A DNA stretch of 64,000 nt from assembly GCA_039794085.1 (NCBI GenBank), contig JBDIWC010000003.1, positions 64,001-128,000 of the forward strand, read 5' to 3'. The position numbers were made by a program, and so were the translations under genes. The notes beneath the pieces were generated by a model. That model was not told where the DNA came from. It did no database searches and saw only the letters and a program-made list of their open reading frames with translations. Position 1 is the stretch's first letter; each line of letters begins with the position of its first letter. The stretch comes from Gemmatimonadales bacterium (GTDB taxonomy: Bacteria > Gemmatimonadota > Gemmatimonadetes > Gemmatimonadales > GWC2-71-9). Below, in pieces: positions 1 to 64,000 of this stretch.

Positions 1-656
1 CGTGGAAGCAGAAGGGAACCGGGCGGGCCCGGCAAGGGACCACGCGGGCGCCCCATTGGCGGGGCGGTGGCGTGGTGTTCGGTCCCCACCCGCGGGACTA
101 CCGGACGGGGTTGCCGAAGAAGGTGCGGCAGCTGGCGCGGAAGTCGGCGCTCAATGCCCGGGCCCGGGAGGGCGCACTGATCGTGATCGATCGCCTGGCC
201 TTCGAGAGCCCGAAGACGAGCGCATTCGCCGCCATTCTGAAGCAGCTCGGGTTGACGGGCCAGAAGGTTCTGGTCCTGACCCACGGCCAGAATCCCCAGG
301 CCTGGCTCAGCGCCCGGAACATCCCGGGGATCCGGATCATGCCCTGGAGCGATGCCGCCCCGTACGACATCATCTGGTCGTCGTCGGTTCTCGTGGAGGC
401 GGGCGCCCTCGCCGGAGGTGAGGTGATCGAGGGGACGGAGACGACAGAGGAGACGACCGCCGCGGCCCCCGCCAAGCGGAAGGCGTCGGCGCGTGCCCCG
501 AAGACGAGTGTTGGCAAGGCGGCCCCGGCGAAGAAGGCCAAGGCCGCCGCGAAGACCCCGGCCCGCAAGACGGCGGCCACCAAGGCTCCGGTGAAGAAGG
601 CGGCCACCAAGGCGGCCTCCCGGACGTCATCTGAAACCCCGAAGGGAGGGAAGTGA
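1..656 (+). CDS. rplD: 50S ribosomal protein L4 (5' truncated by window edge), with Lys/Ala-rich C-terminal tail
   Basis: Frame from nt 3 reads WKQKGTGRARQGTTRAPHWRGGGVVFGPHPRDY, the L4 signature; precedes L23. Confidence 0.97.
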   Translation, partial: WKQKGTGRARQGTTRAPHWRGGGVVFGPHPRDYRTGLPKKVRQLARKSALNARAREGALIVIDRLAFESPKTSAFAAILKQLGLTGQKVLVLTHGQNPQAWLSARNIPGIRIMPWSDAAPYDIIWSSSVLVEAGALAGGEVIEGTETTEETTAAAPAKRKASARAPKTSVGKAAPAKKAKAAAKTPARKTAATKAPVKKAATKAASRTSSETPKGGK

Positions 657-943
657 TGCCCACCCTGTACGAGACCGTGGTGCGGCCTCTCGTGACCGAG
701 AAGAGCTCCGCCGCCTACCAGAACCGCAAGGAGTACACCTTCGAGGTGCACCCGGCGGCGAGCAAGGGACAGATCCGGGAGGCGTTGCAGACGCTCTTCG
801 GGGTCACGGTCACCGATGTCCGCACCATGCAGATGCGCCGGAATGAAATTACGCGCGGACGGACCCGCGGGACCACGGCTGCCTGGAAGAAAGCCGTCGT
901 CACGCTCAAGGACGGCGACTCCATCGCCGTGTTCGAGGGCTGA
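656..943 (+). CDS. rplW: 50S ribosomal protein L23
   Basis: RPLVTEKS...YTFEV...WKKAVVTL; S10 operon order. Confidence 0.97.
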
Positions 944-945
944 TC

Positions 946-1785
946 ATGAGCATTCGACAGTTTCGCCCCATGACCGCGGCCACCCGGTTCAAGTCGGTGT
1001 CCGGATTCGACGAGATCACCCGGGGGACACCCGAGAAGTCGCTGGTGGAGCCCCTCACGAAGTCGGGGGGACGCAACAACCTCGGCCACCTCACTCTGCG
1101 CCACCGGGGCGGCGGGCACAAGCGCCAGTACCGGGTGATCGACTTCAAGCGCAACAAGATCGGCGTACCGGCCCGGGTGGCGGAAATCGAGTACGACCCG
1201 AACCGCAGCGCGCGGATCGCCCTGCTGGTCTACGCCGACGGGGAGAAGCGCTACATTCTCCATCCGGCGGGGCTGAAGCAGGGGGACACGGTGATCGCGG
1301 GCCCCGGCAGCGAACCCCGCACCGGGAATGCGCTTCCGCTCGGGGAAGTACCCCTCGGCATGTCGGTGCACAACATCGAGCTCAAGATTGGCAAGGGCGG
1401 TCAGATGGCCCGGAGCGCCGGATCCCACGCGCAGGTCGTGGCTCGAGAGGGCGATTACGTGACGCTCCGGATGCGGTCGAGCGAAATGCGCCTCGTGCAT
1501 CAGCGGTGCATGGCCACCATGGGCGAGGTGGGCAACGCGGACCATGAGCTGCTCTCGGTGGGCAAGGCGGGCAAGACGCGGTGGTTGGGGCGTCGTCCGA
1601 AGGTCCGCGGAGTGGCGATGAACCCGGTGGACCATCCGCTGGGTGGAGGCGAGGGCAAGACCTCCGGGGGGCGGCCGCCGGTGTCGCCGTGGGGCCTGGT
1701 GGAAGGCAAGAAGACCCGGAAGCGGAAAAAGGGCTCGAACAGACACATCGTGCGCGGCCGCAAGCGCGGGAAGGCGACCAAGTAA
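946..1785 (+). CDS. rplB: 50S ribosomal protein L2
   Basis: [34 protein letters not shown] motifs. Confidence 0.99.
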
Positions 1786-2072
1786 TGGGACGCAGCATCA
1801 AGAAGGGCCCGTTCGTGCAGGAGGCGTTGCTGCTCAAGGTGAGCGCCATGACTGCCAGGAACGAGAAGAAGCCCATCAAGACGTGGAGCCGGGCGAGCAC
1901 CATCCTCCCGGAGTTCGTCGGGCACACCTTTGCCGTGCACAACGGCAACAAGTTCATTCCCGTGTACTGCACGGAGAATATGGTGGGGCACAAGCTTGGA
2001 GAGTTTGCCCCGACCCGCCTGTTCCGCGGACATAGCGGCAAGCTGGTGGACAAGAAGGCGAAGCCGGAGTGA
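1785..2072 (+). CDS. rpsS: 30S ribosomal protein S19
   Basis: [11 protein letters not shown]...KTWSRASTI...[16 protein letters not shown] overlaps rplB stop. Confidence 0.98.
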
Positions 2073-2074
2073 TC

Positions 2075-2431
2075 ATGCACGGACATGCGATTCAACGCAC
2101 GGTGCGGCAGTCGCCGCGGAAGATGCGGCTCGTGATCGACCTGATCCGGGGCCGGGATGTGAATGAGGCCTACGCGATCCTGAAGTTCAACAAGAAGCAC
2201 GCGGCCAGGCAGATCGCCAAGACGCTGCGGTCCGCGGTGGCGAACGCCGAGCAGCATGCCCTGCGGGACAATGAACCGTTTGACGCCGACCGGCTCCTGG
2301 TGTCCAAGGCGATCGTGAACGCGGGACAGACCCTCGGTCGTTTTCACGCCGCCGCGCAGGGGCGCGCCACGCCGATCCGGAAGCGGACGAGCCACGTGGA
2401 GATTCACGTGGCGAGCAAGGAGACTGCCTGA
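2075..2431 (+). CDS. rplV: 50S ribosomal protein L22
   Basis: [14 protein letters not shown]...SAVANA...[12 protein letters not shown]. Confidence 0.97.
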
Positions 2432-3090
2432 TGGGCCAGAAGACACATCCGATCGGATTCCGCCTCGGGATCGTGAAGCCGTGGACCTCGCGCTGGTTCG
2501 GCGGGCGGGACATGCCGGCGATGCTGAAGGAAGACGAGCTGATCCGGCGGTATCTGATGACCCGGCTCGGTCACGCGGCGATCGCCGAGATCCACATCGA
2601 GCGCCGGCCCGGCAAGGTCACCGTGACGGTGCACACCGGGCGCCCCGGGGTGGTGATCGGGAAGAAGGGCGCGGAGGTGGACAAGCTGCGGGACGAGCTG
2701 GCCCAGCTCACGGGAAAGGACGCGGCGATCAACGTCGAGGAGATCAAGCGACCCGAGACCTCGGCCCAGCTGGTCGCGGACAACATCGCCCATCAACTGA
2801 AGCAGCGGATCTCCTTCCGCCGTGCCATGAAGCGGGCGTTGCAGGCCGCCATGCGGATGGGAGCCCAGGGGATCAAGGTGCGGGTGTCGGGACGGCTGGG
2901 GGGAGCGGAGATCGCCCGGACCGAGGGGTATCACGAGGGCCGGGTGCCGCTGCACACGCTGCGGGCGGACATCGATTATGCCACGGCCACGGCTCGGACG
3001 ACCTACGGGGCGATCGGGATCAAGGTCTGGATCTTCAAGGGTGAGGTGGTCGAGGATGTGACCGGACGCACCTACAGTACGGGAGCCTGA
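2431..3090 (+). CDS. rpsC: 30S ribosomal protein S3
   Basis: [37 protein letters not shown]. Confidence 0.99.
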
Positions 3091-3094
3091 GATC

Positions 3095-3508
<414 letters not shown>

Positions 3509-3509
3509 C

Positions 3510-3710
3510 ATGCGTGCGAGTGAACTGGCCGATCTGTCGGTCGAGGAACTGGAGGGCAAGCTAGCCGAGCTGACCGAGGAGCGTTTCCGGCTCCGGTTCC
3601 GCTCCGCCACCGAGGCGATCGAGAACCCGATCCGGTTCCGGCTGATGCGCCGGGACATCGCCCGGATCAAGACCATTCTGCGCGCCCGAAGCGCGTCAGG
3701 GCAGGAGTGA
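3510..3710 (+). CDS. rpmC: 50S ribosomal protein L29
   Basis: MRASEL...ERFRLRF...RRDIARIKT; operon position. Confidence 0.95.
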
Positions 3711-3715
3711 GACCG

Positions 3716-3991
3716 ATGAGTGACACACAGCCCTCCGCCGCGCCGCGCCGGACGCGCAAGGTCCGGACCGGGGTCGTCACGAGCGACAAGATGACGCGCA
3801 CCGTGACGGTGGAACTGGAACGACAGTTTGCGCATCCCGTCTACGGGAAGCAGGTGCTGCGCACGACCCGGCTCAAGGCGCGGGACGACGTGGGCGCCAA
3901 GGTGGGGGACACCGTGACGATCATGGAGACCCGGCCGATCGCGAAGACCGTCTGCTGGCGGGTCCTCGAGATCGTCAAGCGGGCCAAGTAG
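3716..3991 (+). CDS. rpsQ: 30S ribosomal protein S17
   Basis: [13 protein letters not shown]...HPVYGK...[14 protein letters not shown]. Confidence 0.97.
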
Positions 3992-4019
3992 GCCGGACCG
4001 GCACCGACAGGAGCGGGAC

Positions 4020-4388
4020 ATGGTACAACAGGAAACGATCCTCCGCATCGCGGACAACTCAGGCGCTCGCAAGGCGCTGGTGATCCGGGTGCTGGGGGGC
4101 AGCAAGCGCCGGTATGCCGGTCTGGGCGACCGGGTTGTCGTGGCCATCAAGGACGCGATCCCGACCGGACAGGTCAAGAAGGGGGAGGTGGCCAAGGCGG
4201 TCATCGTGCGCACCGTGAAGGAGACCCGCCGCAAGGACGGCTCCTACATCCGGTTCGACGAGAACGCCGCGGTCCTGATCACCGACAATGGCGAGCCTCG
4301 GGCCACCCGCATCTTCGGTCCCGTGGCGCGCGAACTGCGCGACAAGCGATACATGAAGATCGTGTCCCTGGCGCCCGAGGTACTCTGA
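4020..4388 (+). CDS. rplN: 50S ribosomal protein L14
   Basis: [34 protein letters not shown]. Confidence 0.99.
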
Positions 4389-4390
4389 TC

Positions 4391-4771
4391 ATGAAACCAT
4401 TGGTTCACAAGAAGTCGAAGCGCATCCGGTCGGCGCGGCCGGTTCGGGTCCGGATGCCGATCACCAAGGGAGACACCGTGCAGGTGATCTCCGGGGATGA
4501 CAAGGGCAAGCAGGCCCGGGTGCTGCGGGTGCACCTGAAGACCGGACGGGTCACCCTGGAAGGGGTGAACGTGGTGAAGCGCCACCGGCGGGCCACCGAG
4601 ACCACCGAGGCCGGCATCGTGGAGTTCCCGGCCCCGATTCACCACTCCAAGGTGATGCTGCTGGATCCGGCGTCCGGCGCCCCGACGCGGGTACGCCGCC
4701 GGCAGGACCAGGACGGAACCGTCGAACGGATCGCCGTCAAGAGTGGACAACCGATTCCGAGGACGCGGTAA
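4391..4771 (+). CDS. rplX: 50S ribosomal protein L24
   Basis: KOW motif [27 protein letters not shown]; start could be the later ATG near 4454. Confidence 0.95.
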
Positions 4772-4773
4772 TC

Positions 4774-5448
4774 ATGGCTCAGCAGAAGCAGGCCAAGCCG
4801 CCCGCCAAGGGCGCCCCTCCGGCGGCGAGCAAGAAGGAGAAGCTCTCCGTGGGGGATACTGATCCGGCGCCCAAGGTGAGCGACGGCATCCCGCGGCTCC
4901 AGACCCGGTATCTGGAGTCGATCCGGCCGCGTCTGGCCAAGGAGTTCGGGTTTGCCAATCCGAACCAGATCCCCCGGATCAGCAAGATCGTGCTGAACGT
5001 CGGGGTGGGCGACGCGAACAAGAACCCGAAGCAGCTCGAGGCGGTCGTGCGGGAGCTGGCCCAGGTCACCGGGCAACGGCCCGTGGTGACGCGCGCCAAG
5101 AAGTCGATTGCGAACTTCAACCTGCGGGCCGGAATGCCGGTGGGGGCGTCGGTGACGCTCCGGGGTCCGCGGATGTACGAGTTCCTGGACCGGTTCATCA
5201 CCCTGGCCCTGCCGCGGGTGCGGGACTTCCGGGGCCTGCCGGAACGGAGCTTTGATGGCCGGGGGAACTACACCTTCGGGATCAAGGAACAACTGATTTT
5301 TCCCGAGATCGACTACGACAAGGTCGAGAAGATCCACGGGATGGACATTACCATCGTGACCACCGCCCAGCGAGACGACCTTGCCATGGCGCTTTTGCGG
5401 GAGTTCGGGTGGCCGTTCCGGGGGGAAACCCCGCTGCAAGTCGCATAA
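4774..5448 (+). CDS. rplE: 50S ribosomal protein L5
   Basis: [39 protein letters not shown]. Confidence 0.98.
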
Positions 5449-5466
5449 GGGCGAGGAGAAAGACCC

Positions 5467-5652
5467 ATGGCCAAGACCTGCTGGATCGAGCGTGCCAAGC
5501 GGCCGCCGAAGTTCAAGAGCCGAGTCGTGCGCCGCTGTCAGCGGTGTGGACGCGTCCGCGCGGTGCTGCGCCGGTTTGGCCTCTGCCGCATCTGTTTTCG
5601 TGAGCTCGCGCTCCGGGGGGAAATCCCGGGCGTGCGCAAGGCCAGTTGGTAG
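5467..5652 (+). CDS. rpsN: 30S ribosomal protein S14, zinc-binding (type Z) form
   Basis: 61 aa with CQRC and CRIC pairs, ends GVRKASW. Confidence 0.97.
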
Positions 5653-5667
5653 GAGGAAGGGCCCAGG

Positions 5668-6063
5668 ATGAGCATGACTGACCCCATCGCGGATATGCTG
5701 ACCCGCATCCGCAACGCTTGCAGTGCCGGGCACCGGCGCGTCGACATTCCCGCCTCGAAGTTCAAGGCGGAGGTGGCGCGGCTGCTGCGCGACAATCACT
5801 ATATCGCCGACTACAAGATGCTGGACGGCGATGGACGCGGTGTGCTCCGGCTGTATCTCCGGTACCACAACGAGCTTCCCGTGATCCGGGAGGTCCAACG
5901 CGTCTCGTCTCCCGGCCTTCGGCGGTTCGTCCGGTGCCGGGACATTCCGCGGGTGCGGAACGGACTCGGGATGGCGATCGTGTCGACCCCCAAGGGGTTG
6001 ATGTCCGATCGAGACGCCCGGAGCGCCAACCTTGGCGGCGAACTTGTCGCCGTGATCTGGTAG
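5668..6063 (+). CDS. rpsH: 30S ribosomal protein S8
   Basis: MTDPIADMLTRIRNA, RVSSPGLR, IVSTPKG, GGEL. Confidence 0.98.
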   Translation: MSMTDPIADMLTRIRNACSAGHRRVDIPASKFKAEVARLLRDNHYIADYKMLDGDGRGVLRLYLRYHNELPVIREVQRVSSPGLRRFVRCRDIPRVRNGLGMAIVSTPKGLMSDRDARSANLGGELVAVIW

Positions 6064-6073
6064 GAGGACGTCC

Positions 6074-6613
6074 ATGTCCCGTATCGGCAAGAAGCCCGTC
6101 CCCATTCCGGGGGGAGTGACGATCACACTCCAGGGGAACCACATTGCGGTCAAGGGGCCCAGGGGCGAACTCGCCCGGAGCCTCCCGGGCGACATGCGGG
6201 TGGCCCACGAGGGTGATACCATCGTCGTGACCCGTCCGGGGGATGAACCCCGGCACAAGGCCCTGCACGGTCTGACCCGCACCCTGGTGGCCAACATGGT
6301 CGAGGGGGTGTCCCAGGGGTTTGAGAAGGTCCTGGAGATCCAGGGTGTCGGGTACAAGGCCGAGCCCACGGCCACGGGAGTGAAGATGGTGGTCGGGTAC
6401 TCCCACCCGGTGGAGTTCGCCGCCCCCCCCGGGATCACCCTGACCGTCGAGAGCAACACGGTCGTGAAGGTGTCGGGAGCGAACAAGGAAATGGTGGGCC
6501 AGGTGGCCGCCGAACTTCGGGGGGTCCGGCCTCCCGAGCCCTACAAGGGCAAGGGCGTCCGGTATCGGGGTGAACAGGTGCGCCGCAAGGCCGGCAAGAC
6601 AGGAGCGAAGTAA
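6074..6613 (+). CDS. rplF: 50S ribosomal protein L6
   Basis: MSRIGKKPV, RPPEPYKGKGVRY. Confidence 0.99.
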   Translation: MSRIGKKPVPIPGGVTITLQGNHIAVKGPRGELARSLPGDMRVAHEGDTIVVTRPGDEPRHKALHGLTRTLVANMVEGVSQGFEKVLEIQGVGYKAEPTATGVKMVVGYSHPVEFAAPPGITLTVESNTVVKVSGANKEMVGQVAAELRGVRPPEPYKGKGVRYRGEQVRRKAGKTGAK

Positions 6614-6985
6614 ATGCGTCCCATTCATGCGCCGAAGACTCGCGAAGAACGCCGGTACTGGCGCCACCTTCGGGTCCGGAAAAGGCTGTCGGGCACGGCG
6701 GACCGGCCCCGGCTCGTGGTGTTCCGTTCGCTCAAGCATATCTATGCACAGCTCGTCGACGACAATCGCGGCGTGACCCTCCTGGGGGTGAGCGACCTGA
6801 GCGAGGGTTTGCGGGCCGACGGCCCCGGAAAGACCGCCCGGAGTCGCGCAGCGGGCAAGTTGCTCGCGGAGCGGGCTCTCGCGGCCGGCGTGACGCGGGT
6901 GGTTTTCGATCGTGCGGGTTATCGCTACCATGGTCGGGTGCAGGCTGTTGCCGACGGCGCCCGTGAAGGGGGATTGGAGTTCTGA
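6614..6985 (+). CDS. rplR: 50S ribosomal protein L18
   Basis: [38 protein letters not shown]. Confidence 0.98.
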
Positions 6986-7611
6986 TGAGCGAATCGACAA
7001 CGGACACCCAGCAGCCCGGAACCGGAGCGGGCGGTCCTCGTGGTCGCGGTCGCGGCCGGGGCGGTGAACGTCCCTCCCGGGATCGGGGCCCCCGCCGGGA
7101 CCGCACCGAGGCGCAGAGCGACCTGATCGAAAAGGTGATTGACATCAACCGCGTGGCCAAGGTGGTCAAGGGCGGCCGCCGATTCTCCTTCAATGCGCTG
7201 GTCGCAGTGGGAGACGGGCGGGGACGGGTCGGCATCGCCACCGGCAAGGCGAACGAGGTGTCCGAAGCGGTGCGCAAGGCCGTCGAGGCGGCCAAGCGCA
7301 CGATGGCCGACGTGCCCCGAACCGGAAGCACGATCCCGCACGAGATCGTGGGGCATCACGGCGCAGGGCGGGTGCTTCTCAAACCGGCCGCCGCGGGAAC
7401 CGGCGTCATCGCCGGAGGACCGGTGCGCGCCGTGCTCGAGTGCGTCGGGATCACTGACATTCTGACCAAGTCTCTCGGGTCGACGAATCCGCACAACATG
7501 GTGCGGGCCACCGTGGCCGGCCTTCGCGATCTCGTCTCCGTGGAACAGGTGGCACGCGAACGCGGGGTCGATGTGGCGGCCCTCGGATATCGCGCCCGGC
7601 AGGGAGAGTGA
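6985..7611 (+). CDS. rpsE: 30S ribosomal protein S5
   Basis: [34 protein letters not shown]. Confidence 0.98.
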
Positions 7612-7612
7612 C

Positions 7613-7831
7613 ATGACCAAGACCAGGACCAAGGCGCCGACCACGGGTCGGCTCGCCGTGAAGCAAGTGCGATCGGGGATCGGACACGCGGACACGTTCC
7701 GCCGGACCCTGCGGTCGATTGGGCTCCGCCATCACCAGCACGCGATCGTGGTGGCGGACACGCCCGCCATTCGGGGAATGTTGTACAAGGTGCGGCACCT
7801 CGTTGAGGTGACCCCAGTGCAGGAGGCCTAG
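7613..7831 (+). CDS. rpmD: 50S ribosomal protein L30
   Basis: VKQVRSGIG...LGL-like IGLR...[16 protein letters not shown]. Confidence 0.95.
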
Positions 7832-8295
7832 TGGCTGATCAAACGAAGTCGCCCGACAAGATCACCCTGTCCAGTCTGCGGCCGGCGCCGGGGTCTACCC
7901 GGTCGCGCCGCCGCGTCGGACGCGGTCCCGGTAGCGGCATGGGCAAGACCGCCGGCAAGGGGCACAAGGGGCACAAGGCCCGGACCGGCGGACAGACCAA
8001 TCCGGGGTTCGAAGGGGGCCAGATGCCGATGTACCGGCGCCTGCCCAAGCGGGGGTTCACCAATCCGTTCAAGGTGACCTTCCAGACGGTGAACCTGCAC
8101 CAGCTCCAGCGGGTCGACGGAACGGAGATCACTCCGGCTGCGCTGGCCGCGGCTCACCTCGTCGCGCGTCCGTCCGACCCCGTCAAGCTTCTGGGAACGG
8201 GCGAGGCCGCCCGGGCGTACACCGTCTCGGGTGTGGTGTGCTCCGCCGCGGCTCGGGCCAAGATCGAGGCCGCAGGCGGCCGCGTCGAGGCGTAG
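7831..8295 (+). CDS. rplO: 50S ribosomal protein L15
   Basis: [36 protein letters not shown]. Confidence 0.98.
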
Positions 8296-9606
8296 GTGAC
8301 AGCGCCACGGGTTCCCGGCCTCGGGATTGATGAGGAACTGAAGAACAAGATCCTCTTCACGCTGCTCTGCATTCTGATCTACCGGGTCGGCGCGCACATC
8401 GCCGCCCCGGGCGTCAACGTGCCCGCCCTGGCGGCGTTCATCCAGAACTCCGCCGCGTCCGGCTTCTTCGCCCTCTATGACACCCTGGGGGGCGGACTCT
8501 CCCGCGCCACGGTGTTCGCGCTGGGCATCATGCCGTACATCTCGGCGTCCATCATCTTCCAGTTGGCCGGCGGAATGGTGCCGACGGTCAGCAAGATGCA
8601 GAAGGACGAGGAGGGGCGGAAGAAGCTCACCCAGTGGACCCGCTACGTCGCGATCTTCATCTCGCTCTCCCAGGCCTACACCTTCACGCTCTTCACCGAG
8701 GGGATTCCCGGGGCGATCCCGAATCCCGGGTTCGCGTCGCGGCTGATCATGGTGGTCACACTGACCGCGGGTGCCGTGTTCGTGATGTGGCTCGGCGAAC
8801 AGATCACCGAACGCGGGATTGGAAACGGGATGAGTCTCCTCATCACCGTGTCGATCCTGGAGCGGATGTGGCCGGGTACCCTGCAGCTTCTCGGATACCT
8901 GCGCGACGGTGTCGTTTCCGTGCCGGGAGGAATCCTGTTCGTGGCGGTTCTGGTGGCATCCATGGCGGCCGTGACCGGCATGACGATCGCCTCGCGACGC
9001 ATCCCGATTCAAATACCCCGCAAGGTGATGGGACGGGGACGCATCCGGGAGGGGCAGAAGACCTTCATCCCGATCCGGCTGATCACCGCCGGCGTGATGC
9101 CGATCATCTTTGCCCAGACGATCATCATCGTCCCCAGTACCCTGGCCACCTTCACCCGGAACCAGATCCTGACCGACATCGCGGGATTCTTCGTGCCGGG
9201 CGGACTGTGGTACAACCTCGTCTTCATGGTGATGATCGTCCTCTTCAGCTACTTCTACACCTCCATCATCTTCAACTCGGTGGACCTGTCGGAAAATCTG
9301 AAGAAGCAGGGCGGATTCATCCCCGGGGTGAAGCCGGGCGCGGCCACGGCGGACTACATCGACGGCGTGCTGGCCCGTGTCACTCTCCCCGGATCCCTGT
9401 TCCTGGCCGTGATTGCGGTGTTCCCGATCCTGGTGTCACAGCAGGTGAACATCCAGACCCAGTTCGGCGGGACGTCGATCCTGATCGTGGTGGGCGTGCT
9501 GCTCGACACCATCGCTCAGATCGAGCAACACCGGACCCTGCGGAAGTACGACAGCTTCATGAAGACGGGGCGGGTCAAGTTTCGGGGTCGCCAGCGCTTC
9601 ATCTGA
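8296..9606 (+). CDS. secY: Preprotein translocase subunit SecY
   Basis: ALGIMPYISASII, WLGEQITERGIGNG, FIPGVKPG, GGTSILIVVGV. Confidence 0.98.
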   Translation: MTAPRVPGLGIDEELKNKILFTLLCILIYRVGAHIAAPGVNVPALAAFIQNSAASGFFALYDTLGGGLSRATVFALGIMPYISASIIFQLAGGMVPTVSKMQKDEEGRKKLTQWTRYVAIFISLSQAYTFTLFTEGIPGAIPNPGFASRLIMVVTLTAGAVFVMWLGEQITERGIGNGMSLLITVSILERMWPGTLQLLGYLRDGVVSVPGGILFVAVLVASMAAVTGMTIASRRIPIQIPRKVMGRGRIREGQKTFIPIRLITAGVMPIIFAQTIIIVPSTLATFTRNQILTDIAGFFVPGGLWYNLVFMVMIVLFSYFYTSIIFNSVDLSENLKKQGGFIPGVKPGAATADYIDGVLARVTLPGSLFLAVIAVFPILVSQQVNIQTQFGGTSILIVVGVLLDTIAQIEQHRTLRKYDSFMKTGRVKFRGRQRFI

Positions 9607-9625
9607 CGGGTCCCGAGGAATCAAC

Positions 9626-9672
9626 GGGCGGTGGATGGGATGGTCGCTCGGCGACGCCCCCATCCACCGCCC
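9626..9672 (+). other. Strong intercistronic hairpin between secY and adk
   Basis: GGGCGGTGGATGGG pairs with CCCATCCACCGCCC (14 bp) around an inner GTCGC-TCG-GCGAC hairpin; no U-tract. Confidence 0.55.
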
Positions 9673-9697
9673 CTGTGCGTTTGAGAGGATGGACATC

Positions 9698-10261
9698 GTG
9701 GACATTCTGCTGCTGGGCCCTCCCGGGGCCGGAAAGGGCACCCAGGGCGCCCTCCTGTCCCGGACACTCGGTCTCCCGAAGTTTGCCACCGGCGACCTGC
9801 TTCGGGACGCGGTGCGGCGGGAGACCCCGTTGGGGCGCCAGGCGAAGTCGATCATGGAGGCGGGGCACCTGGTCAGCGATGACGTCATTCTCGGCGTCGT
9901 GCGCGAGGAGATGGCCAAGCCCGAGGCACAGGGAGGGGTGATCTTCGACGGGGTGGTGCGGACCATTCCCCAGGCGGAAGGGGTGCGCGACATTCTCGCC
10001 GAGCGGGGCCGCGCGATGGACGCGGTTCTCTTCCTCGACGTGTCCGATGAGGACATCCTGGCCCGACTGCAGCACCGGAGGTCGGTGGAGCAGCGCGCCG
10101 ATGATGATCCCGCGGCCGTGGCCCGCCGGCTGGCCGCCTACCGGGAGCAGACGGCCCCGGTGCTGGAGTGGTACGAGGACCGTGGCCCGGTTCACCGCAT
10201 TGCCGGTGGCGACACCATTGAACGGATCCAGGAACGGATGCTCCATGCCCTCGGCCACTGA
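9698..10261 (+). CDS. adk: Adenylate kinase (short-LID type)
   Basis: GPPGAGKGT P-loop, TGDLLR, RADD; start (GTG 9698 or ATG 9689) uncertain. Confidence 0.93.
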   Translation: MDILLLGPPGAGKGTQGALLSRTLGLPKFATGDLLRDAVRRETPLGRQAKSIMEAGHLVSDDVILGVVREEMAKPEAQGGVIFDGVVRTIPQAEGVRDILAERGRAMDAVLFLDVSDEDILARLQHRRSVEQRADDDPAAVARRLAAYREQTAPVLEWYEDRGPVHRIAGGDTIERIQERMLHALGH

Positions 10262-10265
10262 CCGG

Positions 10266-11024
10266 ATGATCACCCTCAAGTCGGGGAGGGAGATCGAGAT
10301 CATGGCCCGGGCCGGGGCGATCGTGGCCGGGACCCTGGCCCACATGCGGGACATCTGCGCCCCGGGACTCTCGACCGAGGACCTCGACCGGGCGGCCGAG
10401 ACCTTCATCCGGAGTCATCCGGGGGCCACGCCGAGCTTCAAGGGTCTCTACGGGTTCCCCAAGACCCTCTGCACCTCCATCAATGACGAGATCGTCCACG
10501 GGATCCCCTCCCGGAAGCGAGTGCTCCGGGAGGGCGACATTGTCAGCGTGGACGCCGGTGTCCACCTCGACGGACTGCACGCCGACAGCGCCACCACGAT
10601 CCCCGTGGGCACCATCAGTCGGGAGGCCCAGCGGCTTCTCGCGGCGACCGAGGCCTCCCTCTATTGCGGGATTGACGCAGCCCAGGCGGGCCACCATGTG
10701 GGGGACATCGGCCACGCCGTGCAGCAGCGGGCCGAGGCGGAGGGATTCGGCGTGGTGCGGGAACTGGTGGGCCACGGGATCGGCGCCCGGTTCCACGAGG
10801 AGCCCCAGGTGCCGAATCATGGTCGGCCGGGGCGTGGTCCCCGACTTCAGGTGGGCATGACGATCGCGATCGAGCCGATGATCACGATGGGGAGCTTCAC
10901 CACGCGCACCCTCAAGGATCGCTGGACGGTCTGCACCAGCGATGGGTCCCTGTCAGCGCACTTCGAGCATACGGTGGCCATCACCGCCGAGGGGCCGCGG
11001 ATCCTGACCCGCCTCCCGGAGTAG
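10266..11024 (+). CDS. map: Type I methionine aminopeptidase
   Basis: CTSINDEIVHGIP, GHGIG.RFHEEP, AIEPM, SAHFEHTV. Confidence 0.97.
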   Translation: MITLKSGREIEIMARAGAIVAGTLAHMRDICAPGLSTEDLDRAAETFIRSHPGATPSFKGLYGFPKTLCTSINDEIVHGIPSRKRVLREGDIVSVDAGVHLDGLHADSATTIPVGTISREAQRLLAATEASLYCGIDAAQAGHHVGDIGHAVQQRAEAEGFGVVRELVGHGIGARFHEEPQVPNHGRPGRGPRLQVGMTIAIEPMITMGSFTTRTLKDRWTVCTSDGSLSAHFEHTVAITAEGPRILTRLPE

Positions 11025-11814
11025 CACCCGGCCCGGCCCGGATCGTGTCCAGCAACCAGCGGTGGATGATCGGGTTGCCGGCCACCACGGTGCCGTGCCG
11101 TGGCGTCCTTCCCTGACCCTGCCCATCGGTGACGACGCCCCCCGCCTCCCGGATCAGCAGAAGGCCGGCCGCCATGTCCCAGGGCGCCAGGTGCAGCTCC
11201 CAGAATCCATCGAAGCGTCCCGCCGCCACGTCGGCCAGGTCGAGTGCGGCGGAACCAGCCCGGCGGATCCCGCTCGTGGCCAGGAGGACTGATGCGAACT
11301 GGCGTTGGTAGGCGTCGAGAGCCTCGGGGTTCTTGAAGGGGAATCCCGTCCCGATGAGGGCAAACCGGGGATCCCCGACCCGGGACACCAGCAGGGGATG
11401 ACCGTTTTCCCACGCGCCATGGCCCAGAGCGGCAGTGCATACCCGGTCATCCCCGGGGCGATGAACAACCCCGGCGAGGACCTCGTCTCCGTCCACGGCG
11501 GCGATCGACACGGCCCAGGCGGGATACCGGTGCAGGAAGTTGGTGGTGCCATCCAGCGGATCCACGATCCAGTGCAGGCCCGCCGGGCTCTGGTCCGGGG
11601 AAAGCTCCTCCCCGAGGACCGGGGCGGAGGATCCGGTGGCCAGCTCCTCCCGGATCACGGCTTCGGCCTCCCGGTCCACCTCGGTCACGAAATCGCTTCG
11701 GCCCTTGAGAGTCCAGCGGGCGGGATCGCCGGGAACCGGAACCGTGCGCAGGAAGGCGGCGGCGCGGGCGGCAGCCCGGGTGGCCAAGGCCAGTAAGTTC
11801 AAGGGAGAGTTCAT
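10981..11814 (-). CDS. suhB: Inositol monophosphatase family (SuhB-like)
   Basis: DFVTEVD, GEE, WIVDPLDGTTNF, GSAALDLA, WDMAAG; ATG at 11814 inside the longer ORF call. Confidence 0.9.
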   Translation of the reverse strand: MNSPLNLLALATRAAARAAAFLRTVPVPGDPARWTLKGRSDFVTEVDREAEAVIREELATGSSAPVLGEELSPDQSPAGLHWIVDPLDGTTNFLHRYPAWAVSIAAVDGDEVLAGVVHRPGDDRVCTAALGHGAWENGHPLLVSRVGDPRFALIGTGFPFKNPEALDAYQRQFASVLLATSGIRRAGSAALDLADVAAGRFDGFWELHLAPWDMAAGLLLIREAGGVVTDGQGQGRTPRHGTVVAGNPIIHRWLLDTIRAGPGATPGGGSGSAAPRR

Positions 11815-11850
11815 CTTGCGGCGATTGTCCCAGGTTGTTAGTTTGATGAG

Positions 11851-12843
11851 ATGCCTCGGATATTCTCGGGAATTCAGCCGACCGGCGACCTGCATATCGG
11901 AAACTGGCTCGGCGCCGTTCAAAACTGGGTCCACCTCCAGGATCAGATGGAGTGCATCTACTGCATCGTGGACCTGCACTCCCTCACGGGGGGCTACGAC
12001 GTGCCCACCATGGCCTCGCGGACCCGGGACATGGCCATCGGTCTTCTCGCGGCCGGGATCGATCCGGAACGCTCCATTCTCTTCGTCCAGTCCCGCGTGG
12101 CTGAGCATTCCGAACTGCAGTGGCTCTTCACGACGTTGACGCCGCTGGGCGAACTGGAGCGCATGACGCAGTTCAAAGATAAGTCGGAACGTCTGGAAAG
12201 TGTGCCGGCCGGTCTCCTCGCCTACCCGATTCTTCAGGCGGCGGACATCCTCCTCTACCGCGCCGATCGGGTGCCGGTGGGGGAGGACCAGCTCCAGCAC
12301 CTTGAGCTGACCCGCGAGATCGCCCGGAAGTGGAACTCGGCGTTTGCGGAGACCGATCCCTTCTTCCCGGAGCCGCAGGCGCTTCTGACGCCCGCGCGGC
12401 GGATCCTGGGACTCGACGGCCAGTCCAAGATGTCGAAGAGTCTGGGCAATACGATCGGACTTCTCGACCCGCCGGACGTCGTGTGGAACAAGCTCCGTCC
12501 CGCCATGACCGATCCGGCCCGGGTCACCCGCCGTGATCCGGGGAATCCGGAGGTGTGCAACATGTTCACTCTGCACCGATCGTTCTCCCCGCCGGACACG
12601 GTGGCGACGGTGGACGCGCAATGCCGGTCCGCGGGATGGGGGTGCCTCGATTGCAAGCGTGTGCTGGCCGACGCGATGGAAACGGCGCTGGGACCGATCC
12701 GGGCCACGGCCGAGGTTCTGAAGGGTGATCCGGCGTCCGTGGACAGGATACTGGAGACGGGCGCGGAGCGGGCCCGGATCCTGGCGCACGAGACGATGGC
12801 CGAGGTACGCGATCGCATGGGTTTCTGGCACCCGGAGGTTTGA
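11851..12843 (+). CDS. trpS: Tryptophan--tRNA ligase
   Basis: SGIQPTG, HIGN, YPILQAADILLY, VPVGEDQ, KMSKS. Confidence 0.97.
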   Translation: MPRIFSGIQPTGDLHIGNWLGAVQNWVHLQDQMECIYCIVDLHSLTGGYDVPTMASRTRDMAIGLLAAGIDPERSILFVQSRVAEHSELQWLFTTLTPLGELERMTQFKDKSERLESVPAGLLAYPILQAADILLYRADRVPVGEDQLQHLELTREIARKWNSAFAETDPFFPEPQALLTPARRILGLDGQSKMSKSLGNTIGLLDPPDVVWNKLRPAMTDPARVTRRDPGNPEVCNMFTLHRSFSPPDTVATVDAQCRSAGWGCLDCKRVLADAMETALGPIRATAEVLKGDPASVDRILETGAERARILAHETMAEVRDRMGFWHPEV

Positions 12844-12844
12844 G

Positions 12845-13945
12845 ATGGCTGGCGCATCGATGGAAAAGATCATCAAGGCGGCCGTGGAACGCGGGGCCTC
12901 GGACCTGCACATCAAGGCGGGAGACGTGTTTCGCGCCCGGATCAACGGGCAGTTGGTCCCCCTGACGAAACAGCGACTGACGCCCGATCAGACCCGGGCC
13001 ATCACCATCCGGCTCCTCGGGTCCGACGAGGCGCGCACGCGTCTGGACCAGCTGCATGACTTCGACTGCAGTTGGGGAATGCCGGGGGTGGGTCGTTTCC
13101 GGGTCAATATCCTCCGGCAGCGCTCCTCCTTCATGATCGTCATGCGGGTGATTCCCTTTTCGGTCCCCACGTTCGACTCGCTCCATCTCCCCCCCTCGCT
13201 GGGACGCCTGGCCGAAGGCGAACGAGGCCTGGTGCTGGTGACCGGGGTGAGCGGGAGCGGAAAGAGCTCGACCATCGCCGCGATGGTGCAACACGTCAAC
13301 CAGAATTCCCAGCGCCACATCGTGACCATCGAGAACCCGATCGAGTTCCTGCACCGGGATCTGCGAAGCTCGGTGACCCAGCGTGAGGTGGGCGTGGACA
13401 CCGAGTCGACCGGGGTGGCCCTGCGGGCGGCCCTGCGTCAGGATCCCGATGTGGTGGTGATCGGGGACCTCCGGGATCCGGCCACGGTGGACATCGCCAT
13501 CAAGGCCGCGGAAACGGGGCACCTCGTTCTGGCGGCCATGCCCACACCGGATGTGCTGACGACGATCGGGCAGATCCTGGCCACCCTGCCGACGGAGGAA
13601 CGGGACATCGGGCGGGTGCGGTTTTCCGAGGCGCTCCGGGCGATCGTGTCGCAACAACTGCTGCCCCGGGCCGATGGGGAGGGGCGCATCGTGGCCACGG
13701 AGGTGCTGATCGGGGGCGGGACCGTGCGGCAGGCCCTGCGGGACCCGGCGCGGATCGTCGACCTTCGGGGGATCATGGAGAATGGCGGGGAGCAGGGGAT
13801 GTGGACCTTCCAGCAATCGGTGGACCAACTGGTGACCGATGGCCTCGTGGACCAGGAAACCGCCGATGCCGTCGCGGGAACCGACGAGGAGGACGCCTCC
13901 GGAGAAACCCGGGAGCCGCGTCGCCGGCGCCGGGGCCGCGGGTGA
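12845..13945 (+). CDS. PilT/PilU-family type IV pilus ATPase with degenerate catalytic motifs
   Basis: ASDLHI, GRFRVN, Walker A GVSGSGKS, QREVG, LRQDPDV, AAETGHLV. Confidence 0.88.
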   Translation: MAGASMEKIIKAAVERGASDLHIKAGDVFRARINGQLVPLTKQRLTPDQTRAITIRLLGSDEARTRLDQLHDFDCSWGMPGVGRFRVNILRQRSSFMIVMRVIPFSVPTFDSLHLPPSLGRLAEGERGLVLVTGVSGSGKSSTIAAMVQHVNQNSQRHIVTIENPIEFLHRDLRSSVTQREVGVDTESTGVALRAALRQDPDVVVIGDLRDPATVDIAIKAAETGHLVLAAMPTPDVLTTIGQILATLPTEERDIGRVRFSEALRAIVSQQLLPRADGEGRIVATEVLIGGGTVRQALRDPARIVDLRGIMENGGEQGMWTFQQSVDQLVTDGLVDQETADAVAGTDEEDASGETREPRRRRRGRG

Positions 13946-14044
13946 GGTTGGTGAATTCCCCCGGCCGGGATATCCTTGCCGGGTATGCAGGCTCACGGCT
14001 CCGGAAGCGGAGCCGTTTTCTCGGAAAGGGACCGCGGGGTATCC

Positions 14045-15325
14045 ATGTTTGATCAAGATCTGCGTTGTGTCGTCGTGGTCGGAGCCCAATGGGGAGACGA
14101 GGGGAAGGGGAAGCTCGTCGATGTCCTGGCCGAGCGTGCCGATGTGGTGGTGCGCTACCAGGGCGGAGCCAACGCCGGCCATACGGTGGTCACGGAGGAC
14201 GGCACCTTCGTCCTGCACCAGATCCCCTCCGGGATACTGCACCGCGGGTCGGAATGCCTGGTGGGGAATGGGGTGGTGCTCGATTCCGAGACCTTCTTCG
14301 CCGAACTCGACGCGCTCCATGCCAAGGGAGTCGAGACGGAGGGGCGCCTGTACGTCTCGGACCGGGCCCACCTCGTTCTTCCCCTGCACAAGGTGATGGA
14401 TGCCGCCCGGGAACGGAGCGAGAACATCGGGACCACGGGGCGGGGAATCGGGCCGGCCTATGAGGACAAGACCGGTCGGCGGGGAATCCGGGTGGGGGAT
14501 CTCCGCGATCTCGAGGTGGTGGCTCGTGCCGTGGAGGATCGCGTGGAGCGGGCCAACGCGATCCTCGCCATGCTCGGGGGCACGGACCGGGTATCCGCGG
14601 CGGAGCATGTGGCGCTGCTCGCACGCCTTGCTCCCCGTCTGCTCCCCTTGGCCTGTGACACTGGTCACCGGCTGCATGCCGCCCTGGCCGCTGGCAAGCG
14701 GGTGCTTCTCGAAGGGGCCCAGGGGGCACTCCTCGACATCGATCATGGAACCTATCCCTACGTGACCTCCTCGAACACGACGGCCGGAGGGGCCGCCGTG
14801 GGGGCCGGGATTGGTCCGACGGCGATGGATGGTGTCCTGGGCGTGGTCAAGGCGTACACGACCCGGGTCGGGAATGGGCCCTTGCCGAGCGCCGCCGACG
14901 CGGGGGCGGAGGAGCGCCTGCGCACCCTCGGCGGGGAATTCGGCGCCACGACCGGACGCCCTCGGCGGTGCGGGTGGTTCGACGCGATGGTGGTGGCCTA
15001 CGCGACCCGGGTGAATGGATTGACGGGCCTGGCGGTGACCAAGCTCGACGTGCTCGACACCTTCCCGGAGATCCCGGTGTGCGTGGGGTATAGCCGTCAC
15101 GGGTCGCCCGTCGAGGTGTTCCCGTCGGAGGTCGAGGCGCTGGAGGGAGTGGAGCCGGTCTGGGAAACGCTTCCGGGGTGGCAGGAACCGACCACCGGGG
15201 CCCGGCGCATCGCCGATCTGCCCCGAGCGGCGCGGGCCTATCTGGACCGGATCGAGGCCCTGTCCGGGGCCCCGATCCGCTATGTGAGCGTCGGGACCCA
15301 CCGCGACCAGATCATCGCGGTGTAA
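14045..15325 (+). CDS. purA: Adenylosuccinate synthetase
   Basis: GAQWGDEGKGK, GGANAGHT, IGTTGRGIGPAY, EGAQG, GATTGRPRRCGW. Confidence 0.98.
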   Translation: MFDQDLRCVVVVGAQWGDEGKGKLVDVLAERADVVVRYQGGANAGHTVVTEDGTFVLHQIPSGILHRGSECLVGNGVVLDSETFFAELDALHAKGVETEGRLYVSDRAHLVLPLHKVMDAARERSENIGTTGRGIGPAYEDKTGRRGIRVGDLRDLEVVARAVEDRVERANAILAMLGGTDRVSAAEHVALLARLAPRLLPLACDTGHRLHAALAAGKRVLLEGAQGALLDIDHGTYPYVTSSNTTAGGAAVGAGIGPTAMDGVLGVVKAYTTRVGNGPLPSAADAGAEERLRTLGGEFGATTGRPRRCGWFDAMVVAYATRVNGLTGLAVTKLDVLDTFPEIPVCVGYSRHGSPVEVFPSEVEALEGVEPVWETLPGWQEPTTGARRIADLPRAARAYLDRIEALSGAPIRYVSVGTHRDQIIAV

Positions 15326-15353
15326 TCCCGACAGGAGGGCACGAGAGTTCGGG

Positions 15354-17129
15354 CTACTGCTGGTAGAGCGTGAACCAGGTGTTGATGTCGAATCCCACCG
15401 GGTCCATGGAGTAGAACCGGTTGCGGGAGAAGTGCCCGGTGGTCGGGAAGTACGGCGGCGGGTCGGTCAGAGCGCAGGTGTTGTAGGAGTAGCGCTTGAC
15501 GTTGCCGGTCCCGGCGGTGGTGCCCACGGGCCCGCGAACCGATTGGATGATCCCCCCCGTGAGACGGAGGCAGCCCCGGCCCCAGTTGGTGGTCTCGCAC
15601 TTCTCCTCCTTCTTCGGACCCGTGGTATGATTCTGGACCCCGAACTGGCCGAGAGCAAGAACCACGGCGTGGATGAATTCATCCTGGTTGCCGGTGGTCC
15701 GCATGGTCTTGTAGGTAGTCCCCGCCACGTTGACCGGTGCGTTGAGCAGGTTGTCCGCCACGGTCACGTTCCCCATGGAAAAGATGCCGACGATGTCGTC
15801 ACAGACCCCGATCGCGGGGTCGCTGGCCTGACGGAGGTTGTCGGCGAGGATGATGTCGTTGGGCGAGGCGATGGTCACCCGTCCGCGCACCGTCCCACTG
15901 ATGGCCACCTTCCCGTTGACGAAGATGACTCCCTTGAAGTTCGGGTTCAGGCCACGGGAGAGGGGGTGCAGGTACGGGGCCTCCAGAGGCCGGAGAGCCG
16001 CCAGCGCCGGGTCGATGGCCCCTCCCCAGGGCAGCCACGCCCCCCGGGAGGTGCTCGGCACGAAGCCGTTGGTGAGCACCGGGTCCCCTCCGAGGTAGCA
16101 TCGGGCGGTGGCATCGTTCAATGAGGCCTGCTTGGCGTGGGTTCCGGGAGGTGCACTGCCCGGAATGGGAGGATTTGGGTGATCGGCGGTGGCGAGGAAG
16201 TCGGGTGCATGGATGCCTTGGGTGTCGCCACAGTTGACGGTGTTGGTGATCGAGCCGGATGGCCGGGCCGCCGTCACGAATCCCTCCTCGCCTGAGGCGC
16301 CTTGATAGATACGGAAGAACCCCTCGTTGTCGTCGGTCACGTCTCCGTCGCCATTCAGATCGATGGCCACGAACTCGATACGGGTCCGCGCGGTCCCGGC
16401 GCCGCCGGTCGTGAAACCCGAGAACGAGGTTCCGCCGAGGCCGGCCTGGGTCTGCAGCTTGTTCATCGCCGCGATGGTGGGCAGGGGGATGATGGGCACG
16501 TTCTCCAGGTACCCCTTGTCGAACGTACCGTTGCCGGGGCTGATCACGCGGCGCGCGGTGCGCACCTCGTCCCGGAAACGGGCACCCGAGCTGTAGATGC
16601 AGATGTCGTCATTGGAATGAACCGGGCCGAAGATCTGGTCGCCTCCGCCAAAACAGATGCCGGTGTTCTCGTTGTCGGTGAAATAGGCGAACTTGGCGAA
16701 GCTCTCCTGATCGATCTCCATCCGGCGCACCATCAGAATGTTGGCGTTGTCGCTCACGGTGCTGATGACGCTGCCGAAGACCCCGAACTGACCGCTGCTG
16801 ACCCCGCTCGGGCCGGCGTAGGTGGTGCGGGAGAGGCCGGGAATCACGTTGCCGGCAGCGTCGAGGACCGCGGCCCCGCTCTCGAGGGTGACGAACCCGG
16901 AATCGGGGTAGAGGAGGGGAGTCCCGTTGAGCTGGCTCCGGCCCTCGTCCAGACCGGACAGGGCGGCGTTTTCCAGGGCGGTCATCCTCTCGCTGTAGCG
17001 ACGGATCATCGTGGAGTTGGTGGTGACCAGCGCTCCCCCGATGATGAGGGCGCTCAGGGCAAGCGACACCAAAAGGACGGTGAAGAGCGCGATCCCCTTC
17101 GTGTCCCGGAGTGAAGGCACGTGTGCCAT
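15354..17129 (-). CDS. PilX-like minor pilin/assembly protein with large C-terminal domain
   Basis: KG|IALFTVLLV prepilin-like N-terminus lacking Glu5; GPVHSN motif; last gene of pilin cluster. Confidence 0.7.
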   Translation of the reverse strand: MAHVPSLRDTKGIALFTVLLVSLALSALIIGGALVTTNSTMIRRYSERMTALENAALSGLDEGRSQLNGTPLLYPDSGFVTLESGAAVLDAAGNVIPGLSRTTYAGPSGVSSGQFGVFGSVISTVSDNANILMVRRMEIDQESFAKFAYFTDNENTGICFGGGDQIFGPVHSNDDICIYSSGARFRDEVRTARRVISPGNGTFDKGYLENVPIIPLPTIAAMNKLQTQAGLGGTSFSGFTTGGAGTARTRIEFVAIDLNGDGDVTDDNEGFFRIYQGASGEEGFVTAARPSGSITNTVNCGDTQGIHAPDFLATADHPNPPIPGSAPPGTHAKQASLNDATARCYLGGDPVLTNGFVPSTSRGAWLPWGGAIDPALAALRPLEAPYLHPLSRGLNPNFKGVIFVNGKVAISGTVRGRVTIASPNDIILADNLRQASDPAIGVCDDIVGIFSMGNVTVADNLLNAPVNVAGTTYKTMRTTGNQDEFIHAVVLALGQFGVQNHTTGPKKEEKCETTNWGRGCLRLTGGIIQSVRGPVGTTAGTGNVKRYSYNTCALTDPPPYFPTTGHFSRNRFYSMDPVGFDINTWFTLYQQ

Positions 17130-17152
17130 GGAAGAGTCTCCCGCGTGGTCTG

Positions 17153-18313
17153 TCATGGTATGGACACCACCCCGGACAGGCTCCGGGTGGAAAGGGATGG
17201 GGTGCAGTCCTGGGCCTCGAGGGCGTACTCGTAGTCCGTCCCGGAGACGATGTTGAGATCCGAGAAAAGATAGGACGCGACGCCGCCGGAGGAGAGTGAG
17301 GCGTAGGGATCACCCCAGGCATTGCCCGGGATGCGCCGGTAGATGACGTATCGAATGATGTCCTTCTCCCCCGCGGCCTCGTCGATGGCCGGAGCCCAGG
17401 TGAGATCCACCGAGGGAGTGGGTCCCGGTATGTATGCGGCCACCAGGGGCTGGCCGAGCTGCGGCTGGTCGCCGCAGCTTTGAAGCTTTTTCAACCCCAT
17501 GTTGTGCAGGGGGATGATGGTCTGGATATCGCGGATCCTTTCCGCTGGGCCCGCCCGCCCATTCGTGATGCGGTAGCGCACTTCCACCGCCCGCAGGTTG
17601 TCAATCCGGGCGACCACGCCGGTGTCCGGCAACTGTCCGTGGTTGGGGGCCGTATGCCGGAGAGGATACCAGGACGTGGGAACCGTGTCGAGAGTCGAAT
17701 TCCCCACGGCGGGAATCACCAGGTGGTAGTAGCGCAGAAACGTTCCGGCGGCCGGGAGGAGCACATTGCGGAGCACCGTCTCCTCCCGTTGCCCGTTCAC
17801 GCCGCGAACCAGGAGAAAGTCATCCGGCCGGGCCGTGGTCGAATCGTCCGTGAACCAGTAGGTGACCGTCTCCGCCATGCTCCCCGGGTAGACGGCAAGA
17901 GGATGGGAAAAGGCGGGGGCCGATCCGGGAACCGTCACCGATCCCACCGCCGTGAGGGCGGTGACCTGCCCCGCCGGTGCATTCGGGTCGACGTAGATCG
18001 CCGAGATATCACCCATCAGGTTGGACACCAGGTCGGCGTTGAAGGCGAAGGCGCTGGGGCCGGCATAGACCACCGGCGGTTGGCGAGCCTCGGTGTTGGC
18101 TCCCGCGGTCCGGAGCTCCTCACTCAGGATGTCCACGCCGAACCGCAGATTCTGCACGATCCCCATCTCGTCCGCTCCGCGTGCAAATCCGGACGACTGG
18201 GTGCTCAGGGCCTTGAGTGTTCCCGCCAGGACAACCAGGAAAACCGTCATCGAGACGAGCATCTCCACCAGGGTGAGGCCTCGGCGGTTGCGGACACGGG
18301 AAGAGTTGGTCAT
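17153..18313 (-). CDS. Prepilin-type N-terminal cleavage/methylation protein (PilW-like) with C-terminal FnIII-like segment
   Basis: RRG|LTLVEMLV; C-terminal LTW...YVIYRR...YEYALEAQD. Confidence 0.8.
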   Translation of the reverse strand: MTNSSRVRNRRGLTLVEMLVSMTVFLVVLAGTLKALSTQSSGFARGADEMGIVQNLRFGVDILSEELRTAGANTEARQPPVVYAGPSAFAFNADLVSNLMGDISAIYVDPNAPAGQVTALTAVGSVTVPGSAPAFSHPLAVYPGSMAETVTYWFTDDSTTARPDDFLLVRGVNGQREETVLRNVLLPAAGTFLRYYHLVIPAVGNSTLDTVPTSWYPLRHTAPNHGQLPDTGVVARIDNLRAVEVRYRITNGRAGPAERIRDIQTIIPLHNMGLKKLQSCGDQPQLGQPLVAAYIPGPTPSVDLTWAPAIDEAAGEKDIIRYVIYRRIPGNAWGDPYASLSSGGVASYLFSDLNIVSGTDYEYALEAQDCTPSLSTRSLSGVVSIP

Positions 18314-18690
18314 GGCGCCGCCACGGAAATGGACCGGGAGACGGGGGCCGGGAGGCCCGGGCCGTCCACCGTCACGGTGATCCGCTTGTAGTCATCGGGT
18401 TGGTTCAGGCCTCCGATGCGCGCGATGGTTGTGGTACGGGTCCACCCCGCCTGCGGGGTATCGGCTTCGACGCCCGCATAGGCGGAGTCGAGGGTGGAAT
18501 ACACGGGCCACTGCCGGGTGAGCGCCAGCTTCTCGTCCGCCGCCTTGGCCGCAATCGTGCGCGACCGGTCATCGGTCACGGTGTGGAGCATTCGGGACGT
18601 GGTGGAGAGAAGCCCCAGCATGACGATCCCGAGCATCGCCACGGCGATGGCGACCTCGATCAGGGTGAATCCGGCGCGCGATCGAACCAT
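18310..18690 (-). CDS. Minor pilin, PilV-like
   Basis: RAG|FTLIEVAIAVAML; YKRITVTV. Confidence 0.8.
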   Translation of the reverse strand: MVRSRAGFTLIEVAIAVAMLGIVMLGLLSTTSRMLHTVTDDRSRTIAAKAADEKLALTRQWPVYSTLDSAYAGVEADTPQAGWTRTTTIARIGGLNQPDDYKRITVTVDGPGLPAPVSRSISVAAP

Positions 18691-18692
18691 GG

Positions 18693-19277
18693 TCAGAACC
18701 CCCGGCGCCAGGCGTTGTCGATGTAGCGCATCCACTCGACCCGGCCCGTGGCGCGCACAATGGACACCGCCCGTGTATCCGACTGATTGTTGGGATCACC
18801 GGCCTGGGCCCGGACCGATGTGAGGTAGAATCCCCCCGCAAAATTGGCGCTGCCGTTCCGGTGAAACACCAGGGTGGGGAGTCCCGTCATCCCGACGGGG
18901 AAGTTCACCAGGGCAGCGCCGAAGGGAAGAGCTGGAGCTCCCGCCCTCCCGAAAACGACCTGCGATTCCAGGGGGACGGCTCGCGATCTTTCCCCGGCGT
19001 CCAGGCTGCCGTTGTTGTTCGCGTCGAAGATCATACGGACCGTTCCTCCCGGCTCGTCGAAGGTGACCAGCACGTCGTGCTGCCGGGCGATCCCCTCGCG
19101 TTGGGCGGCCTGAAGGGCCGTGCCCAGGCCGATCATCGCACTTTCGGCCTCGGTCCGGGATACATTGATCCGGGGAAGGGCGATGGTCGTCAGGATCCCG
19201 ATGATGGTGACCGTGACGAGCATCTCCATCAGGGTGAAGCCGTGGGACAATCTGCTGTTGCTCGGCGCTGCGGTCAT
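18693..19277 (-). CDS. Minor pilin, FimT/GspH-like
   Basis: HG|FTLMEMLVTVTIIGIL...ALP; AAQREGIAR; AGGAGG SD before ATG 19277. Confidence 0.82.
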   Translation of the reverse strand: MTAAPSNSRLSHGFTLMEMLVTVTIIGILTTIALPRINVSRTEAESAMIGLGTALQAAQREGIARQHDVLVTFDEPGGTVRMIFDANNNGSLDAGERSRAVPLESQVVFGRAGAPALPFGAALVNFPVGMTGLPTLVFHRNGSANFAGGFYLTSVRAQAGDPNNQSDTRAVSIVRATGRVEWMRYIDNAWRRGF

Positions 19278-19321
19278 CAGCCCTCCTGGGCCCGTGCGGA
19301 GATATTTCCTCAGTTCCATCC

Positions 19322-19337
19322 AGCAAGCGACGTGCCG
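19322..19337 (-). promoter_or_regulatory. Putative sigma54 (-24/-12) promoter of the pilin cluster
   Basis: Minus strand CGGCAC-GTCGC-TTGCT (GG-N10-GC), about 45 nt upstream of the FimT-like start. Confidence 0.65.
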
Positions 19338-19566
19338 GGGGTGCCACCGCGTCGGATTGTGTCACCAACGCCTTGGGAGACAGTGACTTGTATCCCCGAG
19401 GAACAACCCGGTTCTTCCCCCCCCCGCTGTAGTGGTGCCGTCGCATTCTGCGGAGGTCGAACAACGGGAATGACAAAGAAGGATACAGCATGACAAATGT
19501 TGCAGTCCGGGGGATAGATACTTGCAAGACGGGAAATCACAGCCTAGTGGCTGGGAGCCGAAATCC

Positions 19567-20292
19567 GTGACTCGAGAAGAATTCGATCACCTGATCCGGG
19601 GCATGATGGCCGACATGCCCGAGGAGTATCTCCATGGGGTCGCCGGGATCGATATTTCTCCCCGGGCCGTTCCCCACCCGGTCCACGCGGGAATCTTCAC
19701 TCTCGGCGAATGCATTCCCTTGCCCGCCACCGACGACTCCCCCGAGGGAATCCAGAGCCGCATCGTGCTCTACCACGGCTCCTTCCGGGCCCTCGCCTCG
19801 ATGCGGGATGACTTTGACTGGAAGGGCGAAGCCTGGGAAACCCTGACCCACGAAATCCGGCACCACCTGGAGTGGAAGGCCCGGGTTCCCGACCTGGAAG
19901 CGTACGATGACGCGTGCGAACAGAACTTCGCCCGGCAGGAAGGGGACCCCTTCGATCCGATGTTCTATCGGGGAGGAGAACGGCTGGCCGAGGGCGTATT
20001 CAAGGTGGAGGAGGACGTGTTCCTTGAACGTCGACTGGTGCGTCTCCCGCCGGAAATCACGGTCGCCTGGCATGGACGGGAGCATCGGGTGCGGATCCCC
20101 CGCGGTCTCTCCCTCCCGCTCTTCCTCTCCCTGGAAGGCCTCGAACCCGACCCTTCCGGGGAGGTTGTCCTGGCCCTCCATCGCCGATCACTTCTCGGCG
20201 CCCTGTTCCGGCCGCGACCCGTCACCCAGGAGGTGGCCGAAGCGATCCCCGAGGGCCTATCTTCCGGGCAGAGGACAGAGGAGGAGACCTGA
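19567..20292 (+). CDS. Zincin-like (minimal) metallopeptidase family protein
   Basis: HEIRH HExxH motif, RIVLYHGSF, TLGEC; start uncertain. Confidence 0.75.
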   Translation: MTREEFDHLIRGMMADMPEEYLHGVAGIDISPRAVPHPVHAGIFTLGECIPLPATDDSPEGIQSRIVLYHGSFRALASMRDDFDWKGEAWETLTHEIRHHLEWKARVPDLEAYDDACEQNFARQEGDPFDPMFYRGGERLAEGVFKVEEDVFLERRLVRLPPEITVAWHGREHRVRIPRGLSLPLFLSLEGLEPDPSGEVVLALHRRSLLGALFRPRPVTQEVAEAIPEGLSSGQRTEEET

Positions 20293-21384
20293 ATGTTCCA
20301 CCGATTGATGGCCCTCGTGTTGGCGCTCCAGGTGGTGGCGACATCCTCCACCCTGGCGCAGGCCGCTGAGCCGGGGTTCCGCGTCGGGGTGGTGAGTGAA
20401 TCCGGCGACATCGTGACCTGGTTCCGGCCGGACGGCCCGGCGCTGATCCGGGAGCGCGTGGTGCCGGTGGGAATGATGCCGGGCGACCCCGACGGGCCTC
20501 ACAATCTCGCCGTGGCGCCCGACCAGCGTTCCTATTACATCACCATCGCCCATGGCGTGCCCACCGGCTCCCTCTGGCGCTTCGATGCCGTGACGGACTC
20601 GGTGCTGGGTCGCGCCCCGGCGGACATGTATCCCACGACCATCGGTCTGACTCCCGATGGCGACTTCGCCTTCGTCGCCAACTCCGATTTCTTCGGCATC
20701 CATCCGGCCATGAATCCGGTGACGGTGGTGTACACCCCCACGATGCGAACGCTGACCTCCATTCCGGCCTGCGACATGCCGCACGGTGTGCGGGTGAATC
20801 ACGCCGGCACCCGCGTGTACGTGTCGTGCATGCATGATGACACGATCCTGGTCATCGATCCCGGAACCTTTCGCGTCACCGGACACCTCTCCCTGGACTC
20901 CGGGTCGCACACCGGGGCGGGTGACGTGCACGCCGGATCCTGCTCCCCGACCTTCGTGTCGGTGTCGGCGGATGATCGCACACTCTACGTGGCCTGCAAC
21001 GCCGCGAGTGACGTGAGAGTTGTCGACGTGGAGACGAGTCGGGTGACGGCCAGGATCGCGGTCGGAGAGGGGGCATACAACGTCGAACCGACCCGGGATG
21101 GGCTCCATCTGGTGGTGACCAACAAGAAGGGGCGCAGCGTCAGCCTGGTCGATCTGGCCTCGGCGCGGGAAACGGCGCGCATCACCACCACCAAGGGCGT
21201 GGTCCACGGTGTCGCCTTCTCGCCCGATGGCCGATACGCCTATATTTCCGCCGAGTCGGTGGGTGCCGATCCCGGATCCATCGACACGATCGACCTGAGC
21301 ACCGGCACGGTGGTGGGCACGGTGTCCGTGCCCTTTCAACCGACCGGCATCGCCATTCTCCGCTCTGCCGAGGAGACTCCCTGA
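20293..21384 (+). CDS. Exported YncE/YVTN-type beta-propeller protein
   Basis: Signal peptide; repeats PHNLAVAPD, PHGVRV, HGVAFSPDGRYAY. Confidence 0.8.
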   Translation: MFHRLMALVLALQVVATSSTLAQAAEPGFRVGVVSESGDIVTWFRPDGPALIRERVVPVGMMPGDPDGPHNLAVAPDQRSYYITIAHGVPTGSLWRFDAVTDSVLGRAPADMYPTTIGLTPDGDFAFVANSDFFGIHPAMNPVTVVYTPTMRTLTSIPACDMPHGVRVNHAGTRVYVSCMHDDTILVIDPGTFRVTGHLSLDSGSHTGAGDVHAGSCSPTFVSVSADDRTLYVACNAASDVRVVDVETSRVTARIAVGEGAYNVEPTRDGLHLVVTNKKGRSVSLVDLASARETARITTTKGVVHGVAFSPDGRYAYISAESVGADPGSIDTIDLSTGTVVGTVSVPFQPTGIAILRSAEETP

Positions 21385-21656
21385 TGGTGCACGAAACGAC
21401 CACCACCTTGGCCGCGGCCGACATCCTGGCCCGGGCCCGGCATTTCTTCGCCGAGCGGGTTCCCCATCAGGCCGCGTTCCCCGAGGCCGAGGGTCCGACC
21501 CACCTTCTGTTGCGCGGTCAGGGGGGGGAGGAGGTCGCTCTGGCGATCCTGCCCGCGGAGGATGGTGCCGTGCGGGTGCGGGCCAGCACCCTGCTCTTCG
21601 ATCAGGCCGTGGCGCGCTTCCTGTCCACTCTTCCTCCGGCGGCGGGTGCGGCATGA
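21384..21656 (+). CDS. Hypothetical protein (90 aa)
   Basis: Start and stop overlap neighbours in an operon; protein-like composition. Confidence 0.65.
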   Translation: MVHETTTTLAAADILARARHFFAERVPHQAAFPEAEGPTHLLLRGQGGEEVALAILPAEDGAVRVRASTLLFDQAVARFLSTLPPAAGAA

Positions 21657-21913
21657 CGGCCGACACCGTGACGGTCCGGGTGATGGTTCTGGAAACCTGG
21701 GACGAGATCCCCCTCACGCTCCCGCTCACCGCCACCGTGGCCGACCTGAAGCGCGAGGCCCTGGCGGCGACTCGGGCCGGGCTCCCCGCTGAGCGCTGCG
21801 AGCTCAAGTTCCGGGGAGCACTCTGCTCCGATGACGCCACCCTGGCCTCGCTGGATCTGGTTCCCGACGCCAATTTGATCGTCCTCCCCCGGCGCCGGAT
21901 CCCCGTGCGGTGA
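21653..21913 (+). CDS. Ubiquitin-like (beta-grasp) protein, possibly YukD/EsaB-like
   Basis: TVADLK...LKFRGALCSDDATLASLDLVPDANLIVLPR aligns by eye to the ubiquitin core. Confidence 0.65.
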   Translation: MTADTVTVRVMVLETWDEIPLTLPLTATVADLKREALAATRAGLPAERCELKFRGALCSDDATLASLDLVPDANLIVLPRRRIPVR

Positions 21914-22181
21914 CGGCTCCCCCCGGCCCGCGAGCCGGTGTGTCCCGCCTCCTGACAACATTCGCGATCGGGATCCTCGTTCTCGACGGTGTGCTCCTGC
22001 TGATCGCGGGGTGGGATCAGGGCCGGGTGTCTCTGATGGGAGGCGGGGCGGTGTCCCTCCTGCTGGCCGGCGCGATGCGCTGGGCCTGGAAGCGCCACCA
22101 GCGGCTCCGGGAGGAGGTGGCGCGGGAGCGACAGGCCCTGGCCGATGAGGCGCGTGAGATGCGCAACCTGCTGCGCCGGAG

Positions 22182-22185
<4 letters not shown>
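21910..22185 (+). CDS. Small two-TM membrane protein with coiled-coil tail
   Basis: Two hydrophobic helices then a charged helix; 4-nt overlaps on both sides. Confidence 0.6.
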
Positions 22186-23081
<896 letters not shown>

Positions 23082-23146
23082 ACCGGGGGACGGTATACTT
23101 CAGGCTTCGTGCGCCACGTTTTCGTCTCCCTGTCCTCCGCCCTGAG

Positions 23147-24178
23147 GTGACCGTGTCCTCCCCCCTGCGTCTCCACGCCGAGATCCTGGCCCTCCAGACC
23201 CGGCATCCCTTCATCATCGCCCGGGGAACCCACCATGAGATCCGGACCGTGCAGGTCACCCTTCGGGACGAAAACGGCCTGGAGGGCTGGGGCGAGGCCG
23301 CGCCGCAGCGGTACTACGGCGAAACGCCGGAAACGGTCCTCGCCGCGCTGGGTCGCTACGCCACGGCCCTCCCCGACGATCCCTTTGACCTGGAGGCTGC
23401 CGAGCGGAATCTGGTCCTGACCCTGGCGGGGAACCCGTCGGCGCGAGCCGCTGTGTCGATGGCGCTCCACGATCTCGTCGGAAAGCGCCTCGGTGTGCCC
23501 CTGTACCGGCTGTGGGGGCTCGATCCCGCGGCGTCCCCGGCCAGCACCTTCACCATCGGCATTGACACGGCGGAGCGGATCCGGCTCAAGATCCGCGAGG
23601 CCGCCTCCTATCCGATCCTCAAGATCAAGCTGGGTAGCGACCGGGATCACGAGATCCTCCGGACCATCCGCGACGAGACCGACCGGGAACTCCGGGTCGA
23701 TGCCAACTGCGGGTGGACGGTGAAGCAGGCGATCGCGATGCTGCCGGTGCTGGAGGACCACGGGGTGACGGTGCTGGAGCAACCCCTTCCGCCGGGTGAC
23801 CTCGAGGGGTTGGCGCGGGTGACCGCCGCCGCTCCCATGCCGGTCCTGGCCGACGAAAGCTGCCTCACGGTGGCCGACATCCCCCGCCTGGTCGGGTGCG
23901 TGGACGGGATCAACATCAAGCTCGCCAAGTGCGGGAGCCTTCGGGAGGCGCTCCGGATGGTGGCGGTGGCCCGGGCTCACGAGATGTGTGTCATGGTCGG
24001 GTGCATGGTGGAGTCGTCCATCGGCATCACCGCCGCGGCCCACCTGACCCCCTTGCTCGACTATGTGGATCTGGATGGGGCCGCGCTCCTCGCCAAGGAT
24101 CCCTTTGCCGGGGCCACGATCGAGGGGGGTGTGGTTCACCTGCCCGAGGGTCCCGGCCTCGGGGTCGTGGCGCGGTAG
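23147..24178 (+). CDS. L-Ala-D/L-Glu dipeptide epimerase (enolase superfamily)
   Basis: GWGEA, KIKLG, RVDAN, EQP, ADES, NIKLAKCG, GCMVES, DLDG; start uncertain. Confidence 0.88.
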   Translation: MTVSSPLRLHAEILALQTRHPFIIARGTHHEIRTVQVTLRDENGLEGWGEAAPQRYYGETPETVLAALGRYATALPDDPFDLEAAERNLVLTLAGNPSARAAVSMALHDLVGKRLGVPLYRLWGLDPAASPASTFTIGIDTAERIRLKIREAASYPILKIKLGSDRDHEILRTIRDETDRELRVDANCGWTVKQAIAMLPVLEDHGVTVLEQPLPPGDLEGLARVTAAAPMPVLADESCLTVADIPRLVGCVDGINIKLAKCGSLREALRMVAVARAHEMCVMVGCMVESSIGITAAAHLTPLLDYVDLDGAALLAKDPFAGATIEGGVVHLPEGPGLGVVAR

Positions 24179-24214
24179 AGTTCGCACGGCGTGGCCCGTG
24201 CCTCGAATGTCTCC

Positions 24215-26647
24215 ATGAACGCTCCCACCGGGTTTGCCAGCGTGGCCTTGCCGCTGCCGCTCGCAACGCCCTACACCTACGGGATTCCGGCCACCCTGGC
24301 CGACCGGATCGTTCCCGGGGCCCGGGTGGTGGTTCCCGTGAGAGGTCGGGAACTGGTCGGCATTGTCACCGCCCTCGGTGTGGGTGAGCCTGGTCCGGGG
24401 GTGACGGTCCGGCTGATCCTCGCCGCCCCCGATGCCGAACCGGCCCTCGCTCCTCCGCTCCTGGCCACTGCGGAGTGGATGAGTCGCTACTATGGTGCCC
24501 CGATCGGACTTACCCTGCGCGGGATGCTGCCGCGGGGGCTCTGGGGCGCGTCCCGCCTGGTCCTGGAACTCATGCCCGATCCGCCCGTCACCGGGGGCTT
24601 GGCGGGCGACCTTCTCGAGTGGCTCGCGGCACGGGAGGGTGAGGGGCTGCTCTCCAGCGCCGTCCGGACTCTCCGGAAACCGCTCTGGGACGTGGTGAAC
24701 CGGCTGGTGCGGATCGGGGCCCTCCAACTCCGCTGCGATCCGGTGGACGCCGAGCCTCGGCCTGCCACAACGCGGGTGGCGGTGATAACGGGGGAGGGGC
24801 TCACTCTCCTGGAGCGCGACGCCCTCTTCCGCCGGGCCCCGAAGCAGCGCGCCCTCTATGAGACGCTCGAACGATCGGGAGGAACCCTGGCCGTGCCCCA
24901 TCTCCTGCGGGAGGCGAGTGCAGGCCGGGGGGCCCTGAACCATCTGGTGGAGCGCGGGGTGGTGGTTCTCCGTGAGGCGGAGGTCCATCGCGATCCCTTC
25001 GAGGGGGATCCGGGAACACCACCGCCCGGTCCTCCCACGGTGGCACAGCAGACGGCGCTGGTCCGGACCCTGGCGCTCGATCCCGGCGCGGGAGCCCTCC
25101 TGTTCGGGGTCACGGGGAGTGGCAAGACTCTGGTTTATCTCGATCTGGTGCGCGCGGCCCTAGCGGAGGGGCGCGGGGCGATCCTGCTGGTGCCGGAGAT
25201 CAGTCTCACTCCCCAGACGGTCAGCCGCCTGCGGGGCGCCTTCGGCAACCAGGTGGCGGTGCTGCACAGCGGGCTCTCCGACGGGGAGCGCCTCGATGCC
25301 TGGCGGGCCCTGCGCCGTGGCGAGCGACGGGTCGCGGTGGGGGCGCGTTCGGCGATCTTTGCCCCCGTGGAGGATCCGGGCGTGATCATCATCGATGAGG
25401 AGCACGAAGCGAGCTACAAGAACGGGGAGACCCCCCGATACCATGCGCGGGACGTGGCGGCGGTCCGTGCCCGCGAGGAGGGAGCCCGGCTGGTATACGG
25501 AAGCGCCACTCCCTCCCTGGAACTCTGGGCTGCGGCGAGCGAGGGCCGGATCACCCGGGTTGACCTCCCCGATCGGATCGGCACCCGGGGCATGCCCCCC
25601 GTCGAGGTGGTCGACCTGCGGTGCGCTCCCCTGGTGCCGGGAACCGGGGCCGTGCCCTGGTCGGTCACGCTGGACGAGACGATTCATTCCGCGCTCGAGC
25701 GCGGCGAACAGGTACTCCTCCTGCTCAACCGGAGGGGGTTCGCCTCCTGGCTCCAATGCCCGTCGTGCGGGGCGGTCACCGAATGTCCCTCGTGCAGCAT
25801 CGCGCTCACCGTGCACCGGTCTCCCGAGGAGTTGCGCTGTCATTACTGCGACCATCGCGCCCCGATGCCCACCGCGTGCGCCACCTGCGGGGGAACGGTG
25901 CAACGTCAGCGGGGAGTGGGGACGCAGCAGCTTGAGGCGGTGGTCGCCGAGCGCTTTCCCACAGCCCGGATCGCCCGGATGGACCTGGACACCACGGGCC
26001 CCAAGTGGAGCCATCACCGGATTCTCGGCGCCGTGGGCCGGCGGGAGGTGGACATTCTCCTGGGGACCCAGATGATCGCCAAGGGAATAGACTTTCCCTG
26101 GGTGACCGTGGTCGGGGTGATCGATGCCGACACGTCCCTCGCCCTCCCGGATTTCCGGTCCGCCGAACGCACCTTTCAGCTGATTGCGCAGGTGGGAGGC
26201 CGGGCGGGCCGGGGTCCCGCCGGGGGACGCGTGATCGTGCAGACCCGGCAGCCGGAGCATCACGCCATCCACTGTGCCTCGCATCACGATGCGCCCGGTT
26301 TCCTGGCCGAGGAACTGTCCCAGAGGCGGATGCCACCCTATCCCCCCGTGACCTCACTCGTCCATCTGGTGATCTCGGGGCCGGTGGAGGAACGGGTGGC
26401 GGCCCGGGCCGAGGCTCTCGCGGCGTGGCTGCGCCGGATGGTCGAGCGCCATGCCCTGGAGCTCGACGTGCTGGGGCCCGCCGCCTGCCCCCTGGCGCGC
26501 ATCCGGGACCGGTGGCGGTGGCACGTGATTCTCAAGGGGACGGCGCCGGTCCTGGGGCGGATGGTGCGCGCGCTGTCCCCGCGCATCGGGAGCGAGAGGG
26601 GGGGGGTGCGGATCCAGCTCGACCGGGACCCTGTGGCGCTTTTATAG
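24215..26647 (+). CDS. priA: Primosomal protein N' (replication restart helicase)
   Basis: GVTGSGKT, LVPEISLTPQ, DEEH, SATPS, four CxxC pairs, GTQMIAKG, QVGGRAGR. Confidence 0.97.
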   Translation: MNAPTGFASVALPLPLATPYTYGIPATLADRIVPGARVVVPVRGRELVGIVTALGVGEPGPGVTVRLILAAPDAEPALAPPLLATAEWMSRYYGAPIGLTLRGMLPRGLWGASRLVLELMPDPPVTGGLAGDLLEWLAAREGEGLLSSAVRTLRKPLWDVVNRLVRIGALQLRCDPVDAEPRPATTRVAVITGEGLTLLERDALFRRAPKQRALYETLERSGGTLAVPHLLREASAGRGALNHLVERGVVVLREAEVHRDPFEGDPGTPPPGPPTVAQQTALVRTLALDPGAGALLFGVTGSGKTLVYLDLVRAALAEGRGAILLVPEISLTPQTVSRLRGAFGNQVAVLHSGLSDGERLDAWRALRRGERRVAVGARSAIFAPVEDPGVIIIDEEHEASYKNGETPRYHARDVAAVRAREEGARLVYGSATPSLELWAAASEGRITRVDLPDRIGTRGMPPVEVVDLRCAPLVPGTGAVPWSVTLDETIHSALERGEQVLLLLNRRGFASWLQCPSCGAVTECPSCSIALTVHRSPEELRCHYCDHRAPMPTACATCGGTVQRQRGVGTQQLEAVVAERFPTARIARMDLDTTGPKWSHHRILGAVGRREVDILLGTQMIAKGIDFPWVTVVGVIDADTSLALPDFRSAERTFQLIAQVGGRAGRGPAGGRVIVQTRQPEHHAIHCASHHDAPGFLAEELSQRRMPPYPPVTSLVHLVISGPVEERVAARAEALAAWLRRMVERHALELDVLGPAACPLARIRDRWRWHVILKGTAPVLGRMVRALSPRIGSERGGVRIQLDRDPVALL

Positions 26648-26706
26648 GCAAGGGCCGGGGGTGAGGGCTTCCCGTCGCTCCACGCCTCGCGCGCCAACAT
26701 CCACAT

Positions 26707-26975
26707 TTGTTGTTGGGGGGTGGAAGGGCCCCCATCCTGCCGAGGCCCGCCACGCGAGATCGGGAACCTGTCGGGGGAGCCGTCAACCCTCTGTGTCCTC
26801 CGCGTTCTCTGTGGTTCAAACCGGGGAGAGGTGGGGCTTGCACACCAGGATCCGGTCTTGGTGTTGGGGGGTGGAAGGCCCCCATCCTGCCGATGCCGCA
26901 GGTGCAAGATCCGGTGGGCACCTCGACCCCTCTGTGCTCTCTGTGTCTCCGTGGTTCAGCTATGGGGAGAGGGGG
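26707..26975. repeat. Two imperfect direct copies of an about 150-bp intergenic element with a 9-nt periodic CTCTGTG.. core
   Basis: TGTTGGGGGGTGGAAGG(G)CCCCCATCCTGCCGA at about 26711 and 26862; CCCTCTGTG...(T/C)GTGGTTCA at about 26787 and 26928. Confidence 0.75.
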
Positions 26976-28133
26976 CTAGCGTGGACTACCGCGATCGAGC
27001 CCATAGAGGATGACACGATGGAACCCCTCCGTGGGGTCGAGGAGCCGCCCGAGAATGTAGTCGTGTCCGATCTCGTATGCGGTGAACAGCGCGGGGAGCA
27101 TGACCTCGGCCACCGGGGCGCCGCCGGGCGCAAAGACGACCCACGCGGCGGTGTCGGCTGCGCCCGCGGGGTAGCGCCGGACCCAGAGGTGCTCCTCGCC
27201 ATCGACGAGAAAGTGAGTATAGGTGGGCAGGGTGGTGGGGAAATCCTTGGGCCACTCCTCGACGAGCTGCGGTTGGCGGCGGGCCGGCTTCCCCAGCGTG
27301 TCGAGCATCTTGAAGCGCGCCACGTCCGCTGCGGTGGTCCGGGGGGGCGGCTCATCCAGGCCGATGGTGCGCAGATGGCTCCCGTCGAGGCCGTAGACCT
27401 CGATGGCGAAGCTGTCGGCGGAACCCAGGTACGCGGCGTCCCGGCCCAGGGCCAGCACCGGTTCCCTTCCCAGAGGATGAGGTCCGCTGCCGTACGTGAA
27501 GACGAGTCGCTCGGAGCCGGGATGCGTCCCGAGAGTGTCCCGAATGGTACCATCGGGGTGGGAGAGCCAGTAGGGGACCTTCCACCGGACCTTCCCCAAC
27601 GTCGTCTCTGCTGACACGTTCCATCCGTTGTTCAGATACACACCGTCGGCATTGCAGTCGCTCTGGTAGGGTGCCTGCCCGGGCGTCGGACCCGCAATCG
27701 AGAAAGTGCGAGCCAGGGTGCCGTCGAGGCTGAACACGGTTATCCGCCTGGGAGCGATGTCCTGCGCATGCAGCGAGTCCCCGCAGCGGCGGAGGGCGGC
27801 GAGATAATCGAACTCGCCCGGTCCCTCACCCTTCCGACCCACGGAGCGCACGAAACGGCCTTCCGGGTCGAAGTACCGCAGGGAGGCACTCAACCGATCC
27901 GCGACCACCACCGACCCATCCGGCAAACGGGTGGCCCCGGTGACGTCCCCGAACGAGTGCAGGGTGTCCTCCTCCACGGCCCCGACATCGAAGAGAGGAC
28001 CGGGAGCGACCGTCCATCGGGTCATCATCACCCTGGAGGGGTCGGGATCACCGCCACAGGACCAGAGGAAACCGAGGGCGAGGAGAACGAACCGCCCTCG
28101 ACCGGCGAACCGCTCCCGGTGCGCGGTGCTCAC
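26976..28133 (-). CDS. 6-bladed beta-propeller lipoprotein
   Basis: Lipobox-like LWSC; VVVAD, GRKGEGPGEF, LVDGEEHLWV, YEIGHDYILG. Confidence 0.75.
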   Translation of the reverse strand: MSTAHRERFAGRGRFVLLALGFLWSCGGDPDPSRVMMTRWTVAPGPLFDVGAVEEDTLHSFGDVTGATRLPDGSVVVADRLSASLRYFDPEGRFVRSVGRKGEGPGEFDYLAALRRCGDSLHAQDIAPRRITVFSLDGTLARTFSIAGPTPGQAPYQSDCNADGVYLNNGWNVSAETTLGKVRWKVPYWLSHPDGTIRDTLGTHPGSERLVFTYGSGPHPLGREPVLALGRDAAYLGSADSFAIEVYGLDGSHLRTIGLDEPPPRTTAADVARFKMLDTLGKPARRQPQLVEEWPKDFPTTLPTYTHFLVDGEEHLWVRRYPAGAADTAAWVVFAPGGAPVAEVMLPALFTAYEIGHDYILGRLLDPTEGFHRVILYGLDRGSPR

Positions 28134-29140
28134 GAATCTTCATCCAGCGTGACGGTGCTCTCCCCCGGGTCCTGCCGAAGCGTCATGACGAAACAGGCCC
28201 CGCCCAGGGGCGAGTCGGAAATGGCAACGTCCCCCTGGTGAAGCTGGGTACATGCCACCACCGAGGAGAGTCCCAGTCCCATCCCATTGGTTTTGGTCGT
28301 GTGAAACGGTTTCAGGATGAGATCTCGCTGGTCGGCGGGGACGCCCGGCCCGGTGTCGTGCACTTCGATCGTGGCTCTCTCCCGGTCCCTGCTCAACCGG
28401 ACCTCAATGCGAGACCCGGGCCCGGCTGCCTCGGCGGCATTGATGACCAGATTCACCAGGGCGCGCTGCACGATGCTCTCATGACCACGGAACATCATCG
28501 GGTGGGCCTCGGGCTCAAACACCAGGGTCGAGGATCGCAGGCGGGGATGACGGCGGATCAGGTCCAAGCTCGTACGTACGCTGTGAACCAGATCAAACGT
28601 GGAAATTTCGCGACCGGCCCTCCGACCCCCGAGATCGAAGAGCCGCTGGTTCCAGGTACCGATTTCCTCGAGGGCCCTGGCCGTGTCGTCCGCCAGGGCT
28701 CCGGCTCTCGACCCGGCAGCGAGGTCGGACCGCAGGTCCTCGAGGGACATCACCGCCACCGTGAGGGCGTTGTTGATGTCATGGGCGATGGTGGTGGCCA
28801 CAACGCCGGCCAGGACCGCCGCTTCGCCCTGGTGCAGGGCGTGCTGCTGCCGGGCAATCTGATCCTCGTGGCGACGGATGCGTTCCAGGAGCAGGTAGTT
28901 GAACCCGAACATCACGGCGGCTGTCACGATGACGAACACCATCCCCTTGAGGATTTCCACCCGCTTCAGATCCTCCACACTCGCGGCCTGCTCTCCGGCC
29001 AGACTGGAGGAAATCACGATGTAGGCGCCCGCGATGACCAAGTAGAAGAGCGCCATGACGGCCGCGAGGCGGAGAGCGGAGGGGATCCCGCGGTGGGAAG
29101 GGAACAGATCTCCGCGGGAATCGGTGACGAGCGTGACCAT
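28130..29140 (-). CDS. Membrane sensor histidine kinase
   Basis: Two TMs; H-box AHDINNAL, N-box NLVINA, G1 DTGPG, F/G2 PFHTTK..GMGLGL. Confidence 0.92.
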   Translation of the reverse strand: MVTLVTDSRGDLFPSHRGIPSALRLAAVMALFYLVIAGAYIVISSSLAGEQAASVEDLKRVEILKGMVFVIVTAAVMFGFNYLLLERIRRHEDQIARQQHALHQGEAAVLAGVVATTIAHDINNALTVAVMSLEDLRSDLAAGSRAGALADDTARALEEIGTWNQRLFDLGGRRAGREISTFDLVHSVRTSLDLIRRHPRLRSSTLVFEPEAHPMMFRGHESIVQRALVNLVINAAEAAGPGSRIEVRLSRDRERATIEVHDTGPGVPADQRDLILKPFHTTKTNGMGLGLSSVVACTQLHQGDVAISDSPLGGACFVMTLRQDPGESTVTLDEDS

Positions 29141-29243
29141 GTATCTCCTACGAGGACGTGGCGAAGGGGTGGTCCGGGAGAGGTCCGATGAAAACCCTCC
29201 CCTTTCAAGAAGATGAGACTCAGTTCAAGATGATGCAAGGGTA

Positions 29244-29358
29244 GGGTGTTGGGTGTTGGGTATTGGGTACTGGGTATTGGGTACTGGGTATTGGGTGCTG
29301 GGTATTGGGTACCATTGGGTCCTGGGTATTACTGGGTATTGGGTATTGGGTCCTGGGG
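29244..29358 (+). repeat. 7-nt tandem array (GGGTATT/GGGTACT/GGGTGTT), 16 GGG tracts
   Basis: Read directly; period 7 with two 3-nt insertions. Confidence 0.9.
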
Positions 29359-29383
29359 ACCCCTGCGGGGTCCTCGCGATGAC
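29356..29383 (-). repeat. Partial GTCATCGCGAGG-family REP copy
   Basis: Reverse complement GTCATCGCGAGGACCCCGCAGGGGTCC. Confidence 0.75.
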
Positions 29384-29423
29384 ATCACGGGTGGCACCGG
29401 ACGCCCGACATTTCCACGCCCTA

Positions 29424-29480
29424 CGTCCTGTGTCCTGTGTCCTGTGTCCTATTCCCTATTCTCTACTCCCCACTCCCCGC
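29424..29480 (+). repeat. 7-nt arrays (TCCTGTG)n then TATTCCC/TACTCCC, overlapping the TonB receptor stop
   Basis: Read directly. Confidence 0.75.
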
Positions 29481-31623
29481 CCCACGTTCCCCAATCCAAC
29501 GTCGCCCCCACGTAGACCTGGCGACTCGCCCCCGGTTCAAAGACCCGTCCGCCAAATCCGTTCACCGTGACGGCGCTGATGTACCGCCGGTTGAAGAGAT
29601 TCTCCACGCCCACGAAGGGCCGGCCGGCCAGGCGCCCGGCGCCGAGGGTCCAGGTGGCGCGGAGTCCGGTGACGCCGACTCCCCACGATGCCGCCTGCTG
29701 GGTGTTGCGGTCATCGGCCCAGACGCCGCTCGCCAGGGTCTGGTCGAGGTCGAGGGTCACCGGCCCCAGAGCGGACCGGACGCCGAGCCGCAGTTGATGC
29801 AGCGGGACGCCCGGGAGCCGGTTCCCGTCCAGGGTATCGGTGACGCCGCCGTTCGTCACCCGGAATCGGGTGAACCGGAGATCGCTCAGGGTGTAGGCGC
29901 CCAGCATCGAAAGCCCGGTGAGGGGCCGGACCTGCAGCCCGGCTTCGACGCCCTGATGGCGGGTCCGCCCGGCGTTCTGGAAAAAGGCGCGGCCATCCTG
30001 CTCCCGGGCCTGGATCAGGGCGTCCCGCACGGTGATGCGATAGACGGCGAGGGAGTACTCGGCGACCCGCTGCCGGCCGCGGATGCCCCACTCGACGCTG
30101 ACCGCCCGCTGGGGGCCGAGATTGCGGTTGAGGCCGATGACACCACCGGGGAGGCTCACCAGTTCGGTCGACGTGGGGGACTCGAAGGCCGTGCCGGCGG
30201 TGACCCAGGTGTTGTGCCGGTCATCGAGGGTGATCGTGACGCCCAGAGAGCCGCTCACGTTGGCCATCACCCGCCGGCCACTGTGGTCCTCGCCCCCGGC
30301 GGCGATCCGGTCCCGCACCGTGAACACCAGGCGATCGTATCGGAGCCCCCCGCTCAGCACGACGGGACCGGTCTGCCAGGAGGCGTGGGCAAAGGGTCCG
30401 AGTTCCGACACCGTCTCCCGCTGATCCACCAGGAGGGCGGTGGTGATCTGTCCCCCGTCCGAGCGGAAGTTCCGCCGCTCGTCCCGCATCCGCTGCACAT
30501 CGGCACCGACGGTCAGCGTGCCCCGGTTCCCATCGAACGGAACGGCGGCTTCGGCCCGGGTGCCCAGCACGACCCGGTCGATGGTGTTGAAGGTGCCCTC
30601 CGTGGGACCGGCGGGTGCCGGAGGGGCCGTGGCCAGGGGATTCTCCAGGTCCCTCCATTGCACCCAGGCACCGAGGGAGGTTCGAACACCGCTGCCCGCA
30701 CCACGCCCGGCCACCCCTCCCGGGCGGCCCTCCAGGTGCACCGAGAGTTGGGTCTGGGTGACGTCCTTGTCGGCTCCCCGCGCCACGTTGTTGGGCGCCG
30801 CGGCCGAGGGGGTGGACGCGGCCTCGGCGGCGGTGAGGGCGCCGGGGTTCTTCGCCTCGGGAGCATCCGCCACCGCCACCCGGAAACCGAGTTGCCAGCG
30901 CGAGGTGATGTCGTGGAGGACCCGGGCGGTTACCTGACGCTGGTCTGCACTGCTGTGGTCCCGGAAACCGTCGGTCTCCATCCGGGACACCGCGAGGCTC
31001 GCCACCGTGGCGTCGGAGCGGAAGCCGGACAGGAAGTGCCACTTGCGAGTGGCGAACGTGCCACCCTGGGCCCGGAACGACTGCGTGAACCCCCGCTCCT
31101 CCGGCAACCCGGTGGAGAATTGCAGAACGCCCCCGGCCGCGTTGCCGTAGAGCGCGCTCGAAGCGCCGCGGAGGATCTCGATCCGGTCCACCGACGCGAG
31201 GTCGAGGTTCGACAGTTGGCCCTGTCCGTCCGGCAGGGTCTGGGGCACTCCGTCGAGGACCAGCCGGAGACCTCGCATGCCGAAGCTGGACCGGCTCCCG
31301 AACCCGCGGATCGACAACCGCTGATCGAGAGAGGCGTTGTACCGGTTGGCCACATGCACACCGGGAACATCGGCGAGGGCTTCGTCGAGCCCGAGGGTGG
31401 CACGACCCCGGGTGAGGGCCTCCCGGTTCAGGACCGAGATGGATGCGGGGATCCGGGACAGCGGGGCCGTCTGCCGGGTGACCGTCACCGCGATGTCCGG
31501 AAGCCGGGCGGCCCTCGTGCTGTCGGTGCGGGTGGTATCCTGCTGTCCCCCCGCTGACGCGAGCGGGAGCGCCAAAAGGGAGAGGGCGACACCCAGAACG
31601 GTCGGCAGGGAGTGGGGGGGCAT
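29449..31623 (-). CDS. TonB-dependent receptor
   Basis: Signal peptide; plug motifs LSIRGFG, LDGVP, IEILRGASSALYGNAAGGVL; ENLFNRRY; C-terminal YVGATLDW. Confidence 0.93.
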   Translation of the reverse strand: MPPHSLPTVLGVALSLLALPLASAGGQQDTTRTDSTRAARLPDIAVTVTRQTAPLSRIPASISVLNREALTRGRATLGLDEALADVPGVHVANRYNASLDQRLSIRGFGSRSSFGMRGLRLVLDGVPQTLPDGQGQLSNLDLASVDRIEILRGASSALYGNAAGGVLQFSTGLPEERGFTQSFRAQGGTFATRKWHFLSGFRSDATVASLAVSRMETDGFRDHSSADQRQVTARVLHDITSRWQLGFRVAVADAPEAKNPGALTAAEAASTPSAAAPNNVARGADKDVTQTQLSVHLEGRPGGVAGRGAGSGVRTSLGAWVQWRDLENPLATAPPAPAGPTEGTFNTIDRVVLGTRAEAAVPFDGNRGTLTVGADVQRMRDERRNFRSDGGQITTALLVDQRETVSELGPFAHASWQTGPVVLSGGLRYDRLVFTVRDRIAAGGEDHSGRRVMANVSGSLGVTITLDDRHNTWVTAGTAFESPTSTELVSLPGGVIGLNRNLGPQRAVSVEWGIRGRQRVAEYSLAVYRITVRDALIQAREQDGRAFFQNAGRTRHQGVEAGLQVRPLTGLSMLGAYTLSDLRFTRFRVTNGGVTDTLDGNRLPGVPLHQLRLGVRSALGPVTLDLDQTLASGVWADDRNTQQAASWGVGVTGLRATWTLGAGRLAGRPFVGVENLFNRRYISAVTVNGFGGRVFEPGASRQVYVGATLDWGTWGGEWGVENRE

Positions 31624-31694
31624 GGGGTCGAAAGGTAGCAAGGTTCGAGGGTCGCTTGAATCGGCCCGCCTCGGGGCCTACCTTCCCTCCGCGC

Positions 31695-32777
31695 ATGACT
31701 CATCCCAACCCGCCTCCCGACCCGATGCCCGTTCCTCTTCTGGAGGCGCCCGAGGCCCGTTTCCTTCCCGCCCCCGCCGATGGGGTGATGCCGGAAGGGT
31801 TCTTCGCCACCACCAACCTTCCGACCTGGGTGCGGTTGTCGGAGGGATGGGTCATGCCGATGCATGCGCGCATGGATGGAGTCATCGTGCGGCGCTCGGA
31901 GTCGTTGGTGGTCCTCGAACCTCGGCGGGTGCACCAGGGAGAGCTGGTGGCCATGGGACTCGCCGAAGACGGATCGGAGGGCATCTGGGTCGACACCCAC
32001 GGGTTCCTCCACACGCCCACCCCGGGGCAGGGCTTCCAGTTCATGTCCACCGAGGTAAGCCGGGAGCGCCCGGTGGACTATGCCGACCTCGCCTCACGGC
32101 TCGTTCGGGAGCGGGACACCAGCGGCTTTCTGGTCTGGGTGGTGGGGCCGGCCCTGGTGCACTCCCGGGCGCGAGCCGACTTCGAGTGGTTCATTGCGCA
32201 GGGATTCGTGCAGGCGGTCCTGGCCGGCAACGCGGTGGCGGTGCACGACATCGAGGCGGCCCTCTACGGGACCACCCTGGGAATGCGCGGAACCGGACGG
32301 GCGGCCGAGGGGGGTCATGCCCTCCACATGAGGGCCATCAACCGGATCCGCGCGATCGGCTCCATCGAGGAGGCCGTGCGGAGCGGAGTCGTCACCAGTG
32401 GCATCATGCACTCCCTCGTGACCCACGAGATCCCCTGGGTGCTGGCCGGGTCCATTCGCGACGACGGTCCGCTCCCGGGAGTGGTCACCGACGTTCTTGA
32501 CGCGCAGGACGCCATGCGGCCCTTCACCATCCGCGCCACGGGGGCTCTCTTCATCGCCACGGCCCTCCATGCGATTGCGGTGGGGAACATGCTTCCGGCC
32601 TTTCATCTCCATCGCGGTGTGCCCGAGCCGGTGCTCACCGTCTGCGTGGATCAGACCGAGTTCGTCGTCAGCAAGCTCAAGGATCGGGGCACCCATCAGG
32701 CGGTGGGTGTGGTCACCAACGCCCAGGACTTCATGCACGTTCTTCGACACCACGTGGCGGCATGCAACCCAGCCTGA
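31695..32777 (+). CDS. TIGR00300/LOR-SDH conserved-domain protein (ornithine cyclodeaminase-like)
   Basis: DGVMPEGFFATTNLPT, FQFMSTEVSRE, GPALVH, AGNAVAVHDIE, LAGSIRDDGPLP, LHAIAVGNM, KLKDRG. Confidence 0.8.
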   Translation: MTHPNPPPDPMPVPLLEAPEARFLPAPADGVMPEGFFATTNLPTWVRLSEGWVMPMHARMDGVIVRRSESLVVLEPRRVHQGELVAMGLAEDGSEGIWVDTHGFLHTPTPGQGFQFMSTEVSRERPVDYADLASRLVRERDTSGFLVWVVGPALVHSRARADFEWFIAQGFVQAVLAGNAVAVHDIEAALYGTTLGMRGTGRAAEGGHALHMRAINRIRAIGSIEEAVRSGVVTSGIMHSLVTHEIPWVLAGSIRDDGPLPGVVTDVLDAQDAMRPFTIRATGALFIATALHAIAVGNMLPAFHLHRGVPEPVLTVCVDQTEFVVSKLKDRGTHQAVGVVTNAQDFMHVLRHHVAACNPA

Positions 32778-33154
32778 CGATTTCCGACGTCCCCGGCGAG
32801 GGCGCCGCCTGGGTCCGCATGGCGGCTGAGGTGGGTGCCACCGTCCCCCGGGAGGAGATCGACGGATGCTGGGCCTTCCGCCCGATCCGGCGCGAGGAGC
32901 GGGAGTTCGGAACTGCGGTGATCTCCCGCGTCGACGGGGATCGCCGCCGGATCTACACGGCCCGCTACATCCACGTCATCAAGGGGAAGGAGCGGGGCGG
33001 CTTTTCCTGCGTGGTCGAGGAGGTGGGAAGCGGTCCGCTCGAGGCCCTCGACGAACTCCTGGCGGCGGTCCCCCGGCGGTCCGACGAGGACCCCCCCGCA
33101 CCGGTTCCCCGGGAGCGGTGGTTTCCGGAGCCCGATGCCCAGGCCTCCGAGTAG
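32762..33154 (+). CDS. Hypothetical protein
   Basis: In-operon ORF with protein-like sequence (REFGTAVISR...RRIYTARY); start uncertain. Confidence 0.6.
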   Translation: MQPSLTISDVPGEGAAWVRMAAEVGATVPREEIDGCWAFRPIRREEREFGTAVISRVDGDRRRIYTARYIHVIKGKERGGFSCVVEEVGSGPLEALDELLAAVPRRSDEDPPAPVPRERWFPEPDAQASE

Positions 33155-33617
33155 CCCGGCCGACGAACAGGTCGGACGTTTCGTCCGATACCTGCGCGAG
33201 CGCGGGCTCTCCGTGACCAAACCCCGCCTGGCGGTGGCCCGGGTCCTCTTCTCCTCGGAAGGACACCCCTCCGTGGAAGAGATCCAGGAGGCCCTCCGGG
33301 AGCGTGCTGAGCATGTGGGAACGGCCACCGTGTATCGCGCCCTGGACCTCCTGGTGCAGAGCGGGTTGGCCCTGGAACACGACTTCGGCGAGCCGTTCCG
33401 TCGCTTCGAACCGGCCGGGTCGACGCCCCAGCATGAGCATCTGCTCTGCCAGCGATGCGGGCGGGTCGTGGAGTTCCATCACGACCGGCTGGAACGGATG
33501 CTGCAACTGATCGCCGATGAGCACAACTTCGTCCCACGACGGCATCGCGTCGAAATCCATGGATGGTGCGCCGAGTGCCAGGCCCGCGGCGCCCCGTCCT
33601 CAACCGGCAGGAGATGA
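33135..33617 (+). CDS. Fur-family transcriptional regulator
   Basis: TKPRLAV, HPSVEEI, ATVYRALDLL, HEHLLCQRCG, CAEC. Confidence 0.93.
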   Translation: MPRPPSSPADEQVGRFVRYLRERGLSVTKPRLAVARVLFSSEGHPSVEEIQEALRERAEHVGTATVYRALDLLVQSGLALEHDFGEPFRRFEPAGSTPQHEHLLCQRCGRVVEFHHDRLERMLQLIADEHNFVPRRHRVEIHGWCAECQARGAPSSTGRR

Positions 33618-33625
33618 CCTGATCG

Positions 33626-34351
33626 ATGGACGCACCGAACATTGGACTTGCCATTGCCTTCGTGGGCGGGCTCCTCAGCTTCCTGAGCCCCTGCGTCCTC
33701 CCGCTGGTCCCGTCCTATCTCGGGTTTATCACCGGCATGACGCTGGACGAGATGAAGGGGCGTCGTCGGCTCGCCATGACCCACGCCATTCTGTTCGTCC
33801 TCGGCTTTTCGCTGATCTTCATCCTCCTGGGGGCGAGCGCCACGGCCCTGGGACGCGCGCTCAAGTACTATGAGGTGTGGGTGACCCGGGCCGGCGGCAT
33901 CCTGATCATCCTCTTTGGCCTGTATCTCCTGGGGGCGTTCCGCATCGGATTCCTCGCCCGGGAACAGCGCATGCACATGGAGCGGAAGCCGCTCGGCTAT
34001 CTCGGATCCGTGTTGGTCGGGATTGCCTTCGGGGCGGGCTGGACCCCCTGCATCGGCCCGATCCTCGGCGGCATCCTCGGACTCGCCGCCACCGAAGGGG
34101 ACACCTCGCGGGGCGTCGCGCTGCTCTCCGCCTACTCGGCGGGCCTCGCCGTGCCGTTCCTCGCAGCGGCCTGGGCGGTGGAGTCGTTCCTCGACTGGTT
34201 CCAGAGGTTCCGGCGTTATCTTCCCTGGGTGCAGCGCATCAGCGGGATCCTGCTCCTGCTGGTCGGCATTCTCCTCCTGTCGGGGCAGTTCACCCGGCTG
34301 GCAGGCTGGCTCTCGGGATTCACCCCCGAGTTCCTGCGGCAGTGGCTGTGA
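33626..34351 (+). CDS. ccdA: Cytochrome c biogenesis/thiol-disulfide transporter CcdA
   Basis: SFLSPCVLPLVPSY and WTPCIGPILG; six TMs. Confidence 0.9.
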   Translation: MDAPNIGLAIAFVGGLLSFLSPCVLPLVPSYLGFITGMTLDEMKGRRRLAMTHAILFVLGFSLIFILLGASATALGRALKYYEVWVTRAGGILIILFGLYLLGAFRIGFLAREQRMHMERKPLGYLGSVLVGIAFGAGWTPCIGPILGGILGLAATEGDTSRGVALLSAYSAGLAVPFLAAAWAVESFLDWFQRFRRYLPWVQRISGILLLLVGILLLSGQFTRLAGWLSGFTPEFLRQWL

Positions 34352-34459
34352 GGGTGGGAGACGAGTGAGACGTCTCCAGTAGGTAGATGGCATGACACCG
34401 CCACCGGGGACGCCCATTCCGGGCTTCCCCCCGATGGCCGACAGCACCAGGAGGTACCG

Positions 34460-35305
34460 ATGATGAACCACCGTACTGCTGGCCCGTGGATCGCGATGGC
34501 CGTCCTGATGACGGCCTGCGGCGGCGACCAGCCCGTCACTGACGACACTCTCCCCCGGGACCTCTCGCTGGCGCCTGCGGAGACGGTCTATGTCATGGAC
34601 GACCGGGCCTCGACCGCCGAGCCCGAGCCGACGCCGCCCCCGCCGCCCCCCGTGGCTCGGCTTGCTCCGCGCCGGACACCACCCCCGCCCCCGCCGCCGC
34701 CCCCACCCCCACCGGCGCTGACCCGGAACCTGGCGCCGGCACCACCTCCGGCTCCACCCGCGCCTCCACCACCCCTGTCCCTCGCGCGCGGGACGTCGTT
34801 TCAGGTGCAGACGATGCAGGACACCATCACCTCCCGGAGAAACAAGGCCGGGGAGACGATGACGGTCACCGTGCCCAGCGATGTGAGAGATGCCAGTGGG
34901 GCCGTGGTGATTCCCGCCGGCTCGCGGATGACCCTGGAGATCGTCGAACTGGGGCCCTCGGAGAACAAGGGTGACGACGTGGGCAAGCTCACCCTCCGGC
35001 CGAGCCGGGTGACCATCCGCGGCAAGTCGTACCCGCTCTCCGCCCGGGTGACCAGCGTCGAGTATGAACTGCAGGGTCGCGGTGTCCAGGCCGGCGACGT
35101 GGCGAAGGTCGGCATCGGCGCGGCGGCCGGGGCTGTGCTCGGCAACATCCTCGGGGGAAAGAAGGGCACCGTCGTCGGCGGTGTGGTCGGAGCCGGGGCC
35201 GGCACCGCCGTCGCGGTGCAGGGGGTGGACCGGGACGTCGTGATCCTCCCGGGTGCCCGGATCGATATCACCCTCTCCGATCCCCTCGAGGTTCCGCGGA
35301 ACTGA
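34460..35305 (+). CDS. Proline-rich lipoprotein with C-terminal glycine-zipper/TrbI-like domain
   Basis: Lipobox LMTAC; poly-Pro linker; GAAAGAVLG..LGG, GGVVGAGAGTAVA. Confidence 0.72.
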   Translation: MMNHRTAGPWIAMAVLMTACGGDQPVTDDTLPRDLSLAPAETVYVMDDRASTAEPEPTPPPPPPVARLAPRRTPPPPPPPPPPPPALTRNLAPAPPPAPPAPPPPLSLARGTSFQVQTMQDTITSRRNKAGETMTVTVPSDVRDASGAVVIPAGSRMTLEIVELGPSENKGDDVGKLTLRPSRVTIRGKSYPLSARVTSVEYELQGRGVQAGDVAKVGIGAAAGAVLGNILGGKKGTVVGGVVGAGAGTAVAVQGVDRDVVILPGARIDITLSDPLEVPRN

Positions 35306-35310
35306 CCGGG

Positions 35311-35738
35311 AGAAGTTTGAAGTTTGAAGTGGACGCCGGATCTCAACTGGAGCGGGATCGTCACCCCGGCGGAAGCCGGGGTCCATTTTCCAGAGTGGCG
35401 ATCAGCCTCGATCCACGGGTGAAGCCCGGGGCTCGGCGCCCGCGGCGACGGGTCCTGAAGGATGGTGACTGTTTCGTGGACCGGAATCATCCCGTGAACG
35501 GAGTCATCCCGAGCCGCAAGGCGAGGGATCTGAGGAGGTCGCGGGTGTACTCCCCGCGGGCCAGACTCCGAAGTCAGGACGTGAAGTTGTTGGTTGTCCT
35601 GGTGGCGCCTGGTTGGGGCGGTGTCTTCGTGAGCCCTTGCCTGCCCGACCATGGACCCCGGCGTTCGCCGGGGTGACGCTCCGATGTACCTTCGAGGTCC
35701 CGAACACTTCAAACTTCAAACTTCGAACTTCAAACTTC
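35311..35738. repeat. Composite inverted-repeat element: (GAAGTTT)n + GTCACCCCGGC-type REP ... inverted REP + (CTTCAAA)n, with an internal GTCATCCCGAG REP
   Basis: CGTCACCCCGGCGGAAGCCGGGGTCCAT at about 35339, its inverse at about 35651-35678, GTCATCCCGAGCCGCAAGGCGAGGGATCT at about 35503. Confidence 0.8.
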
Positions 35739-35753
35739 GATTACCTTTCGCGG

Positions 35754-36716
35754 ATGCCGCCCGACTCCGCCACGCCTGTCGGCCTTCGCCTGACCGAACG
35801 CCGGAACCCCCGAACCCAGCACATCGACACCGCGACCCCCCGGGAGATTGTCGATCTCATGTGCGCCGAGGATGCCACGGTCCCCGAACTGGTCCGGGAC
35901 GTGGGTGACGCGATCGCCGCCGCGATCCAGGCCGTCGAGGAGGCGCTTCGGGGCGGGGGTCGGCTGTTCTATCTCGGGGCCGGGACCAGCGGCCGGCTGG
36001 GGGTGCTCGATGCCTCGGAATGCCCCCCGACCTTCGGATCCGATCCGGCGCAGGTGATCGGGATCATCGCCGGGGGACCCGCGGCGCTGGTCCAGTCGAT
36101 GGAGGGCGTGGAGGACGACGAAGGCGCCGCCCGCTCCGCGGTCGAGCACCACCGGATCGGATCCCTCGACGTGCTGGTGGGAATCGCGGCGAGCGGGGTG
36201 ACCCCCTTCGTCCGTGCGGCACTCCTGCAGGCCCGCACCCGCAAGGCGCACACCGTGCTCCTCTGCTGTGCCGCCCCCCCGGAGAACCTGCGGATGGCAT
36301 GCGACGTCGTCATTCTGGTGCCGACCGGACCGGAGGTGATCACCGGATCCACCCGGCTCAAGGCGGGCACCGCCACCAAGCTCGTCCTCAACATGATCTC
36401 CACCGGCGCCATGATCCGGCTGGGAAAGACCTGGGGCAACCTGATGGTGGATCTCCAGGCCCGGAGCGCCAAACTGCGGGACCGGGGGGAGCGCATCCTG
36501 ATCGAGGCCACCGGCATCGACCGCGAATCGGCTCGGGGCGCCATCGACGCGGCCGGTGGCAGCGTGCGCACGGCGATCGTGATGGTGTTGCTCAACCGGT
36601 CCCGCGCGGAGGCCGAGCGGGAACTCCTCCTCCATGACGGCCGCCTCCGCGCGGTCGTCGGCGACCCACCTCCTCCCCCTCCCCCTCCCCCTCCCCCTCC
36701 CCCGGTGCCCTCATGA
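35754..36716 (+). CDS. murQ: N-acetylmuramic acid 6-phosphate etherase
   Basis: TERRNP, GAGTSGRLGVLDASECPPTF, GPEVITGSTRLKAGTATK, NLMVD. Confidence 0.96.
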   Translation: MPPDSATPVGLRLTERRNPRTQHIDTATPREIVDLMCAEDATVPELVRDVGDAIAAAIQAVEEALRGGGRLFYLGAGTSGRLGVLDASECPPTFGSDPAQVIGIIAGGPAALVQSMEGVEDDEGAARSAVEHHRIGSLDVLVGIAASGVTPFVRAALLQARTRKAHTVLLCCAAPPENLRMACDVVILVPTGPEVITGSTRLKAGTATKLVLNMISTGAMIRLGKTWGNLMVDLQARSAKLRDRGERILIEATGIDRESARGAIDAAGGSVRTAIVMVLLNRSRAEAERELLLHDGRLRAVVGDPPPPPPPPPPPPPVPS

Positions 36717-37807
36717 CCGAACGACCCGTCCTCGCGATCGGCCTCATGTCGGGCACCTCGCTCGACGGCATGGATGCCGCCCTGGTGCGCCTCGAGGGCC
36801 CGGCACGCGCGCACCTCCTCGCATTCGAGACCCGGCCCTATGCGTCGGCGGAGCGCGCCCTTCTCGAAAAGTGCCTCCATGACGGGTCCTCGGCCGACTT
36901 CGCCCGCCTGCATGTGCAACTCGGTGTCTGGGCCTGCGAAGCCGTGGACCAGGTGCTGGCCACCGGACGCACCCGGGCCAGCACGTTGGACTTCATCGCC
37001 TTCCCGGGCCAGACTCTCTGGCACGAGCCGGGCCGGGTGAGCTGGCAGCTCGGCGAACCGGCGGTGCTGGCGGAGCGATTCGGGGTGCGGGTCGTGAGCG
37101 GGTTCCGGGCCCGGGATGTGGCGGCGGGAGGGGAGGGGGCTCCCCTCGTGCCGATGGCCGATGTGCTCCTCTTCGGGGCCCCGGATCATGCCCGGATCCT
37201 GCTCAACATCGGGGGGATGGCCAACGTCACCTTCGTGCCGCGCCGGGAGGCCGACCACGGCGTTCTCGCCTTCGACACCGGACCGGGGATGGTGCTGATC
37301 GATGCCTTGGCCCGGCGGCACGACCCGGCCCTTCCCTTCGACCGGGACGGAGCGGTGGCGGCGGCGGGTCGGGTCGATGAGGCCACGGTCACCGCCGTGC
37401 TGGCCGATCCCTGGTTTCACCGATCGCCGCCCAAGAGCACGGGCCGGGAACATTTTGGAGACGGGTTGGTCGGACAGTTGGGGGCCGGGCCCGATGCGGT
37501 GGCCACCGCAGTTGAGATCACGGTCCGGTCGATCGCCGACGCGATTACGCGCTGGCTCCCGGCCGGCTCCGAGATCCTCGTGTCGGGAGGGGGGACGCGG
37601 CATCCGGTGCTGCGGAAACGGTTGGATGAACTTCTGGCGCCCCGTACCGTGCGGGACTTCTCCGACGTCTACTTCTCCGGCGATGCCAAGGAGGCGGTCG
37701 CCTTTGCCCACCTCGGCTATCTCACGGTGCATGGCCAGCCCGGCAACCTCCCCGAGGTCACGGGGGCCCGCGGACCGCGGGTGCTCGGGAGCATCACCCC
37801 GGCGTGA
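36713..37807 (+). CDS. anmK: Anhydro-N-acetylmuramic acid kinase
   Basis: GLMSGTSLDGMD, GGEGAPLVP, LNIGGMAN, FDTGPG, PPKSTGRE, KEAVAFA. Confidence 0.95.
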   Translation: MTERPVLAIGLMSGTSLDGMDAALVRLEGPARAHLLAFETRPYASAERALLEKCLHDGSSADFARLHVQLGVWACEAVDQVLATGRTRASTLDFIAFPGQTLWHEPGRVSWQLGEPAVLAERFGVRVVSGFRARDVAAGGEGAPLVPMADVLLFGAPDHARILLNIGGMANVTFVPRREADHGVLAFDTGPGMVLIDALARRHDPALPFDRDGAVAAAGRVDEATVTAVLADPWFHRSPPKSTGREHFGDGLVGQLGAGPDAVATAVEITVRSIADAITRWLPAGSEILVSGGGTRHPVLRKRLDELLAPRTVRDFSDVYFSGDAKEAVAFAHLGYLTVHGQPGNLPEVTGARGPRVLGSITPA

Positions 37808-39210
37808 ACCCGGCACGACTCGTCCTGCCCGCGGTTCGGTGGGATGACCCCCGGGGAGTGGAGGTGGCTCGGGATGATGCGCTCCGGGCCATCGACGCCG
37901 GGGCGGGGGGAGTGATCCTCTTCGGAGGCAGCACCGAGTCGGTGCCGCGCATGGTGAAGCAACTTCAGGGGGCCGCAGACTGGCCGCTGCTGGTAGCCTC
38001 CGATCTGGAACGGGGGGCGGGGCAGCAGGTGGCCGGATTGACCGAGCTTCCCCCTCCCGGTGCCCTGGGTTGGATCGACGATTCCGAGCTCTCCCGCGAG
38101 GCGGGACGGCGCACGGCCCGCGACGCCCGGTCTGTCGGCATCAACTGGGTTCTCGCCCCGGTGGCGGACCTTGATGCCGAGGCCGACAACCCGATCGTGC
38201 AGAGCCGGGCCTTCGGCGACGATCCCGAGAGGGTGGCGGTGCATGTCCGGGCCTGGATCGAGGGGTGCCAGGAATCGGCGCTCGCTTGTGCCAAGCACTT
38301 TCCCGGCCATGGTCGCACCACCGCGGACAGCCATCTCACCCTGCCGGTGGTGTCCGCGTCGGGCGCCCTGCTCGAGCGGGATCGGATTCCGTTCCGGGCC
38401 GCGGTGCAAGCCGGCGTGTCCGGCATCATGACCGCGCACGTTGCCTATCCCTCTCTTGATCCGACAGGAACGCCCGCCACCTTCTCCGCTCCGATCCTGG
38501 CCGGACTCCGTACCGAGGGGTTCGAGGGGGTCATCGTGACCGATGCCCTGATGATGGAGGGGGCCCGGCAGTCGAAGGGACCCGGAGAGGCCGCCTGCCG
38601 GGCGCTCGCCGCCGGGGTCGATCTCCTCCTCTATCCCGAGGAGCCGCTGGCGGTCATCGCGCGACTGCGGGACCGAGTCTCGGAGGACGAGTCCTTCGCG
38701 GCCCGGGTACGGGAGAGTCTGGCACGATGGGAGACAGCGGCCCGGGCAGCCACGGCGAAACCCGCCCCGGGCGTGGATCTCCCCGGGCTCGATCGTCTCC
38801 TGGCCACGCGCATCCTGTCCGAGGGGCTGATCCGCGGGGACGAACCGGTGCTCCGCTCTCCCGTCGACCTGGTGGTGGTGGATGATGATCAGGAGGGGAC
38901 CTGGCCTCCCTCCTCTCCGCACGTCGTGTCCGAGGCCCTGGGGCGTGCCGGGGTTCCCCTCGGCGAGGGAGGGAGCCGCCTGGTGCTGGTGTTCTCCGAG
39001 CCACGCGCCGGCAAGCGACGGGCCACGCTCGGCCCGCGGGCCCGGGCCGCTCTGGGCGATGCGCTCCCCGGTGCCGATCTCGTGGTGCTTTTCGGGCATC
39101 GGCGCATCGCCGAGGAGATTCAGGGGACGGTGCCCGTTCTGGTGGCCTGGCACCGGCAGCGGCTGATGCAGGAATCGGTGGCGAACTGGATCCGGGATCG
39201 CATCCGGTGA
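37804..39210 (+). CDS. nagZ: GH3 beta-N-acetylglucosaminidase (NagZ-like)
   Basis: DLERG, APVADL, KHFPGHG, DSH, IMTAHV, IVTDAL. Confidence 0.85.
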   Translation: MNPARLVLPAVRWDDPRGVEVARDDALRAIDAGAGGVILFGGSTESVPRMVKQLQGAADWPLLVASDLERGAGQQVAGLTELPPPGALGWIDDSELSREAGRRTARDARSVGINWVLAPVADLDAEADNPIVQSRAFGDDPERVAVHVRAWIEGCQESALACAKHFPGHGRTTADSHLTLPVVSASGALLERDRIPFRAAVQAGVSGIMTAHVAYPSLDPTGTPATFSAPILAGLRTEGFEGVIVTDALMMEGARQSKGPGEAACRALAAGVDLLLYPEEPLAVIARLRDRVSEDESFAARVRESLARWETAARAATAKPAPGVDLPGLDRLLATRILSEGLIRGDEPVLRSPVDLVVVDDDQEGTWPPSSPHVVSEALGRAGVPLGEGGSRLVLVFSEPRAGKRRATLGPRARAALGDALPGADLVVLFGHRRIAEEIQGTVPVLVAWHRQRLMQESVANWIRDRIR

Positions 39211-40847
39211 GTCGTCTCGACTGGATCGTGGTGGCCGCGTATCTCGTCGGCACCCTCTCCCTCGGCCTCCTGGTGGCGCGGCGTGGCGCACGGTCCCTGG
39301 CGGAGTTCTTCGTGGGCGGCCGCGCCATCCCGTGGTGGCTCGCCGCCACCTCGATGGCCGCCACGACTTTCAATGTCGACACCCCTTTGTACGTGGCGGG
39401 CCGGGTAGCGCGGGCCGGCATCGCGGGCAACTGGGAGTGGTGGGCCTTCGCCTTTGCCCACGTGCTGATGGCGGTGCTGCTCGCCAAGCTGTGGCGCCGG
39501 GCCAATGTCCTCACCGACCTCGAACTGACCGAGATCCGCTACGGCGGCCGCTCCGCCGCGTGGCTCCGGACCACCCGGGCCTTTCTGCTGGCTGTCCCCT
39601 TCAACGGCATCAGCATCGGGTATGGGATGCTCGCGATGCGCAAGGTGGTGGTGGCCCTGGGCCTCACCGCCAATCTTCCCGACCTCCCGGGGGATGACCG
39701 CCTCTGGGTCCTGATGCCGATCGTGCTCATCGTGCTGGTCTACACCGCGGTGTCGGGCCTCTGGGGTGTGGTCGCCACCGATTTCGTCCAGTACATCCTC
39801 GCCATGTCCGGTGCCGTGCTGGTGGCCTGGTTCGCCCTGAGCGAAGTGGGCGGCATCGGCGCCCTGGCGGACACCCTCCGGGCCCAGGGGAAGGGGAACT
39901 CCCTCGACCTGATCCCGACCGGGAGCGATGCCCTGGTGCCGTTCTCCACCTTCTTCGGGTACATCGCCATTCAATGGTGGGCGTTCCGGAACAGCGACGG
40001 CGGGGGGATGTTCGTGCAGCGGCTCTCGTCCACCCGAAACGAACGGGAGGCGGAGAAGGCGGCCCACGCGTTCAACATCCTGAACTACGTGGTGCGGACC
40101 TGGCCCTGGGTCATGGTCGGGCTGGCGGCTCTCGTCATCCTGCCCGGCCTCGAGGATCCCGAGCTGGCGTACCCGATGTTGATGGTGCGCTACCTGCCGA
40201 GCGGACTGCTCGGGTTGGTGTTCGCGAGCATGCTGGCGGCCTTCATGTCCACGGTCAGCACCCAGGTCAACTGGGGGGCCTCCTACGTCGTCAACGACCT
40301 CTACGCCCGCTTCCGTCCTGGCCGGAGCGATGCCCACCTCCTCCGGGCCGCCCGCTGGGCCTCGGTGGGCCTCACCGTGCTCGCCGCCACTCTCTCCTTT
40401 TTCATGGACGACGTCGGGGCGGTGTTCCGCTTCCTCATCCTGATCGGCAACGGGCCGGGCCTGGTGCTGCTGCTGCGTTGGTTCTGGTGGCGGATCAACG
40501 CCTGGGCGGAACTGAGCGCCATGCTCGCGGGACTCGTTCTGGCGCTCATGACCTACCTGCCGTTTTTCGCGGACCTCACCTTCGGCCAGCGGCTCGCCAT
40601 CACCGCCTTCGGGGCGCTGGCCGTGTGGGTGCCGGTGATGTGGCTCACCCGTCCCGAACCGGCCGAGGTGCTCGACCGGTTCTACGCCCGGGTCCGACCC
40701 GCCGGCTGGTGGGCGCCGATGGCCGCGCACACCGGGCTCGCGCCGCTCGACTCCCTCCGGGCGGACGGGCGGCGATGGATCCAATGGTTGGTGGTGATCC
40801 TGGGCGGCACGCTGGGGACGGGGTGGCTGCTGCTCGCCTTTGGGTAA
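39207..40847 (+). CDS. Sodium:solute symporter (SSS) family transporter
   Basis: EFFVGGRAIPWW, SMAATTF, GLWGVVATD..Q, AAFMST; about 13 TMs. Confidence 0.92.
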   Translation: MSRLDWIVVAAYLVGTLSLGLLVARRGARSLAEFFVGGRAIPWWLAATSMAATTFNVDTPLYVAGRVARAGIAGNWEWWAFAFAHVLMAVLLAKLWRRANVLTDLELTEIRYGGRSAAWLRTTRAFLLAVPFNGISIGYGMLAMRKVVVALGLTANLPDLPGDDRLWVLMPIVLIVLVYTAVSGLWGVVATDFVQYILAMSGAVLVAWFALSEVGGIGALADTLRAQGKGNSLDLIPTGSDALVPFSTFFGYIAIQWWAFRNSDGGGMFVQRLSSTRNEREAEKAAHAFNILNYVVRTWPWVMVGLAALVILPGLEDPELAYPMLMVRYLPSGLLGLVFASMLAAFMSTVSTQVNWGASYVVNDLYARFRPGRSDAHLLRAARWASVGLTVLAATLSFFMDDVGAVFRFLILIGNGPGLVLLLRWFWWRINAWAELSAMLAGLVLALMTYLPFFADLTFGQRLAITAFGALAVWVPVMWLTRPEPAEVLDRFYARVRPAGWWAPMAAHTGLAPLDSLRADGRRWIQWLVVILGGTLGTGWLLLAFG

Positions 40848-40852
40848 ACTGT

Positions 40853-41369
40853 GTCATCCCGAGTGAAACGAGGGATCTGAGACCGCTGCAGGCGTACTTC
40901 ACGTCGTCTGGATCCACGATGGTCGCATGACACCCTCCGCTGGGCGTTCTCGGCCTTGGTTGGTATTTCCCGGGGCTGACGCCCCTTGCTCGGCCAATTG
41001 AGGTGGCTGACGCCACCGGGAACCGCGACGAACCCCCGGATGGGCTGTCATCGCGAGGCGGCGAATGGAAGTGTGAAGTTCGAAGTGTGAAGTTTGAAGA
41101 GTGACCAGGTGTCATCCCGAGTGAAACGAGGGATGATCTGAGACGCCTGGGCGATCTCGTGGGCGGAGGCCTGCGTCGGGAGACGATCGCGGGCCATCAT
41201 GCCAAGACCGAGCCTGTTGGGTTCCGGCACGATGGCCGGCCTTGTGTCTCGCCGGGACGGCACGGGCTCACGGGATCGCCACGGGCCCCCTGTCGCGAGG
41301 AGGCGAAGCCGACGTGGCGATCCGGGCCCTCGCGATGACAGCGTTCCCCCTGCGGGCCCTCGCGATGAC
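40853..41369. repeat. REP cluster: GTCATCCCGAGTGAAACGAGGGAT copies plus a nested GTCATCGCGAGG doublet and a (GAAGTGT)n array
   Basis: Copies at about 40853, 41047, 41111, 41265-41339 and 41350-41369. Confidence 0.85.
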
Positions 41370-41635
41370 GGCCTCCATGCCAGAATCCGGCCGGTTCCTT
41401 CTGGTCTGCTGTACGATCACGCGGGATGAATCCCGCGCGATGCACCTTCGGTGACCTGCGCCGAAGCGCCGGACCCCCATCCGGATGACTCCGCGAGCCG
41501 AACACTGAAGATGAAAACTGTTCATTGATCATTGTCCATAGATCAATGCGCCGCAAGGAGCGCACGCCGGATCCCCTCCTTTCACTCGGGGTCGGCCCGC
41601 TGTCCGCACACCGAACCGTGAGCCCTGGTCATTGA

Positions 41636-42187
41636 TCATTGCTCATTGATCACCGCTCCCCCCGCACGCTGATAGATCCAGACCCAGGTACCCACCGCGG
41701 TCCAGATCGTCTCCCGAGTACCACTGACCGGGTAATGCTCGAATTCGGGTCCCGGGTTCCCTATAAGCGCTCCGCCCTCCGGAACGGCCTCGCGGTTGTC
41801 GGCGCGGGTGACCAAGGTATCCCCCACCCACCGGAACGTCCCGAACCGTTCGGGCCCCAGTTCCAACGTCTCGATGGTGATCCCGTTCCTTCTCCGCTCA
41901 TACTTTGCATGGCCAAGAAAGGTCCCGTCGGGGAGAAGGGTGATGGTATGGAAGTTGACGATGAGCTCTGTCACGAGCGGCTCGCCATTCTCGTCTACCC
42001 CACCCGTCTTGAACATGGGCGCGGGCAGGGGGCGGCCGAAGATCGAGACCAGGTTGTAGACCACCGGTTCGGCCGAAGGCCCCGAGGGGGATGAGCAGGA
42101 ACTGGTGGCCGCCCACAGGACCAGCACGGTGGCTAGAGTGCGGGCGGCTGTTGAACCGTGTACTGTTGGATATGTTCGCGGAGTCAT
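41636..42187 (-). CDS. Hypothetical lipoprotein (lipocalin-like beta-rich)
   Basis: Hydrophobic signal ending TSSC; YNLVSIFGRPLP; 3 nt downstream of the protease stop. Confidence 0.65.
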   Translation of the reverse strand: MTPRTYPTVHGSTAARTLATVLVLWAATSSCSSPSGPSAEPVVYNLVSIFGRPLPAPMFKTGGVDENGEPLVTELIVNFHTITLLPDGTFLGHAKYERRRNGITIETLELGPERFGTFRWVGDTLVTRADNREAVPEGGALIGNPGPEFEHYPVSGTRETIWTAVGTWVWIYQRAGGAVINEQ

Positions 42188-42190
42188 GGG

Positions 42191-43692
42191 TCACGATCCG
42201 GTGATGTTGATCCCGAAACCGGCGGGGATATCTTCGATTTCCGCCGCCACGGCGGTAATCGGGCTGAACACGCAGCCACTCCCCCAGTTGAGACCCACCG
42301 CGAAGATGTCGTTGCCACCGATCCCGAAGAACACTGGCCCGCCGCTGTCGCCTTTCAGGCAACTGTAGGTAGCTTGGAACTGGCAGAGCATCGTCCGGCC
42401 GGTATCAAATAGTTGTCCGAATTGGTTCTCCTCAAACTGGTTAAACATGGCACAGGTCTGCTGCACCGTTCCCACCGTGTTCCCCGTGGTCCGCCCGACC
42501 TTCTGCACAGTCTGTCCCATCACCGCGTTTCCGTAGGAGAAAACCGTTCCGAAAACGCTGGCCGTGAGGCTCCCGACCGGGGGTATCGCCACCCGGCCAT
42601 GATCCGAGTTGGCACTGGTGCCGTAGACGAACAGCGCGGCGTCGGAATAGCGGCACTGGCGCCCGGCGGGGCACGCTGGATCCGCGGCGCTGGTGAACGT
42701 CGGGGGATCGACGAGCTCGGTTCCGATCTGTTCGGCTGTCGAGGACTGGCCCATCGGCATCTGGGTGACCACGCCGAAATTGTCGGTGCAGTGGGAGTTG
42801 GTGAGGAAGTACCGGGCCGGGTTGGACCCCGCATCGGGACGCGCATTGTATCCTAGTGTGCAGTTGAACGGCTGGCCTCCCAGGAAGAACTGGATCTGCA
42901 TGCCGCCTGGCACAGGGCGCCGGGTGCTGGTGATGCTGAACGAGGTTCCGCCACCTCCGCCGCCGCCGCCACCCTCACACGGCTCGATCGCCGTCTCGGG
43001 GTCACACTCCGGGTCCGACTGGACCACGGCCGGGCGCGCCACGGCCCCCTCGAAAGGAACGATCTCCACTGCATCGGCCGGGATCCCGAGGCCGCTGAGC
43101 CGCGTCGTGATGGCGCCCCCGGTCGAGAGATCCCGCACCCCGATCACGATCCGGTTCCGCCGCTCGTCGATGTCGGTCATGGTGACCCCATCCGTTGCCC
43201 CCAGACTGGGAATGACTTGGCCGGTGTACCAGGCGCGCAGCTCCCGGAAGTCGTAGCGGGCCGCTATCGCCCGCATCGCCCCCACCTCGCCGGGAATCTG
43301 GCCGAGCCGCGCGGGGCTCCGGCCGGCCTGCCGCACCAAGAACGCGCTGACCGGGGACCGTGCCGCGTCGGCCCGTCCGGTGTCCTTCAGCCGAACGGTG
43401 AGTGTCCCGTCGTCGTCGTAGTAGAGCCCTCCGAAGCCCGGGACTTCCCCGGCCAGGTCGCTGAACTCATCATCGAGGGTGCGGACCAGACCGCTGGCGC
43501 CGGGCTGTCCTGCGGTGTTGAAGGTGGGAGACATCGCGTCGTCGCTGGGGGCGACGGTTCTATTGTCGCAGGCGGTCAGCGCCAGCAGGAGGAGGAACGG
43601 GGCGGCGGCGAAGCGGCGTCCAACGCGTCCTGCGTCCTGCGTCCTGCGTCCTGCGTCCTGCGTCCTGCGTCCTGCGTCCACAGACGTTCCAT
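42191..43692 (-). CDS. Secreted lipoprotein serine protease, S1 (alpha-lytic/streptogrisin-like) with propeptide; best ATG is out of frame because of a 7-nt repeat
   Basis: Triad motifs FLTNSHC, SDAALF, GDSGGP; lipobox LALTAC; SD-supported ATG 43692 is out of frame, in-frame GTG at 43681. Confidence 0.85.
43625..43679 (+). repeat. Perfect 7-nt microsatellite (GCGTCCT)7 + GCGTCC
   Basis: Read directly. Confidence 0.95.
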
Positions 43693-43727
43693 GGTGCACC
43701 TCACTTGTAAAAGTAGTGTACCTTACC

Positions 43728-43756
43728 ACGGTAGCAAATGGGATTGCCTCTGTCAA
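43728..43756 (-). promoter_or_regulatory. Sigma70-type promoter for the protease cassette
   Basis: Minus strand TTGACA-17 nt-TACCGT. Confidence 0.65.
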
Positions 43757-43967
43757 GAGAAACTTTTTGACACTCCGCGATGCACCTTCGGTGACCGGCG
43801 CTGAAGCGCCGGCCCCCACCCAGCAGCGCCGGGAAAGGGATTCGGATCGCCACGGGTGCGCCGCAAGCAGCGCACCCACGGCTGGCGGGGAGGATCGGAT
43901 GGCATCGGGGACCTCTCGGCCGTGTGAACGGCCGCACCGCCGAGCCCGGGGCGAGAGCCCCGGAGAG

Positions 43968-44300
43968 GAAGTGTGAAGTGCGAAGTGTGAAGTTCGAAGG
44001 GTGGTCGTGGGGGGGGGGGACGGCACTGCGGATCCGGGTGAGCACCCGGAAGGCTGTCATCGCGAGGCGGCGAAGCCGCCGTGGCGATCTCGTGAGCGAA
44101 GGCCTGCGTCGGGAGACGATCGCGGGCCATCATGCCAGGACCAAGCCTGTTGGGTTCCGGTACGATGGCCGGTCTCACGTCTTGCCGGGTCACTATCGGC
44201 TCACGGGATCGCCACGGGCCCTGCGGGCCCTCGCGATGACAACATTCCCCGCGCAGGCCCTCGCGATGACAACATTCCCCGCGCGGGCCCTCGCGATGAC
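43968..44300. repeat. (GAAGTGT)n array followed by an inverted GTCATCGCGAGG REP doublet (REPIN-like) and tandem partial REPs
   Basis: REP + at 44056, REP - at 44198-44240, partial copies ending 44270 and 44300; spacer homologous to 41150-41270. Confidence 0.88.
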
Positions 44301-44335
44301 ACCGTTCCCCTGAAGGCCCACAAGCTGTTCACTGG

Positions 44336-45805
44336 TCATTGGTCATTGTCGAGCATCGCTCGAACGAAGCGTGCCGGCACCGCGTACAGAATCCGCCCCC
44401 CGGTGTCCGAGGCGCCCGCATACAGCACGCCGACCACCCGGCCATCCCCACCGAACACCGGACTCCCGCTCGATCCCGCCGCCCCGTATCCATCGACCTG
44501 CAGCACCGACGGAAGGACGCGGCTCACCGTCCCCGTGAATAACGAGGCCACCACTCCCGTCTCTTCCCATCGCGTCCCCATCGGGAGGTCCAGCCCGCGT
44601 GGAAAGCTGATCAGCACCACCGGCATCCCGACCGATGTGCCCTCTCCCGCGTCGTCCAGACCCCGGACCACCGGCACCCCCCCCGTCACGACCACCCGGA
44701 GCACCGCCAGATCGAGACTGTCATGCCGGGCCACGATTTCGGCCGGGAAGTTCTGGGCCGAACCGTGAAAGATCACCCCGGCCCGGCGGGCGCTTCGTCC
44801 CAGGGAGTCGGACACGGCGTGGCGACTCGTCACGACCCACGCGGTATCCCCGCTCCGGACCGCCGCGAACCCCGTCGCGGTCCAGGCCCGCCCATCCCGG
44901 AACTCGGCCACGACCAGGGCGACGGCGTCGATGTTGGCCTCCGCAACGCCGCGCGAGTCGAGGCCCGCCACGCCCAGCAGGGGAGCCCGCTCGGTCACCG
45001 TGCGGGACACCGCCGCCTCGAGGGAGTCGAACTCCCGGGCCGTGGCATTGTCCAGGGCGGCCGAGTACGCGCGCACCGCGTCCCCCACGGTCCCGAGCAT
45101 CGAATCGAGCGCCGGAGTCCCCGTCTCCGTGGCGGCGATGATCCGGACCAGGCTGTCCACCCGGTGCAGGAGGTCGGCCCGCCGCGCCGCCTCGCTCCGG
45201 CGGGTGGCCACGACATATCCGGCGACACCCGTCACCAGCAGCAGCACCGCCGCGAGGGAACCCCACGTGAGGCGCCTCCACCGCACCGTCCGGCGCGCCA
45301 CCTCGGCGTGGATCGCGAGGGGGGACCGGCCTGGGGCGCCGGACGCCGCGGGTGTCGTGCGGTGACGGATCGGGTCGGGGCGAACGGTGTCCGGTCCCCG
45401 GGTCTCGGCCGTGTCGCTGAGGATGCCGAGCTCCCCGGTGGCGTGGCGATCCCGCCCGGGGGAAGATGCGGCGGCTCGTCCGCCCGGCCCCTCCATGTCG
45501 AACCGGGTTTCGGGTCCGAGTGGTCCGAAGCGAATGACGTCGCCCGGGGCGAGCGGACGGTCATCCCGCACCCGCTCTCCGTTCACCCAGGTCCCGTTGG
45601 TGCTTCCCAGGTCGCGCACGAACCAGGTCTCGTCCTGCCGGAACAGCGCGGCGTGCCGGGCGGAGACGTCGAGATCCCGCGTGGGATCGAAGGCGATGTG
45701 AGACGACGGGTGCCGTCCGATGGTGACAAAATCGCAGGGGAAGACGACCGCGTCTCCGGCCCGGGCCCCCGACAGAATGGTGAGACCGGGTGTGGCGGGA
45801 GCCAT
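44336..45805 (-). CDS. FHA domain - TM - trypsin-like protease fusion
   Basis: FHA IGR...VSARHA...DLGSTNGTWVNG; TM helix; protease VTSRH, DLAVL, GSSGSPV. Confidence 0.85.
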   Translation of the reverse strand: MAPATPGLTILSGARAGDAVVFPCDFVTIGRHPSSHIAFDPTRDLDVSARHAALFRQDETWFVRDLGSTNGTWVNGERVRDDRPLAPGDVIRFGPLGPETRFDMEGPGGRAAASSPGRDRHATGELGILSDTAETRGPDTVRPDPIRHRTTPAASGAPGRSPLAIHAEVARRTVRWRRLTWGSLAAVLLLVTGVAGYVVATRRSEAARRADLLHRVDSLVRIIAATETGTPALDSMLGTVGDAVRAYSAALDNATAREFDSLEAAVSRTVTERAPLLGVAGLDSRGVAEANIDAVALVVAEFRDGRAWTATGFAAVRSGDTAWVVTSRHAVSDSLGRSARRAGVIFHGSAQNFPAEIVARHDSLDLAVLRVVVTGGVPVVRGLDDAGEGTSVGMPVVLISFPRGLDLPMGTRWEETGVVASLFTGTVSRVLPSVLQVDGYGAAGSSGSPVFGGDGRVVGVLYAGASDTGGRILYAVPARFVRAMLDNDQ

Positions 45806-45811
45806 CGGACC

Positions 45812-46837
45812 TCAGCCGGTGAGAAGAAGGAAGATCAGCACCAGGAGACCGAGAAAAACGACTCCGGCGGCCGCGATCGTGAGGGGCGACCCGGTCCGGC
45901 GCTGTGGGGGAGGGGCTTTCGGGCGCGGGGCGGCCAGATGCTCGTGGGTCGATTCGGTCGTGCTCGCTTCCGCGTTCAGGATCTGATAGGCCACCGCGGA
46001 CTCCGGGGGACCGGACAGGGCGGCGCCCTCGAAACGGGCCACGACCACCGTGATGTTGTCGGGTCCCCCGCGCTCATTGGCCGTCGCGATGAGCGCCTCG
46101 GTCACTCCTCCCAGTTCCGTCGTGTCCACGGTCACCGCGCGGGCGATCTCCTCCCGGCGCACCTGGCCTGAGAGGCCATCGGAACAGAGAACCAGGGTGT
46201 CGCCCTGGCGGAGTTCATGCCACGTCAGTTCCACCCGGATGTGGGGATCGGGGCCCAAGGCCTGCAGGATGATGTTCCGGCGCTCGCTCCGTTCCGCCTG
46301 CTCCTCGGTCATCTCCCCCGCGTCCACCAGGCGCTGGGTCAGGGACTGGTCTTTGGTCAACTGCACCGCCTCTCCGTCTCGGACCAGGTACGCCCGGCTG
46401 TCTCCCACCTGGGCCACGTAGAGAAGGTTTCCCAGGACCCCGGCCACGGTGGCCGTGGTGCCCATGCCCCGGAACTCGGGATGGGCCCCGGCATAGGTGT
46501 TGATCTGCAGGTTGGCGAGACTGACCGCTTCCTTCAACAGGAAGGTGAAACGCTCGGGCGTCTGCTCGGCGTCGTGGGCCCACACCTGGGAGAGGTGTCC
46601 GAAGATCAGGTCCGCGGCCATGGAGCTGGCCAGTTCGCCCGCGGCGGCCCCGCCCATGCCGTCGGCCACGAGAAAGAGATGGCCCCGTTCTCCGACGGGC
46701 TCGGTCACAGCCACCGAATCGACGTGGGTCCGTCCCGTCGAGAGGTTGGCCACCAGGAAGGTGTCCTCATTGTGGTCACGCGTCATGCCGGGGTCGGTCC
46801 GGGTGCTGATCGTGACGTAGAGATCGGGGGCTGTCAC
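45812..46837 (-). CDS. PP2C-type Ser/Thr phosphatase (Stp1-like) with C-terminal TM
   Basis: NED, VADGMGG, MGTT, VGDSRAY, LCSDGL, GGPDNITV. Confidence 0.95.
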   Translation of the reverse strand: MTAPDLYVTISTRTDPGMTRDHNEDTFLVANLSTGRTHVDSVAVTEPVGERGHLFLVADGMGGAAAGELASSMAADLIFGHLSQVWAHDAEQTPERFTFLLKEAVSLANLQINTYAGAHPEFRGMGTTATVAGVLGNLLYVAQVGDSRAYLVRDGEAVQLTKDQSLTQRLVDAGEMTEEQAERSERRNIILQALGPDPHIRVELTWHELRQGDTLVLCSDGLSGQVRREEIARAVTVDTTELGGVTEALIATANERGGPDNITVVVARFEGAALSGPPESAVAYQILNAEASTTESTHEHLAAPRPKAPPPQRRTGSPLTIAAAGVVFLGLLVLIFLLLTG

Positions 46838-48411
46838 AGGCTGATTGAATCCCTGGCTTGGCGAGCCCGGGCCAGGAGATCCCGGTAGCGCGGTGTTGGG
46901 TTGAGGCGCATGGCGACTTCAAGGTAATGGATCTGGGCGTCGATCTGATGGTCCAGCCGTGCCTGTTCCGCGAGCCCGAAAGCGGCGCTGGCTCGCAGTG
47001 TGTCGGGAAGACTGGTATCGGACGCGAGGCGCAGGATCTGGCGCCGGGCGTTTTCGCGCACGGCCGGATCGTCGGACGTGATCGCCTCGGGGCTCGGGAG
47101 AGCGAGGACCGACCGGTCCTCTCTCCCCGGACCGCGGTCCGGTTCTCCTGACCGGGTGGGCGCGGAGGGAAGGGCGGGGGGGTGCGTCGCGATGATCCCC
47201 GACGTGGGGTCTCCCGTGGTACCGTCAGCCGAGTCGGTGGCGTCCGGCGGGGGCGGGACCAGAGCATCACTCGCGGGATCGGTTGCCGCCCCGGGGCGGA
47301 CCGCGGCCCAGACCGCAACCGAGGCCAGGGCGACGGCGACCGCCAGGCCCACCAGAAGGCGTCGGCGCAATCGCCGGACCGGCTCCCCCCCGCCCCTCCC
47401 CCCCCCCCGGGTCAGGCGAATCGTCGGCACCTCGTGTTCCTCGGCCAGCGCGGCGGAGAGGGCATCGGCGAACGCCGTCACCGAGACATGCCGGTCCACC
47501 GGTCGCTGGGCCAGTCCCTTCCGCAACACCCTCTCCATCCCTCCGGGGATGGCCAGCCCGGGGGCCGCGTCGGCGATAGGCCGGGGAGGATGAGTGAGAC
47601 GCCGGGTGAGGGCCTCCTGTGCCGTGTTCCCCACGAAGGGAAGGGCGCCGGTAAGCATCCGATAGCACACCAGCGCCAGGGAGTAGACGTCGGTGCGGGC
47701 ATCGACCGGGTCGCCGGCGAGCTGCTCGGGAGCCATGTACTCGGGGGTTCCCAGCACCAGGCCGCCGTGAGTGATGTCCGGCCCCGCCGAGGGGTCCATC
47801 GCCTTGGCGATGCCGAAGTCGACCAGTTTGACGATCTCCGCCGGCGCCGGGGACGCACCACCCGGTCCCGTCCGATCATCCCCGGGCGCCGGGGCGAGGA
47901 GGATGTTGTCCGGCTTGAGGTCGCGGTGGACGATGCCGAGCGCGTGCGCGGCCTGAAGCCCCGCCGCGCACTGCCGCGCGATGGCCACGACCCGGGCGGG
48001 AGGGAATCGGGGGGTCGTCTCCAGGGCCTGGCGGAGCGTGACCCCCTCGATGTACTCCATCGCCAGATAGAGACGACCGGTGGGGGTGACGCCGAAGTCG
48101 TAGAGGGTGCAGACGTTGGGGTGGGTGATGCGGGAGGCGTGCAGGGCTTCGCGCCGAAACCGGCTCGCCGAATCGGGGTGGGTCGCCTGGTCCGGACCGA
48201 TCACCTTGATCGCCGAGACCCGCCCGATGTGGACATGGGTGGCCCGGTACACCTCCCCCATGCCTCCGGTGGCGAGCTTGGCTTCGATCCGGTACCGGCC
48301 GTCGAGCACCTCCCCCGTCAGATCCGCCTTCCCGGGGAGGGGGGTACGGTCTCGCGAGCAGAAGTGCGCGTCGTCGGCGTATTCGGTCCCGCAGGTGGGG
48401 CAGGTCTTCAT
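46834..48411 (-). CDS. Hanks-type Ser/Thr protein kinase with N-terminal zinc ribbon and TM
   Basis: CPTC..C; GGMGEVY, AIKVI, HRDLKPDN, DFG, GTPEYMAPE, DVYSL. Confidence 0.95.
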   Translation of the reverse strand: MKTCPTCGTEYADDAHFCSRDRTPLPGKADLTGEVLDGRYRIEAKLATGGMGEVYRATHVHIGRVSAIKVIGPDQATHPDSASRFRREALHASRITHPNVCTLYDFGVTPTGRLYLAMEYIEGVTLRQALETTPRFPPARVVAIARQCAAGLQAAHALGIVHRDLKPDNILLAPAPGDDRTGPGGASPAPAEIVKLVDFGIAKAMDPSAGPDITHGGLVLGTPEYMAPEQLAGDPVDARTDVYSLALVCYRMLTGALPFVGNTAQEALTRRLTHPPRPIADAAPGLAIPGGMERVLRKGLAQRPVDRHVSVTAFADALSAALAEEHEVPTIRLTRGGGRGGGEPVRRLRRRLLVGLAVAVALASVAVWAAVRPGAATDPASDALVPPPPDATDSADGTTGDPTSGIIATHPPALPSAPTRSGEPDRGPGREDRSVLALPSPEAITSDDPAVRENARRQILRLASDTSLPDTLRASAAFGLAEQARLDHQIDAQIHYLEVAMRLNPTPRYRDLLARARQARDSISL

Positions 48412-48554
48412 GGCATCCCGATCCCCCAGGGGTTGCGCGGGCACGGGGACGATCGCGCCGCGTCCGGGTGAACGGTGTCAAATGTACCGTTCCGGTGAAG
48501 TCGGGTCAACGAGCAGGATTGCCCTAAGTTGCAGCAAACATGTATCTTGCGGCC

Positions 48555-50498
48555 ATGCACAGAGCGGGGTTTTTGCCGGGGCTTCTCCTCCTCGCGGGCG
48601 GCGTGCTCTCCTGTGCGCCTGCGCGACAACCCTCGCGCGCGCTCACGCCGGTGGCCGAGGGGGGCCTGGGAATTGCTCGAACCGTCCGAGGCGAGGGAGG
48701 ACTCCCCGCCGTCGATTCGGTCCGGGGGCCGTTTGCTCTCACGGTCGTGTATCCCACGCCGGAAGTGACGCTCGACCCCGCCGACTCGACTTTCCTCTAC
48801 GGAGCCGCGGGCAACGGCCGCGCCACCGTGACCGTGAATGGAGCGGTCGCCGAGGTCTGGCCTAACGGTGCGTGGATTGCGTGGGCGCTCCCCCGGACCG
48901 GACGCCCGGGCGAAGCCGTGTTCGAGGTGGTCGCGGCTCTCGAGGGCGACACCGCCCGGGTGACGCATTCAACCCGGGAACAGTTCCGGTACCACCCTCC
49001 GCGCGACGGATCGCTCTGGGCCGACACCACATCGATGTGGCCCCGCGGCGAGGCGGAATGGCCGGGGGGGGAGCCCTTCCTCCTCTCCGTGCGCGCCACC
49101 CCGGGCGCCGGAGTGGCCCTCCGCCTGGCCGATGGGACCTCCATCCCCTTCATCGAGGGAGTGCGGCTCACTCCGGTCCCCGAGGGGATCCGCAACTTCG
49201 ACCGGGATCCGGTCCGCCTCCGCCGGGACACCCTCGACGGGATCTATCGCGCGGAGATCGACAGGGAGCCGCTCGGGGCGGGGGAGGGGCCTCCGATGCT
49301 GGTGGTCGCCCGGGGAGGGGACACGCTGGAGATTCCCTGGCCTCTCCGGTTGGTGCGGGTCGGTCGTCCCTCGCCGGTGGTTCTCGACGACGATCCGCGG
49401 GGGGAGGGAGGTCCCGGTGTGGATGGCATCACGCCGGGACGGGCCGTGCCCGGGGGGACCTATCATTGGTTTTTCCCCGCGGGGACCGTCGTCACGCCGG
49501 CCGGCCGGATCAATGGTGACCAGCGGATCCGCCTCGATACCGGACAGATGGCCTGGGTCTCCGCCCGGGAAACCCGCCCCGATCCGAGGGCCCTCCCGGA
49601 GGGTCCCGCGGTGATCGGAACCGTGACCCTGACCCCGGGGCATCCGGCCCGCGTCCGCATTCCCGTCGGCCGCAGGGTTCCCTTCCGGGTCACCGAGGAG
49701 GGAGATCGTCTCACGTTGGTGTTGTACAATGCGGTGGGTGACGTGGACTGGATCCGGTATGGCGCCGAAGAACCGGGGGGGAACCTGGTGCGGGAAGTGC
49801 GGTGGCGCCAGACGGCGACCGATCGGGCCGTGATCGATTTCCTTCTCGCCGAGCCGCTCTGGGGGTATCGCATCTCGTGGGATCAGGAGGACCTGATCCT
49901 GGAGTTGCGGTCCCCCCCGGCGATCGACCGGAAGCATCCCCTGCGAGGTCGAGTCATCGTGGTCGACGCCGGCCATCCCCCGGGAGGGAGCACCGGGCCC
50001 ACCGGACTCACCGAGGCCGATGCCAATCTCTTCATCGCCCGGCGCCTCTCGACCATGCTGGAGGCGGAGGGGGCCACGGTCGTCTCCCTTCGACCCACCG
50101 AACATCCGGTCGGCCTCGTGGAGCGGGGGCAGAGAGCCGACCAGGTCGGGGCGGACCTCCTCGTCTCCATCCACAACAATGCCCTGCCCGATGGCGTGCC
50201 ACCCGGGCCGAACAGCGGAAGCAGCACCTTCTATCACCGGCCTGCGAGCCTCCCGCTCGCCCGCGCGGTGCAGGCTCAACTCGTCCGCCGGCTCGGCGCG
50301 GGCGATCTCGGGGTGGCCCAGGCCGACCTCGCCGTCATCCGGCGCACCGGGATGCCGGCCATCATGACCGAGGGCCTCTTCATGATGCTTCCCGAGCATG
50401 AGGCGGCACTGCGCACGCCCGAGGTTCAGACCCGGTACGCTGAGGCGGTACGGGACGGTTTGATCGCCTTTCTTCGCTCAGTGGCGGGGGACCGGTGA
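48555..50498 (+). CDS. N-acetylmuramoyl-L-alanine amidase (Amidase_3), lipoprotein
   Basis: Lipobox VLSC; C-terminal VDAGH, E..AN, SIHNNA, IMTEG. Confidence 0.88.
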   Translation: MHRAGFLPGLLLLAGGVLSCAPARQPSRALTPVAEGGLGIARTVRGEGGLPAVDSVRGPFALTVVYPTPEVTLDPADSTFLYGAAGNGRATVTVNGAVAEVWPNGAWIAWALPRTGRPGEAVFEVVAALEGDTARVTHSTREQFRYHPPRDGSLWADTTSMWPRGEAEWPGGEPFLLSVRATPGAGVALRLADGTSIPFIEGVRLTPVPEGIRNFDRDPVRLRRDTLDGIYRAEIDREPLGAGEGPPMLVVARGGDTLEIPWPLRLVRVGRPSPVVLDDDPRGEGGPGVDGITPGRAVPGGTYHWFFPAGTVVTPAGRINGDQRIRLDTGQMAWVSARETRPDPRALPEGPAVIGTVTLTPGHPARVRIPVGRRVPFRVTEEGDRLTLVLYNAVGDVDWIRYGAEEPGGNLVREVRWRQTATDRAVIDFLLAEPLWGYRISWDQEDLILELRSPPAIDRKHPLRGRVIVVDAGHPPGGSTGPTGLTEADANLFIARRLSTMLEAEGATVVSLRPTEHPVGLVERGQRADQVGADLLVSIHNNALPDGVPPGPNSGSSTFYHRPASLPLARAVQAQLVRRLGAGDLGVAQADLAVIRRTGMPAIMTEGLFMMLPEHEAALRTPEVQTRYAEAVRDGLIAFLRSVAGDR

Positions 50499-50535
50499 GG
50501 TGTGCAGAATCTGCGGGAGCGGTCGTCTGTAGTCT

Positions 50536-50559
50536 GTAGGGGCGACGCATGCGTCGCCC
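50536..50559 (+). repeat. GTAG-tagged REP
   Basis: GTAG-GGGCGACGCATGCGTCGCCC palindrome. Confidence 0.8.
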
Positions 50560-50591
50560 GGGCGCGGGTCGGCGCGGGACCCACGGAGGCC

Positions 50592-50863
50592 GTCATCGCG
50601 AGGCGGCGACGCCGCCGTGGCGATCTCGTGCGCGGAATGTGGCGCCGGAAGAGAATGCCCGGCCTTCCTGCCGGAGTCCGTCATCGCGAGGCGGCGACGC
50701 CGCCGTGGCGATCTCGTGAGCGGGAGCTGGCTCTGGGAGAGGATGCCCGGCCTTCATGCCAGGACGGGCAGGAAGGGGTCCGGCAGGAAGGCCGAGGTGG
50801 TGTCACGCGTAGTCGGCATGGGTTCACGGGATTGCCACGGGCCCTTCGGGCCCTCGCAATGAC
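50592..50863. repeat. GTCATCGCGAGG REP cluster (two + copies, one - copy)
   Basis: Copies at 50592, 50680 and 50821-50863. Confidence 0.88.
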
Positions 50864-50887
50864 AGCTTTCCCGTATCGGGCCAGTGC

Positions 50888-53263
50888 GTGTCTGGATTCA
50901 TGATGAAAGCAGGTATGTCTGCGATGCGGTTCCCCGGGATGCCACTCGTCCGCTCTCGCCTCTTCCCCCTCTCGGGGTGGGGGCGCGGGGCGGCGTGTGC
51001 CTCCCTGCTGGTGGCACTGGGGATGGGACCCGCCGCCGGGATCCTTCGAGGCCAGGAACAGGTCGGAATCGAAGAAGCGGCGCTCCTCCGGTTCCAGGAT
51101 TCCCTTCGCCGGGTCAACGACACGGTGGATCTCGGGGAACTCGAGAGGCGATTGATCCTCCAGGCATCCCGGGCCATCTCCGATCCGGCGCTCCACCTCC
51201 GGCTCGGGTTTCTCGCCCTCCGGCTGGGCGAATTGGGCCAGACCGCCCACTTCAACGATGCGGCGAGCGAATTCCTCTGGACCACCCGTCTCCGTCCCGC
51301 CGCTCCCCTCGGCTGGTACGGACTGGGCCTCTCCGAGTTTGCGCTCGGACGGGTTCAAGCCGAGGCCTCACGCCGGGTTGCCGTCGGGCTGTTGGCGCGG
51401 GACGCCGCGGATCGGGCCGTCGTGGCCTTTGCGCGCGCCGCGGAGGTGGACCCCGGATTTGCGCATCGGCTCTATGCCCTGGCGGTGCGTTCCGTTCACG
51501 AGCGGGAGCCGACCCGGGCCCGGCTCGCCCTGGAGGCGCTGCGGCGCACCGCGCGGGGAACCACCGCCTCCCTGGATGTGCGCCTCAAGCTCGCCCTGGG
51601 CCGAACCGAGCGTGAGTTCGGGGATCTCACACTGGCCTTGCTGGCATTTGATCAGGTGGCGGACGATCTCGGTCCCCGGGGGGCGGGGCTTCCACTTCTC
51701 GAGGTGGCCCGGACCCGCTTCCTGATGGGGCGTCGTGATGGGGCGGTGCCGTACTTTGCCGGGGCGCGATCGGACGATTCGGCCACCGTGGCCGAGTATC
51801 GGAGCGATCTCGCCCCGATCGCGTCCCCCGCGGAACTCGCGAGGTTCGATGGAACCCGGGGGGAGGCCCGGGCCACCTTCCTCGCCCGGTTCTGGCGGGA
51901 GCGCGACCTGGCGGAGTTCCGGGAGCCGGGCGAGCGTCTGGTGGAGCATTACCGGCGACTCTACGAGGCTCGGCGTCGCTTTCCCCTCCGGGTTCCTCCC
52001 CGGGTGTGGGACGACCGCACCTGGATCGCCGTCAGCGAGGGGCCCCGGGTGGACGAACGGGGCGAGATCTTCATACGTCACGGCGAGCCCGACGACCGGG
52101 CCACCCTCCAGACCTTGGGGGTCGAGCCCAACGAATCGTGGCGCTACGCCCGGGGCGGGCAGGATCTCATCCTCCACTTCGTTGCCCGCCAGGATCCCGA
52201 GAACTTCCGTCTGGTCGAGAGTGTCTTCGACATCGTGGACGTGCGGAATGGAGCGACGCTGGCGGCGGGAGGGCCGGCCGGGCGGTCGGGTGATTCCTCC
52301 CGCGGTGGGTCGCCGCGCTGGAGCAGAGACGAACTGGTCCGATCCCGGGCCATTCTGGGGTCGGTTTATGGAGCGATCTCGGGCGCGGGAGGGTCGGAGG
52401 GGCGGGGTGGGGAGGATCTTCAGCTTGCCGAACGGCTGATCGGCCGGAGCAGCATTGTTCAGGCCCGGGGGACCGATTCCTACCGGCGACGGTTCCAGGC
52501 CGACCTCGGCGCGCGGGCGGAGGTTCTGGTGGCTCATGGTGCGGCCCGTGATGGGGCCCCGGGAAGCGTTGTGGTCCCGTTTGCCGTTCCTGGCGGCGGG
52601 ATGGAGCCGGTGCGGGGTTCGGGAGGGTTCGAGTATCCCCTGCGGCTGCGTCTCCTGCTGAGCGATCTGGACGGCGAGCCGGCTCTGCTGCGGGACACCA
52701 CGGTGAGTCTCGAGACCCCGCGCCTTCTCCCGCCGAACCGGGTGGTCCGCAGTGCGGTCCGCCTGCCGGTGCCGGCGGGACGATATGTGGCCCGGCTGCT
52801 CCTCGAGCAGGGGGATCAGGCCGGGACCTCCTTTGCACCCACGGTGGTGGAGGTGAGCCGGGTGAGCCACGACTCCCTCTCCGCCGGCGACGTTCTCCTC
52901 CGGTCGCTCACCCGCCGGGGAGGAGAGGTCGCGGTGGGAGCTCCCATCGACGACTCCCTCCTGGTCTCCCCGACCGGATCCTATGTCCAGGGGGATCGCC
53001 TCGGAGTGTCTCTTTTGCTGGCGGCGGAGCGCCCCTGGACGAGTCTCGAGGCGCGGCTGGTACTGATCCGCCAGGGAGAGGATGCCCGGGTGGAACTCAA
53101 TCGCGTCGTCACCGAGTCGGGACTGGCTCGTTCGGCCCGGCTGGATCAGGTGCTCGACCTGGGCGGGGTCCGGCCCGGGGAGTACTCGCTGGAGCTCACG
53201 GTGCGGACTCCGGATGGGCGTCTGGTGCGCCGGTGGCGGGACCTGGTGGTCTCGGGGCGCTGA
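50888..53263 (+). CDS. GWxTD-domain-like protein with N-terminal TPR-like helices
   Basis: RFWRERD...EHYRR...DERGEIFIRHGEPD...NESWRY; C-terminal Ig-like PGEYSLELTV; start uncertain. Confidence 0.75.
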   Translation: MSGFMMKAGMSAMRFPGMPLVRSRLFPLSGWGRGAACASLLVALGMGPAAGILRGQEQVGIEEAALLRFQDSLRRVNDTVDLGELERRLILQASRAISDPALHLRLGFLALRLGELGQTAHFNDAASEFLWTTRLRPAAPLGWYGLGLSEFALGRVQAEASRRVAVGLLARDAADRAVVAFARAAEVDPGFAHRLYALAVRSVHEREPTRARLALEALRRTARGTTASLDVRLKLALGRTEREFGDLTLALLAFDQVADDLGPRGAGLPLLEVARTRFLMGRRDGAVPYFAGARSDDSATVAEYRSDLAPIASPAELARFDGTRGEARATFLARFWRERDLAEFREPGERLVEHYRRLYEARRRFPLRVPPRVWDDRTWIAVSEGPRVDERGEIFIRHGEPDDRATLQTLGVEPNESWRYARGGQDLILHFVARQDPENFRLVESVFDIVDVRNGATLAAGGPAGRSGDSSRGGSPRWSRDELVRSRAILGSVYGAISGAGGSEGRGGEDLQLAERLIGRSSIVQARGTDSYRRRFQADLGARAEVLVAHGAARDGAPGSVVVPFAVPGGGMEPVRGSGGFEYPLRLRLLLSDLDGEPALLRDTTVSLETPRLLPPNRVVRSAVRLPVPAGRYVARLLLEQGDQAGTSFAPTVVEVSRVSHDSLSAGDVLLRSLTRRGGEVAVGAPIDDSLLVSPTGSYVQGDRLGVSLLLAAERPWTSLEARLVLIRQGEDARVELNRVVTESGLARSARLDQVLDLGGVRPGEYSLELTVRTPDGRLVRRWRDLVVSGR

Positions 53264-53327
53264 GCCCGGGAGCAGATTTGTGATGTGAATACCGGTTCGT
53301 CGCGCCCTGCCGTCCCTTCGCCCGGGA

Positions 53328-53356
53328 TTGTGCTCCCTCTCCCGATCTCCTAGCTT
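53328..53356 (+). promoter_or_regulatory. Putative sigma70 promoter of nrdJ
   Basis: TTGTGC-17 nt-TAGCTT. Confidence 0.45.
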
Positions 53357-53392
53357 GACCATCCCAACACAGCTCCCCGCGTGAGGCTGGAC

Positions 53393-53419
53393 GGGCACCC
53401 TTCGGGGTGGTTTTTTGTT
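53393..53419 (+). terminator. Intrinsic terminator-like hairpin upstream of nrdJ
   Basis: CACCC-TTCG-GGGTG followed by GTTTTTTGTT. Confidence 0.5.
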
Positions 53420-53463
53420 CGCTCTTCCTTCGCTACTTTTGAACAGAACACAGAGAGGGATCC

Positions 53464-55992
53464 ATGGCATCTGCCTCCCCGCAGCGGGCGCCGATTTCGC
53501 TGTCGCCGAACGCGATGACCGTCCTTGAAAAGCGCTACCTCATCAAGGATGATGCGGGGAACCCGGTCGAACGTCCCGAAGATCTCTTCCTGCGCGTGGC
53601 CCGGGTGGTGGCGGCCCCCGATCGGCAGTACGGCGCCTCGGACGGGGCGGTCGACACCCTCGCCGACGCCTTCTATGACGTGATGGCCCGCCGGCTCTTC
53701 ATGCCGAACTCCCCCACCCTGATGAACGCGGGACGTCCCTTGGGGCAGCTCTCGGCGTGCTTCGTCCTCCCGGTCGACGATGCGCTGAGCAACGGCGAGA
53801 GCGGCATCTATGACACCCTGCGGTCGATGGCCCTGGTGCATCAGTCGGGAGGGGGCACCGGCTTCAGCTTCTCGGCGCTCCGTCCCCGCAACGACATCGT
53901 GCGCTCCACCATGGGGGTGGCCTCGGGGCCGATCTCCTTCATGTCCCTCTTCGACGCCTCCACCGATGTCGTGAAGCAGGGAGGGACCCGCCGGGGCGCC
54001 AACATGGGGATCCTCCGGGTCGACCATCCCGACATCCTGGATTTCATCGCCTGCAAGGACGATACCTCGCGGATCACCAACTTCAACATCTCGGTGGCCG
54101 TCACCGACGCCTTCATGGCCGCGGTCGAGGTGGATGGCCAGTACGATCTTCTCCATCCCCGCACCCACGAGGTGGTGGGGCAGCTCCGCGCCCGCGAGGT
54201 CTGGGAGCGGATCATCCACGGTGCCTGGAAAACCGGGGAGCCGGGGGTGTTCTTCATCGACCGGGCCAACTACTACAATCCGGTGCCCCACCTCGGGTCG
54301 TACGAGGCCACCAACCCGTGCGGAGAGCAACCGCTTCTCCCCTACGACGTCTGCAACCTCGGGTCGATCAACCTCGGAGCCTTCGTCTCCGCCACCGGCA
54401 CCGACCTCGACTGGGACCATCTCCGGCAGGTGGTCCACCTGACGACGCACTTCCTCGAGAACGTGATCGACGCGAATCACTATCCGCTGCCTGCCATCAC
54501 CGACCTGGCCCAGCGGATCCGGCGCATTGGACTCGGGGTCATGGGGCTCGCCGACGTCTTCGTCCGGCTCGGTATCCCCTACGACTCGGAGGAGGCCGTC
54601 GCCCTGGGACGCAAGATCCAGCGCTTCGTCGACGAGGAGGGGAAGAACGAATCCGAACGGCTCGCCGGGATCCGCGGACCCTTCCCCGAATGGGACCGGA
54701 GCATCTGGGGGCCCGATGCCACCTGTGCCCGCGATGCCCAGGGCCACCGGATCCGCCCCATGCGGCGGCTCCGCAACTGCAACGTGACCACCGTGGCGCC
54801 CACCGGCACCATCTCGATCATCGCCGGGTGCAGCTCGGGGATCGAGCCCCTCTTCGCGGTGGCCTTCATGCGGAACCAGGCCGGCGTGCTGATGCCCGAC
54901 GTCAATCAGGACTTCGTCGACATCGCCCGGCGCGAGGGGTGGTACTCCGACGCCCTCATGCACCGGATCGCCGAGGCGGGACACCTCCAGTTCGACGAGG
55001 TGCCCGAGCAGTGGCGCCGGGTGTTCGTCACCGCCAACGCTATCCGACCCGAGTGGCACATCCGGATGCAGGCCGCCTTCCAGGAATACAACGACTCGGC
55101 CATCTCCAAGACCTGCAACTTTGCCCACGAGGCCACCGAGGAGGACGTCGAGGAGATCTACCGCCTCGCCTACCGCCTGGGGTGCAAGGGAGTCACCGTC
55201 TATCGCGACGGGAGCCGCGACATGCAGGTCCTGAGCACCGGATCCACCGCGAAGAAGGTCCAGGAGCAGGCCACCGGGTCCGGATCCGCCCAGGCCCGGG
55301 GCGACCTCGCCGCCATGTCCTCCGCCGCGCCCGACGGCCGCCGGACCGAGAGTGCCGACCTGCGGGGGGAACTCGCCGAGCTGCGGGCCGAGAACGAGCG
55401 CCTCCGCCGCGTGGTGCACGAACTCGAGTCCGAGAATCTCCAGCGTCGCCAGAAGCGGAGCCGCCCCGAAATGCTCCGGGGCACCACCCGCCGGGTCGAC
55501 ACTCCCCTCGGCACCATGTACGTCACCATCACCGAGGACGACAAGGGGCAGGCCTTCGAGGTCTTCATGAGTCTCGGCAAGGCGGGCGGAGCCCTCATGG
55601 CCGACGTCGAAGCCCTCGGTCGTCTCATCAGCCTCGCCCTCCGGTCCGGGATCTCCATGAAGGAGATCCACCGCCAGCTCCGGGGCATCAGCTCCGACCG
55701 GGTCATCGGTCTCGGCGCCAGCCGCGTCATGTCCGTCCCCGATGCCGTCGGCATTGCGCTCGAACGGTGGATGATCGAGAAGCAGGGGATCCAGGAGGAA
55801 CTCCTCCCCGGCAGCGCCCCGGCCCCCGCCGATTCGATCGTCCGCACCGTGTCCCGCGGCGGAGAGGAAACCCTCTTCACTCCCCACCAGGCCGAACACC
55901 TGCTCGGTGCCTGCCCCGACTGCGGCTCCCAGCTCGAGTTCGCCGAAGGGTGCATGAAGTGCCACGTCTGCGGCTTCAGCGAGTGCGGATGA
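53464..55992 (+). CDS. nrdJ: Adenosylcobalamin-dependent (class II) ribonucleotide reductase with TSCPD domain and C-terminal zinc ribbon
   Basis: PNSPTLMNAG, QLSACFV, QGGTRRGANM, TNPCGEQ, CNLGSINL, APTGTISI, KGVTVYRDGSR, CPDC...CHVCGFSEC. Confidence 0.95.
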   Translation: MASASPQRAPISLSPNAMTVLEKRYLIKDDAGNPVERPEDLFLRVARVVAAPDRQYGASDGAVDTLADAFYDVMARRLFMPNSPTLMNAGRPLGQLSACFVLPVDDALSNGESGIYDTLRSMALVHQSGGGTGFSFSALRPRNDIVRSTMGVASGPISFMSLFDASTDVVKQGGTRRGANMGILRVDHPDILDFIACKDDTSRITNFNISVAVTDAFMAAVEVDGQYDLLHPRTHEVVGQLRAREVWERIIHGAWKTGEPGVFFIDRANYYNPVPHLGSYEATNPCGEQPLLPYDVCNLGSINLGAFVSATGTDLDWDHLRQVVHLTTHFLENVIDANHYPLPAITDLAQRIRRIGLGVMGLADVFVRLGIPYDSEEAVALGRKIQRFVDEEGKNESERLAGIRGPFPEWDRSIWGPDATCARDAQGHRIRPMRRLRNCNVTTVAPTGTISIIAGCSSGIEPLFAVAFMRNQAGVLMPDVNQDFVDIARREGWYSDALMHRIAEAGHLQFDEVPEQWRRVFVTANAIRPEWHIRMQAAFQEYNDSAISKTCNFAHEATEEDVEEIYRLAYRLGCKGVTVYRDGSRDMQVLSTGSTAKKVQEQATGSGSAQARGDLAAMSSAAPDGRRTESADLRGELAELRAENERLRRVVHELESENLQRRQKRSRPEMLRGTTRRVDTPLGTMYVTITEDDKGQAFEVFMSLGKAGGALMADVEALGRLISLALRSGISMKEIHRQLRGISSDRVIGLGASRVMSVPDAVGIALERWMIEKQGIQEELLPGSAPAPADSIVRTVSRGGEETLFTPHQAEHLLGACPDCGSQLEFAEGCMKCHVCGFSECG

Positions 55993-56055
55993 GGCACGAC
56001 AGGCGGTCGGCGGTCGGCGATAGGCGGTAGGGGGGGAGAGGGAGAAGGGAATGCG

Positions 56056-56339
56056 GTCATCGCGAGGGCCCGCAGGGTGTGGTCATCGCGAGGGCCCATG
56101 CTGTCATCGCGAGGGCCCGCAGGGCCCGTGGCGATCTCGTGAGCCCATGCCTGCCAGGCGGGACGCAAGGTCGGCCATCCTGCCGGAGTCGGCCATGCCG
56201 TCATCGCGAGGGCCCGCAGGGCCCGTGGCGATCTCGTGAGCCCATGCCTGCCAGGCGGGACGCAAGGTCGGCCATCCTGCCGGAGTCGGCCATGCTGTCA
56301 TCGCGAGGGCCCGGAGGGCCCGTGGCGATCTCGTAAGCC
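56056..56339 (+). repeat. Tandem GTCATCGCGAGGGCCCGCAGGGCCCGTGGCGATCTC REP array, 97-bp period
   Basis: Heads at 56056, 56082, 56103, 56200, 56297. Confidence 0.93.
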
Positions 56340-56702
56340 GATGCCGGGGTCCCGAGACACCGGGTTGGCCTTCATGCCACACTCACCAGCGTCTTCCAGT
56401 GGGTTATGCAACAGCCTCCCGCCAAGATCAGCCCAGGTGGGATTCGTCTCTTCGATCAAGGCGACCTTCTTCGACCGGCGACCGGCCTTGATCTGCTTTT
56501 CGCGAGCAATCGCACCCGCAGCGCTTTCCGATGTTTCGTAGTAGACGAGCTTCCAAACTCGGTATCGCTTTGCGAAGGAACCGCCGTAAGTACCGAGCCG
56601 GTGCTGGAGGAGGCGACGGCAGAGATCGGATGTCATGCCGGTGTAGAGAACGGAGTTTCTCGTGTTCGCGAGGATGTACACGAAGTAGGGACGTGAGCGC
56701 AT
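56298..56702 (-). CDS. Standalone GIY-YIG nuclease (UPF0213/YhbQ-like)
   Basis: YFVYIL...LYTGMTSDL.RR..QH, LVYYE, AIAREKQIK, NPTWADL. Confidence 0.92.
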   Translation of the reverse strand: MRSRPYFVYILANTRNSVLYTGMTSDLCRRLLQHRLGTYGGSFAKRYRVWKLVYYETSESAAGAIAREKQIKAGRRSKKVALIEETNPTWADLGGRLLHNPLEDAGECGMKANPVSRDPGIGLRDRHGPSGPSR

Positions 56703-56781
56703 TCCGGAGTCTACTGCGCATCGGGATCTGACTCATGGCCCATTGAACGCGGGAAGGGGCACAAGTAACGCCGCACCAGCG

Positions 56782-57229
56782 GTCATCGCGAGGGCCCATG
56801 CTGTCATCGCGAGGGCCCATGCTGTCATCGCGAGGGCCCGCAGGGCCCGTGGCGATCCCGTGAGCCCATGCCCGCCGGGCGCGACGCAGCGTTGGCCATC
56901 CCGCCGAAACCCCACCTGTCCGGGCTCTGGTGTGAAGGCCGGCCATCCGGCTCCCGAAGCCGACTTCCGCTCACGAGATCGCCACGTCGGCTTCGCCTCC
57001 TCGCGATGACGACCTCCGCGAGGGCCCGCAGGGCCCGTGGCGATCCCGTGAGCCCATGCCCGCCGGGCGCGACGCAGCGTTGGCCATCCCGCCGAAACCC
57101 CACCTGTCCGGGCTCTGGTGTGAAGGCCGGCCATCCGGCTCCCGAAGCCGACTTCCGCCCACGAGATCGCCACGTCGGGCTTGTTGCGAAGGCCCGAAGG
57201 GCCTGTGGCAATCGCCTCCTCGCGATGAC
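56782..57229. repeat. REP array and two tandem REPIN-like doublets (about 188-bp period) upstream of the GIY-YIG gene
   Basis: Heads at 56782, 56803, 56824; inverted copies ending 57010 and 57229; about 56829-57010 duplicated at about 57017-57229. Confidence 0.92.
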
Positions 57230-57361
57230 GACCTCCGCGGGGTCCCGCGCCTCCTTGCCTTGACGGCTCGCGCCCCTACCGTGAAACGAGCCCCCGGCCC
57301 ATATTCCCCGGTCATCCCGTACCGTCTCCACCCTGACACGCCACCCGGCCGAGGAATTCGC

Positions 57362-57622
57362 ATGCCGAACGAAGAGCTGAAACCGATCTCTCCCGAACGC
57401 GTGGCCGAGGAACTCCGCCGGATCTGTGGTTCGTTCCGGAGGGGCGAGATCAAGGCGGATGAATACGAGCATCGGTTTGCCCGCATGATCGGTGAACTGC
57501 GGGACCGCCGGATCGACGGCACTCGCGCCGAGATTCTCGCCGTCCTCTCCCCGTTGCAGCTCGAGGGCGTCGTGTCCCCCACCGAGTGGTTGCGCCTCAC
57601 CAAGCAACTCGGCCTTGCCTGA
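57362..57622 (+). CDS. Hypothetical helical protein (86 aa)
   Basis: GAGG SD, ATG 57362; FRRGEIKADEYE is SHOCT-like. Confidence 0.65.
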   Translation: MPNEELKPISPERVAEELRRICGSFRRGEIKADEYEHRFARMIGELRDRRIDGTRAEILAVLSPLQLEGVVSPTEWLRLTKQLGLA

Positions 57623-58535
57623 GGCGCCCGCCGACGGCCTGACCCCCCGGCCGGCCCGTCCCGCCACCCGGGCCCTGGGCCCCGGCGGGCCGGAGGTGTC
57701 CGTCCTCGGCCTCGGAGGCATGCCCCTCTCCATCGCGGGGCGCCCGGACGAGGCCCAGGCGATCGCCGTGATCCACGCCAGCCTCGACGCCGGCGTCTCC
57801 CTGATCGACACCGCCGACGTCTACTGCCTCGACCACACCGACATCGGGCACAACGAGCGGCTCGTGGCCAAGGCCCTCCGCACCTGGCGCGGCTCTCCGG
57901 AGGACGTCGTGGTGGCCACCAAGGGGGGACTGGAACGTCCGGGAGGGCAGTGGACCCGCAATGGCCGGCCGGAGCACCTGCGCCGCGCGTGCGAGAGGTC
58001 ACTCAAGGCGCTGGGGGTGGATCACATCGATCTCTACCAACTCCACGCCCCCGATCCCGACGTTCCCTTCGAAGAGTCGGTCGGGGCGATCGCCGACCTG
58101 GTCCGGGAAGGAAAGGTCCGCTGGGCCGGGCTCAGCAACGTGTCGGTGGAGCAGTTGCGCCAGGCCCGGGCCATGGTTCCCGTTCTGACCGTACAGAACC
58201 GGCTCAATCCCTTCTTCCGCGAGGCGATCGACGAGGGAGTGGTGGACGAGTGCGCCCGTCAGGGAATCGGTTTCCTGGCGTACAGTCCGGTCGGCGGCGG
58301 GCGTCTCCAGAAAAAGCTCCCCGATCACCCGGTTGTGGCGCGGATCGCCCGCGAGGTGGGGGCGTCCCCTCACGCCGTGGTGACGGCCTGGGTGCTCGCC
58401 CGGGGGCCCACGGTGTTCGCCATTCCGGGGGCCCGGACCATCCCTCACGCCCTGGATGCAGTGGCCGCCGCGAATCTCAATCTGAGTCGGGAACAGCGGG
58501 CGGCGATCTCGGAGGCGGAGTTCCCTGTCACGTAG
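57615..58535 (+). CDS. Aldo/keto reductase
   Basis: LGLGGM, IDTADVY, VATKGG, SLKALGVDHIDLYQLH, GLSN, YSPVGGG; start uncertain. Confidence 0.92.
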   Translation: MPEAPADGLTPRPARPATRALGPGGPEVSVLGLGGMPLSIAGRPDEAQAIAVIHASLDAGVSLIDTADVYCLDHTDIGHNERLVAKALRTWRGSPEDVVVATKGGLERPGGQWTRNGRPEHLRRACERSLKALGVDHIDLYQLHAPDPDVPFEESVGAIADLVREGKVRWAGLSNVSVEQLRQARAMVPVLTVQNRLNPFFREAIDEGVVDECARQGIGFLAYSPVGGGRLQKKLPDHPVVARIAREVGASPHAVVTAWVLARGPTVFAIPGARTIPHALDAVAAANLNLSREQRAAISEAEFPVT

Positions 58536-58538
58536 GCT

Positions 58539-59020
58539 GTCATCGCGAGGACCCATGCCGTCATCGCGAGGGCCCGCAGGGCCCGTGGCGATCCCGTGAG
58601 CCCATGCCTTCCTGGCACGACGCAAGGTTGGCCATCCTGCCGGAGTTCTGCCATGCCGTCATCGCGAGGGCCCGCAGGGGGCCGTCATCGCGAGGGCCCG
58701 CAGGGCCCGTGGCGATCCCGTGAGCCCATGCCCGCCTGGCACGACGCAAGGTCGGCCATCCTGCCGGAGTTCTGCCAATGGGCCCCGGCATGAAGGCCGG
58801 CCACCCGCTCCCGGCGTCGGCCTCCGCTCACGAGATCGCCACGGCGGCCAAGGCCGCCTCGCGATGACGGCTCAGGCATGAAGGCCGGCCGCCCTCTCCC
58901 GAAGCCGACTTCCGCTCACGAGATCGCCACGTCGGCTTCGCCTCCTCGCGATGACGGCCTCCGTGCGGTCCCGCGCCTCCTCGCGATGACGGCCTCCTTC
59001 ACACTTCGAACTTCAAACTT
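58539..59020. repeat. GTCATCGCGAGG REP array (four + copies, three - copies) ending in a TTCRMAC heptamer array
   Basis: Heads at 58539, 58560, 58658, 58684; inverted copies ending 58868, 58954, 58990. Confidence 0.9.
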
Positions 59021-59064
59021 CCGGGAAGGGGCCGCGGAGGAGGGGCCCGATTACCTTTAGGGTC

Positions 59065-60309
59065 ATGACCGCCATGCCCCGCAGGGACACCCTCACCGTC
59101 CGCATTGGCGACGTCCCGGTGGGGTCCGCCCACCCCATCGTCGTCCAGTCGATGACCAACACCGACACCGCCGACATCCCCGGCACCATCGCCCAGGCCG
59201 AGGCCCTGGCCCGGGCCGGAAGCGAGCTGGTCCGGGTCACCGTCAACACCGAGGACGCCGCCCGCGCCGTGCCCCACATCGTGGAGGGGCTCGCCGCCCG
59301 CGGCACTCCGGTCCCCATCGTCGGCGACTTCCACTACAACGGGCATCTCCTCCTCACCCGTCATCCCGACTGCGCCCGCAGACTGGCCAAGTACCGCATC
59401 AACCCCGGCAACGTGGGGGGCAAGCGCCAGGACGAGCACTTCCGCGCCATCCTCGACGTGGCCCTGGCCCACGAAAAGCCGATCCGGATCGGGGTCAACT
59501 GGGGCTCCCTCGACCAGCAACTCCTCACCGAGCTGATGGACGCCAACGCCGCCCTCCCCGCTCCCCGTGCGGCGCGGGACGTCACCATGGAGGCGATGGT
59601 CCAGAGTGCCCTTCGGTCCGCCGCCTTCGCGGAATCGGTCGGGATGCCGGCCGACCGGATCATCCTGAGCGCCAAGGTCAGCGGGGTGCAGGACCTGATC
59701 GACGTCTACCGCATGCTCGCCGCCCGCTGCCGCTTCCCCCTCCACCTCGGCCTCACCGAGGCGGGGCTCGGCATGAAGGGTGTCGTCGCCTCCGCGGCCG
59801 GACTCGCCGTGCTCCTGCAGGAGGGAATTGGAGACACCATCCGGATCTCCCTCACTCCCTCACCCGGCGGCGATCGCACCGAGGAGGTGCGGGTGGGGCA
59901 GCAGATCCTCCAGTCCCTCGATCTCCGGAGCTTCACGCCCCAGGTGACCAGCTGCCCCGGCTGCGGCCGGACCACCAGCACCTTCTTTCAGCAGATGGCG
60001 GAAGACATCCAGAACCACCTCCGGGAGCGTATGCCGGAGTGGAGGGTGACGCACCCCGGCGTGGAGGACCTCAAGGTGGCGGTCATGGGGTGCGTGGTGA
60101 ACGGGCCCGGGGAATCGAAACACGCCCACATCGGCATCTCGCTGCCCGGCACCTTCGAGGACCCCAAGGCGCCGGTGTATGTGGACGGCCGGCTGCATGT
60201 CACACTGAAGGGGGACGCGATCGTGCCCGAGTTTCTGCGCATCCTGGAACAGTATGTGGACACCCGGTACCCGGCCGAGCCAGGAGCCCCCATCGGCGTC
60301 GCGCCGTGA
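59065..60309 (+). CDS. ispG: (E)-4-hydroxy-3-methylbut-2-enyl-diphosphate synthase
   Basis: [54 protein letters not shown]. Confidence 0.97.
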
Positions 60310-61001
60310 TCGCCGATCTCCCCCTGCTGGAACGGCCGCTGGCGGCACTTCCCGTCATCTTCGGCGCGGGGCTCGTCACCAGCCTCACGCCGTGTGTCTA
60401 TCCGATGATCCCCATCACCGCCGGGATTCTGGGCGGCGAGGGCGCCGTGGGCCGGTCGCGGAAACGCACCGTGGTGCTCACCGGGGTCTATGTGCTGGGG
60501 CTCGCGCTGGTCTACGCCTCACTGGGTCTTCTGGCGGGCCTCACGGGGACGCTGTTCGGGACGGTGAGCTCCAATCCCTGGGCCTACTTCCTCTTCGGGA
60601 ATCTGCTCCTGGTGCTTGGACTCGGCATGCTGGATGTCTTTCCCATGGCGGCCCCCCAGCGCTGGGTGGCCTGGGCCTCCCGATTCGGCGGCGGGTCGGT
60701 GGGCGGCGTGTTCCTGATGGGGGCCACGTCGGGACTCGTGGCGGCGCCCTGCGGCGCGCCGGCCTTCGGTGCCATTCTCACGTTCGTGGGCGGCACCGGG
60801 AGCCCCCTCTGGGGCTTCATCTATCTCTTCGTGTTCTCGCTCGGCATGACGGCGCTGCTGGTGGGGGTGGGGCTCTCGTCGGGCCTCATCGCCTCGCTCC
60901 CCAGGCCGGGGCGCTGGACCGGGATGGTGAAGAAGGCCGGCGGCGTGCTGATCCTGGCGATGGCGGAATATTATTTCGTGCAGATGGGGAAGGTACTGTA
61001 G
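60306..61001 (+). CDS. CcdA/DsbD-beta family thiol-disulfide transporter
   Basis: [12 protein letters not shown] and AAPCGAP; six TMs. Confidence 0.88.
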
Positions 61002-61041
61002 GCGGTAGGCGGGAGGCGATAGGCGATAGGGGAAACGCCCC

Positions 61042-61223
61042 AGGGGCGATCGCGCAGCGTCGCCCGAGGCCCGGATGTTCCCGGGAACGTTTCGCAGGGG
61101 CGATGCGCAGCGTCGCCCGAGGCCCGGATGTTTCCGGGAACGTTTTACAGGGGGTGACGCATGCGTCGCCCGTGCCCCGGATGTTCCAGTAGCCATATTC
61201 AAGGGCGACGCCCAGCGTCGCCC
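61042..61223 (+). repeat. Four degenerate GGGCGACGC..GCGTCGCCC REPs in tandem (about 53-nt period)
   Basis: Copies at about 61042, 61096, 61149, 61202; same family as 50536. Confidence 0.82.
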
Positions 61224-61248
61224 GAGCTTTCAGATGCAAGGAGTTCTC

Positions 61249-61761
61249 ATGAAGCGCACCATCCTCGCCCTCGCCGCCCTCGGGGCCCTCACGGCCCTCC
61301 CGGCCGAGGCCCAGTTCGACGAGGGCCTCCCGGTCGGCAGCAAAGCTCCGGTCGTCGTCGTCAACGATCTCGACGGGAACCCCTTCGACCTCGGCACCGT
61401 AATCGGGAAGAAGCCGGTCTTCCTCGAGTTCTGGGCCACCTGGTGCACCATCTGCGAGGAACTCCTCCCCACCGTCAAGGCGGTGCACCGGAAGTACGGC
61501 GACCGGGTCGAGTGGATCGGGGTGAACGTGACGGTGAACCAGTCGGTGAACCGGGTCCGGCGCTATCTCGAGACCCACGAACCCCCGTTCCGCACCCTCT
61601 ACGACAGCAAGGGAGCCGCGGTGCGGGCCTACGAGGCTCCCACCACGTCTCATGTGGTCGTGGTGAATGCTCAGGGGATCGTGGTCTATACGGGGAGCGG
61701 CGGAAAGCAGGACCTCGAGGCCGCCATCAAGCTGGCGCTGGGAGACGGGGGGGGGGCCTGA
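61249..61761 (+). CDS. TlpA-family thiol-disulfide oxidoreductase
   Basis: Signal peptide; FWATWCTIC; cis-Pro APT. Confidence 0.9.
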   Translation: MKRTILALAALGALTALPAEAQFDEGLPVGSKAPVVVVNDLDGNPFDLGTVIGKKPVFLEFWATWCTICEELLPTVKAVHRKYGDRVEWIGVNVTVNQSVNRVRRYLETHEPPFRTLYDSKGAAVRAYEAPTTSHVVVVNAQGIVVYTGSGGKQDLEAAIKLALGDGGGA

Positions 61762-62336
61762 TGCCCGGCGGCAGGCTCCTCGGCGTGGCCGGAGTGGCGG
61801 CCCTCCTCGTGGCGGCGCCTCCCGGCGCCCGGGAGGGGGCGGCGCAGGAGCGGACCGGGATCCGGGTTCGCATCGTGGGGGCCCCGGCGGTGGGGAGGGA
61901 GGCCCCGCAGGTGGAGGCGCCCTACGTTACCCGGGCGGGGCCGGGGCCGGCCGACCAGCCCTTCCGGCTCTCGGCGGAGCTGGGCCGGGCGGTGATCATC
62001 CTGATCGGCGCCGAGGATGAGTTCCTGCGGGAGCTGGGCGCCCGGGCCGACTCGGCGATGCCGGGGATCCAGGTGGCGGTCCTGGTGCGGGAGGATGTGG
62101 CCCGGGCCGCGGAGCATGCCGCGGCGCTGGACATCCCGTTCAAGCTCCTGGCCGACCCCGGCGGGGAGATCCACCGGAGCTTCGGGGGCCGGGACGCGGG
62201 CGGCCGGGGCGGGGCCACCGCCTGGGTGGTGAACTCGCTGGGGACGATCGAGGCGAAGCTGGAGGGGATGGTGGCCGGGGATGTGTCCCGGATGGCGCGG
62301 CTGGAGACGATGGCCCGGGCCGCGGCGGGGCGGTAG
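61761..62336 (+). CDS. Exported redoxin/AhpC-TSA-fold protein lacking cysteines
   Basis: VGREAP, FRLSAELGR.VI, IPFKLLADPGGEIHRSFG, AWVVN..G.I; no Cys. Confidence 0.6.
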   Translation: MPGGRLLGVAGVAALLVAAPPGAREGAAQERTGIRVRIVGAPAVGREAPQVEAPYVTRAGPGPADQPFRLSAELGRAVIILIGAEDEFLRELGARADSAMPGIQVAVLVREDVARAAEHAAALDIPFKLLADPGGEIHRSFGGRDAGGRGGATAWVVNSLGTIEAKLEGMVAGDVSRMARLETMARAAAGR

Positions 62337-62377
62337 CCCTCACCCCTGGCCCCTCTCCCGCATGGCGGGAGAGGGGA
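62337..62377 (+). repeat. BoxC-like pyrimidine-tailed palindrome
   Basis: CCCTCACCCCTGG-CCCCTCTCCCGC-ATG-GCGGGAGAGGGG. Confidence 0.6.
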
Positions 62378-62387
62378 ACTGCGGCCC

Positions 62388-62819
62388 GTCATCGCGAGGA
62401 GGCTGTCATCGCGAGGGCCCGCAGGGCCCGTGGCGATCCCGTGAGCCCATGCCGGCCCGACGAGACGCGGGGTTGGCCATCCCGCCGGAACCCCCGGATG
62501 CTGTCATCGCGAGGGCCCGCAGGGGCAATGCCGTCATCGCGAGGGCCCGGCAGGGCCCGTGGCGATCCCGTGAGCCCATGCCGGCCTGACGAGAGACAGG
62601 GCTGGCCATCCCGCCGGAACTCCCGGAGGCTGTCATCGCGAGGGCCCGCAGGGCCCGTGGCGATCCCGTGAGCCCATGCTGGCCTGACGCGACGGCAAGG
62701 CGGGCCATCTCACCGGAACCCTCCCCACCCGGGCTCCGGCAGGAAGGCCGACCTGGCGTCTCGCGGCATCGGAATCGGCTCACGGGATCGCCACGTCGGC
62801 TTCGCCTCCTCGCGATGAC
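62388..62819. repeat. GTCATCGCGAGG REP array (five + copies, one - copy)
   Basis: Heads at 62388, 62405, 62503, 62533, 62632; inverted copy 62777-62819. Confidence 0.9.
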
Positions 62820-62824
62820 GAGTT

Positions 62825-62892
62825 CCCAACCCCCAATACCCAATACCCAGCCCCCCAGCCCCCAACACCCAACACCCAACACCCAACACCCC
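62825..62892 (+). repeat. 7-nt array (CCCAATA/CCCAACA)
   Basis: Reverse-complement family of the 29244 array. Confidence 0.85.
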
Positions 62893-63003
62893 CCCCGGCA
62901 TCCTGCCATGATCCCGGCAGATTCCCCCCGGGCGGTGGTCCGTCCGGGTGCGGGAATGGTACCGCCGGGGGGGCCGAAACGGGGGGTAAAATGGCCCCGC
63001 CAA

Positions 63004-63061
63004 TGTGACGCAAGTCACCATTTTGCAGGAATTTGGACCAACTTTGGTGACGCCCGTCACT
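63004..63061. promoter_or_regulatory. Two CRP/FNR-like GTGA-N6-TCAC sites
   Basis: TGTGA-cgcaag-TCACC (63004) and GGTGA-cgcccg-TCACT (63046). Confidence 0.45.
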
Positions 63062-63216
63062 GAACCCCGCTTGCGGACCCGTTAGCTTGTCTCCACGCTC
63101 CTTTCAGGCATGCGGATTGCCGGGAAGGTGCAGTTGCGGGCACGGTGTCCAGGATTTGACCCCGGTTCGCAACGCCATGACCGCCAAGACGTTTTCCGGG
63201 ATGGACTTGCAAAGGG

Positions 63217-63245
63217 TTGACCGATTTCCTCCGGCGCACTATCTT
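63217..63245 (+). promoter_or_regulatory. Sigma70-type promoter
   Basis: TTGACC-17 nt-TATCTT. Confidence 0.65.
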
Positions 63246-63496
63246 GGCATGTTGTTTTACATGCGGGATATCCGTACTTGGGCCGTCCGACGTTCGGAAT
63301 CAACGGGACTCACAGGCGCGGTCCCGCCCTGTCTCGTTGCCTTGCCGGCGCCAACCGTTCAGGGACGAGGACCCGCGAAAGTGACAGGGTCGCAATCGCA
63401 GGTGTCATCACGCAGGTCGCAGGAGATGGAGCAGCAAGGCAACTAACTGGAGTTGGAGCAGAAGTTCGTAGCACACACAACAATCAGGGGGAGTGA

Positions 63497-64000
63497 ATGA
63501 ACAAGCTTTACCGTTCTCTACTAGTGGCTGGTCTGGCCGTCGTTGGCCTCGCCGGCTGCGGTGACGACGTCACGGTGGCACCGCCGCCGCCACCGCCGCC
63601 GCCACCACCGGTCGTCATCACCGTCACCGTCGCGCCGAATGGGGTCACCATTCCGGTGGGCGGCACGGTGCAGCTCGCCGCCGCGGTGTCCGGCGTCACC
63701 GGCGCCACGGTCACCTGGAGCAGCAGCAACGCCTCCGTCGCCACCGTGAGCGGAACCGGTCTGGTGACCGGTGTGGCTCCCGGTAGCGTCGGCATCACCG
63801 CAACCGCCACGAAGGACGGCGCCACCGGCCAGGGCTCGGCCACCATCACGGTCAGCTCGACCCAGACCACCCCGGCCACGATCAGCATCAACTCGGTGAC
63901 CACTGCAGCGGGCGCTCCTGTCGTCCTCGCAGCGGCGGCCGGCCAGTTGAATGTGGCCCTGAACCTCGATCGCGGTGGCGAAAACGTCCAGCGCGTCGAG
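63497..64000 (+). CDS. Lipoprotein with Ig-like (Big_2) domain, 3' truncated by window edge
   Basis: GGGGAG SD; MNKLYRSLLVAGLAVVGLAGC lipobox; poly-Pro; VTWSSSNASVATVSGTGLVTGVAPG. Not in the ORF track because it has no stop. Confidence 0.85.
   Translation, partial: MNKLYRSLLVAGLAVVGLAGCGDDVTVAPPPPPPPPPPVVITVTVAPNGVTIPVGGTVQLAAAVSGVTGATVTWSSSNASVATVSGTGLVTGVAPGSVGITATATKDGATGQGSATITVSSTQTTPATISINSVTTAAGAPVVLAAAAGQLNVALNLDRGGENVQRVE

Follow-up and report, generated by a model that had tools for sequence, protein, structure and literature searches.

In the gap between nrdJ, a gene for a class II ribonucleotide reductase, and a gene for an 86-aa protein, a short gene for a GIY-YIG nuclease is enclosed on both sides by arrays of a GTCA-tagged hairpin repeat, and further copies of the repeat are found elsewhere in the 64-kb stretch of DNA analysed here (the window; Table 1). 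The window belongs to contig C3 of a genome of 4.16 Mb, 115 contigs and 66.8% GC, labelled G000 in our genome set.

Table 1. Features of the locus, of the window and of related loci in the host genome (positions are those of the window unless a contig is named)
Feature	Position	Strand	Remark
nrdJ, left of the cassette	53464..55992	plus	TIGR02504 and NF006417 above cut-off
Left (downstream) array	56056..56330	plus	5' stubs at 56056 and 56082
Full repeats of left array	56103-56136, 56200-56233, 56297-56330	plus	the last one gives the stop codon
Ssn-type single-domain GIY-YIG nuclease gene	56298..56702	minus	134 aa; PF01541 match and catalytic residues
Candidate -10 hexamer TAGACT	56708..56713	minus	5 nt before ATG
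Right (upstream) array	56782..57229	both	stubs at 56782 and 56803
Inverted doublet in right array	56824-57010		ssDNA fold of -55 kcal/mol
Second, altered doublet copy in right array	ends 57229	minus
86-aa protein gene, right of the cassette	57362..57622	plus	no Pfam or NCBIfam match
Lone repeat copy (tag and stub)	29372..29383	minus	motif search
Repeat cluster, 3 copies	41047..41369		motif search
Repeat cluster, 4 copies	44056..44300		inverted doublet and stubs; motif search
Repeat cluster, 3 copies	50592..50863		2 copies here in sister genome G001
Repeat cluster, 7 copies	58539..58990		motif search
Repeat cluster, 6 copies	62388..62819		motif search
Ssn paralogue	C22:47709-47978		CCGAG-type repeats, 108 GTCATCCCGAG copies in genome
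Ssn paralogue	C38:8648-8917		canonical SRM; 181 published-pattern matches genome-wide, some by chance
Ssn-like gene	C73:14732-14998		catalytic Glu replaced by Met; no repeats
RAYT-like Y1 gene	C3:130907-131248		directly bracketed by own GTAG-type hairpins

As an earlier note on this DNA had proposed from the letters alone, the gene codes for a standalone GIY-YIG protein: a Pfam profile search of the product gave PF01541 at E 4e-14 and no second Pfam family. The protein is made of a 93-aa core and a 41-aa tail which runs into the left array. Its core residues Y9, Y20, R30, E68 and N87 are conserved, Y9 and E68 being invariant and Y20 present in at least 90% of an alignment of 25 rows, and Gly74 is the mark of the type that is paired with the repeat in the window. 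The Tyr-Tyr-Glu spacing is 11 and 48, compared with 11 and 47 in SsnA (Y6/Y17/E64 in the numbering of PMC11893778), a member of the single-domain GIY-YIG proteins called Ssn, which is a near-synonym of cd10448 (Chenal 2025, PMC11893778); Ssn is defined there by clade and is enriched for the repeat pattern SRM. A search of NCBIfam returned no family for the nuclease, and a search of PDB by sequence gave 1zg2 as the sole relative (E 0.0085) and no SsnA structure.

The lower GC content reported for the gene is real, with 58% in the first 96 codons, 60% over the whole gene and a GC3 of 71% vs 86-91% in three neighbouring genes, although 3.2% of 288-nt windows are equally low. The TGA stop is indeed supplied by a repeat, as the reverse complement of the TCA at 56297. 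However, this is a local matter of read-through: among the best 80 of 563 homologues the stop lies inside a repeat in just 3, the median tail is 5 aa compared with 41 aa here, and we rejected a repeat-supplied stop as a trait of the family. If the hexamer TAGACT just upstream of the start codon serves as a -10 element, the transcript of the nuclease gene would possibly be leaderless; TATGCT is found at a similar distance from the start of the C22 paralogue.

The repeat was counted by its 12-mer GTCATCGCGAGG, which occurs 34 times in the window at no more than 1 mismatch, while 1.08 occurrences are expected and the maximum in 100 shuffles was 4; this agrees with the 30 or more copies estimated by eye and with the places where they had been seen. 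Exact copies number 100 in the genome, 36 of them on contig C3. The repeat type can be written GTCAYYGCGAG...GNRGCRAYC, with a tag of (C/T)GTCA and not GTAG, and as ssDNA the unit forms a bulged hairpin that leaves the tag unpaired, at -10.9 kcal/mol. Complete units of tag, hairpin and GNRGCRATC account for 18 of the 34 window copies, the others being 5' stubs or altered copies. None of the 34 matches the published SRM pattern, HGTCWYN(0-2)YYVSBRHN(0-5)WNVSBRGN(0-2)RNCYNB, and Rfam gave nothing at 55900-59100 up to E 1. Strand polarity was not seen (64 vs 54 on contigs of clear GC skew), which is a weak test as doublets cancel.

The tandem units of about 97 bp described before were confirmed in the left array, where two units are identical at 96 of 97 positions. 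The copies around the gene form the largest cluster of the genome, with 10 copies, if both flanks are pooled; taken apart, the two flanks hold 5 and 5 copies and fall behind the clusters at 58.5-59 kb and 62.4-62.8 kb, so the claim of a densest cluster depends on how the flanks are counted. The outermost copies, at 56056 on the plus strand and at 57229 on the minus strand, make an inverted pair around the gene, and such bracketing is seen at 29 of the 49 loci with repeats on both sides among the best 80 of 563 homologues. Copies of the canonical SRM and of a CCGAG-type hairpin are also present in the window, at 35360-35680, 35503, 40853 and 41111, one of them inside the 41-kb cluster of the GCGAG repeat. 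In addition, simple runs of 7-mers (GGCGGTA, TGTTGGG, GAAGTGT/GAAGTTC, TGTCCTA) often adjoin hairpin clusters; they are seen at 56000-56050 and in many intergenic gaps of G000 and its sister genome G001, and differ between the sisters.

The gene and its hairpin arrays were probably inserted just downstream of nrdJ, ahead of the host gene that follows. The 86-aa protein gene directly follows nrdJ in the related genomes G002 (68%) and G004 (60%), where gene order is kept and the gap holds neither the nuclease gene nor an array; it is about 150 bp in G002 and about 290 bp in G004, compared with 1369 bp here. Among 30 nrdJ loci, 4 of which have less than 300 bp of downstream sequence and one of which, that of G016, is uninformative, the nuclease lies downstream of nrdJ only in G000 and G001. 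Thus the comparison of empty and filled sites suggested in the earlier note does find the cassette absent in G002 and G004, but with no clean junction: these sites are too diverged for the exact ends of the insertion at nrdJ to be recovered.

It could be supposed that an ordinary GIY-YIG gene of the repair type landed by chance in a repeat-rich gap, and repeats do abound in the spaces between the genes of this genome. We examined this with homologues from a protein search over part of the GTDB genomes, keeping the best 80 of at least 563 confirmed stretches; one search word was REKQIKAG, which biases the set to the Gly74 type. In these best 80 of 563, which span many phyla by record title, GTCAYYGCGAG is found no more than 500 bp from the gene at 74 of 80 loci and the published SRM pattern at 1 of 80. 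The repeat was hit 262 times in 97 kb close to the gene and 30 times in 343 kb of sequence more than 2 kb away, and the enrichment within 500 bp is about 30-fold over the 80 loci. In this set the homologues do not usually lack flanking repeats, and the enrichment refutes the chance reading, which is further opposed by the pairing of particular enzyme types with particular repeats and by six small GIY-YIG genes, which we take to be YhbQ-like, that have none of the three repeat types nearby (6/6); we regard this reading as having practically no probability left.

The pairing of enzyme and repeat types can be followed on a tree of 94 of 133 proteins, 70 of them labelled by repeat type, from which 39 GCGAG-labelled rows and one short row were left out. 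The 88 Ssn-like rows stand apart from the 6 YhbQ-like rows of the outgroup, one of which is from G016, at 100/100. The nuclease falls, by proxy, within the Ssn clade, because five SRM-flanked proteins nest within the same 88-row group and because the C38 paralogue shares 47% identity with it over 86 aa (E 3e-25). Repeat type requires 5 changes on the tree vs 24.2 when shuffled, with 0 of 200 shuffles as low; the shuffles demonstrate clustering only, the bootstrap is unsettled and 52 of 91 inner branches are open. A single clade of GCGAG-paired enzymes is unsupported, at least 3 changes being forced by the starred branches. Among 84 distinct proteins of the host's phylum, all 13 parsed rows with Gly74 have the GCGAG type, and Trp at this position is divided into 41 rows of the CCGAG type, 6 of SRM, 14 with no repeat and 1 tie; 9 of the 84 were parsed otherwise, including a broken Gly74 gene of G002 without repeats. 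Hence the co-variation of repeat sequence with nuclease phylogeny, which the earlier note had proposed to test, is present.

The same pairing is repeated inside the host genome, which has five PF01541 matches, one of UvrC size and four small. Three of the small genes are each embedded in a different repeat family: the gene in the window in GCGAG repeats, the C22 paralogue in CCGAG repeats and the C38 paralogue in canonical SRM, its flanking repeats being near-NTS. Since unlike repeat types occur together in G000 as well as in G017, the pattern cannot be put down to host lineage by itself. The fourth small gene, on C73, is conserved in G001 (L106) and has a similar case in G002 (L091). Four proteins without the catalytic Glu (L091, L102, L106 and L109) have no repeat within 500 bp, and the C73 protein is possibly, judging from its residues, a domesticated form that does not cut.

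A second alternative is that a transposase of the HUH type spreads the GCGAG repeats and that the GIY-YIG gene is an unrelated insert. The statement that no HUH transposase is present holds for the window, as PF01797 (HUH Y1) has no match at the nuclease gene or within the 64 kb; the genome has 5 matches, and the nearest, a RAYT-like gene, is 2.9 kb past the window end and 10 kb from the nuclease. This gene shares a repeat-rich zone with the nuclease and has 7 GCGAG clusters within 30 kb, and single GCGAG copies are found less than 1.5 kb from it and near a Y1 gene on C24. Yet its direct flanks are its own GTAG-type hairpins, and across unrelated loci the GCGAG repeat accompanies the GIY-YIG gene in 74 of 80 cases (best 80 of 563). 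What decides against the RAYT-like gene is this pairing across genomes and not the crowding, which cannot separate two genes in one zone. Moreover, a survey of CGTC-tagged repeats found no tyrosine transposase that they flank (Di Nocera 2013, PMC3733652), and we consider it very improbable that the RAYT-like gene is the source of the repeats. The region 2-4 kb past the window (C3:130200-132000) shows the Y1 gene bracketed by two kinds of repeats, a longer hairpin of the CCCCGGG type and GTAGGGGCG hairpins, of which the genome has 77 copies, apparently followed by a pair of a small antitoxin and a PIN-type toxin as read by eye.

The crowding itself was measured with eight repeat patterns tried. 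Between 1.5 and 30 kb from the nuclease gene there are 8 clusters of its repeat vs 0.76 expected (uniform null, P 1e-6), and the other repeat families near this gene are not clearly raised (1 vs 1.1 and 2 vs 0.76). In G018 there are 5 repeat clusters near its gene vs 0.76 expected. Near the C38 gene one SRM sub-variant is crowded, with 4 vs 0.28 expected, and the CCGAG family shows no enrichment near the C22 gene (0 vs 0.76 expected).

A census of 201 family genomes, 29 of them with at least 5 complete copies of the repeat and 172 (including G083) with fewer, was made to relate the gene to its repeats; all candidate loci but G135:C148 were inspected, and none of the conclusions rests on G016 or G083. 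A near-complete Gly74 gene is present in 11 genomes, all of which have 7-103 repeat copies, and G252, G322 and G329 have a truncated Gly74 gene or a fragment within repeats. Among the 172 low-copy genomes only G002 has a Gly74 gene; the first motif of that gene is interrupted by a stop, and the genome has 0 copies of the repeat. At E 1e-28 no Gly74 gene is found in 15 of the 29 repeat-rich genomes, and in 14 of these (all but G233) also none at E 0.001; they include G360, with the most copies of all (225, in 350 contigs), G056 (84 copies) and two near-contiguous genomes, G330 (48 copies in 6 contigs) and G208 (26 copies in 4 contigs). The expectation that copy number tracks the gene is borne out in one direction only: the gene implies repeats (11/11), but the repeats do not imply the gene (14/29, with the 3 partial genes counted), in a census of incomplete assemblies where repeat-flanked genes are easily lost and related genomes are not independent. 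The refuting observation named in the earlier note, an equal abundance of the repeats without the gene, is in part what the census shows. The asymmetry fits repeats that outlive the gene, and also repeats that do not need it.

The latter possibility is the core of the most serious alternative, in which the enzyme is a hairpin-specific Ssn nuclease that does not make the repeats: replication slippage and recombination of the host spread them, and the gene rides along. Its points are the 15 gene-less genomes, the gene-less hot spots and the makeup of orthologous sites. One hot spot, on contig C21, packs 9 clusters into 65 kb with no nuclease gene among them; another, round nrdJ in G018, a different genus, has 6 clusters in 18 kb (G018:C3:275000-292500) with no nuclease and no remnant of ssn (best E 0.2). 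Of 60 clusters in G001, 33 were mapped to G000 with flanks mostly 90-97% identical, and 12 of the 33 have no motif match in G000. Ten such sites were aligned; 4 keep a decayed copy in G000 and 6 hold other sequence, and none of the ten shows a clean insertion with defined ends or a target duplication. Orthologous sites are instead patchworks in which simple repeats are mixed with members of several repeat families, and at one site a GCGAG doublet in G001 corresponds to a CCGAG doublet in G000 with the first 13 or so bases in common. The gap at about 60475-61786 of the window compares with G001:C71:2411-2650 (L195), where G001 has 6 GCGAG copies; there are none here, and G000 holds a different repeat instead.

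If the gene is such a passenger, it would be kept for a role in the host, for example cutting incoming ssDNA as SsnA does in Neisseria transformation; indeed, limiting the integration of transforming DNA in Neisseria is the sole in vivo role for Ssn given in the main text of PMC11893778. By itself this alternative leaves unexplained why 11 of 11 near-complete Gly74 genes are accompanied by at least 7 copies of their own type, why two genomes show a crowding of repeats round the gene and why no repeats stand beside the four Glu-less proteins. Taken as a whole, with repeats spread without the enzyme and a gene retained for the host, it appears to us possible but rather doubtful.

The reading that we prefer, with somewhat better than even confidence, is that of a predicted Ssn-type ssDNA cutter of its own GCGAG hairpin which probably seeds nearby copies through nicking and repair and not through transposition. 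GIY-YIG enzymes hydrolyse DNA without a covalent tyrosine intermediate or the strand-transfer chemistry of HUH enzymes. Accordingly, since strand transfer is lacking, the spread of repeats would need host repair primed from the nick, and nicking could at most start it. The hairpin would form when its strand is single, as in replication, transcription or incoming DNA, and the enzyme would then nick the ssDNA a few bases 5' of the tag, if it acts like SsnA. An inverted doublet would thereby be nicked just beyond each of its two ends, once on either strand. The freed 3'-OH may be repaired by copying another repeat, from which stubs, tandem units and doublets would arise; an inverted doublet may occasionally carry the gene to a new site, and repeats may outlive the gene.

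The steps of this scheme differ in strength. By analogy with SsnA, the nuclease very probably cuts ssDNA just 5' of the GTCA-tagged hairpin. SsnA was found to cut ssDNA upstream of the NTS hairpin, at a distance of a few nt, and to leave dsDNA and RNA uncut, and four Ssn homologues differ in specificity and cleave upstream of or near the repeat, in ssDNA only (PMC11893778); Mg dependence and specificity for one orientation are described there for the N. meningitidis enzyme. These data carry over by analogy only, because the repeat fails the published SRM pattern. Whether the nuclease amplifies the repeats is evenly balanced in our judgement, and nick-primed host repair is a reasonable fit, with about equal weight for and against, to the stubs, the tandem units and the swaps of family at one site. 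In the terms of the earlier note, that a GIY-YIG nuclease plays the role of a RAYT, the pairing with hairpins stands (74/80 of the best 80 of 563) and the making of copies is a possibility.

More widely, it is a tentative suggestion that Ssn nucleases supply the amplifier that CGTC-tagged REPs seemed to lack, in orthogonal pairs of nuclease and hairpin, three of them in this genome, with repeats spreading over short distances through hydrolytic nicking and host repair. Equally tentative is that the pairs are told apart partly by Gly74 vs Trp and form a transposase-free route to REPs. The maker of CGTC-tagged REPs was open in 2013, and the nuclease was put forward as a hypothesis in the 2025 Ssn paper. 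A genome that combines three nuclease-hairpin pairs with a fourth, catalytically dead gene makes a test bed for cross-specificity. As two of the three hairpin types escape the published motif, reports so far probably understate both the association of Ssn with repeats and the range of ssDNA cutters with different targets. Should the enzyme prove to be a mere passenger, the locus would be just one more ordinary case.

In the open-access literature we found no paper linking GIY-YIG with repetitive extragenic palindromic sequences, only PMC11893778 for SsnA/cd10448, and only unrelated matches for GTCATTGCGAG and GAAGCAATC. The pairing of GCGAG repeats with a nuclease thus appears unprinted in open-access text, and figures or supplements may show it. 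The idea of a GIY-YIG and hairpin system, whose novelty had been left in doubt, is largely described already, as the main text of PMC11893778 contains both the Ssn biochemistry and the analogy with REP/RAYT: NTS-ssnA-NTS is likened to IS200/IS605 transposases with REPs, and domestication is proposed. Empty sites and local crowding seem to be additions to what that paper reports.

Among known systems, YhbQ/UPF0213 (PDB 1zg2) is like the nuclease in being a small standalone GIY-YIG domain and unlike it in forming a separate clade (100/100) and in having no flanking repeats in 6 of 6 cases. In RAYT/REPIN systems, ssDNA hairpins with a 4-nt tag are recognised by TnpA-REP of the HUH Y1 family. They resemble the present locus in that one nuclease gene lies inside its own hairpins, each paralogue has its repeat family and inverted doublets occur; here, in contrast, the enzyme is a GIY-YIG hydrolase without PF01797 and the tag is GTCA, not GTAG. 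CGTC-tagged REPs, which were named by Di Nocera 2013 (PMC3733652) and 'apparently lack a dedicated transposase' according to its text, share the unpaired CGTC/TGTC tag, the intergenic location and the predominance of inverted dimers. Compared by the description in that text, their stems of 8-9 bp, loops of 4-5 nt and CCA tail differ from the inner variable hairpin, the bulges and the GTGA tail here. The closest system is Ssn/SsnA (PMC11893778), which shares a single GIY-YIG domain of about 95 aa with the same catalytic Tyr-Tyr-Glu spacing, and (C/T)GTCA-tagged hairpins on both flanks of the gene and through the genome. The hairpin here is longer than SRM, bulged and outside the published pattern, which marks a variant of the Ssn system and not an exclusion from it, and three types in one genome, with a Gly/Trp residue that tracks the type, seem to go beyond that paper. 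The locus is therefore a variant of the Ssn system described in 2025, to which the comparative results are a new addition.
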